Notes: a model not told the origin generated them from the sequence alone. A DNA stretch of 64,000 bases from Octopus bimaculoides (GCF_001194135.2 NC_068995.1:38015944-38079943); one strand, 5' to 3'. Numbered from the stretch's first letter, positions 1 to 64,000 are shown. Translations and numbers: made by a program.

Positions 1-51
<51 letters not shown>

Positions 52-740
52 CATATACACACAGAGCGTGCTTACATGCACACACACATGCATTCAAATA
101 CGTGAAGATGGACTTAGTCTTACTGTCGCAGTCAAGAAACTCATTTTGTGTGAATTTATTTAATAAATCTAGCAACAAACTTTAAAATATGTTAATTACT
201 CTTTTATAAATTTTCGTGACTGCTATATATTCGTTTGACACGATAACAGTATTAACTGTTGAGATTGTTCCTATAAGATCGTTTGTGGTTTGTTTAATAA
301 AATTATATTAAACGAGTGAATAAAATATCTTTAAAAAAATATTTGTCTACATCAGTTAATTTAGGAAGATAAGCCATATATTATTAACATGATGCTGCTG
401 CTGCTGATGATGATAGTGTTGATGATGCTGGTGAAGATGACGATAACGACGGAAATAATTACGAAATTAATATATTAAGTGAAAGTGTTAACTGTGATAA
501 GCATTATTTATGGTTTCTGAAGATCAAGTGATTATAATTTGGGTTATGAGTCAAAACCTCACGTGTACCTGTATGTATGCAATATATGTTGCAATGATAC
601 TTTGTTTTTTTATTCTGACTTCATCACTTTTTCACTTGTTTTCCTATGTCTTTTAACTCTCTGTCTAGTGTAAGATGCCTCCCTCTTTTAGCGTATGCTT
701 TATTTCAAACATTGTCATTTTGTACGCCTTCATCTTATGA

Positions 741-758
741 CTCACAGCTCTCTTCCAG
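741..758 (+). promoter_or_regulatory. Candidate 3' splice site of a 5'-UTR intron of CR paralog 1
   Basis: Branch-point-like CTCAC followed by a pyrimidine tract and CAG (ctcacagctctcttccag), about 580 nt upstream of the ATG. No transcript evidence. Confidence 0.3.
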
Positions 759-1335
759 GTGGCGAATTTATCATGTTATGTCACAGTCACGTATATATTT
801 GGAGAAATTCATTTCATAATTTCCGCAAAAGAAGGTCAACATTCATGCAGATGTCGGCGCTGGAATAAGCGAAAATTTCCTGAAATATAATAATTATAAA
901 ATAAGTGGGAAGATCTATTTGTAATTTAAAATATGTTAACAGACATAAAAATACCAACTAAATTCATGGAATTTATAAGATGAAGAAATGTGCGACCTTT
1001 TACGATAGCACATTTGGCAAATTCCCTTCAGATCAAGAATTTAGAATACATGTTTTATATATTACAATGAAATAAAGCAACATTTTAGACAAATCTGAAA
1101 TTGTATTCAGCAGGAAGATTTCCATTTCTTTTGTTTTCTATTGTAATAGACTAGAATTTATGTTATAATATATTTTGGTAACCTATTCAGTATCCAAAAA
1201 CATCAGATATATCATTCATCTCAGACAAAGAAGTGTAACGATTTATATACATACTTTAACAAATTTATATTCATGATGAAAAATTAAGCATAAACACTGA
1301 TCCGGACATAGATTGCCATATCAAAAAGCGTCTAA

Positions 1336-2538
1336 ATGTTTTTGTTAATACTATATCAAATGTTGGTACTGACTCCAAATATATTGATAACAAATTCTAA
1401 CCCTACGGAGGATGATGAAAGATTACTACACATCAAAATATTATCCAATTATAACAAATATATAAGACCGGTTATTGATTTGGAAACACCGGTCGATATA
1501 TATGCTACCATAATGCTTCACACATTCAATGATTTGGACTTAGTGAATAACGTACTGAGGGCTCAGTACTACATTGGACTACAATGGACTGATGAAAAGT
1601 TACGGTGGGACCCCTCGGATTATAATAACATTACAAATATTCATCTAGTAAAAGAAAATGCTTGGAAACCACCTATTGTATTATGCAATTCAATGGAAAA
1701 CTCAGAAGATAAAGATGACTTCCCTGAACTGTGGATTTTTAGTAATGGACATGTGGTTATGTATTCTTTTAGATTACTAAATACATATTGTGAAGTCAAC
1801 GCATATACTTATCCATTTGATAAGCATATGTGCGAAATTTACATGTGTGTTGCTTTGCATAGCGTACAGCACACAAGAATAAAAACTCTGGATTACCATG
1901 AGTTAAATTTTATACAAAACTATAAGTGGGATATCACGCTTGAAGGTACGGTAAATGCCACGAACGATAAATTTAACTACGCATTTGCGCCGATGTATAT
2001 ACGACGTAGAATTACCATAGAAGTCATAGCTATGCTGATTCCGTCAGTAATGATGACTGTTTTAACTATTTTCGTTTTCCTTCTACCTCCTGAATCTGGA
2101 AAGAAAGTTTTTCTTGCGATGACGACATTTTTATCAAACGTGTTGTATCTTGTTCAAATAGAGAAGACGACACCAAAAAATTCAAAATATCCTTGCCTTC
2201 TTATCTTATATTTAATGCTATTGTCGATGTTGAGTGGATTCACTGCAATTGGTTCGGTAATTATAAGCAGATTGTATGTAATTCAAACTTCTGATGGAGA
2301 GAAATCAAATTCACCAAATCAAAATAGAAAGAAATCCCATGCTAACCAAATTGCTGACGTTTCAATAATTGCCTCGGCACAATCGAATACATTTAATCCA
2401 GAAGAAAGGCCAAGAGCAAAATGGTTTTGCATATCCGACTACACTCGATGTGATGACATATTTCTAAGAATTAGCATTGTGATATCGGTAATAATTTCAT
2501 TAATATTTACATGTCTACTGTTTACTCATGATGACTAA
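1336..2538 (+). CDS. Atypical nicotinic-receptor-like Cys-loop channel subunit; cephalopod chemotactile receptor (CR) family, CRT1-like paralog 1 (400 aa, single coding exon)
   Basis: Uninterrupted ORF. N-terminal hydrophobic signal; LLxxILSNYNKxxRPV helix; WTDEKLRWDPSDY; WKPPI; Cys-loop C-x13-C (CEVNAYTYPFDKHMC); RRR before M1; M1-M2 linker LPPESG; M2 with 9' Leu (FLSNVL); M3; short M3-M4 loop; M4. No loop-C YxCC, no loop-B Trp, and Cys replaces the loop-A Tyr. Closely resembles octopus CR sequences as I recall them. Confidence 0.95.
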   Translation: MFLLILYQMLVLTPNILITNSNPTEDDERLLHIKILSNYNKYIRPVIDLETPVDIYATIMLHTFNDLDLVNNVLRAQYYIGLQWTDEKLRWDPSDYNNITNIHLVKENAWKPPIVLCNSMENSEDKDDFPELWIFSNGHVVMYSFRLLNTYCEVNAYTYPFDKHMCEIYMCVALHSVQHTRIKTLDYHELNFIQNYKWDITLEGTVNATNDKFNYAFAPMYIRRRITIEVIAMLIPSVMMTVLTIFVFLLPPESGKKVFLAMTTFLSNVLYLVQIEKTTPKNSKYPCLLILYLMLLSMLSGFTAIGSVIISRLYVIQTSDGEKSNSPNQNRKKSHANQIADVSIIASAQSNTFNPEERPRAKWFCISDYTRCDDIFLRISIVISVIISLIFTCLLFTHDD

Positions 2539-2934
2539 AAGAAAAGAATAACGAAGGTGTATCAGAATACAGCATGATATACATATTAATATCATGTATG
2601 GGCTTAGATGAAAAAATATCAGCCATATATATGGAGTGTTGTTTATCAAGTATTGTACTACTACTTCTGCCATTCTACTAGCACTAAAATACTGCAAATT
2701 ATTTACAGATATGTGAATATGACCATACACACAAGAACACAAATTGGGTGATTATTCTATATCTTGAAATAATTTATTAATTTATAAACAATGTATTCAC
2801 CCAAATCGACATATGACATGTAAAAGCAGTCTCATTATCTGAAAACAAAAAGACATCTGTAGGCATACATCCATACATACATTGAATTGATACATACCTA
2901 CATATATACATATATACATACATTTATATATACA

Positions 2935-2994
<60 letters not shown>

Positions 2995-3080
2995 TAGATA
3001 GATAGATAGATAGATGTGTGTGTATGAGGGACAAAGACACAAACACATATACGTTCAAATACACACACACAAACACATAA

Positions 3081-3228
3081 ACGACGAGCTTCTTTCAGTT
3101 TCCGTCGACTAAATTCTCTCATACGGCTGTGGTCGGCTCGAGGCGCAATACTAGAAGATACCCACGTTGCCAGGCGGTGGATCTCAACCCTGAAAGACGC
3201 GGTGAGGAAGTAATCGTCTAACCACACA
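3081..3228 (-). mobile_element. tRNA-derived SINE, family A (ends ...ggaaactgaaagaagcccgtcgt + microsatellite)
   Basis: Reverse complement matches copies at 7928-8066, 27761-27906 and 47101-47235. Confidence 0.75.
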
Positions 3229-3628
3229 GTGGCAATTTATACATGTACACATGTTTGTGTAAAGTTTGTTGACGGAAGGTAACATTAATTATTATTGGTA
3301 ATGACGACGATATTGAAAATAGCTTCCAAAGTGCAGCAAGATATGATGGTATTGCAAGAGTCAGGAGTTTTGCTAGGCCATGCCAGTTGCAGTTAATTTA
3401 TCACATGAACTAGTCAACTGACGGACACACATACATTTGTCATTATTCAGTTTTCTTTCAAGATTTCATGCCAATAAAGTGCTGTTTTGTAACCTAGATC
3501 CTTCATTGGAATTTCAACATCAACAGCAGCGTATTTTTATGCATATATGTATACGTGCAGATCTGTATGTTTTGTTTTATGTATGTCTTCTCATGCATAT
3601 ATTTGCATAACTAGAATGCTCCATATAC

Positions 3629-4640
3629 TTAAATGATAAACTGGAAAGTTTTACAGATTTTTACAGTTCCAGTGATGGATTGGATCAGTAGTCTTCGAAT
3701 CAGCTTTCTACTTTCTGGTTTTGAGAATGCTAATCTCTCAATATTGATAATTTGGCAGTGTATTAAATATCCCAATATTACAATATAAACCTGAACTTGT
3801 AATCTGGTTCGAGTATCTGTAGATTTATTAATAGTTCAACGTATTCTCTTTTTCACTGATGTTAACATCACAGTTTGTCCTCTCTATCCCAAATCAATAT
3901 ATCAGGAATATTGTTTTTACACGTTATTACGGTTTTCAATGGGACATTCCACCTGTATTCCTTTTTATTGCGTGGCTATGACTTCCACCATACAGTGAGC
4001 TCTTATTTCTTTGTTCTCTGCGTTATCCTTTTGACAGATCTCGTTATAAAGAGTCGTAGTTACAGCATCGTGTCTCATAGGTATATCATATCGTGATGAT
4101 ATATTTGGACAACTGCTTATGATGTGGGTGATATCTTCGGTGTTAACTCCATAAAGTTTGCATAGGCTGTCAAATGTTACTACTTTTCCTGTATCTCAGT
4201 CCCTATTGTGCATCGGGTATTTGGTTGATATTTCTTGTTCCTGGATTGCAAACGTATACTCCTGAAAGTGGGAGGTAGTAGTTGGATTTTTGGACCATGA
4301 TAAACTGCTTTGATGATCAATTTTACTATCAACTCGGAGCCTTCCACTAACATATCCATGCATGGACTTCTGCTCATATACGCTCATAATTTTACCTGAT
4401 GATATGTTCCGATAGACTCGTGTATCTTCTCTAGGCAATTACCTAAGGCTATCAGAGATGGAATATTGCTCAAGCAGCTGCTTTCCGCGTCTAATGAAAA
4501 CTATCATTGGTGAAGGGATGCACTTAGAGATTTGCTGGGATACACATCGACACCTGGTGGTAATAAGATGTTGCCGAAGGGATATGATACGACTGCTTTG
4601 TTTTCGCTTCAGTTATAGATCGTCTACGACACTGATGATG
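3629..4640 (-). mobile_element. 3' part of a decayed non-LTR retrotransposon with restriction-like endonuclease (R4/Dong-like)
   Basis: Minus-strand translation gives the RT-thumb VDDL*LKRKQ, HFQEYTFAIQEQEISTKY, a CCHC-knuckle remnant (LCKLYGVNTEDITHIISSCP...RHD), an RLE motif (WNVPLKT...NIPDILIWD) and C-terminal QSITGTVKICKTF*. Contains stops and frameshifts; homology may continue to about 5150. Confidence 0.75.
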
Positions 4641-6448
4641 TGGAAATTATGAGTGTATGTATGTATATATGTATGTTTGTATGTATGTATGTATGTATGT
4701 ATGTATGTATGCAACATGCACGTACTGTCCCACTGGAATTCGAGCCGATGAATCGTGTGGGACTCAGTTTTAACAAGCATTTCTTTCCACATGGTGACAT
4801 AGTACCTTGTAAACATGTTGGTCAGTTGTTGCCATCCGGTGATACCTACCGCAGTGAAATGTCACTATCGGTAATTTGTCTCTCTGTGTGGCTTTTTAGA
4901 AGAATATTTATCTCTTTTCTTGGATGAGATATTCAATATATTTTCTCGTGTTCCTTGATAGCAAAGATGCATGCATCTAGGTGAGACACAATTTGTTTAT
5001 CACAATTCAAGTAAAAGATACTATTCTTGTCAATATCTTGGTTAGTATTCGCTTGTGGCCGATATATACCCAAGTATAATTTCCTGCTTGTATATTGGGT
5101 ATTTTAATTATAGTTTTGTTTAGGTAGAGGAAGATAGCTATAGATGATTTACATGAATAAGCTGTACTTATTCAGGAGTTCTTCACCTAATTTCATAGCA
5201 CTTTTTTTTCCGGTTGTTACGCACGTGATGTAGTCATTTCCCTTTTTACTGCCCAGTATTTGATGCCTAATCAATACTGCGTCACTCAAATGCCGTCATG
5301 GCTGACCTTATGTTTCTCTCAACCCCCATCCCATCTCCTTAAAATTGTACTGTCAATGTTGCAGTTGATATGGAAGTTACCAGTAACTGCTAGTATTTTA
5401 GTATAACGATGTATAATTTCTGTATCATTTCAAGTGTGTAAGCTTTTATTGTAACTGGAAAATTTTTGTGGAAACCGATTTGGTTGAATAAAAACCATTC
5501 TTGGTGAATATTATTGTATCTATATATAAGCATATATAATTATGAGTGTATGTGTTTACTTAATGGATGTATTCATGAATATATGTACGTAATACATGCA
5601 TATACTAGTTGGCACATTCTAAAAAATTTTTTAAAATTATATCATAGCAAGGACTTCTATGATTGCGATGGACTGTATAATTCTGTTTTCTGCATCTAAG
5701 TATGCTTACATATATTCCTATTATAATGGAAATACATGTTGAAACTTCATTTTTTCCAGGTTTCTATGATGAACAAGACTTTGAAAGTTTTAATTTCTTA
5801 TTCATAATTTTAACGTTTTCACTTAATAAATGTCTATATTATTTTACACACAGATTTCTTAAGTTTGCCATTTTTGTTCGGATGAAAGTGGTTTACATGG
5901 CCTTATACGTGAGCATGCCAGATAGATCTGAGCATTAGTGTATGTGCATTGGACAATTCAATCCATGCCAGCTTGAAGATATGTCCACGAGTCTTTTAGG
6001 TGGGTAAAGGAAATGAGTTTTGGAAAACGAAGAGGCTCAAACGAAATGAAATGGCATATATAATAAATGAAAGCACCAAATCTGTTTTATATAAAATTGA
6101 TATTATCTTTTGGTGACATCATCAGAGCTAAATCATATTGTGATCTATTCTGTTTCCTACTCCAATAAGATGATTTTACTTCAACAGGGAGAACTACATT
6201 TTACCCTTGACAGAATTTCACCTTTTACGTATTTCGATACTCGTTTGTTAATTTGCAATTTGATGTGTATAACTATTGCAGTTCATTGGCAAAACGGTTA
6301 TGGATACATATATATACACATAGGGGAAAATTTACAAAAAAAAAAAAANNNNNNNNNNNNNNNNNNNNNNNNNNNNNNNNNNNNNNNNNNNNNNNNNNNN
6401 NNNNNNNNNNNNNNNNNNNNNNNNNNNNNNNNNNNNNNNNNNNNNNNN

Positions 6449-6493
<45 letters not shown>

Positions 6494-6917
6494 AGCCTCA
6501 AATTTCTTATTATGAACAAATCAGGCAAGTTAATGTAGCGAATATAAGAAAAATAGCCCTTACCTTTGCAAAAAACACAGTTAATAGTAGTCATCTCAGT
6601 ATCAATTGGTTTCTCCTCTAGTACCAAATACTTAGGATCATCCGCTGTGTTTACTCAATATAATTATTTTTTCAAAATATATACACTGCACCGTGCGCTC
6701 CTTTACCTCAGCTGATGTTTCAAAGTGTTTGGAACTAAAGGTGATATTAATTGATACTGAGATATCTTTTCTTTGTATTTTTGCAAAGATGAGGATTATT
6801 TTTTATCTTATATTAGCTACGTTAACTGTGTACGAGGCTTTGGGGAGTTGATTCTGAACTCTAGCATAGCTAGCGGGGCGAAAACATGCGTACGCAGGCA
6901 CAAATATATATATATAT

Positions 6918-6946
6918 ACTAGCAAATCTACCCATCTATAGGGTAG
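6918..6946 (+). mobile_element. Helentron/HINE-like 5' terminus
   Basis: ACTAGCA start followed by a perfect 6-bp hairpin CTACCC-atctata-GGGTAG, the same architecture as 20835. The 3' end was not identified. Confidence 0.4.
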
Positions 6947-7927
6947 GCATAAAATGAAGGAGGGAAGTTGTAACAGTAGTATGTATTGATAAATGTGTAA
7001 TTGAACTTAATAGATTACTGGTTGATATCTTAGAGAAATGACAGTATTGTTGGTGATGCAGAATTCTATTGCGGCTTTATCATATGTGTTTGTGAGTAAG
7101 TGACATGTGATGACGAATCATTCCCGAACTGAAATAGGCTCCCAGTCTCTGTATTATGAATGGCTATGTAGACCACTCCTAACGAAAGCTAGAGCTTCCT
7201 TCGACCACTACATTAAAAAAGTATTAAGAACAAATGTTATTTAGATATTCTTTTATTTTAGTTGTTTACACTATTTACGCTTGTTTACACTCTTATACAT
7301 TCAAAGTTCACAAATTTCCTTATTTAAATTGTGATTCATATTCCTTTTGATAATATCAGTGTGATTACAAAACTTCTTCGTAGGCGATATTTTCTGCTTG
7401 GTCGACGTTAATTTTCAAATTACTGGAGTCCGTTGCTCTACTCATAGTACCGTATAAATAGTCGCGTCTAAGCATCGGATGGGTAAAAATGCAGCTACAC
7501 AATCGAAAGTCTAGCCCTGTGGTTTCTTTAATGTGAATGCGCGAGCAAAACCTTTAGGAATCTACGATAGGAATTAAATTGATAGTATCGATAATGTATA
7601 CCCTTTAAATTCACGAACTATACGTGGTGAAGGGAATCCACAGTTAATCCTCGTCGCCGGATTCAATACAAAACCCAATATTTGTAATTATACATACAGT
7701 GATTAAGATGAGCCAAAGCCATCAGTTATGCTTTAATACAGCTATCCTAAACTAAGATTTTCGTAATTCAGTCGAGAAGTAAGTTGGCTTACTTCCCTTT
7801 GCTTCTTTTATTACTTATCCCCCTCTCAATTTTTATTTACTTCTTTTACCATTGGTCCAGCTGTTTGACCGTGAAGAGGGTACAGACAGAGAGAAGGACA
7901 TACATAATACCCATTATAGTAAGACAC

Positions 7928-8066
7928 ACGACGGGCTTCTTTCAGTTTCCGTCTATCAAATACATTCACAGGATTTGGTCGGCCGGAGACTAGAGTATGA
8001 AGACACTTTCCTAATGTGCCACGTGGTTGAGAAGCAAACTTCGTACCAACCACACAGCCATACCAC
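7928..8066 (-). mobile_element. tRNA-derived SINE, family A
   Basis: acgacgggcttctttcagtttccgtcta ... aaccacacagcc, shared with the other family A copies. Confidence 0.75.
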
Positions 8067-8404
8067 ATTTTCATCATCCTGATAAACCAATAACTTCACA
8101 AATAGCGCAGTGGAAACACACCCACGTTGCATTTGGTGCGGAAAATATTTTGTCACAAAATAAGAAATGTTGAATTGATGTTAACTGTCTAATATGTGAT
8201 TTTGAATTTATAATATCTATCGTACCCACAGCAATAATGAATATATAGTTTTCTTCTTAAACATTTTTTAATCTTTGTTTTTGAATAAATGTAATAAATA
8301 ATTATCTTATTTAATAAGCTGGTGTCTTCGTGACATTTCACCCAATTTAACTCCCAGTAGTTTGCGTGAAATTGTTTCAGAATCTGGTATCTTTATTCTA
8401 TTAT

Positions 8405-8545
8405 TCCTTTACTTGTTTCTGCCATTTGACTTCGGTCATGCTGGAGCACCGCCTTTAGTCGAACAAACTGACGCAAGTACTTATTCTTTGTAAGCCTAGT
8501 ATTTGTTCTATCGGTCTCTTTTGCCGAACCGCTAGATTACGATTT
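8405..8545 (+). mobile_element. SINE-like repeat, family C (catgctggagcaccgcctttagtcga...gccgaaccgctaa)
   Basis: Matches reverse-complement copies at 40085-40315 and 60631-60805. Confidence 0.75.
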
Positions 8546-9780
8546 ATGCGATAGAAATATTTAACCTGATACGCAAGAACTTAGAATCTAACTGTTCCCC
8601 AAAGAATTCGTACCAAATTGCAGTATCACCCACCAATTGGCCAAAAAATGCTCCACCACCCACCTATGTTTAAAAAACAAACACTGACAGAATCCTCTTG
8701 TATCATTTGACACACACACTATGTCGTAGACTGGTTGCCCGGTTTGTGCCTTTTGGACTAAATATGCGGTTGTTTATTGTGAGTTTATTTTGCCATTGTG
8801 TGTTTAGTTTTGCACTTATTCTGGGTTTAATTTTGCCATTAGTGTGAATAAAATTCTAACGTTAACTCTATAATATGCAGACAGATTAACTTCGGTAAAG
8901 TTGCGTTTCCTTTTCACTGATTTTTAATTTCCCCAAATGAACCATTGATCAGATCTACTAATGCAAATAGAATTAATGATTGCATTAAAAAGGCAAATAA
9001 TTTAACTTTTTAATGATAACCATGTGTCTGGTGTGATGCAACTAGTGCAGATACATTCGGTTTCAAAAATGTCAACTTTATCCACAAGTCTCCTTGTTGT
9101 ATCACATCCAGTTCAATTCTTTAATGGGAAAGTAAACTTCCAATATGACTAAGACCAAAAATTATTCAAATTCATGCGATATTTAATAAGAATTTCACTG
9201 GCTAAGCATTTCATCAGTTATCATGAAGTAATTACAAATTTTATTTAATTTGTACATTCAATATAAGGAATTACAGTAAACTAATAAATTTTGAAGACAC
9301 GCTGTCACGTCATTTGAAAATCACTCGATTAGATAGACTTTAGAAACTGATCATCGTATTAATTCTCTAATAGTTATGATTTTGTAAACAGGCACAAGCA
9401 CGAAAATTGCATGAGTGATAGCGATTGTGGTCTCAGATGTGGTATGCAGACCATCATATAACTTTCTTGACATATGCATTGCGTCTTTATTCTCTTCCGT
9501 TTTACAAGTCCAGCGTGCCGATGTGCATTGTGTGGTCATACTTCCCTTTCCACTTCCTACCCAAAACGGTTTACATATCAAAACAATCTCATGAACTTGC
9601 GATGGTGAGGAGTGATTTGCGCTGCGATGATTGTGAAAATATGATAGGTCAGAAAGCGAAATATTTATTGTAAATAAAATGTTAGACAGTATAAGAAGTT
9701 AGGAAGAAAAGCGAAAACTAACAAATTATATTTTGTTTGAATAAATGATTAAATGGTGATAAGATATTTTGGTTTCAAAT

Positions 9781-9944
9781 TTTTGTACAAGGCCAAAACT
9801 TTTGGAGTAGTGGATAAATCGATTACATCCCCGTAACTAGAATGGTATTTATTTTGTCGAAGCCGAAGGAATGAAAGACAAAGTAAAATCGGTAGGAATG
9901 TTACTGAGCACTTTGTTAGGCAAGGCAACGATTCTACCAGCTCA
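9781..9944 (-). mobile_element. SINE, family B (ggcgagctggcagaatcgtt...ggggtcgat), decayed
   Basis: Similar to copies at 25085-25231, 28081-28284 and 38715-38900. Confidence 0.6.
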
Positions 9945-11838
9945 ACACCTTATGACAAATTATTAAAGGAGAAATACCAAGATAAATATGTGATAACAAA
10001 TAAAAAACAAAACAAGACAATATACATGATATATTTTATAATTAATGTCAGAGAGTTTTAGATTACATAGAGATGAGCAACATTAATGGATTAGTTGATA
10101 ATCTGGAGGGTATTATATAGATTTAACACTGACAAAACTAATGTTAAACAAGAAGAATATATTGGTTGATCTGACATCTTAAGTATATTGAAATGCAATA
10201 ATTCAATACATTAGTCGATTAAATTAGACTTACACTCAAGTACGTCTAGTTCTTCCGTAGAACATACGTTTCAGCTACCATACCCACTTTCTTCAGAGGC
10301 ACAGTATGTATAATAGATTACCATATCTGAATAAAGTATTTTGTTCTTGTTGAAGACCAATATAAATTTACCTAAAGTTATTTTGAAGATGTGTATACTA
10401 AACTATTTCTAAGGGAGATATATAACATGGTATGGTACTTTTTAGCATCCCTGCAAATATACATGTTATTAAAAGTAATAACGGAAGAGTCATTGTTTAA
10501 GTGGTGTTTTTGTAACTATTAGTCGGTGGCGTGAATGCCATACACTTATATCTACTAGATTGAGATATAGTCACTATAGACGTAAGATTGTCATTCCTGT
10601 ATAATTAAAGGCACACACATAGGTATCATTTCCACTACTTTCTTTTTAAATGTAGCCGGCTATATTATCGGCTACATTTGTTGTAGTAGAATGTGCAAAT
10701 TTTATTGCATGCAAATGAAAGGTTTTATCTAAAAATTTAATTTATCAAGTTATTACTCTGTCCTCTGAGCCCTTCCCCCTTTATATCTTGAATAATTTCT
10801 GCTGTAGAAACCAATATCATTTACAGTGTACCTTTCTAACCTCGTTTGAAGAAATTATTAATAGAAATAATCCTTTTAATAATCTCAAAATATACAAAAA
10901 TCACTAAAATTAATAATATAAAACATGCTATCTTGTAGAACAAACAATTCTCGTTTAAATAATATAAACAGTCTGCCAGTGCGTTTTATTTGTGCGTGCA
11001 TTTTAAAATTAGAAAACAAACAAAAAATGCTATTGAATTATTCCAAAACCCAATACTCCACGAAGTGAAGTCACGTCTCAACAGAGAGGATTTTTCGTTC
11101 GCACAGGTGCAAAAACTGTAATCTGGTCACAAACATTTCACTACAGTCGGCGATAGTATAAAAAGGTTATCGTTGCGCTAGCGTTACCAGTAGACTATAA
11201 TACACGTGGATTTGAAAAATAATATTGATGACATAGATTGTTAGATAGCTATAGATATACATACATAAATACATATAAGATGGCTGCAGACCAGGTTATT
11301 GTCATCGCCTGATCGAAAGTCCCACACATGCAGAGGCTACAACCAGGCATTTTTGGATACGACTTATTGGTTTTCAAGCGATGCTTCTGAATGTAGATTT
11401 TCTTATTGTGCTGAAGGTATTTGTACAAATCCAGTCCCACTATCTGGATATGGACAACATAAACTCAAAAGAAATACTAGTCTACACCATCGGAAGCTAT
11501 CAGTGTCGTAGGTTTTCACTCTGAGTTTGTCACTCCTAAAGAGATGTGATGACAACGAAGGAGCCTCTCACAGTGAGCCAGCGTCTTGTCTAGATACCAA
11601 CCCAGGTATTTCCACATTTCATGCATACATGCATACGTACACATGTACAATATTGTTGGATGACCGTTCACTAACCATGAGCTCTTCAGCTGTCGATTGA
11701 CAGGTTTTATTTCCCGTCTTGCATGATGTCCAACTATCACCTTCCTCACCAAGAAAGCTTGAAGTTTGGTTGCCAGCGACCCGACTACGCATCAGGTTTT
11801 ACGGGGTTGCATGTTACCAGCTTACACACACATACATT

Positions 11839-11880
<42 letters not shown>

Positions 11881-11919
11881 NNNNNNNNNNNNNNNNNNNN
11901 NNNNNNNNNNNNNNNNNNN

Positions 11920-11977
<58 letters not shown>

Positions 11978-12237
11978 ATAGATATGTAATTAGAAGATCC
12001 ATTTCTTCGGGAGTTAAATTGGGATGCCTTAACGACAAGATAACTTCCGTATAATTAATATATGGAGAACTCCTCATTGATTTATCATTACGTCAGACGA
12101 TCTGCTAGCCAGGAAACATATATAGCCTGAACTTTACATACTTCACTTCCTCAAATTTATATGCATCCTCCCCATATATATATACATATATACATCCAAC
12201 AAACTCATCAATTTAAATTAAGAGATAAGCAACAATA

Positions 12238-12386
<149 letters not shown>

Positions 12387-15099
12387 GGACTATCAATAAT
12401 ATTAATAGTATTAATAGCGTCAATGAGATATAATACGGAATGCGCAGCCTTATAGAAATAGACGATACGGTTGTGAGCTGTGCTCTATGGAAACTTGTGA
12501 GAAGCTTAAGTATAGGGACAAGAACAAACTGATTAACAATAGATTAGGCCTAAGAGTATCATGCTTGCATAGCATCATTCGTACATGTAAGTTTTTCCCA
12601 AATAAGCGATTATACGTGCCATACTTGAACTTTGATGGTGGAAATTAATTTTGGTGTCTTATCCGTTGTAAACGTACCTTTTAGTATTAAATATAAAATC
12701 ATGGGGTATTGAGTTATATGTTGAATTAAATTACATTGCACACTGTTATAACCTACATGTTATGGTATGTGGTGAGCTATATGTAATTCCTATCCCATAA
12801 AAACTCATGCCTAGTTAGTTTGACTTCATCAGGTTTTTGGTGATTAAACTATTAATTTTTCGTTACTCTGATGTTCTACGCCACTGATCCTATTATCTAT
12901 ATTTGTAGTGGCATTTATGTAAGTAAATCTCCTAATTATATACCCCCTAGAAACTATAAAATCATATATGTAACAGAAACTGTAACACTGCAACCTATAA
13001 AATCTCTTAGGACTGAATATCTCTAACTACCTCCACTACGCCCATACCTATTACATCTTCTTTTCGGGTTACCTTAATCTCTTCCCTCCCTAAAATTTTA
13101 ATACCTTGTCTCTTTCAATGTTAGTTATATATATATTTCTTATTATTTTCTATAAATTCTTATTATTTTCTTTTCTGACTTTGATATCCTTACCAATTAA
13201 CCTCTTATCCCATATAAGTTATTAATGTCCTCAAATAAAGATTTCTCAGCTACTTAGGTCCATGCGAGATGGTTATATTATATCTATACAAGCGTATGAA
13301 TATTTGTATATATGTATATATGCATATATGTGCATAACCTATTAACCTGTTATCCTTTATTAATTATCTTTCTTGTCCATAAATAGATACATTTTAGTTA
13401 TTTATGTCTATGCATACATGGTTATGCAACATCCAAATAAACGTATAAATATTTGTGTATGTGTGCATGTGTGCACATAGATAAATATTTGTGTGCATCT
13501 GTACACATCTTATTTTTTTCTGATTCTTGGCTTATAATTAATATATAGATAGCATGTTTATCTTTCTAGTATTCCATAAGTAAATGCCTTGAGCATTCTT
13601 TATAGAAACCACCTAAGTAAATAAGTAAGTACCTGAACGAACATTGAACTGCTTCTATGTAATCTTACCTTTTTCATGTTGAAAAATTGATATAAATAAA
13701 TATATATACACACATTATGTCTATTTTGGTTATGATATCATATTTGAGAATCTTAAATTTTGTTTTATACAACATAATAATATTGTTTATAAACAATCAC
13801 CCATAGTACTCCATGACAAGATTTCTTCTGTAGTTAATATCGTAATTCTTTTAAAGTCTTATCCCTTTAACTAGTAATTAACATCATAATTTAGCGTCTT
13901 CCCCGCCCAGCCTATTTTTATAGATAGTTACCCTGTACCAATTTTACTACTCCTAATGTCTTGACAATATTCATCACCGTACCTAGCCATGAGATGTCAG
14001 CCCACTCTTGACCTTCATTCCATATAGACACAGTCTTCAAGTTTTAGATTTAGTAGTTGATAAGAAGACAAATAAATCAGAAATGAACCACAATCCTTTA
14101 TGAGCTACGACCCCAGTAGGCTTCATGCCATTCTTGTAGTGTAGTCTATTCTTCGCTAAAATAGCGACAACATAGATTTCTTCCATCTTCGTGCTCTGTT
14201 AAAATATTTGAGAAAGATTATATTAATGTGTCCAACTGATTAAAATTCTATTTATTTATGCAGCTAATGATAGCTTTGCATTTAAATTGATGTAATGATT
14301 GCATTGTTAATTTAAATAGAGCTGTTTGAAACGGTCGTACTCCATCACTTCTTGGTATCCTGTTGCTTATATATAAATATATATATTACATGGAAAAATG
14401 CGAGCATGAAAAGTAATATTCTTAAGATGATAAACCTGGACAAATTATTACCTCTCGAAATGTATAGGAGAAGATAGTACTTCTACTAAAGTAAGGAATG
14501 TGAAACTTTAAACTTAAAATATTGCAGCAAAGAATGCCAGTTCTTCTAATTTATCACTTTTTACAGTTATCATCCTTTAAATTTATTGTACAAAACTGTT
14601 CCGCTAATTTGTAAGTTTACATAATTAGTCACTTTTTTCTGTATTTAAGGTAGTAAATTATCCAAGTTCTATTCATATAAGTATAGTGTTATTTGTAAAC
14701 TGTAATAAAATAAGTTTTAATATAAGTAAAAAGTTTCTTATTCTTTATTAGAAGTAATAGCTTCTCCTATACTTTTCCAGGTGTAATAACTTGTGTACTT
14801 TTCCAGGTCTATCACTTTAATAATATAACTTTTCATGTTCGCATTTTCCCATGTAAACCATGATTTTTCCGTGCATTTGTTATAAAATAATAAATAAAGT
14901 GTCAATAAATAATTTGAAATTTTACCTTATGAAATACTGAAAGACAATATTTTAAGTTTTCTATGTAAATGATGATAATATTTCAATTTTTTATGTTTAA
15001 TTTAAATATGTTTTAATTGAATTATTTTATATTACCCGTCCACACTAAATTATTGGCAGGGATTTTTACCTCGTTGCTGGTAGCACCATGGCTCACCAA

Positions 15100-15480
15100 A
15101 AGTTTTAAAAAAAACAAGACCTCAAAACCATCAGTTACCGGGCTCACCTTAAGTAACCTAATTTTGCAATATAAGGTGGTCACAGGAATTCATTCAATGA
15201 AACAAAAAATTTCCAATGATTCCGAGATTCCCTCATTTTTCCGAACCAAAAGAAAGGATTTGCAGCATATCAGGAGGTCAGGGTACTTGATTCCACGCAA
15301 AAATTCAAATGTTTTGTATTTTTTTCTTAATGAAAATCGTGCGGGTGTTAATATAGAAATTTACCATACTGCAAACCTATCATCAAAGACATTCCAGCCT
15401 TCAGCAAACCGTCTGGGATAATCTAGGAGATTACGTACAATAGGTGTGTGATTTAGGTAGGGGGATACTTTAGCTTCTAT
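15100..15480 (-). mobile_element. Highly decayed Penelope-like RT fragment (tentative)
   Basis: Minus-strand reading VSPYL...WNVFDDRFAVW...KYPDLLI resembles PLE RT motifs SP.LA...W.RYVDD.F..W...LPFLD. Confidence 0.3.
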
Positions 15481-15769
15481 TTTTAGCGTCTCGAGTGACC
15501 AGATTCAGGCTCTTTCATTGGTTCGATTGCGCGGTGAGATTTCTTTTTACATATATATGTAATATGTATATATATATTATCGGCAGAAATTAGAAAGTAA
15601 GTTAAAACATGAAAGTTTCGTGTATTAGCACTTATCAAACACGAATTTGTCCATTGTCACTCTGTAACCTCTGACGAAATAACTTCTAAAGTACAAAGTT
15701 TTGTCAAAAACTCTACCAGTATCGGAAGTTTGAAAGTGTTCTGTTAAAAAAAAACATAAATAATCTGTA

Positions 15770-15850
15770 TGTCAAAGTCGACCTCGACGAAATTTTAACT
15801 GAAAAAGACAGACGAAATACCTTTAAGCATTTTGCCCGTTTCTGCCGGGT
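15770..15850 (-). mobile_element. SINE family B fragment
   Basis: caaagtcgacctcgacgaaattt...gacagacgaaatacctttaagcattttgcccg. Confidence 0.65.
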
Positions 15851-18800
15851 CGTCTTTATTCTTATTGCATAAGCGTTTCTCCCTTACTTTCTTACTTACT
15901 GACATAAGATTTCGTAACAATTTACCTCATATCTCTTTTTCTACTAATGTTTGGTGAATGTGTCTAGCGATTCTGAATTCCTAATGCATTTTTCAATCTT
16001 TTAAGCCTAAGAAAAGTATACTTTTAGTTTAAGATGAAAAAAGTTTACGTTAATTGAATATGAACATCTGCTTTACTGTCCCCCTTGAGGTCGCAGATAT
16101 TTTGATGTAACTTTTTTACTGAACCAGATCTCAAACTATTTATGCCAAAATGTAGCTGATGGTGTGTCCTCTTTACAACTATTAACAGTTTGCAATTTAG
16201 TTGAGAACTGAATGAGTGGTGAAGCTTCGAAGATGCTGCGATTGACGAACTGGTGGACTTAAGAATATATTCAACCACCCACCCAAAAATAAAAATGAAG
16301 AACAAATACAGAAAACAACGCGAGGACGTGGTACATGTAAAGTATTAACAGGCGCTAAAGGAAAGAAAGAAGCTCTTTCTTCGGAAACAGAAGACAGAGG
16401 AAAGTTCAATTGAAGAGGAAGACGGAAGAAAAAATCGCCAACGATTCACATGTAGTTACTCAAATATTAATACATACACACATACGCACACACAAACATA
16501 CAAACACACACACACACACACATATATATGTATGTATGTATTTACGTATAGATTTGTTAAAACCTTTTAAAAGTTTAGCCATGAAACCTAGGTGGGAATT
16601 CATGGTATTTAAGTAGTGAAACACAAAATTTATAATAGTGCAGCTTAGAGAAGAGACTTATACTGTATATTGCTGTATGGCCAATGAATAGGCGACTGAG
16701 ACATACAGGTGATCAGAGACAAAGATAGATATTGGTACCAGTTTAAATGAATAACTTTTGGGTTGTTCCGATATTTCCATTGTAATCAGATTGTGTGCTA
16801 CGCACTCGACCATAAAAACATATAATAATGTATTCACAGGAAGTCAATTATTTATCAATTTACGCAGGATGGACTTTAAGTACGTTAGTAAGTAGGTGAT
16901 TCATTTCTTTTCGAAATATTGCTTGAGGTTTAATCGTTATCCGTTTCTTACAGTCAACTGGTATTATCCTTCCTAAATAACAATACAGAACATTAGTGCT
17001 AAAAGGATTATTTGTGTAATTTCTGTTTTGCAACGTAATTTTCAATCAATAACATCAAACTATCGCGGTGCTTTCAAAAATGAATTCTGATAATCTATCT
17101 ATCGTGCCTTTCAGAAATAAAAGATAATTTGCACATTTACATCAAGTGTTTGACAACATTTCATTTCCTAATGTTATGTTTTGAGAAAGTCATATGTAAA
17201 GGACCGCTTTTATTATATGATACACTCCCATCGACATTTATGGTACGCATATATATATATATATANNNNNNNNNNNNNNNNNNNNNNNNNNNNNNNNNNN
17301 NNNNNNNNNNNNNNNNNNNNNNNNNNNNNNNNNNNNNNNNNNNNNNNNNNNNNNNNNNNNNNNNNNNNNNNNNNNNNNNNNNNNNNNNNNNNNNNNNNNN
17401 NNNNNNNNNNNNNNNNNNNNNNNNNNNNNNNNNNNNNNNNNNNNNNNNNNNNNNNNNNNNNNNNNATATATATATATATATATATATACATACATACATA
17501 CACACGCACACACACACACACGCACATAGATATATATATACATATGTATACATATGTATATACTGTTGTGTCTGGTGTGAATCATTTTCTCTTTGTATCT
17601 TATAATTTAACACACTCACCGGTAAAATTTCCACTTATTCTTTGCTCTTATTTTTCTAAAATTTTCGTTGCGTCTTGCAAACTTCTCAATTGTCCTAACT
17701 CTGTCCGTTATTTACACTGCCTTCATTTTTGTTTGCTTGTGCACAATTGTGTGAGTCATTTTGTGTGTGTGTGCCTATCCATGTATGCATGTATGTATGA
17801 ATGTGTGTATGTATATATGTGTGTGTATGCATATGTATATATGTATTTGTGTGCATCAGTATGTATCTATTCTGCATATTCATGTTCTTGCATTTCGTGT
17901 TTGTGTATTTTTATGTATGTGTGTGTGAACGTGTGTTTGTTTATGTATGCACCTCTGTCTCCCTGTGTGTGCATGTCTGTGCGTGTGTGTTTTGCAACTA
18001 TGTACCACGTTTGTATGTATGGATATGCATCTCCATATGTGTGGAAACGTGTCTCCGTATGTGTCCTTGTGTGAAGTAAAGTGTGTGTGTATATATGGTC
18101 ATGTGTTTCAGTCTAATAAAAAGGAAATATACATAATAGATATCACAGTTTACACAGGTGGAATAGATTAGTTAGTGGGCTGTTATGTAGATTGATGTAT
18201 GTATGTATGTGTGGAGGGAGGGGGTACATATGTGTATATGCACATGTATGTAAGCATATGGATATGAAAATAAACAGATCAACATAGAGACAAATAGGTA
18301 CATAGGTTATATGAAGAGACAAGCACACATACGCAAATGGGGACAGAAACAAAGGAATGTCCCACTGGTCTGCACATACTTTCTTTAATCTTTTCAAATA
18401 CGTTACTTAATGCATGTGGCAGGGTATCGGTATATGAATATATGTGAGTGACAACTGAGTAAACGTCAGTTATCTGCCAAAAGGGTATATGATGTTATCT
18501 GGATATAGATGGAAAACTGCATGAGATGGGAGTGATGCCCATCCAGNNNNNNNNNNNNNNNNNNNNNNNNNNNNNNNNNNNNNNNNNNNNNNNNNNNNNN
18601 NNNNNNNNNNNNNNNNNNNNNNNNNNNNNNNNNNNNNNNNNNNNNNNNNNNNNNNNNNNNNNNNNNNNNNNNNNNNNNNNNNNNNNNNNNNNNNNNNNNN
18701 NNNNNNNNNNNNNNNNNNNNNNNNNNNNNNNNNNNNNNNNNNNNNNNNNNNNNNNNNNNNNNNNNNNNNNNNNNNNNNNNNNNNNNNNNNNNNNNNNNNN

Positions 18801-19014
18801 NNNNNNNNNNNNNNNNNNNNNNNNNNNNNNNNNNNNNNNNNNNNNNNNNNNNNNNNNNNNNNNNNNNNNNNNNNNNNNNNNNNNNNNNNNNNNNNNNNNN
18901 NNNNNNNNNNNNNNNNNNNNNNNNNNNNNNNNNNNNNNNNNNNNNNNNNNNNNNNNNNNNNNNNNNNNNNNNNNNNNNNNNNNNNNNNNNNNNNNNNNNN
19001 NNNNNNNNNNNNNN

Positions 19015-19048
<34 letters not shown>

Positions 19049-19123
19049 CAGTGAATAATTTCACTGGAAAACGTTATATATATTTGCAAAGGAATATCTT
19101 TCGCATCGAAGGTCGGCGGTTGT

Positions 19124-19168
19124 CGTACGCTGAAGACGGGTAAATACCCAGAAACTCGAGTCTGTACG
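19124..19168 (+). ncRNA. Minimal type I hammerhead ribozyme motif
   Basis: Stem I CGTACG/TGTACG; core CTGAAGA; stem II (C)GGGT-AAAT-ACCC(A); GAAA; stem III C-TCGA-G with a palindromic loop; GTC cleavage triplet. Confidence 0.75.
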
Positions 19169-20834
19169 TATCGCAGATCGAGATGGGAAGGATGACTTCC
19201 CTTTGATAATATAGACAGGACACATGTGTGTCAATAGCCAGCTGGAGGAGATGTTCTCCTGGGGCTAAAAGCAACAGTAACATCCACCCTTAACATTTCT
19301 AGTTATGTCCGTTCAAATTTATTTGTGATTTCAGGTGACGTGCACTACTATAAGTTCCTGCTGCAGACGTAAAAAAAAAATTAACAGAATTATGTATAAA
19401 ACGTTTGGATTTGCAAATTAGATTAAATGAAATGAGATTATTTATTGTCATTTCCTGTTTTGTTTTGGAATCTCTTTGTTCTTTACTTTTATTCAGATTA
19501 TATTTTCACACAATTTCCAGTATATCACTGCAAGAGACAAAATCAGATCCCGGACTTTCAGTGTCATTTTAGATCCGTTGATTGTCACCTCTCATAAAAC
19601 AAGGTAGTCTATCAAGTAGCACATGACAAGTTCAAAGTTATGTAGAGTACTTATGTAGAGTACTTGATGGAGAGATAAGAACCGAAACTGGAGAGCTCAT
19701 CACTAATTTTCCCCTGTAATTTTTGTAAAGTGTTTGTAGAAGAAATTGTACAGCATGCAGCCGTTTGCAAGTTCAGTATATGGGATGTTTTTTGTTTTGC
19801 TGAGCCTGTGAAAATTTCAGACTGTACTGAACATTTTGAAATTTGGTTTATTGATATAATATTCTACGCCGAACCTATGGCAATATTTCACTTTTTTCAG
19901 AAGATGTTTTAAAAAGTTATAGAGCTTTAAAGTTTGATGAGTTTTACCTAGTCAGAAAACATAATTTGGAAGCACGTGAAATAACAGCGGAATTCTGCTT
20001 TACGTACACCATATAAACCTTCGGAACTTATTGTTTTGAATTTTCAGAAAACTTTTGTGAATTTCTATTCTACACACGAGAATTCATATGATTATGAAAG
20101 AACCAGAACAAAAACATTGGGAATGCGTGATTTAAGGCCTATTTAGCTGTTATGTTTATCACCTCTCACAGCCACCTAAATGAGTAAAACATATTTGTCA
20201 ACACTTGCTCTCTTGCAGACAAAAGATTTCTCATGATTGGCTTGTTACTATGGAAATAGGCATCAATGTGTCTGTTGCTTACAACTGGCCAAATTTGCAC
20301 ATTTATGGCGAAAATGAATTTATGTCAATGATTAGCCTATAAAATGACATCATTAAACCAAATATAAAGTCAAAAGTCAATTGGAACAGAAATTGTAGAA
20401 ATTGAAGAGTGTCAGCCAAACAGAAAAGATCCAGTACATATTTCACTCTCTCATATACTTTTCCACCTTACAATTGTAGGCAGGTAGGACAAGCATGAAA
20501 TTATTAATGTGTTAAAAACTTTTACTTTCATTACTGTAAGTAGATGCTAATCAAAATGAAAGGCTTTCGTTTTAATTGAAATACGTTTACGATTTTTTAA
20601 CATATCTCAATTGTCAAGATTCTGACTTATAGACATACACATGCAGATGATAAAACGGACAAATAAGTGAATAATCTCATTTTCTCTTCTTTCATATTTA
20701 TTTCATTATTAATTTTTTGTAATTTATGCCAAGCTATAATGGATTTAGGAAATAACATTTAGTGACCTGGTCATGAATATTGAATAAATCTTACAGACAT
20801 AATAGGTAAATAATTTTATTTCACTTTATTCTAT

Positions 20835-21853
20835 ACTAGCAGTATAACCCGGCGCTGCTCGGGATTAAGCTAGGATTATTAAATGATTAAGTCCTTTATT
20901 TCAAACCAAAATAAGTAACATCGACATCAGATTTGAGCGAAATCCGTTGAAATTGGTTTGGCTGAAAATGGTTTGCTGGCAATTTGATTGGGAAATTCCA
21001 TAAGGAATCAGTTTATTGGTTATTTTCACTTATTGATTCTTTTTTAAAATGTTGCATTAGAGATCTGCATAGGAGAAGGTTGATCTGAAGGTTTGCATTG
21101 GGGATCTGGATTGGAGTAACTTAGGAAAGCTTACCAACAACCTTAACCAAAAAATAAGGAGCCTGTCCCTTCTATGTTAACTCTNNNNNNNNNNNNNNNN
21201 NNNNNNNNNNNNNNNNNNNNNNNNNNNNNNNNNNNNNNNNNNNNNNNNNNNNNNNNNNNNNNNNNNNNNNNNNNNNNNNNNNNNNNNNNNNNNNNNNNNN
21301 NNNNNNNNNNNNNNNNNNNNNNNNNNNNNNNNNNNNNNNNNNNNNNNNNNNNNNNNNNNNNNNNNNNNNNNNNNNNNNNNNNNNNNNNNNNNNNNNNNNN
21401 NNNNNNNNNNNNNNNNNNNNNNNNNNNNNNNNNNNNNNNNNNNNNNNNNNNNNNNNNNNNNNNNNNNNNNNNNNNNNNNNNNNNNNNNNNNNNNNNNNNN
21501 NNNNNNNNNNNNNNNNNNNNNNNNNNNNNNNNNNNNNNNNNNNNNTCTTTCTCTCTCTTTCTTTCTTTCTCCTTCTCTTTCTTTCTTTCTCTCTCTCTTG
21601 CTCGCTCTCTCCTTCACGCACGTACGCAAAGATTTGACTTCGCCATGTCAACAAACTTCAAAATTGGTAAAAGTTTCTCGATTTTTACAGCTATACGCGG
21701 GTGCCTCTGTGAGAAAAAGTTGACAAAAACACAGATAGGGTCATGAACAATGTCCTCCTAAAATTGGAGCGATATGCGTGCTAATTTGTGGACGTGCATA
21801 ACCCACATCACGTACACACACACACAAACATCTTGTGTTTTATAGATATTGAT
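20835..21853 (+). mobile_element. Non-autonomous Helentron/HINE (DINE-like) element, interrupted by a gap
   Basis: 5' ACTAGCAGTATAA + imperfect hairpin CCCGGCGCTGCTCGGG; internal (TC)-rich microsatellite; 3' acacacaaacatcttgtgttttatagatattgat; T-rich flanks. Confidence 0.6.
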
Positions 21854-23499
21854 TACATTTGAATTCATGCAAACGACACTTAAAGAAGAAAGTTTATAAA
21901 AAATATTTAGTTATCCTTAAAATTCTTAATCTGAGTTGAAACCAGTACATATATGATTGGTTGCCATACATTATATTTCCAAAATATGCACAAACATTAA
22001 ATGGTAATACGCTTTGAAATTAGAAAAAAAAAAAAACTTCCAGTGCAGTTTCTATGTTCCCTGTATTTCCGTTTGATATATATCTAGACAGATACACATA
22101 TACATGTGTGTATCTGTGAATATAGAAATATGTTCAAAAGCGATAGCTTAAAGAGCTTGCCTAGAGTGAATTATTGATTATAAGTTTGTTAACTGTTGCT
22201 TCAAAGTTCAGCTGAATTGAGTTTATTCAAACTCTACATAAATAAAATATTAGTTGGATATATACGTAACATTGAAGTTATCGAGTAGATGTTGGAATTT
22301 GTCAAAGTAGGAAAGGAGAGTCAAATAATCGGCTGATCTGTTGGTTGAATGAATGCAGGTGGTGGGAATTTAATCTCTGTGGAGATGGTTAGAAGAAGGT
22401 AGAAAGTATTTGTTGGTGTAGTAGCAAAATTTTGTTAGGAAAATTGAGGATGTGATACTCAATGATTTAACACAGAAATAACGAGAAAATTACAGCAAAG
22501 CTGTGTGATAGTGGTGTCAGACATAGCATGCAGCCCATCATATAATTGTTTCATATCGTGTTTTTATTCTTCCCTTCCTTTATACGAATTCAGTGTGCAC
22601 ATATGCATTGCTTGTTTGTACTTCTCTTTACGGTTCCTACTCAAAACTGTTTACATATCACGACCATCTCATAAACCTGCGTTAGGGAAGAACGCTTCAC
22701 GTTCTAATGTTTGCGACTAAAGTTCGAATGTAACACTAGAACCTGTGTATTGAAGGAGGTTGTCATTTGTTATACTGCAGAATATCAGCAAGAAGACTGG
22801 GGTTGGCCTGCTAGAATATTTTCTTAAATTATGAATCATGTTAGTATTTATAACTGTGAAGCTATAGATTATGTGAGAAAAGAAGGCTTCTTTTTGCAAG
22901 TTCCTTCATAAGTCCCACTACGTTGTTTTAAAAAACTAACATGTGATCTTGGAGTAATCAGTATCTTAACGTTAAATTGTATCCTTGGGAAATAATTGAA
23001 GCTTGTTCTAAATTCTATCTTCACACGAAATATTCTCTGGTCCTTTAACAAAAATATATGTCAAATGCTTGAATTTTCCTCGCATCTGGGGTGGATTGCT
23101 CCACGCAAGTGTAAGTTGATCAGAGCCTCAAATAAAGATAATTGAAATACAAAACCATTTTGCGGTCTGAAAAATATATTTAATGTCGTGACTAAACACT
23201 GAACGGAATGGTTACCTTGTGCGCAGTGTTACAATAGTCAGTTGAAAAGAAATCGAGTCAAAAAAGTTTAGATTGTCAACTGAAATAAGAAAAATCAACT
23301 CCATTCAGCTGCCATAGTTTAAACTCACAATTAAGCAAAACCTGTTCGAAATACAACCAACAGTCAGAAATACCAATAGTCAGATTCTGACAAACTAAGG
23401 CACAATATCTCGTTCCTCGATGCCAACATCATCATTTAGGTATGGAAAAGTAAGATTTCACAAATCAATCCAAGTAAGCTGCCAAGCTAATAAATCACA

Positions 23500-24230
23500 G
23501 TGGAACACGATCTGGTCGTGACTCTCTGAAGCCGTGACAAATTAGTATGACGTCTTGCAGTTCGAAACCTGCTTTATCCTTTGGATTTGGAGCAAACATT
23601 GGAATGTCACCTCCAAATCTCCCGTCAACCGTTTGCAGGAAGGCGCCTTCGAACAGAAATTCCTCTCCATTGAGTACATCAAGCTGAGCAATGTAATGTA
23701 GAAATCGTGATTTGCCAGCGCATTTGAGAAACACAAAGTGACCTTCAATGATATCCAAGAGTAGTCGGTTGAAATTAGTAGCACGTCCCAAAAATGTCAC
23801 TTCTGGAATTCTTATTGCCAGTTCTGTTGCGTCTTGAAGCCTAACCGACACTCTTGGCCTGCTTCATTATCACGATTCCAGCCGGATGACACAACAAGGT
23901 TGTTTCTTTTAGCTGCCCATATGTCAGTGAACACCAACTCCTCACCGACAAACTGCGACACGTATCTGCCAACTGTTTCAAGTAATCAGCTCCACATTTC
24001 TCCATGCCGTGAGGAAACACCAATCGTCACAAGATCATGGGAGATTTAGCAATCCTTTATTGTCTATATCTCTTTCCAATATATCGCTTAAGTGTCATTC
24101 GATGGATGGCAAAACCCTTAGTCGCACTCCGCACACTCTTTCCACCTGCAATAATATCAACCCCTCATTCAATACCATCATGGGGAGTTTGTCCGTAATT
24201 TGTCTTTCGCATGTTGTTTACGCGTTTCTC
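23500..24230 (-). mobile_element. pogo/Tigger-like DNA transposase pseudogene fragment (psq-like HTH + CENP-B HTH)
   Basis: Frameshifted minus-strand reading RKTNYGQTPH...GGKSVRSATK.FAIHRMTLKRYI...VFPHGMEK..ADYLKQLA...SGWNRDNEAGQE...LAIRIPEVTFLGRATNFNR, typical of pogo N-terminal DNA-binding domains. Confidence 0.6.
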
Positions 24231-24464
24231 ATGTGCTTCTGAAAAAAAGAAAAAAAATGAATATTAAATGCGTTGTATATGTTAACGAAAGTTCACTTCA
24301 AAACATTTTATTTTCTTAAACGCTATGAGTTAAATTGGATTTATTGGAGTTATTCTCTCGTTCTATCAATGCAGTTAGTCCTCTAGGCGTTCTCGCAGCT
24401 ACCAGACATCACACGTATTATTCGTGGTGATTTTCCAATTGGTCTTATCATAAGCCATAGCTCA

Positions 24465-24467
<3 letters not shown>

Positions 24468-24531
<64 letters not shown>

Positions 24532-24551
24532 ATAATAATAATAATAATAAT
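24468..24551. repeat. Compound (CTA)n(TAA)n microsatellite
   Basis: Directly visible; forms the tail of the adjacent interspersed repeat. Confidence 0.95.
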
Positions 24552-24554
24552 ACT

Positions 24555-24975
24555 TGTTAAAATAGATGAGCTACAGCAAATATTCTGCTCAATACTACAA
24601 ATTTGCTTGTCAGTTTTTTTTTACCTTAACCAGTCGAGTAATCTCTGAGCACGAGCAGAGGTTGTGGGGTGGGGGTGGGGGGTAGCATCATAGCCATTTC
24701 TTGAGAGGAATTCTTTAGGATTTTAATAATCCACCACATGGGTGTTTCGTGCAACATCCATAATCAACCCTGATTCAGAGACCTTTTGAACGGGATGTGC
24801 CTCTCGACCTGAAGAAAAATCTAGCTGGGCTGCACCTGCGAGGTCGCGCGCTGTTTATCTTGATATGAGATCACCATATCGTGCACATAAGTTTGTGATG
24901 TATGTTCCTGGTATACTCATATCAGACAGGTAGTGATGATGCGTATATGTGGCTTCGTATATATTGCTGCTGTTA
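24555..24975 (-). mobile_element. Interspersed repeat with (ATT)n tail, decayed copy
   Basis: Collinear with 62233-62790 (gctacagcaaatattctg, agcatcatagccat, gagaggaattcttt, gcgctgtttatcttgatatgagatcacc). Confidence 0.8.
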
Positions 24976-25084
24976 CGGCCGTTTTGAGCATTTTAAGAGT
25001 GAATCTGTAATGTTGCCTACGTACAGCTAAATGGTATTAAATATTGAGTTCAAATTTTAGCGCACTTTCAGGAATAGGAGAAAT

Positions 25085-25231
25085 TGGCTAAGTTTTCAAC
25101 TGGTACTTATTTTAACGACCCCGAAGGATAAAAGACAAAGTCGACCTCGGTAAAATTTGAACTCGGAACGTGTGGACGGACAAAATGCCGTTAAGCATTT
25201 TTCCTTCACGTGCTACCAGCTCGCCGCCTTA
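25085..25231 (-). mobile_element. SINE family B
   Basis: ctggtacttattttaacgaccccgaagg...aaagtcgacctcgg...accagctcgccgcctta. Confidence 0.75.
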
Positions 25232-25986
25232 GTGGCATTAAATATTCGCAGTTAAATGCTTTCATAACGATAACACAATACTGATGTGTGTGTTTTTAGT
25301 GACGAGCATTTAGAGGCTGGTTCATAAAGATCGTATATAGTCTATCATGTATCACGCGTTCAGGCTAAACACATGCGAATAATTACTGCTACATAAGTTT
25401 ATTATTCATTAATCGACAATTAGTGAACATTAGTTATTGCGGTACGGTGTTGTTATAATATCTTTGTATGGAGTAATGCTCCCGATAATACTTTCATTGA
25501 TTTTATATCGGAATTACATGATAATAGAAATTTATTAGCAAAAATACACAGTTTTACGACTGTAATGATTTTTTTTCATTTCCGTTTAATAACATAATTC
25601 TCAATACATATAGGCAAATTAAGAGCCTGCTCTAAAAGCTAAGTTTTCATAATGTATATAATCGTCTCTCTTCAAGGAGTGTTGCATTGTTATCACATGT
25701 GTTTGTAATTTATCGTCATTATTATTCACGTTTCATTTGAGACTAAGTTTTCAGAAAGCATCTTAGAAAGACAACGATTTTCACATCGATCACTCCAATG
25801 GTGCATGTCTTATGTGCATGTATTATGTATGAAGGCAAACACATATAGACATACATACAAAAATAATACACATAATCATACGTACATATAAATACATACA
25901 TATACGTATATAAACATACATATGCATACACATACTTACACACATGTATATATGCATCTCTCTCCCTCTCTCCCTCTCTCTCTCTG

Positions 25987-26018
<32 letters not shown>

Positions 26019-27760
26019 CTATAAGATAGATAGAAAGAGAGAGAGTGAGATTGAAAACTATAGATAGATAGAGATATGTACACACGCGTCCACGCACACC
26101 GATACACTGAGATACATCGGTATAAAGTAGATACAGTCTCAGTTGCGGAGCATTCCCTTCAGCCATCAACTGGAAATCACAATGATATGGGCATATGTTT
26201 CTTTCAACATGTTCTCCAAACACTCATAATAACAAGAAATGTCTGGATTTCGTAGGTGCACACTACAGCATGCGCTTCATCTCCGTTATCAATTCAGCAA
26301 CGACACGAAACACTGTGTATCGTGAAAGGACACCAAACACATTAGAAGTTCAGTTTCTTTACCGAGACTTTAGGTTTATTCTTCATATATTTTGACATAT
26401 TCATGACTGATAAAGCAATTTTTAGGTTCGTTCTCCAATTACTGATTCACTACAGCGTTGTTTCTGAAGTCTTTTACATGAAACATAGAACATAGTGGTT
26501 GGAGATTAAAGAAATATCATCGCGTTATCATATGTATAGAAAGCACTCTAAAAGTATTTCTCCGCTGAACTTTGACAAGTAAGTCCACAAATTTATTTAT
26601 ATTCTATGTATTTATTCATTAGCCAAAGCTGGCCACATTAAAATCAATGCCGCTGCAATTTTTGTACGAACCACTGCATTTGACAGACAAAAAATAGATG
26701 AATATTTAAAATATAGTCAGATCTACTACATTTTTCGTACATTTACACACCCTCTGCTTTAAAGTTTACAGTATATATATATATATNNNNNNNNNNNNNN
26801 NNNNNNNNNNNNNNNNNNNNNNNNNNNNNNNNNNNNNNNNNNNNNNNNNNNNNNNNNNNNNNNNNNNNNNNNNNNNNNNNNNNNNNNNNNNNNNNNNNNN
26901 NNNNNNNNNNNNNNNNNNNNNNNNNNNNNNNNNNNNNNNNNNNNNNNNNNNNNNNNNNNNNNNNNNNNNNNNNNNNNNNNNNNNNNNNNNNNNNNNNNNN
27001 NNNNNNNNNNNNNNNNNNNNNNNNNNNNNNNNNNNNNNNNNNNNNNNNNNNNNNNNNNNNNNNNNNNNNNNNNNNNNNNNNNNNNNNNNNNNNNNNNNNN
27101 NNNNNNNNNNNNNNNNNNNNNNNNNNNNNNNNNNNNNNNNNNNNNNNNNNNNNNNNNNNNNNNNNNNNNNNNNNNNNNNNNNNNNNNNNNNNNNNNNNNN
27201 NNNNNNNNNNNNNNNNNNNNNNNNNNNNNNNNNNNNNNNNNNNNNNNNNNNNNNNNNNNNNNNNNNNNNNNNNNNNNNNNNNNNNNNNNNNNNNNNNNNN
27301 NNNNNNNNNNNNNNNNNNNNNNNNNNNNNNNNNNNNNNNNNNNNNNNNNNNNNNNNNNNNNNNNNNNNNNNNNNNNNNNNNNNNNNNNNNNNNNNNNNNN
27401 NNNNNNNNNNNNNNNNNNNNNNNNNNNNNNNNNNNNNNNNNNNNNNNNNNNNNNNNNNNNNNNNNNNNNNNNNNNNNNNNNNNNNNNNNNNNNNNNNNNN
27501 NNNNNNNNNNNNNNNNNNNNNNNNNNNNNNNNNNNNNNNNNNNNNNNNNNNNNNNNNNNNNNNNNNNNNNNNNNNNATATATTTATGAAGCAAGTAAACG
27601 TGTTGATGTGTTTGCTGCATAAATAATGAATGTAACGTGATCAAGATTTGATTGATAGATTTAGGTCTCAGATTGTAAAGGATATTTTTGTTGAAGCAAT
27701 GCAAAGTGACTTCTCAGGTATATTTTTCGTTCTTTAACAATATTGAATATAGAGATAATA

Positions 27761-27906
27761 GGCGCGGGAGTGTGTGTAGTAAGTAGCTTATGTAGCAACC
27801 GCATGGTTCCGGGTATAGTCCCACTGAATGGCACCTTGGATAAGTGTTGTCTACTAAAGCCTTGTGAGTGAATTTGGTAGAGGGAAACTGAAAGAAGCCC
27901 GTTGTA
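27761..27906 (+). mobile_element. tRNA-derived SINE, family A
   Basis: tRNA-like head (A-box-like gtgtagtaag; B-box-like ggttccgggtatagtccc) and tail ggaaactgaaagaagcccgt followed by (TA)n(TG)n. Confidence 0.8.
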
Positions 27907-27946
27907 TATATATATATATATATATAGATATGTCACATAGATATAC

Positions 27947-28036
<90 letters not shown>

Positions 28037-28080
28037 AAATATATATATATACATTTATATTTTGATATTTCGCTTAGGAA

Positions 28081-28284
28081 AAGGTGGCAAGCTTGCAGAA
28101 TCGTTACCATGGCGGGCAAATTTCTTGGCAAAATTTTGTCTGTCTTTATGTTCTGGGTTCAAATTTCGCTATCCTTATTTTGGGGTCGATAAAATAAGTA
28201 TCAGCTGAGCACTGTGTCGATGTATTCGACTTACCTTCTCCCCCGAAACTTGCTGACCTTGTGCCAAAATTTGAAACCAATATT
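28081..28284 (+). mobile_element. SINE family B
   Basis: aaggtggcaagcttgcagaatcgtt...ggggtcgataaaataagta...gaccttgtgccaaaatttgaaacc. Confidence 0.75.
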
Positions 28285-29198
28285 TCGCTTGGGAATTGCG
28301 GTGCTAATAACCTGGTGTTTGAATTCAATGTACATATGCTTTAGAACGAAAGGGAAGTCAAATAAATAAGAAACCGAAATGAAAAAAATTAATAAATAAT
28401 TATATTATGAACTTGTTTAACTTACACCTGTTTCTGCTATAAATTCCGATGCAATAATAATTTATATTTATATATACATAAGTGCGTATGTATATAGACT
28501 ATCAAGCACGACATATAATTAAGGAGAATATTAGAATTACATAAGCAAGTGATGTTGTTTAGCACCTGGTCTATATTAATCCATGTCTCTATGCAGACTA
28601 CTTTAAATAGAAATATTTATTATAAAATTAATCTTACATTCAAAGGAGAATTTAATGTGATTCACACAGGTTGAAAGCTATTTGTAGTAGTCCTAGTAAT
28701 CACGTATTGGGGCCACTTGGTTGTAAAATATGTATATATATATCCACTCTTGAACTCTTTTTCAGACAAGTAGTAACATACATAACTATATAATTATAGG
28801 TAGTATTATGTCTGAAATAAACGGACAAAAGAATGGGGTTTTCTCCGTTTCCTTTGCAAATTTGTTTTCCTATCCTTTCTTCTTTTTCTTTTATATCTAT
28901 CTTAATTTAGTGCAAAACTTAGGATTCTGAATATATGTGTGTATACATAAACCCACATCAATGTGGTGTTTTCTCGTCTACGTTTTGTTTGCAATGTCCT
29001 GTACCCAGATATGCACCTATACATACAGGTGGATGTCGGTATGCACATACCTGTACGTATATATGCATATACTCATTTACCATTTGTTTTTACATGACTT
29101 GAACGCAGCGTCTCCAATTGTAAGTAGTTTTCGTAAACGTATATCTTCCGACGCTACTCTATCTCTTTCTCTTTCTCTTTCTCTTCCTCTATCTTTTT

Positions 29199-29294
29199 CC
29201 CCCTCTCGTTCTTCCTCTTTACTACTACGTATCTCGCTTTACCCTTCTCGTTCTTCCTCTGTTACTACTACGTATCTCTTTTTCCCCCTCGTAC
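29199..29294. repeat. About 42-bp pyrimidine-rich minisatellite running into a gap
   Basis: Two visible units of ctcgttcttcctct(g)ttactactacgtatctc. Confidence 0.7.
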
Positions 29295-29931
29295 NNNNNN
29301 NNNNNNNNNNNNNNNNNNNNNNNNNNNNNNNNNNNNNNNNNNNNNNNNNNNNNNNNNNNNNNNNNNNNNNNNNNNNNNNNNNNNNNNNNNNNNNNNNNNN
29401 NNNNNNNNNNNNNNNNNNNNNNNNNNNNNNNNNNNNNNNNNNNNNNNNNNNNNNNNNNNNNNNNNNNNNNNNNNNNNNNNNNNNNNNNNNNNNNNNNNNN
29501 NNNNNNNNNNNNNNNNNNNNNNNNNNNNNNNNNNNNNNNNNNNNNNNNNNNNNNNNNNNNNNNNNNNNNNNNNNNNNNNNNNNNNNNNNNNNNNNNNNNN
29601 NNNNNNNNNNNNNNNNNNNNNNNNNNNNNNNNNNNNNNNNNNNNNNNNNNNNNNNNNNNNNNNNNNNNNNNNNNNNNNNNNNNNNNNNNNNNNNNNNNNN
29701 NNNNNNNNNNNNNNNNNNNNNNNNNNNNNNNNNNNNNNNNNNNNNNNNNNNNNNNNNNNNNNNNNNNNNNNNNNNNNNNNNNNNNNNNNNNNNNNNNNNN
29801 NNNNNNNNNNNNNNNNNNNNNNNNNNNNNNNNNNNNNNNNNNNNNNNNNNNNNNNNNNNNNNNNNNNNNNNNNNNNNNNNNNNNNNNNNNNNNNNNNNNN
29901 NNNNNNNNNNNNNNNNNNNNNNNNNNNNNNN

Positions 29932-29977
<46 letters not shown>

Positions 29978-30411
29978 TGTGTGTGTGTAGTTACAATATA
30001 GTTAAACATGCGTGTGTACAAAAATAAATAATAAGGTTAATATATTTTAAACCATTATAAACGTTAGATCCAAAGATGTCTAGAGTTAAGGTGTCTCTCG
30101 GACCCATTTGTCTGCCTTTTTAAATGTAAATGACCGCCTATGACTTATTTTAATTTTATATTCTATGACAGTAAAATATAATTCTTAACCTTCGTGTTCT
30201 GTACTATTCTTGATTGCCAGTTTCATGCCACAGTTTAATAAATCAGTGCCTTTGACTGTAACTTCACTTGTCTGAGGATCACTCGATTACACGACCAATC
30301 TGGTTCGCTGTTTTACTTTGTTTTAAATATTACCCGATAAACCGTGAGAATTTCATATCTTGCACAATTGCCAAAAATCCTAAATCGATTGCTTTGTTCA
30401 ATTATTGATGT

Positions 30412-30443
<32 letters not shown>

Positions 30444-30608
30444 ACACGCACAAACATATCTGCGTATATTCATATATATATGTTTGAATGTTTATAATAT
30501 ATATACCTATATATGTATATGTTTATGTATATATTATATATACGCATACATATGCATACGTACGTACGCACGTAGGTACGTACGTACGTACCTACCTACC
30601 TACATACA

Positions 30609-30689
<81 letters not shown>

Positions 30690-30690
30690 A

Positions 30691-30990
30691 GACGCACAAT
30701 GGCCCTGTAGTTATGGCAGCGGACTCGCGGTCGTAGGATCCCGGTTTCTTATTCCCAGACCGAGCCTTGTGAGTGTTTATTGACTGAAGACGCCTAAAAG
30801 CTCCACGAGGCTCTGGTAGGGGGGGCACCCCTGTTGTCCTCTTTCGCTCAACTTTCTCTCACTCTTTCTTCTTACTAGATAACACTCCGATGGACTGACG
30901 TCCCGTCCAGCTGGGAGAACACATACGCCATAGAAACCGGGAAACCGGGGCCCGTGAGCCTGGCTAGGCTTTAAAAACGCGCATAAATAA
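30691..30990 (+). mobile_element. tRNA-derived SINE with a V-domain-like core and (TAAA)n tail
   Basis: Head gacgcacaatggccctgtagtta...; internal gatggactgacgtcccgtccag resembles the V-SINE central motif; ends in ataaataaat. Confidence 0.6.
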
Positions 30991-31287
30991 ATAAATACAT
31001 AAANNNNNNNNNNNNNNNNNNNNNNNNNNNNNNNNNNNNNNNNNNNNNNNNNNNNNNNNNNNNTATATATATATATATATATATATGCATATCTGTGTTT
31101 ATGTGTTCGTGTGGTAAGATCATTATTCCGTACTTTGTAAAGGTATCGTTGGATCCTTTACATTTTTCTTTAATTATTGCTACGTTTATGTCAATGAGTG
31201 TAGTGGTTGGCAGATGGTCAACAGAAACATATTACATATGTGCTTTTCAAGCTTAATGCGTTTGTATGATTTGATACAATGAATTAT

Positions 31288-31300
31288 CGTTTTGTTTCAG
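31288..31300 (+). promoter_or_regulatory. Candidate 3' splice site of a 5'-UTR intron of CR paralog 2
   Basis: cgttttgtttcag, about 520 nt upstream of the ATG, at a similar distance to the candidate site of paralog 1. Confidence 0.3.
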
Positions 31301-31818
31301 ATTGCTGATTCAACCCATGCATGACAATCTGCTGTTTTACATATCGTCAATGGAAATACAGAGTAAATTTTGTCACACGGAACATATTTGCTAACATAAT
31401 TTCCAGTTGAGATTAAATTTGCTAATATGGGAAGATAACTAATATACTTCACTAATTAATCTAATGAAATTTACAAAATGGACGTACTGAAATGAGAAGA
31501 CTTTTGCAAACTGGCAAATTCTGTTGACATCTGTAGTGTAAAAATTCACCGATAACACACAATAGCAAATTTATTAGATTTCATACTTTAAAACGAAAAT
31601 CAGAAAGGTTTAATCGCAGCATATTTTGATAATCATGTCTTTCATGTCGTTATGTGTAATGGAATTACTCCTCCATATTGCAGATGTTAGAAATATATCG
31701 TAATATTACCATTAATTTAATAACTGCTTTTCTTTCATTCAAGATAATTGAACAAATTGTAAAATTACCAGTAATCTATAAGATGACAATGTTAAATCAC
31801 ACACGGAAACACTGAAAA

Positions 31819-33012
31819 ATGATGTCAAAACAATATTTTGTGATTCTGATACCGGTTATATCGATAGTAATTTCGTGCCCCACGTACAAGGATGAAACAT
31901 TATTACAAGCAACTTTATTATCTAATTATAACAAAGGTGTGAGGCCTGTTATTGATTTATCTACAACTATCAATATCGAAGCTGCTTTATTTCTTCACAC
32001 ATTCTATGGTCTGGACTTTGTAAATAATATAGTTACAGCTCGGTACGACTTTAGTCTAGAATGGACTGACGAACTTCTGACTTGGAATCCTCTAGACTAC
32101 AACAACATTACAGTTATATACATAGAAAAAGATAAGCTGTGGACACCAGAAATCGTAATGTGCAATGCAATGAAGGAATCAGAAGAGAAAGGTAGCTTTC
32201 TTGAAGTAAAGGTTTTTAATAATGGACGTGTACAAATGCGGTCACTAAAACTGCTGAAATCCTATTGCACATTTGATGCTTACGCCTATCCATTTGACCA
32301 GCATGACTGCGAAATATACATTTGCGTTGCTTTGCATGATCCTGTCCATACAAGAATAAGAACACTTACATATGATAATTTAAATTATTCCCCAAACTAT
32401 AACTGGGACATCGACTACAATGGTATAAAAAATGCTTCCGACCAGAGATTCAGCGTCGTATTTGCTCCATTGCATTTACGACGTAGACTCACAATAGCTA
32501 TTGTAGCTATGCTGATTCCAACAATAATGATGACTATTTTGACTATATTTGTCTTCCTTCTACCTCCAGAATCAGGGGAAAAAGTTTCTCTAGCTACGAC
32601 AATATTTTTATCAAACGTTTTGTATCTTGTTGAAATCGAGAAAACTACACCGAGGAATTCCAAATTTCCTCCACTTCTTATGACATACTTGATGCTATTA
32701 TCACTTTTAAGTGGTATCGCAACACTTGGGTCGGTGATTATATGCAAGTTGTATGTCATTCAGTCATCTGATGAAAAGACATCGAACCTCCCAGATCAAA
32801 CAACAAACAAATCTCGAAGCAACAAAATTGCGGATAGTTCAACAATTACCACGAGAGAGAACGATCCCGTAACTTTGAACTCAAAATCAAATACGAAAAC
32901 TAAATTTTGTATAACCGAATATTTCCGACTTGATGAGACATTCCTGAAAATTAGCATTATAACAACAGTAATAATTTCAATATTATTTACTTCTTTCTTG
33001 TGTACACAATAG
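31819..33012 (+). CDS. Atypical nicotinic-receptor-like Cys-loop channel subunit; cephalopod chemotactile receptor (CR) family paralog 2 (397 aa, single coding exon)
   Basis: Uninterrupted ORF with signal peptide, LLSNYNKGVRPV, WTDELLTWNPLDY, WTPEI, Cys-loop CTFDAYAYPFDQHDC, LPPESGEKVSL M1-M2 motif and four TM segments; lacks YxCC. Aligns almost gap-free with 1336-2538 (hand count: about 54% identity in the ectodomain, about 74% over M1-M3). Confidence 0.95.
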   Translation: MMSKQYFVILIPVISIVISCPTYKDETLLQATLLSNYNKGVRPVIDLSTTINIEAALFLHTFYGLDFVNNIVTARYDFSLEWTDELLTWNPLDYNNITVIYIEKDKLWTPEIVMCNAMKESEEKGSFLEVKVFNNGRVQMRSLKLLKSYCTFDAYAYPFDQHDCEIYICVALHDPVHTRIRTLTYDNLNYSPNYNWDIDYNGIKNASDQRFSVVFAPLHLRRRLTIAIVAMLIPTIMMTILTIFVFLLPPESGEKVSLATTIFLSNVLYLVEIEKTTPRNSKFPPLLMTYLMLLSLLSGIATLGSVIICKLYVIQSSDEKTSNLPDQTTNKSRSNKIADSSTITTRENDPVTLNSKSNTKTKFCITEYFRLDETFLKISIITTVIISILFTSFLCTQ

Positions 33013-33921
33013 AAGAAAAACTAGATGAGCAAGACATCATAATAGTAGATTTAGAACGACGGGTGAATAAATATATAACATCTTGAAATTCATATTTCTA
33101 ATATCATAAATTTGTGTAATTTTGAGCAGTTTTAGCAACATATGAGAAGCTACATCATATAAGTTCATAAAACTACCGGAATGATTACCAGATGCTGACT
33201 GAAAATCTGAAAAAATTAATGCGAATACAGACTGAAATTCTTTGAAATTTATGAAATCGCGAATCAAACATATCTACTACTGGATTGTGAACATGGTTTC
33301 TTACAATTTTCATTCGTGTGTATTATACATAAAACATAACACACAGTTTACACAATTATTCATACTTCAACGTCTGTATGATTATATTTATAATTTATGA
33401 CACTAACACAGGATCTTACAGGCATATGTGTCTAGGCACTAAAACACGGTGATACAAATAGACGGAGCTACGACGACTAACTCAAATGTTTGTATTTACA
33501 TACAGTCGAATACATTTCCTATTCGACTATTCTATATAACAGACCATTACAGAAATCTGTCAATTTCACCACATCTGCTGATAAAAGGAAAATCATGGAA
33601 CCATATAGTTCTCTCAGAATTTCACAACTACCTCTCTATATATCAGGTTTAATAATATGCGATACAAGTATAAATTTTGTGCGATTTCATTAACAAAAAC
33701 TTCATCTCTGTCTTAATGGCATGTGCAAATGTTTATTATTTTTACTGTTGAGAGTTTCCATATAATAATATAGTCATTGCAGATATACGATTTTTTCCTC
33801 ACGTGGATGTGAGTTCGAGTCTCATGGCTGGCCGCAGTCAGATTTTTCTGCAAAATATGGATAGTTTATCCTGTTCGTGCTCTTATATTAGCTTTATTCT
33901 ACGTTTGAGAATAATTTGTTT

Positions 33922-33965
<44 letters not shown>

Positions 33966-34605
33966 CGCCNNNNNNNNNNNNNNNNNNNNNNNNNNNNNNN
34001 NNNNNNNNNNNNNNNNNNNNNNNNNNNNNNNNNNNNNNNNNNNNNNNNNNNNNNNNNNNNNNNNNNNNNNNNNNNNNNNNNNNNNNNNNNNNNNNNNNNN
34101 NNNNNNNNNNNNNNNNNNNNNNNNNNNNNNNNNNNNNNNNNNNNNNNNNNNNNNNNNNNNNNNNNNNNNNNNNNNNNNNNNNNNNNNNNNNNNNNNNNNN
34201 NNNNNNNNNNNNNNNNNNNNNNNNNNNNNNNNNNNNNNNNNNNNNNNNNNNNNNNNNNNNNNNNNNNNNNNNNNNNNNNNNNNNNNNNNNNNNNNNNNNN
34301 NNNNNNNNNNNNNNNNNNNNNNNNNNNNNNNNNNNNNNNNNNNNNNNNNNNNNNNNNNNNNNNNNNNNNNNNNNNNNNNNNNNNNNNNNNNNNNNNNNNN
34401 NNNNNNNNNNNNNNNNNNNNNNNNNNNNNNNNNNNNNNNNNNNNNNNNNNNNNNNNNNNNNNNNNNNNNNNNNNNNNNNNNNNNNNNNNNNNNNNNNNNN
34501 NNNNNNNNNNNNNNNNNNNNNNNNNNNNNNNNNNNNNNNNNNNNNNNNNNNNNNNNNNNNNNNNNNNNNNNNNNNNNNNNNNNNNNNNNNNNNNNNNNNN
34601 NNNNN

Positions 34606-35100
34606 TCCCCACCTCCCACCTCCCAACACCCTCACATCACACCACGCTACACCATATCCCACAACACATCACTTCACAACACACCACCACGCACACACCA
34701 GCACTGACCAACTCCCTTCCCCACCTTCACACCTACATACACACATAAATACGTTAAGATCACCAGCATTCTTTCTCACACACACAGCTTCTTGTCTTGG
34801 GTTCACCACTTCTTTGTTATCTCCTCTTTTTGTTATCTCCCCTTTGTTATATCCCTTTTTTTCTTAGCTCTCCTGTGTGATCCTTCTGTCCGGCATTCGG
34901 CATGATAGATCGCTGACCACTACATTTATATTTTTTTCTCCTTGTTTCTCTCCTTATTTCTTTCTGTGTTCCTTTCAGTTGAAGAGCGTAGCGCGAAACG
35001 TCAAAGACTTTCTCTATTCCCGAGCGTTAAACTAATACATCCATTTGTTGTTTACACCAGCTGTCTTCGTCTGTTGTTTTTTTCGTAAATTCTTTCTCCC
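34606..35100 (+). mobile_element. 3' end of a Penelope-like element (CA-rich tract, hammerhead-like motif, T-rich tail)
   Basis: Same layout as the minus-strand PLE end at 56950-58200; contains TTGAAGA-GCG-TAG-CGC-GAAA-CGTC at 34979-35002. Confidence 0.5.
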
Positions 35101-35890
35101 ATATATAAATATATATATATATANNNNNNNNNNNNNNNNNNNNNNNNNNNNNNNNNNNNNNNNNNNNNNNNNNNNNNNNNNNNNNNNNNNNNNNNNNNNN
35201 NNNNNNNNNNNNNNNNNNNNNNNNNNNNNNNNNNNNNNNNNNNNNNNNNNNNNNNNNNNNNNNNNNNNNNNNNNNNNNNNNNNNNNNNNNNNNNNNNNNN
35301 NNNNNNNNNNNNNNNNNNNNNNNNNNNNNNNNNNNNNNNNNNNNNNNNNNNNNNNNNNNNNNNNNNNNNNNNNNNNNNNNNNNNNNNNNNNNNNNNNNNN
35401 NNNNNNNNNNNNNNNNNNNNNNNNNNNNNNNNNNNNNNNNNNNNNNNNNNNNNNNNNNNNNNNNNNNNNNNNNNNNNNNNNNNNNNNNNNNNNNNNNNNN
35501 NNNNNNNNNNNNNNNNNNNNNNNNNNNNNNNNNNNNNNNNNNNNNNNNNNNNNNNNNNNNNNNNNNNNNNNNNNNNNNNNNNNNNNNNNNNNNNNNNNNN
35601 NNNNNNNNNNNNNNNNNNNNNNNNNNNNNNNNNNNNNNNNNNNNNNNNNNNNNNNNNNNNNNNNNNNNNNNNNNNNNNNNNNNNNNNNNNNNNNNNNNNN
35701 NNNNNNNNNNNNNNNNNNNNNNNNNNNNNNNNNNNNNNNNNNNNNNNNNNNNNNNNNNNNNNNNNNNNNNNNNNNNNNNNNNNNNNNNNNNNNNNNNNNN
35801 NNNNNNNNNNNNNNNNNNNNNNNNNNNNNNNNNNNNNNNNNNNNNNNNNNNNNNNNNNNNNNNNNNNNNNNNNNNNNNNNNNNNNNNNNN

Positions 35891-36793
35891 GGTTGAGTTT
35901 GATGTTAAGCTCCTTGAAGCATTACTTGAAGAAAATCCGGCATTATCAGCTGAAGAATCGGCAATAAAGCTTAGTTCAAAGCATACAACTGTTCATCGTC
36001 ATGTTCAACAAATTGGAAAGTTTCCTGAACTTGGAAAATGGGTGCCTCATGAATTGTCCGAAAACAAACCGCAAATCCTGTATTGACATCTTCTCTCCAT
36101 TTTCGTGGACTCATTTCACTCTTTTTGGATAGACTTGTGACTGGTGACGAAAAATGGATCTTCTATCGAAATGTTAAACGCCGTAAACAGTGGCTTGGTA
36201 AAAGAGAAAAGGCTCAACCACAACCGAGAAGGGAACTTCATAGGAAAACGTTTCTTCTCTCTATCTAGTAGGATTGCAAAGGAGTAATTCGCTTTGAATT
36301 GTTACCACCTAATGCAACAATCAATGCTCAAGTCTACTGACAGCAATTAGAGCGTTTGAACCAAACTTTGAAGAAAAAGTCCCACTTTAGTGAATCGAAA
36401 AAGAGTGATGTTTTATCCTGACAATGCGCGACCCCACACTGCAAAGATCACATCACAGAAGATCGAAGAGCTTGGTTGGGAAAAGAATTACTCATCCACC
36501 TTATTCTCCCGACCTTGCTCCTTCAGACTACTATTTGTTTCGTGGTTTATAGAATCATTTGGGGGACATAACATTCGCTAGCCAGGAGGAAGTCGAAACT
36601 GGCATTTCAGAGTGATTCGCTTTGAAACGAAAAGAGGTTTACATTGATGGGATTAAAAAGTTGTAAATAGATGAAAAGAAGTTATAGATAATCAGTAAAA
36701 GTACATTGATGATTAAATTTCAATTAAATATAACACTTGATCACATGTTTTCTTTATTCACAATTCGGACAGAACTTATGAGATGAGCTGATA
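35891..36793 (+). mobile_element. Mariner (D,D34D) transposon, decayed; 5' end lies in the gap
   Basis: LGKWVPHEL, VTGDEKWIFY, YPDNARPH and HPPYSPDLAPSDYYLF motifs with stops and frameshifts; 3' TIR cggacagaacttatgagatgagctgata (36766-36793) ending in TA. Confidence 0.92.
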
Positions 36794-36844
36794 TATACGT
36801 ATATATGTATTTATACCTATATATATTTTGAGTTAAACTGAGGA

Positions 36845-37902
36845 AGTCTACTATAGGGACATTGACCATGCTTCGTTAAGCTTACGGCGCGATGCAATGG
36901 ACTTATGTAATGTTTCGAGTGGCACGGGCACTTCAAAAATGTTAGAGTGTCCCTGGAAGACCATGAGCGATCTGGAAGACCTACTATAATGATCACTCCT
37001 GAAAATGTGGAGAAATTATCAGCTTGTGCATGAGGATTGCTGAAGGACAATTGTTGACATTGCTGATGCTGTTGGTCTGTCGTATGCAACCGTGTAGGCA
37101 ATGCTAACTACTTAATTGAACATGCGGCGTGTCTTTGCCAAGTTTTGCCCCGCCTGATAATCACTGAGCAGAAAGAATATCACATCCATGTCTATCAAGA
37201 TCACCGCCAGTGTATCGCTGATGGCCTATCCTTTATGTCGAGGATCATCACCAGTGGGTACAGTTGGAACTACGAGACGAAGCACCAATTGTCACAATGG
37301 AAGAGACCTTCATCTCCACTATCGAAGAAAGCACAACACAGCCGCAGCTCAATCAAAAGCATAGTCATATCTTTCTTCGATATCTGCGGCAATGTAAATC
37401 GAGAATTCGTTCCCCAGGGTTAGACCGTCAAACGAGAGTCATGCTGCCATGTTTTGAAGCGTTTCACGGAGGACATTCTTCGAAAGCGACCGGATGTGTG
37501 GAGAGCGAAGCATTCGACTCTTCATTATGACAATGCACTATGTCACCGAGCTCTCCTCTCTCGTGTTTCTCACTCAAAACAACATAGTATCGCTTCCGCA
37601 CCCGCCCTATTCGCCATATTTGGCATCTGCAGATTTCCGTCTCTTCTCTAAGACCAAAATAGATGGAAGTACAGCTCAAAGGTCACCGTTTTAACACTCC
37701 TGTCGAGATCCAGATTGAATCGCAGGTGGTCCTCGAATCGCTTACGGAAAACGGCTTCCAGTCCGGATTCCGAAAGTGGCAGGAACGTTCCGACCGCTGT
37801 ATTGCTGCGCAACGTGACTATTTTGAAAGTGATTATGCTGAAATTTAGGTTATTTTTGTTATTAGGCATAACTAGTCCAGGGACGTTTTGATAGCACCTT
37901 TA
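36845..37902 (+). mobile_element. Second mariner (different subfamily), near full-length transposase pseudogene lacking its 5' TIR
   Basis: HTH FEWH..FKN...SLED.ERSGRP; WNYETKHQLSQWK; HYDNA; HPPYSPYLASADF; LKGHRF; FRKWQER..RCIAAQRDYFE; 3' TIR gtccagggacgttttgatagcaccttta. Confidence 0.9.
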
Positions 37903-38714
37903 TATGTATATATACCTGTATACAGACACACACTCACATATACACACACACACACACTCACATACACACACACACACACCCACACACATATATATATATA
38001 TTTATATATACATACATAAACCTGATTCAAACACACTATGGGGTTAACAACAACATATACAGCAAGATACAAAGAAAACCAGAGTGAAGGTATCTATACT
38101 TCAAATTTTGTACTATACGATGTAAGTTTTTTATATGATTTCCGTCACAAAGAAAACATATATCGGTTAATTCAATGTAAAATTGTTTCTAACCGATTTT
38201 TGTAGAAGAATATATCTATTTATTTCATCTCGCATACTCACGCTCAAACACGCAAACACAAACGCATAAATTTACATTTGTCAATAAATATTGTGACTAC
38301 ACCGCTATATTCGTTCAAGATTTGTACTACGAAATGAATAAACACTCGAAAGCGAATAAAACTCTTCGTGTTTGTATAGCTACATAAATTTCTGGAGTTA
38401 ACAGTTAATGATTATTTCGACAGTTAGGATGCAGCAAAATGTAACCACATCTACAGAGGTTGGTGCTGCAAGCAAGTCACTAACGATCGCACAAGGTTTC
38501 CCTACACAAACAAATTCAAATATTGCTACGCTCACATTCATACACTGTCACACCCCCACATATATATACACACATACACACACTCACACACAAATAGATA
38601 TATAGGAACGTATGACTTTATATATATGTTTATGCTTGTGTGTATTCTAAATTTTATTGCTGTTTAACATATCATTTTTCAACTTAATTAAAACGACTAA
38701 CCACATTTACTGTA

Positions 38715-38900
38715 TGGGCGAAATGCTTAGCGGTATTTCGTCTGTCTTTACATTCTGAGTTCAATTTCCACCGAGGTCGACTTTACCTTTCATCCTTTCG
38801 GGGTCGACAAATTTCTTACCAGTTGCGTACTGGGGTCGCTCTAATCGATTGGCCTCATACCCCAAAATGTCGGGCCTTGTGCTTAGAGTAGAAAAGAATA
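38715..38900 (+). mobile_element. SINE family B
   Basis: gggcgaaatgcttagcggtatttcgtc...gaggtcgacttt...ggccttgtgcttagagtagaaaagaat. Confidence 0.8.
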
Positions 38901-39934
38901 TCTTGTAACACATTTAGCGTGAAGATTATTCGGGATTTTGACAAACACTGAAGAAGGTGTATTCAAATCATTGATTAGACCACTGATACCTGAAAAACTC
39001 GTTTGACAAAGTAATCGATAAGTAATATTTTATGCTTATAATGAATAAGTGAACTACAACGAATTTATGTAATTTTACTGGTCCAATTGCACTCGAAATA
39101 ATACGTGTCTGAACATTCTATTTAAGATAAGCAATCTTCGATGTAGAGGAAATTGAAAGATCTAAGCTAGAAATAGCTGTATAAAGAATATGTTCTCTTT
39201 TCTCGAGAAAACTATAACATTGCGATGTCTCCATTTCTTACAAGTAACTGAATCGTATTTAAACTATGTATTACTTCCATCTTTTGTGTAACTCTCTAAC
39301 TATGCTCAAATTCACAGAACAAAAAAAAATTCAAACTGACATTGATCAAAGTCAAATAATATAACCTACTTCGTGGGATAAACTATTACATTCACCACAA
39401 AAGATGAAAATATTTCTATGTTTTCTAAAGTATTGTGGAGATGAAACTTTTGATACCTCTGCAACAAACTAATTTGAATAAAACGACAGCTTACTGTCAG
39501 ATTAATGCTCGAAATAAAATTTCTAAGCATGTTATTTTACATGAACAATCTTGCAAGTCAAATATAAATCGAAATATCCGTAAGTATATCCAAGCAACCA
39601 AGAAGTTGATTAACAATATTCTTCTTACTGCTCAAACAAACAAACGACAAAAACAAACCCTAGTTTGAAGTCACAAGACTCAGAGAGATGGAAGCAAATA
39701 TATCACAATATCATCGATACAAATTTTATTGCTCGAACATATAATTTCAAAAGAGACTTAGTGATAAGGGATACAAGTTAAGCATACAAACATACAATGC
39801 CATCGAATTGATGCGAATGAAATTCCAAAGAAGCACCAATTCTCAAATTATTTCACACTAAAAAGCCACACTCCGTTCAAACATTTTGTTCTAGCTTCTG
39901 TGGAGGGATAATTGGGCTTGCCGTCCAAAACATA

Positions 39935-39972
<38 letters not shown>

Positions 39973-40040
39973 NNNNNNNNNNNNNNNNNNNNNNNNNNNN
40001 NNNNNNNNNNNNNNNNNNNNNNNNNNNNNNNNNNNNNNNN

Positions 40041-40079
<39 letters not shown>

Positions 40080-40084
40080 TATTT

Positions 40085-40315
40085 GTCTGTATCTGTGTCT
40101 GTACCATCACAATCGCTTGACAACCAATACTAGTGTGTTTATGTCCTCATAACTTAGTGGTTTGGCATAAGTGACTCATGAAATAAGTACTAGGCTTACA
40201 AAAATAATTCTTCGGGTCGATTTCTTCTTCGACTAAAACTCTTAAAACTCTTTCTGGTGGTGCTCTAGCATATCCACAGTCAAATGACTGAAACAAGCAA
40301 AAGTAAAATAAAATA
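40085..40315 (-). mobile_element. SINE-like repeat, family C
   Basis: Reverse complement of 8405-8545, plus the cgcttgacaacc...(CA)n tail. Confidence 0.75.
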
Positions 40316-41199
40316 CTATACAAGTAACTTGAACTGACAGATAACAAGCCTCACACTAGCAAACATGGAACACTATTTGATGCAATTAATATTGTGCACG
40401 TGGTTTATAAGCATAAACGCAGAATTACATTTTGCACTTCCATAATACTTATAATTTTCTACTTTCAACAGAATGTGTGTCTTTGGATTCTGTTCTAAAA
40501 ATTTCTAGAAGTTACACTACCACCACAGTGGACAATGGCTAGTTGCAGTCCGAAAGAACTAGGTCATATTAATATTCAACCCTAATGGAATTAGATGTTC
40601 TTTTTTTAAGGGCTAACTGCTATCTCTCTCGATACTCGCTGGTCAAAAGAGCAAAACAAAAATCATATATATAATATTTGTAAGTATCCAATCACTATAT
40701 TTGTTCAACATCTACTTATTTAATTGAGAGAATTTCGGTTTTTATTACATTTTAAAAATTTAGTTAGATGCATTAGTCATATTTGTTGATGCTATGCGTA
40801 TTTTATATATTCAGTTAAATTAATTTTCATATATATCAATGGGGGTACGGTTTATATATATATCAGTGGGGGTATAAATGGGGCTACGATTCACTATGTA
40901 TCACATGCATGGAGTTAGATTATATTCATAACATCCACTTAACTATCACAAATTAGTTAGAAACGAAATAACACACGAGCTAGAGTATAACAGGTAGCAA
41001 TACATTAAGAATGATTAACAAAAATACCAAATAGATAATGCCTAATTATAAATAGGAGCTAAAACAACACATTTTGAACCTAAAATACCTACAATAAGCT
41101 TAAAAGATCACAAACTCAATTTTAACAGTAACCCTACGCACAGAAAGTTATAAAATTTAAAACTGTGGTTTAATACACAGAAAGTAATATATTGGTTTA

Positions 41200-41950
41200 A
41201 TATATTAGACGCAGAAAGAGTAAACAGCACATCCAAAGTAATATAGATAGCTATTATTCATCAATTAACCCTATACTACAAAATAATACTCTCTTGTTGG
41301 CAAAAAATGAATTCTAACCTGACTATAAGCGAAATCAACATGATATTAGCAGCTGGGAAACCCATAATAAAAGTTGATAATAAATATTGGGTTAGGAAGG
41401 ACACAAGTGATAGCTTTGACATTACAATGGTATCTACTGGTGCAGCACAGGTCACAGACATATTGGAAGTATATATATTACTTAATTTAGGTAACGAATT
41501 TCTATAATTCAGGGACTGTCTATATAGGTATGATGCACTTTTTTTTACACTAGATAACCTATCTAATAGGAGATTAGAAATACATAAGAAAAGATTTTAT
41601 AATTTTTTCAAGAATATAGAGCTATCCATCACTATCGACAACGAACACAATTCTGTCAACTTCTAGGACGTTCACGTTAAGTTAGAAATAAGGATATATA
41701 AACCCTAGCATAAGACGAATACAATTTAAAATACATTAGCATAAATACTAATCAACTAAGAAGCATCACATATAGATTAGTTGATAATATATCAAAAAGG
41801 ATTCCGGATCTCATGACAAATGAGGATATTTTTAAACAGAATGTGGACTATTAGAACTTAGCACTGTGTAAAGCAGGATATAAGGAAAAATGGACCAAAG
41901 TACTATGGACCAAAGGATAACTCTACTAAGAAGAACTATACTCATAAAAT
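41200..41950 (+). mobile_element. Decayed Penelope-like retroelement RT (copy A, AT-rich)
   Basis: YWVRKDTSDSFDITMVSTGAAQVTDILEVYIL...LYRYDAL (cf. FDVTMGSYDGAE.CELVG.YIL...LYRDD), VNF*DV...YKP, and ISKRI...NEDIF...AL..AGY. Confidence 0.65.
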
Positions 41951-42249
41951 AAGATACAAACAACAATTAAAATACTATGAAAGGAAAAATAAACATGAGC
42001 ATAACAAGATTACAGACGGAATTTTATATAGATTATATACGAATAACAAAAACAAAAAACAACACTAAGAAACGAATAGATGGCATAAATAATCCCAAAA
42101 GACATAACGAGTAAAGAAACAGTGACAAACTAATGGAATTTAAAGATAATAGAATAGAAAGAAGGCTAAAAACAAAACATCAAAATAATGAAAATTATGA
42201 TTACTTAAATAAAAACCTTAATAGGATACGAAATGACAAACGGGTAGAA

Positions 42250-42664
42250 ATCGAGGCCCGAAACGGTAATATTCTTAACACTTCTGTCAAATATCGCATC
42301 TCATGTATAAACTCAATCTTCATCTTCAACTCTGAAATCTCCACTTCTGAATTTTGCAAACCATCTCCTGCAAGTTCTTTCACTAAGTGTATGTTTCGAA
42401 TCGCTTCGGCTGCAGAGTTACCTTTTTTGTACTCATAAATCATTATATGCCTTAAATGCTCTTTGGATACTTCGATGTTAGAAAGGGTTTTAATTAAAAT
42501 AAATTTTAATTCTATTATTCTGTAAAATAATATTGAATTAGTTTAAATGTACACAAATGCATGAAACTAATTTTTAATTCCATTAGACATTCTAAAATAC
42601 TATTAAATTTCATTTCAATTTTAAAGAAAGTATAATCGGACAGAACTTCTGCAATAACCTGATA
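42250..42664 (-). mobile_element. 5' fragment of a mariner (same TIR family as 35891-36793)
   Basis: Transposase N-terminus SKEHLRHIMIYEYKKGNSAAEAIRNI; TIR cggacagaacttctgcaataacctgata at 42637-42664. Confidence 0.85.
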
Positions 42665-43039
42665 AAAATAGATCCTTGATTCTTTCTGTGTTCACACACT
42701 CCATTTTCTTTATCTTGGTTAGGCGGATGAGATGGATGACCCTTTACTTTGACCCTCAGAAAGTACTGACGGAGACTAAATATTTGGTGCTAAAATCCAG
42801 AAAGTCTCCACTTACGATCAAGCACCTGGGGGCCTTCGACAATGAACTTTTGGACATTATGTAGGAAAGAAGTGCTTATCTACTAAGTTCAGAAAAAAAT
42901 CTTACCAATGCACGTTTTAACACATAAAGAGAAGGCCGCTGTGAACCACACCCCTTTCCAGTGGCGCATTTAAACTTTTTCCAATGTAAACTTGTAGATT
43001 TAGAACTTCTGATAGGACCGTTCTATTCCCTGAGAAGAC

Positions 43040-45230
43040 TAAAAATCTATGTAGAATAAGTAATGACACATATACACAGCTACTTAACAATAACATTACA
43101 CAAACGTAGAATAGGATTAACCCCTCAAGCTTATGATAGCATTAAGCATGAAGTCAGGGATATAGCGATTAAACTAGGCATAGAAGATAGTGTAGAAACA
43201 TTTGCAAAGGAAGAAGCCTTCATTAGAATCAATGGCTATAAACAAAATTTAGCCTCTAACCCCAAATACAAGCTGATAAATCCTGCGAAATCTGATGTCG
43301 GACAGGTGAGCAAACAGTTAGAAACGCTTCTGACCTAACGCTATGGAGTAACACTTACGAATTCATTACATGGTTTAAACCAACAGTGGAAGGAGTCGAG
43401 CTAGGTTTTTCGAATTTGATATAGTGGACTTTTACACGTCTATATCGAGGGAGCTCTTTTTAAGGAACTGGACTTCGCTAGAAACTACACTGAAGTCAGT
43501 GACGAGGACATCAACATTGTCATGCACGCCAGAGGAATACTACTCTTCAGCAAGGGGTTTGCCTGGGCCAGACGAGTTGACCTAAAAGGATCCTACGACG
43601 TGTCAGAGGTCGTCTTTGACAGTGCTGATTTATGTAATCTCGTTGGTTTCATCATCCTACAGTACGCAAAAAGAAATTCGTATAAACAAGTTTTGGTCTT
43701 TACAGGGATGTCTCTTTAGGAAGCCAAGCGAGAAGCTAACATACAATGATACAGCTTCCTGTCATCCAGCCGTATTTTTAAAGAACCTGGTGAAGAGCGT
43801 CGGCTGAAGAATCTCAAGGTTTTCTTCAGGCAAAGAGATTTTTGATATTGCTGCCCCGTACCACAACCTGGCCCTGGCTGTCAGTAATTTCGAAGTTAGA
43901 ATTAGATACATCCCGACCTTTAACCCTCTAAGAGAAACCACCACCGGAAAGTGATGTGGTTCACACCGTTATTTTTTATGTGTTAAAACGTGAGTAGGTA
44001 AAATTCTTCTTAAATTAGTAGATAAGCACTACTCTTGTACGATTAGGTTCAACAAAATTTTCAATAGGAACACGCTGAGAAGTTCCATTGGTTGTGCACC
44101 CAGTGTAAAAAAGATTTTAGTTGCTACGCTGGCGGCTGAGAGAGAGGCAAGATCTTCATGTAGGGGTAAGACAGCATGCCCAGTGAACCGCCACTATAAC
44201 ACGGAGACAATCGCATACGAGGTAGAGCTAACAGCTACAGGACCAAATGGGCAATCAGTCTTGCGAAAGTGAGAGTAATTGAAGTCCCTTTCAAAACCTG
44301 CTATAACAACCGCAAGCCCCCTTTCAGCATCCAGGAGAGACGCAACACGAAAACACTGGCGAAGCATGTTTAGTCTTTGAAAGAAAGCACCACCGAGTAC
44401 AGCATAAATTGAAAGATCCCAGAGAAATGTAAACCGTACTTCAACAACAGCAGGAATTGCAAGTTTTGCTTGGTTGAGAAAAGAGCGATTTTAAAGAGCA
44501 TCCAGCAACCAGGAATTTACCTAGATAGCAGAAGTGAAAGTTTTAATTCTTGCCCATATAAAAGGAAGTACATCCTATCCACCTGCGTGCCCCATCATAG
44601 CTATATTTTCCAGTCTCCCAACTTCAACCCTCCACTAGTCCAGCAGAGTTTGACCAAAGTATACACTAACGCACCCACCGACAAACACGCACACCCCAAC
44701 ACCTGCCCAATAAACTGTTTTCCACTCCACCCCAATATAAACTCCCACATACATTGTATCCCTACACACCACATGCACACACAAAGGCCCCACGAACTTA
44801 AACAATACATGAAAGAAGACACTGACGAATTTTAACGATGTGTATGCCCACATATCCTGCAGGAGTTATACATATAGTACCACTACGCAAATTCCAATTC
44901 CACAAGAACACTAACCTTAAGGACGCACACATTTCCTACAATCAGTTCCAGATAACTCTTACCAAATTAGAACATAACAACCACAGTGGCGATGTTTTAG
45001 TACCAAGGGACATAACTCTTAATTAAATACTCTGCTCGATTCGTTTCGTCTTTTCTTTCTCAGCAACCGTCAACCGGGTGTATCTATTCACCTCCATCAA
45101 TAGAGTGCTACCTGTGAGGAGCGTTCCAGATCGGCTACCTCTGATGAGCGCAGGGGTTACATAATCGGATAGTCGCTTAACACTCCGTTGAATCCTTAGC
45201 GGGAAAATGATAGGTAAGATCGGTCATAAT
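43040..45230 (+). mobile_element. Penelope-like retroelement (copy B): RT + GIY-YIG endonuclease remnants, CA-rich 3' region, hammerhead-like end
   Basis: KYKLINPAKSDVG, FDIVDFYTSIS, DINIVMHAR, WFTP...VKT*VGKI.LKLVDKH, CPV...IAYE, FKTCYNN, YFNNSRNCKFCLVEK...SRSE.FNSCPYKRKY; many stops and frameshifts. Confidence 0.8.
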
Positions 45231-45259
45231 AAATAAATAATATTGTACATTTCGGAGGA

Positions 45260-45293
<34 letters not shown>

Positions 45294-45659
45294 NNNNNNN
45301 NNNNNNNNNNNNNNNNNNNNNNNNNNNNNNNNNNNNNNNNNNNNNNNNNNNNNNNNNNNNNNNNNNNNNNNNNNNNNNNNNNNNNNNNNNNNNNNNNNNN
45401 NNNNNNNNNNNNNNNNNNNNNNNNNNNNNNNNNNNNNNNNNNNNNNNNNNNNNNNNNNNNNNNNNNNNNNNNNNNNNNNNNNNNNNNNNNNNNNNNNNNN
45501 NNNNNNNNNNNNNNNNNNNNNNNNNNNNNNNNNNNNNNNNNNNNNNNNNNNNNNNNNNNNNNNNNNNNNNNNNNNNNNNNNNNNNNNNNNNNNNNNNNNN
45601 NNNNNNNNNNNNNNNNNNNNNNNNNNNNNNNNNNNNNNNNNNNNNNNNNNNNNNNNNNN

Positions 45660-45713
<54 letters not shown>

Positions 45714-47100
45714 ACGGCTGGAAACTCTCCCAACCGTATTCTTTCTATGTTCACATCCATCGAGATCGATTTTGCTTTTTATCCCTCCCAAGGAAATAAA
45801 CTAATGTTTAACTCAATGTATGGGCTCGATCTAATTCTTCTGGGCGACTGACAGGCTTGTGCCTAATTTGGGAGCAATTCTTATAATTACATCGTATCGG
45901 CTTCGTAAGCTGTAATAGAAACGTGAACGCCTCTAAAACACATTTTATAGCAGCATCAAGCTTTTGCTTTAAGTTACGTCGCGGATATTAATTCTTTTGT
46001 CTCAGATCATTTCCCTTTTCCACCTCGAACCCGCTTTGAATTCTCTTCTAAACTATGTCTGATCTAATACAATATTCTGAACTTCCTTGTATGCGAAATA
46101 ATCCTACCTTAGTGCTTTCATGCAAAGCATCCAAATACATCTACACATTTTACTGACAACTCGTTACAAATGTTTCTATTTCATTTTATTTCCTCTCTGA
46201 TACTTCAAGGAAGCTAACTTATGGACTTACAATTTGTACATTAACTAATCAGGGTAGATAATCTATTGTACATCTGTGGTAGCTGTGACAGCAAAACATA
46301 CGATATATAATACCCCTCTAATCGTGATTTTATTTTGTATCTTGGGAGCGTCATTATGAAAACATGCGTTCATTTTTTTTATCATTGTTTGTCCAGTTGC
46401 AAAACCGATTAACCAATTAATTAAGCTGATAAATCCCCAGTCAATCAAACAAGCTAATTGATTGCTTGATCGAAGGATTCATCAAGCAATCTATCAAATT
46501 GTAAAATAGTTAAGCAATTGTGAAATTAAAAATAAAGTAATGGGTGCGTTAATTATGGCCATAATGGCGCCTTCTCAAGATACAATCAAATCCGTTTCAG
46601 CACACAAGTTCTCGTCAAGATTCTTGCAAACCAAATACAAAATGAAATATTCTACTTGACATTTCCCTCAATATTCATCAATCTTGTGTTATTTTGATAA
46701 TTTTTGAACGCGCTTTTCTTATAATTTTTTTTTGTATATTTGTTTTTCAAAATCTGTGTATCTAAACAACAAAGTATTTCTGGAAAACTCGATATCGTAA
46801 TATGATGCTAGAGTTACTGCTTCGTTCTCAATTTTCATGAACTGTAAAATGTTGGGGACATTGGGATTCTTCTTCTCTATAGGCTACACAAAAATTGGTT
46901 TATAGGAGCATTTTATATTAACATTTTCAAGTAGCATAATAAAATGGTGTCATTTTGAAACACGACATGTTGAAATAGGAGAAGTGTAGATATTATTATC
47001 GGTTGTACATATACTAAAATATGAATTATGTAGAGAATATCATCTCCCCTGCGCAAGCGTGGCACACCAATTCGTAAAGCGTTTCATATTTTTTCACATA

Positions 47101-47235
47101 GGCACAGGCATGACTGTGTAGTAAGAAGTTTGCATAGCAACCACGTGTTTCCGGGTTCAGTTCCACTGCGTGGTAAATTTAGCAATGTGCATACCACTAC
47201 AGCCTCGGACTAACTAAAACATTGTGGGTATTTGG
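47101..47235 (+). mobile_element. tRNA-derived SINE, family A
   Basis: ggcacaggcatgactgtgtagtaagaagtttgc...ccgggttcagttccactgcgtgg. Confidence 0.75.
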
Positions 47236-47282
47236 GTTTAAAGCGACATATCCTGGCGGTAACCGTGTTTCCTTTCAAGTCG

Positions 47283-47358
47283 GTTTCATATGCCTACCCA
47301 ATCTAACAATAAGTTGCGAGGTTTCATATGCCTACCCAAGCTAACAATACGTTGCAAG
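47283..47358. repeat. 38-bp tandem duplication (3 mismatches)
   Basis: gtttcatatgcctacccaatctaacaataagttgcgag / gtttcatatgcctacccaagctaacaatacgttgcaag. Confidence 0.9.
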
Positions 47359-49227
47359 GTAAATTTTCGTGCTGAGTAAACCTGAGTTTCCTGTTCATGA
47401 CTACATATGTTCCGTAGAATAGATAATAGTACTAACAGTGATTAGGAGAACGGAGATTTTTCACTTTCATAATTTTATTTAACCGTTATTTCTAGCATAT
47501 TCAGCACTGAAGCGCCTGCACACTGTAGGATATGCAACCTAGCTTCATGGCCGATGCAGTTTCATCTGAGTCCGCACTTTCTGCTGCTTTGAAGCAAAAC
47601 TGAATAAAGCAACAAAGTGAGTGAATAAAGTATTAAGTGTGAGGTAGGGGTACTACTATCATGAGAATTCCTGAGCTAGTGTTCATCTCTACTGCATGTA
47701 GTTTTCGCGTCACCTATGATTCGGTCTTAAATGGAAATGACTTGAATTGATAAACAGACATTCCAACAGTTAGATGTGATTGTTTTTTGGAGATGGGTTG
47801 TTTTACTGTTCCAGCCATATTAATTACTGGTACACATTGCAGTTCTCTTGAAGCCACATGACATCAGCTTATTGTGTAAAGCAGGAAAAAGTGATCCTTA
47901 ATATTCGTGGAAATATTATAGAAATAAACAGAGAGGGAAGGAAGTAATGAAAACTGTGTAGGCTTGGATAGTTCATTAACATCAATCTTAGCATTGTTAA
48001 TTTCGAGATATTTACATTAAACCCAGATACATTCCTCTCTTACTTAAAACTTGACGAGAAGCCATTATATATCATTGAATATTAAGATATGGTTATTCTG
48101 TTTGTCTACTGCATACACGTATGAATTATATAGTAGGAATTAACACCCTCCCTTTACAACTATTTACAGTTTGTATCACATGAAGTTTATGTTCTAATCG
48201 AAAAACCGGAGTTTCATGCATTTAAATGCATATATATGCGGAATATAGCTTCTAGTTTATCGAGATGGTTGAATATATACATAATATCGAACCACTAGCA
48301 TTTTGCAAAGTCTTCTAATTGTGGGAAATTTAAAACTGTTTCTTTCTACTTTCTATATGTGTTTTATTATAGAATATTATAAAGTCACAAAGTGTTTGTT
48401 ATTATATGTTTATTATATTTCAAATAAACTCATTTAAATCGACAGCAGATACTCCTTGAATAATGTTTTGCCGCGGGAACGTGTCAGGAATAAAGAATCA
48501 TGATATTTCTAGCTCAAAGTTTTTTCATAATTAATGCTTACTTTTCGTAAAAAATTCTGGAAGCAGTTCATACAATTTAATCTCAACTCATAACCGAATT
48601 CTGTCAAAGGTAAATTCCATCGCAGTTATTTCAATAACATAAACGTTAACACAAGACTGAGACTGATTCAATTCATCAACTTGAAGAGATCAATTGTAGA
48701 TACAAATATCGACAAATTATAAACGAATATATTGCTATTACAACTACGTAATTTATTGCAATTTCAGATAGTACATAATAAATTAAATCTGTACAAGATA
48801 TTAAACGTAAGAACACAAATAGGTCATGGAGTTATTGATGGATGGTGAAGAGGCAAACGTAAATATAACTAAAGAAAAAGTCTTTCCTTTTTCGATCAAT
48901 ATGCTTAATTATTGGCTATACTCGCTCTCACTCATTCTCCATATATGCATGTATGTGCGTGTGTGTGTGAGTGTGTTGTGTATGTTTGTGTACGTATATA
49001 TATATATATATATATATATATANNNNNNNNNNNNNNNNNNNNNNNNNNNNNNNNNNNNNNNNNNNNNNNNNNNNNNNNNNNNNNNNNNNNNNNNNNNNNN
49101 NNNNNNNNNNNNNNNNNNNNNNNNNNNNNNNNNNNNNNNNNNNNNNNNNNNNNNNNNNNNNNNNNNNNNNNNNNNNNNNNNNNNNNNNNNNNNNNNNNNN
49201 NNNNNNNNNNNNNNNNNNNNNNNNNNN

Positions 49228-49274
<47 letters not shown>

Positions 49275-49489
49275 CGTATATATGTGTGTGTGAATGTATG
49301 TATAATATAGATGCGTATATATACCTATGTACGTATGTGTATATGTATATATATATATATATTATTATTATTATTATATATATATTATTATATATATTAT
49401 TATTATTATTATTATCATTACTACTAAAGCTGAAAATGTTAGCCTTTAGATCCTAAGCATGGCTAGCGAACACAGCTGTGTTACTTTTG

Positions 49490-50010
49490 TCGATGTGTCG
49501 GAAAAAGATCTGGGGATTTGCATAACGTCTATCAAAATTGGATACGCATAAATCAATATAACTTCTCTTTTCGATTACGCTACTTGAGAGCACTGCTATG
49601 TCTTTAGCTTCATTAGTGCCTGAGTTTATCAAAAACGCCTGCATTTACAGAGACGTAATTACTAAGTTTTAAAATCTGACATAAACTAACTTTGAGGCTT
49701 CGACTTTTACATTGACATAGGAAGGAATTAAATCCAGCTTCTCTCCGAGATGCATTCATGGTTACAATAATTCTAATTATCTACTTACTAATTGAGAGTG
49801 ATCTGGCTTGTGCCACACAGTCTCTTACTTTCGAAGAAGGGTTGATCTATATCATTGGAAAAATTATCATATCTATAGTCAATCTTTCTACTCCTACTAT
49901 GCATGTTGCTGCGTCATTCAGATGCGAAATGAGGTTTCAGAGCTTAGCCAGTTTGCATTCTTAACCGGAAACTTATCAATATTCCCATTGCCATGGAATA
50001 TCAATTCCTT
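49490..50010 (+). mobile_element. Decayed CR1/L2-type LINE RT C-terminal fragment
   Basis: VSEKDLGICITS..NW, ..RRRVDL, and a WN-like terminal motif in shifting frames. Confidence 0.45.
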
Positions 50011-51945
50011 AATTAATTTTTGAGTGTTTGTGTTGAACTTGTGTAGAACTTGAGTGTTTCTGTAGAACTAGGCTAAGATATTTAACATTTTCATGATGAG
50101 ACACATCGTTGTGTCTATATATTTGTAAATGTTGCCCATTACACTTACTTATACGTATTACACTGCGCAGGGGGATGTGCCAGATTCCATAGGTATATCC
50201 ACACTTATCTACATCAGTATTATAATAGCTTGGATTTTGGGAGAAAATCTCATTAGCGGTAAGTTTGGAAATTGTTGATAAAATACTCCCGATAAGGAAT
50301 ACTGCTCCACTACCTTTGTAGTTATTGTTGTCGTATTGTTCGTTTTCACCGTGTTTATGCTGAAGATTTAAGTTAAGTTCTGTTATTTAGAAAGTTAACT
50401 GCATTACAGCTTTTCCCAGCATAATAGTCCTAAGTTCTTAACGAAATTTCTAAGCCCTTTCTTTACTGCCTTTGTTCTCCACTACATTTCCTGAAATGAA
50501 CAGAATATTATCCAGGTATATATACATATATAAACCACGAATATTTCGGGGAACTGCCCTGTAAGTACCTTCGAGATGAGCAGCTTCTGTTGAGTATCTT
50601 GATCCATGATTATTTTAAAGTCATTAGGCTTATTTAATTTTTTTTATAGTCCACTATTTACTTTCGAATTCAATAAGAATTCTCATAGTCGCTGATATAT
50701 TATATAACTGTCTCAATAATTATGAGTCATCTCTTACAGCAAAAATAATAGCTGTTGATGGAAATAAGCGTAATAGATGAGCAATATTTAAAATGTTTGT
50801 TTGCATCCATATAATAGTCTTATTCTTTAAGCTTTAAACTAATTAATTACTTCTAAAGTGTTCGACAATACGTTACGTTCAACACACATTTTCAGTACAA
50901 ACGTAATACTCTCTATTGATATTTTACTTATATTTCCAACATTTGATTTGGTGATTGAAGGGATGGAGTAGGAATTAAAGTAAATAAAAGATTACACACA
51001 AAATCAGGATCATAGTCGTTCATGCTTATGCTTGTTGATTGGACATTCATTTCACCTATTTTGAAAGTAGGAGAATGAATAAATCGAGAATTATCCACAC
51101 CAATCCCAGCATCAAGGAAACTGTTAGTATGAGATTACAAGAGAGAAATATCATTTTATTTACCCTCTCACGTGTGAAAGTTTTGTAGTCTCGTATAATT
51201 CCTATGATATTTTAAAGCTTTATAAAAGAAATTCCCTACTTCCTTTGGTAAGTAACATATTTTCTACTTGACATTACTTGAGATTATTTACTTAACTTGA
51301 ATAAGAGATTATTAGCAAAACAAAAGGCGGGATTGTATGGGTTACTTTAATAACATTTTATCGAGCAGTTAATGAATGAAGAAAACCCCGAAGTTATTTC
51401 TCCACTGATGTGGAAAAGTAGCACAAAATGTTTCCCTCGAGGTATTAATTATAAAGAACAGTATTCAGGAAATCTTCGAAGATCTATTTTTTATATTATG
51501 ACAATTTCATTCTTTCCTCTGGGAGGTAAAGAAACGTTCCAAAGCATATAAATTCCAACAATATTTATTTCGGTTTATTGTAACAGCTATGAAATGAAAT
51601 ACAAAATAATGAAAATCGTAAACTTCATGCGATACAAGCGTACACAATCTAAATTGCCCTAAGTAAGAACATGAGAAAAAGAAATGGATCGGAAGAAAAA
51701 CGTTCTATTAAACTGCAAGATTGTCGAAATGAAATTTAAAATTTAAATACAAAAGTACAATTTTAGCATAGCATGTTCGCAAAATATTGTTTGTTTTGGT
51801 TTTCGCGCCTAATTTTGTGATGAATCTCAAAGACAATGCGCTTAAACAAAACACTTAAAATATTAAAAGAAAATTATGTTGATTTCACTAAACAGCAATT
51901 AAGAATGAAATATTTGTTCTCTTATATAAATGCTCCAATACGGGT

Positions 51946-52020
51946 GCTCGCTCTCTCTCGCTCCCCTCTCTCGCTCCCCTCTCTCGCTCCCCTCTCTCGC
52001 TCCCCTCTCTCCCTCCCTCT
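51946..52020. repeat. 13-bp minisatellite (ctctcgctcccct)n
   Basis: Four to five visible units. Confidence 0.9.
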
Positions 52021-52399
52021 CTCTCTTACTTTCTCTCCCTCTGTCTCTTATTCTCTCTCCCCCATCTCTCTCTTTCTCTCTCACACACAGATATAAATAT
52101 TATATAACATGCGACTTCATACATATATGAGTGTGTGTGTGTGTGTGCCTATATGTGTGTGGGTTAGTGTGTGCATGCGTGCATACATATGTGTGTGAGT
52201 AGGTAGAAAATATTAATGGTGGCATCATGTTACATATCAGTTTGTGCGACCAGTAAAGCTTCTGGGTAATAGTAGGGTGTAATCGCCCTGTACGCGTTAG
52301 GGATTATATGGCTCTCGATTGCTGCCCCAGCTTGACTTGCGGTAGCTTTACCGGGTTAACATCGTATCATTCGTGAAGGAATAGGATACGTCATTTTCC

Positions 52400-64000: not shown

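What the first reader, a model, noticed from the sequence alone, without database searches (positions are those of the whole stretch)
2101..2112. Paralog 1 has a charge-reversed selectivity filter (-1' Glu>Lys) and a bulky 2' Phe
Seen: paralog 1 reads PPESG-K-K-V-F-LAMTTFL (AAG at 2101-2103, TTT at 2110-2112), while paralog 2 reads PPESG-E-K-V-S-LATTIFL. Established: the -1' glutamate ring (GEK) is the main determinant of cation selectivity and Ca2+ permeability in nAChR and 5-HT3 receptors, and 2' lines the narrowest part of the pore. Inference: this subunit may be anion-permeant or non-selective, Ca2+-impermeable, non-conducting, or a modulatory or inhibitory subunit that retunes heteromeric CRs. 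That would be an unusual way to encode sign or signal type in a chemosensory system. The ORF is otherwise intact, which argues against simple decay.
Basis: partly seen in the sequence, partly recalled or inferred. Interest (0 to 1): 0.8.

Follow-up and report, generated by a model that had tools for sequence, protein, structure and literature searches.

The report
Octopus taste receptor with charge-reversed pore
An intact octopus "taste-by-touch" receptor gene next to the well-studied CRT1 carries a lysine where all its relatives have the glutamate that lets cations and calcium through. The change is conserved in three octopus species, so it is real and probably retunes or silences ion flow, but its effect has not been measured.

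Summary
Window 1336-2538 (+) is an intact 400-aa intronless chemotactile receptor (CR) gene of Octopus bimaculoides. AAG at 2101-2103 encodes Lys256 at M2 position -1'. TTT at 2110-2112 encodes Phe259 at 2'. Paralog 2 (31819-33012) reads the canonical GEKVS.

It is not an assembly error or a rare allele. The same AAG and TTT codons occur in the O. sinensis ortholog and in a third octopod. The ORF is under purifying selection. All 21 other octopus CRs examined have Glu at -1' and Ser or Thr at 2'. None of the other 149 closest representative relatives has Lys at -1' or Phe at 2'.

The gene is the immediate downstream tandem neighbour of CRT1 in both O. bimaculoides and O. sinensis. Only five residues define its lineage, and two of them are these pore positions. 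Its M1-M3 channel domain evolves several times faster than that of CRT1.

The functional interpretation is untested. My preferred mechanism is an accessory subunit in heteromers that lowers conductance and Ca2+ permeability. Anion permeability, a silent subunit, or no effect remain open. I found no expression or electrophysiology data for this gene.

Verdict: a real, conserved new variant of a known receptor kind, of moderately high interest.

The parts
1336..2538 (+). Paralog 1: an intact, intronless chemotactile receptor (nAChR-like pentameric ligand-gated channel subunit) gene of 400 aa. It is the immediate downstream tandem neighbour of CRT1.
   Evidence: The ORF is. Pfam Neur_chan_LBD scores 1.3e-31 and Neur_chan_memb 7.5e-11. 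The best PDB sequence hit is CRT1 (9e6b/8eis) at E about 1e-157. The AF2 model matches 8eis_A with TM 0.96 and rmsd 1.5 A. CRT1 ends 2.6 kb before window base 1.
2098..2169 (+). M2 pore-lining helix, residues 255-278, covering -2' to 21'.
   Evidence: The AF2 secondary structure gives a helix at 255-278. The lumen-facing residues 6' T, 9' L, 13' L, 16' V, 17' Q and 20' K are identical to CRT1.
2101..2103 (+). AAG = Lys256 at M2 position -1' (the intermediate ring, or selectivity-filter position). Other CRs have Glu here (GAA in CRT1 and in paralog 2).
   Evidence: Searches show the same AAG in O. sinensis and in the Logan octopod. One search shows E in 21 of 21 other octopus CRs. One search shows that none of the other 149 sequences in the alignment of closest representatives has K. 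One search gives the CRT1 codon.
2110..2112 (+). TTT = Phe259 at M2 position 2'. Other CRs have Ser or Thr here (TCT in CRT1 and in paralog 2).
   Evidence: Searches show the same TTT in all three orthologs. One search gives S in 19 and T in 2 other CRs. One search shows that none of the other 149 sequences in that alignment has F.
2092..2094 (+). GAA = Glu253 at -4' (the cytoplasmic ring), retained in paralog 1. The local charge pattern is therefore E(-4') K(-1') K(0').
31819..33012 (+). Paralog 2: a canonical CR gene of 397 aa, 56% identical to paralog 1. It reads GEKVS, with Glu at 32578-32580 and Ser at 32587-32589, and has Glu at 17'.

Best explanation
Paralog 1 is a functional, selectively maintained chemotactile receptor subunit. 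It is the tandem neighbour of CRT1 and, by sequence identity, CRT1's group is its closest paralog.

Before at least three octopod species diverged, its lineage fixed one nonsynonymous transition at each of two neighbouring lumen-facing M2 positions. One changed Glu to Lys at -1' (GAR to AAG). The other changed Ser to Phe at 2' (TCT to TTT).

Inferred mechanism. The subunit is unlikely to work as a normal Ca2+-permeable homomeric cation channel. Five Lys at -1' on top of five Lys at 0' would turn the strongly negative potential of the intermediate ring positive. Five Phe at 2' would narrow and dewet the tightest part of the pore.

It most likely co-assembles with canonical GEK subunits; CRT1 is the obvious candidate. 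One or two copies per pentamer would cut the ring charge from -5 to -3 or -1 and add bulk at 2'. That would lower single-channel conductance and especially Ca2+ permeability. In this reading it acts as a Ca2+ limiter or signal tuner for a given ligand-binding complex.

Shown: the sequence facts, conservation, selection and synteny. Inferred: heteromeric assembly and every permeation effect.
For: The codons are real and ancient.
- AAG and TTT are identical in O. bimaculoides, in O. sinensis (XP_029646616.2) and in a third octopod (Logan SRR11869390; the same protein sits on 3 contigs).

The gene is under purifying selection.
- Whole-gene dN/dS is 0.39-0.62. It is below 1 at p = 5e-6 and 6e-9 against the distant species.
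- In a neutral simulation, 0 of 2000 ORFs stayed open at d >= 0.2.

The change is lineage-defining.
- Only 5 sites are fixed in the lineage and absent from the other CRs: F69L, E256K, S259F, S287C and T304A.
- The rest of the lumen-facing M2 residues are identical to CRT1.

Constraint on the channel domain has changed.
- M1-M3 dN/dS is 0.15-0.42, against 0.02-0.06 in CRT1 and 0.07 in paralog 2.
- Fisher tests give p = 0.0006-0.007.

The gene is adjacent to CRT1 in two species. The predicted fold is intact.

Literature read here.
- The ring potential is -230 mV with four Glu and rises by 57 mV per negative charge removed.
- A receptor with one E-to-K subunit still gives currents, while a zero-charge ring gives almost none.
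- The narrowest part of the pore runs from -2' to 2' (PMC2217203).
- alpha7 E237A abolishes Ca2+ permeability, and beta2 acts as a Ca2+ limiter through Lys at 20' (PMC5447003).
- CR subunits combine into diverse multimeric complexes (bioRxiv 10.1101/2025.03.03.641191).
Against: - There is no evidence of transcription, of protein, of co-expression or co-assembly with CRT1 or any other CR, or of any current.
- The exact protein is on record only on the NCBI genome assembly (with an N-truncated UniRef model); no Logan (public sequencing run) assembly carries it.
- The faster evolution of M1-M3 could equally reflect partial loss of channel function.
- CRT1 is about equally similar (56-61%) to many other CRs, and the planned tree was lost with the script machine. 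The sister relationship is therefore not demonstrated.
- Side-chain orientation and protonation of a Lys at -1' cannot be predicted from sequence.
Confidence: 0.45

Rival explanations
1. The subunit forms anion-permeable or non-selective channels, either as homomers or as heteromers containing several copies. A chemotactile ligand would then drive a Cl- conductance, reversing or shunting the signal at the receptor.
For: - The charge at -1' can set the sign of selectivity. A single A-1'E converts the glycine receptor to cation selectivity.
- Deleting the -2' Pro leaves the glycine receptor still anion-selective.
- Anion-selective pores are narrower than cation-selective ones (PMC2233820). Both K-1' and the bulky F2' push in that direction.
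- K-1' and K0' together give a doubly positive cytoplasmic mouth.
- Anion-selective nAChR-type channels are said to exist in molluscs (cited in PMC13174522).
Against: - The canonical anion motif, Pro(-2')-Ala(-1')-Arg(0'), is not present. Position -2' is Gly and the M1-M2 loop has the same length as in cationic CRs.
- From my own knowledge, removing the -1' Glu alone did not make alpha7 anion-selective.
- Five Phe at 2' may leave no conducting pore at all.
- Glu at -4' and an acidic residue at the CRT1 E104 vestibule position are retained.
Confidence: 0.2
2. The subunit is non-conducting. It would act as a silent or dominant-negative partner, or as a ligand-binding or trafficking partner, that lowers or gates the output of other CRs without passing current itself.
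For: - A zero-charge intermediate ring already gives almost no current in muscle nAChR.
- A ring of Phe at the narrowest point is expected to be hydrophobic and occluding (inference).
- M1-M3 constraint is relaxed relative to sister CRs.
Against: - M2 is still strongly conserved within the lineage. All lumen-facing residues are invariant across three species.
- M1-M3 dN/dS stays well below 1, which argues that the pore still matters.
Confidence: 0.15
3. The substitutions have little net effect on permeation. This could happen if the Lys side chain points away from the lumen, is deprotonated, or pairs with Glu253 or Phe259. It could also happen if the AAG codon is recoded to Glu (IAG) by cephalopod A-to-I editing, so that the protein is often canonical.
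For: - From my own knowledge, side chains at -1' can adopt alternative rotamers, and lysines in pores show strongly shifted pKa values.
- AAG to IAG reads as Glu, and cephalopods recode extensively (own knowledge).
Against: - Two adjacent lumen-facing positions changed together and then stayed fixed, in an otherwise nearly invariant M2.
- The local RNA fold around the site is no more stable than shuffled sequence, with z = +0.26. This gives no support for a local ADAR substrate.
Confidence: 0.12
4. The feature is an assembly or sequencing artefact, or the gene is a decaying pseudogene.
For: - The window contains 17 N-gaps totalling 5,391 N.
- An older gene model for this gene is N-terminally truncated to 341 aa.
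Against: - The codons are identical in two further independent assemblies.
- All three ORFs are intact at 400 aa.
- dN/dS is significantly below 1, and the neutral simulation excludes an open ORF at this divergence.
- The predicted fold is canonical.
Confidence: 0.02

Closest known systems
Octopus chemotactile receptor CRT1 (CR518; PDB 8EIS, 9E6B)
   Same: - The same family and fold: 60% BLASTP identity, and Foldseek TM 0.96 to 8eis_A.
- Both are intronless, and the two genes sit next to each other in the same orientation.
- The M2 lumen residues from 6' to 20' are identical.
- Paralog 1 keeps an acidic residue at the position of CRT1's E104 vestibule ring.
   Different: - CRT1 has Glu at -1' and Ser at 2', works as a homomer and is highly Ca2+-permeable. 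Paralog 1 has Lys and Phe at those positions.
- Several ligand-pocket residues differ: L37T, Y39M/I, W122Y and L191K/E.
- The M1-M3 region of paralog 1 evolves about 4-20 times faster in dN/dS terms.
Charge-modifying accessory subunits of heteromeric nAChRs (beta2/beta4 with Lys at 20'; muscle gamma/epsilon with Gln at -1')
   Same: A subunit that contributes a non-acidic or basic residue to a charged ring of M2, and so lowers Ca2+ permeability or conductance of the heteromer (PMC5447003; PMC2217203).
   Different: The natural cases I know neutralise the -1' ring (Gln) or place Lys at the outer 20' ring. A natural Lys at -1' was not seen in any of the other 149 closest representative relatives. 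No heteromer containing paralog 1 has been shown.
Anion-selective Cys-loop receptors (GlyR, GABA-A, GluCl, nematode ACC/LGC, molluscan anionic nAChRs) with the P-A-R motif
   Same: They lack the -1' acidic residue and have a basic residue at 0'. Their constriction is narrower than in cationic channels (PMC2233820; PMC9962794).
   Different: Paralog 1 reads G-K-K, not P-A-R. It has no Pro at -2' and no change in loop length. It carries a positive charge at -1' itself, and it has Phe at 2' where those channels have Gly, Ala, Pro, Thr or Val (the 2' residues of anionic channels are from my own knowledge).
Engineered intermediate-ring mutants of muscle nAChR (betaE252K; Imoto 1988, Wilson et al. 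2000)
   Same: The same position and the same substitution, Glu to Lys at -1', within one subunit of a pentamer.
   Different: Those are laboratory mutants. betaE252K gave unstable currents. Here the substitution is natural, is conserved across species, and is coupled to S2'F.

Membership tests
[quoted passage not shown] | An extracellular ligand-binding domain plus four transmembrane helices, with matches to the Pfam Neur_chan_LBD and Neur_chan_memb families. | tested here: met
   PF02931 scores 1.3e-31 (110 bits against a cutoff of 26) and PF02932 scores 7.5e-11 (43 bits against 28). The AF2 model has a beta-sandwich plus helices M1 228-249, M2 255-278, M3 288-324 and M4 369-397.
[quoted passage not shown] | The Cys-loop: two cysteines separated by 13 residues. 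| tested here: met
   C152 and C166 (YCEVNAYTYPFDKHMCEIY). Both columns are at least 90% conserved across the 150-sequence alignment.
Cephalopod chemotactile receptors (CR clade of nAChR-like genes) | Closest similarity to characterised CRs (CRT1, CRB1) rather than to neurotransmitter nAChRs. | tested here: met
   PDB search: CRT1 at E about 1e-157, CRB1 at 2e-42, and 5-HT3A and alpha7 at about 1e-31. Foldseek rank 1 is 8eis_A and rank 2 is 8eiz_A.
Cephalopod chemotactile receptors (CR clade of nAChR-like genes) | An intronless coding sequence in a tandem CR cluster. | tested here: met
   A single uninterrupted ORF at 1336-2538. CRT1 lies 3.9 kb upstream and paralog 2 about 29 kb downstream, all on the + strand.
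Cephalopod chemotactile receptors (CR clade of nAChR-like genes) | Loss of the loop-C vicinal cysteines of ACh-binding alpha subunits. | tested here: met
   There is no CC pair anywhere in the extracellular domain, residues 23-226 (read directly).
Cephalopod chemotactile receptors (CR clade of nAChR-like genes) | Expression in sucker sensory epithelium, and gating by poorly soluble ligands. | not testable with these tools
   No transcript or functional data could be reached. The exact protein is on record only on the NCBI genome assembly (with an N-truncated UniRef model); no Logan (public sequencing run) assembly carries it.
Cation-selective nAChR/5-HT3-type selectivity filter (G-E-K/R) | An acidic residue (Glu or Asp) at -1'. 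| tested here: not met
   Lys256 is encoded by AAG at 2101-2103. The other 21 octopus CRs all have Glu.
Cation-selective nAChR/5-HT3-type selectivity filter (G-E-K/R) | A small polar residue (Ser, Thr or Gly) at 2'. | tested here: not met
   Phe259 is encoded by TTT at 2110-2112. The residue at 2' is S, G, T or A in 139 of the 150 aligned sequences, and F only in the query.
Anion-selective Cys-loop receptors (P-A-R filter) | Pro at -2' (an insertion relative to cationic channels) and a small neutral residue at -1'. | tested here: not met
   Position -2' is Gly and -1' is Lys. The M1-M2 loop has the same length as in the GEK CRs.
Anion-selective Cys-loop receptors (P-A-R filter) | A basic residue at 0', with no acidic residue at -1'. 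| tested here: met
   Lys257 is at 0' and Lys256 at -1'.
Anion-selective Cys-loop receptors (P-A-R filter) | A measured PCl greater than Pcation. | not testable with these tools
   This requires electrophysiology.

The most novel reading that the evidence does not exclude
A naturally charge-reversed selectivity filter gives octopus an anion-permeable or otherwise sign-changing chemotactile receptor complex. Contact chemicals could then inhibit or shunt a sensory cell as well as excite it, directly at the receptor.

A further speculative twist is that the genomic AAG could be edited to IAG (Glu). The filter would then become a switchable K/E site, analogous to the Q/R site of GluA2.
Probability: 0.18. 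Interest if true: 0.85.

Novelty: new variant of a known kind. Interest (0 to 1): 0.6.

Why it matters
CRs are a recently discovered sensory receptor family. So far, their diversification has been explained almost entirely by changes in the ligand pocket. CRT1's Ca2+ permeability is treated as part of how the signal is encoded.

A conserved subunit beside CRT1 with a Lys at the position that sets cation conductance and Ca2+ permeability would point to a second axis of diversification: the ionic output of the channel.

It is also, as far as I could see, a rare natural experiment. A -1' Glu to Lys reversal in a nicotinic-type pore has otherwise been studied only through mutagenesis.

It is directly testable with tools already used for CRT1: oocyte or HEK recordings, ion substitution, cryo-EM, and in situ hybridisation.

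Tried and rejected
- **Assembly error or rare allele: rejected.** Orthologs carry the same codons.
- **Pseudogene: rejected.** See dN/dS and the neutral simulation.
- **More orthologs or other KKVF proteins: none found.** A full-length search and a profile search of the 5.8-billion-protein index found only the three orthologs. An O. vulgaris ortholog is not in the collection.
- **Species of the third ortholog: not identified.** The runs are SRR11869384-94, and the accessions appear in no held paper.
- **Primary CR papers: not held.** This covers van Giesen 2020 (PMC7605239), Allard 2023 (PMC10228259), Kang 2023 (PMC10262778), the Current Biology primer (PMC11055638) and van Nierop 2005 (PMC6725845). 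I therefore cannot say whether those authors already noted this subunit. The MolluscaGenes preprint says only that the CR clade shows "mixed ion selectivity patterns", and no supplement is held.
- **Expression evidence: none obtained.** The exact protein is on record only on the NCBI genome assembly (with an N-truncated UniRef model); no Logan (public sequencing run) assembly carries it.
- **RNA-editing idea: no support.** The local fold has z = +0.26.
- **Upstream non-coding conservation: not informative.** The whole locus aligns at 88% to O. sinensis and 79% to the third species, flanks included.
- **Neighbour-joining tree with bootstrap: not obtained.** It was meant to test whether paralog 1 is sister to CRT1, but the script machine was lost. 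Identities alone are ambiguous.
- **Pfam on the ORF at 59675-60181: no hit**.

Full report
**1. What is in the sequence**

The window is Octopus bimaculoides chromosome sequence. Window base 1 corresponds to CM046615.1:38015944 in GCA_001194135.2. It holds two intronless ORFs on the + strand that encode nicotinic-receptor-like subunits.
- Paralog 1 is at 1336-2538 and is 400 aa long.
- Paralog 2 is at 31819-33012 and is 397 aa long.
- The two are 56% identical.

Both match the Pfam families Neur_chan_LBD and Neur_chan_memb.

The best solved-structure match of paralog 1 is the octopus chemotactile receptor CRT1 (9e6b/8eis, E about 1e-157). Squid CRB1 follows. 5-HT3A and alpha7 come only after that, at about 1e-31.

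An AlphaFold2 monomer model has mean pLDDT 78 and the canonical fold. It superposes on 8eis_A with TM 0.96 and rmsd 1.5 A.

**2. The observation**

Bases 2086-2169 translate to PPESGKKVFLAMTTFLSNVLYLVQIEKT. AAG at 2101-2103 is Lys256. TTT at 2110-2112 is Phe259.

Paralog 2 reads PPESGEKVSL at 32563-32592. CRT1 uses GAA and TCT at the two sites.

With K257 taken as 0' and the conserved Pro at 23', Lys256 falls at -1' and Phe259 at 2'. The model places both inside the M2 helix, residues 255-278.

**3. Is it real, and is it unusual?**

*The same codons occur in other species.* The O. sinensis ortholog (XP_029646616.2, 87% identical) and a third, unidentified octopod carry GGA AAG AAA GTT TTT, the same codons. 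The third species comes from Logan whole-genome runs around SRR11869390. Its protein is 74% identical, and the exact protein sits on three contigs. This rules out an assembly error and a private allele.

*The residues are unique within the family.*
- Among 21 other octopus CR sequences, -1' is Glu in 21 and 2' is Ser in 19 and Thr in 2.
- M2 is nearly invariant from -6' to 15' across those sequences.
- In the 150-sequence alignment of the query with its closest representative clusters from a 1.84-billion-protein library, -1' is E in 142 and D in 2. Position 2' is S, G, T or A in 139.
- Only the query has Lys at -1' or Phe at 2'.

*The changes define the lineage.* Only five positions are fixed in the three orthologs, at least 85% conserved as another residue elsewhere, and never seen in other CRs. 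They are F69L, E256K, S259F, S287C and T304A. Two of the five are the neighbouring lumen-facing positions -1' and 2'. The other lumen-facing M2 residues (6', 9', 13', 16', 17', 20') are identical to CRT1 and invariant within the lineage.

**4. Selection**

| Comparison (Nei-Gojobori) | Paralog-1 lineage | CRT1 orthologs | Paralog-2 orthologs |
|---|---|---|---|
| Whole-gene dN/dS | 0.39-0.62 | 0.33-0.41 | 0.30 |
| M1-M3 dN/dS | 0.15-0.42 | 0.02-0.06 | 0.07 |

- Against the distant species, dN/dS in the paralog-1 lineage is below 1 at p = 5e-6 and 6e-9.
- In a neutral simulation, 0 of 2000 copies of the ORF stayed free of stop codons at d >= 0.2, and 1% did at d = 0.107.
- The gene is therefore maintained by purifying selection.
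- The difference in M1-M3 between the paralog-1 lineage and the other two is significant. Fisher tests on nonsynonymous against synonymous differences give p = 0.0006-0.007.
- After the pore changes, constraint on the channel domain was relaxed or redirected, but it was not lost.

**5. Context**

The gene 3.9 kb upstream of paralog 1 is CRT1 itself. It ends 2.6 kb before the first base of the window, and it matches the structural construct at 399 of 399 residues before the tag. The same head-to-tail arrangement is found in O. sinensis.

Paralog 1's best non-orthologous matches are the CRT1 group, at 60-62% against 57% or less for other CRs. However, CRT1 is about equally similar to many CRs. 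A formal tree could not be finished because the script machine was lost. A sister relationship is therefore plausible but not shown.

At CRT1's ligand-pocket positions, paralog 1 differs at L37T, Y39M/I, W122Y and L191K/E. It keeps Y58, F124, C150, A152, L153 and F192. It also keeps an acidic residue (Asp or Glu) at the E104 vestibule ring, which tunes CRT1's Ca2+ permeation.

**6. Mechanism**

Established from papers read here:
- The -1' intermediate ring dominates the pore's electrostatic potential. [quoted passage not shown]
- That potential correlates with conductance.
- A receptor with a single E-to-K subunit still gave ACh currents, although unstable ones. A ring with zero charge gave almost none (PMC2217203).
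- alpha7 E237A abolishes Ca2+ permeability, and beta2 acts as a "Ca2+ limiter" through a ring lysine (PMC5447003).
- In the glycine receptor, A-1'E alone flips charge selectivity, and pore diameter co-determines it (PMC2233820).

Inference:
- A homopentamer with ten lysines at -1' and 0' and five Phe at 2' is unlikely to be an ordinary cation channel.
- One or two copies in a pentamer with GEK subunits would reduce the ring charge from -5 to -3 or -1 and add bulk at the constriction.
- That would lower conductance and Ca2+ entry.

I rank this accessory-subunit model first, at about 0.45. Below it come:
- an anion-permeable or non-selective channel, about 0.2;
- a silent or dominant-negative subunit, about 0.15;
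- little net effect, including possible K-to-E recoding by A-to-I editing, about 0.12;
- artefact or pseudogene, about 0.02.

For the anion model, the canonical P-A-R motif is not met: the sequence is G-K-K with an unchanged loop length. Both changes do push in the anion direction, through positive charge and a narrower pore.

For the editing idea, the 300 nt around the site fold no better than shuffled sequence, with z = +0.26.

**7. What is known and what is new**

The gene is annotated. NCBI holds a 400-aa model, named by homology for the O. sinensis ortholog as "acetylcholine receptor subunit beta-type acr-2-like". It is presumably one of the 26 CRs counted in the literature.

In the papers I could read, nobody singles out a Lys at -1' or a Phe at 2'. 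A 2026 preprint says only that the CR clade shows "mixed ion selectivity patterns" (PMC13174522). The three primary CR papers are not held, so prior notice by those authors cannot be excluded.

I classify the finding as a new variant of a known kind: a CR subunit with a naturally charge-reversed, sterically altered selectivity filter.

**8. Limits**

- There are no expression, assembly or permeation data.
- The third species is unidentified.
- The phylogeny is unfinished.
- Only three species were sampled for the lineage.

Noticed in passing
Just upstream of the window: L011 4838-6070, which is CM046615.1 about 38012116-38013348. It ends 2,595 bp before window base 1.: The gene immediately upstream of paralog 1 is CRT1 itself, matching the PDB construct at 399 of 399 residues. 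The CRT1-then-paralog-1 order and orientation are conserved in O. sinensis.
   Followed up: yes
window 32626-32628 (paralog 2, M2 position 17'): Paralog 2 and six other octopus CR sequences carry Glu at 17' (VEIEK), where CRT1 and paralog 1 have Gln. This is a second natural charge polymorphism in the CR pore that could also tune cation or Ca2+ permeation.
   Followed up: partly
P0050 (UniParc UPI0006957214, 335 aa; not in the window): A CR-like relative, 27% identical, reads PPDT-K-Q-K-V-T-F. It has Lys at -2', Gln at -1' and Lys at 17'. It is another family member without the -1' Glu. The model appears to lack M4.
   Followed up: partly
window 1336-1512 (first 59 codons of paralog 1): A UniRef model of this gene (P0002, 341 aa) starts at Met60 and lacks the signal peptide and the start of the extracellular domain. 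The full 400-aa ORF from 1336 is conserved in both orthologs. In the third species the called start is also 12 codons too short.
   Followed up: yes
window 32428-32727 (M1-M2 coding region of paralog 2): As RNA, this stretch folds much more stably than shuffled sequence (z = -2.69; 1 of 200 shuffles folds as well). The equivalent stretch of paralog 1 does not (z = +0.26). It could be a local mRNA structure, for example an editing substrate, or it could be chance.
   Followed up: no
window 6349-60630 (17 runs of N): There are 17 assembly gaps totalling 5,391 N. Many are flanked by (TA)n, (GA)n or (CA)n microsatellites. They create many spurious long ORFs of X residues in the ORF list.
   Followed up: no
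window 59675-60181 (+): A 168-aa ORF with no Pfam match (E <= 0.01). Its sequence looks to me like a degraded transposase N-terminus, but this is unverified.
   Followed up: partly
window 29-4110 against L001; window 694-2908 against L002: The whole paralog-1 locus, flanks included, aligns collinearly at about 88% to O. sinensis and about 79% to the third octopod. Non-coding flanks are nearly as alignable as the coding sequence.
   Followed up: partly
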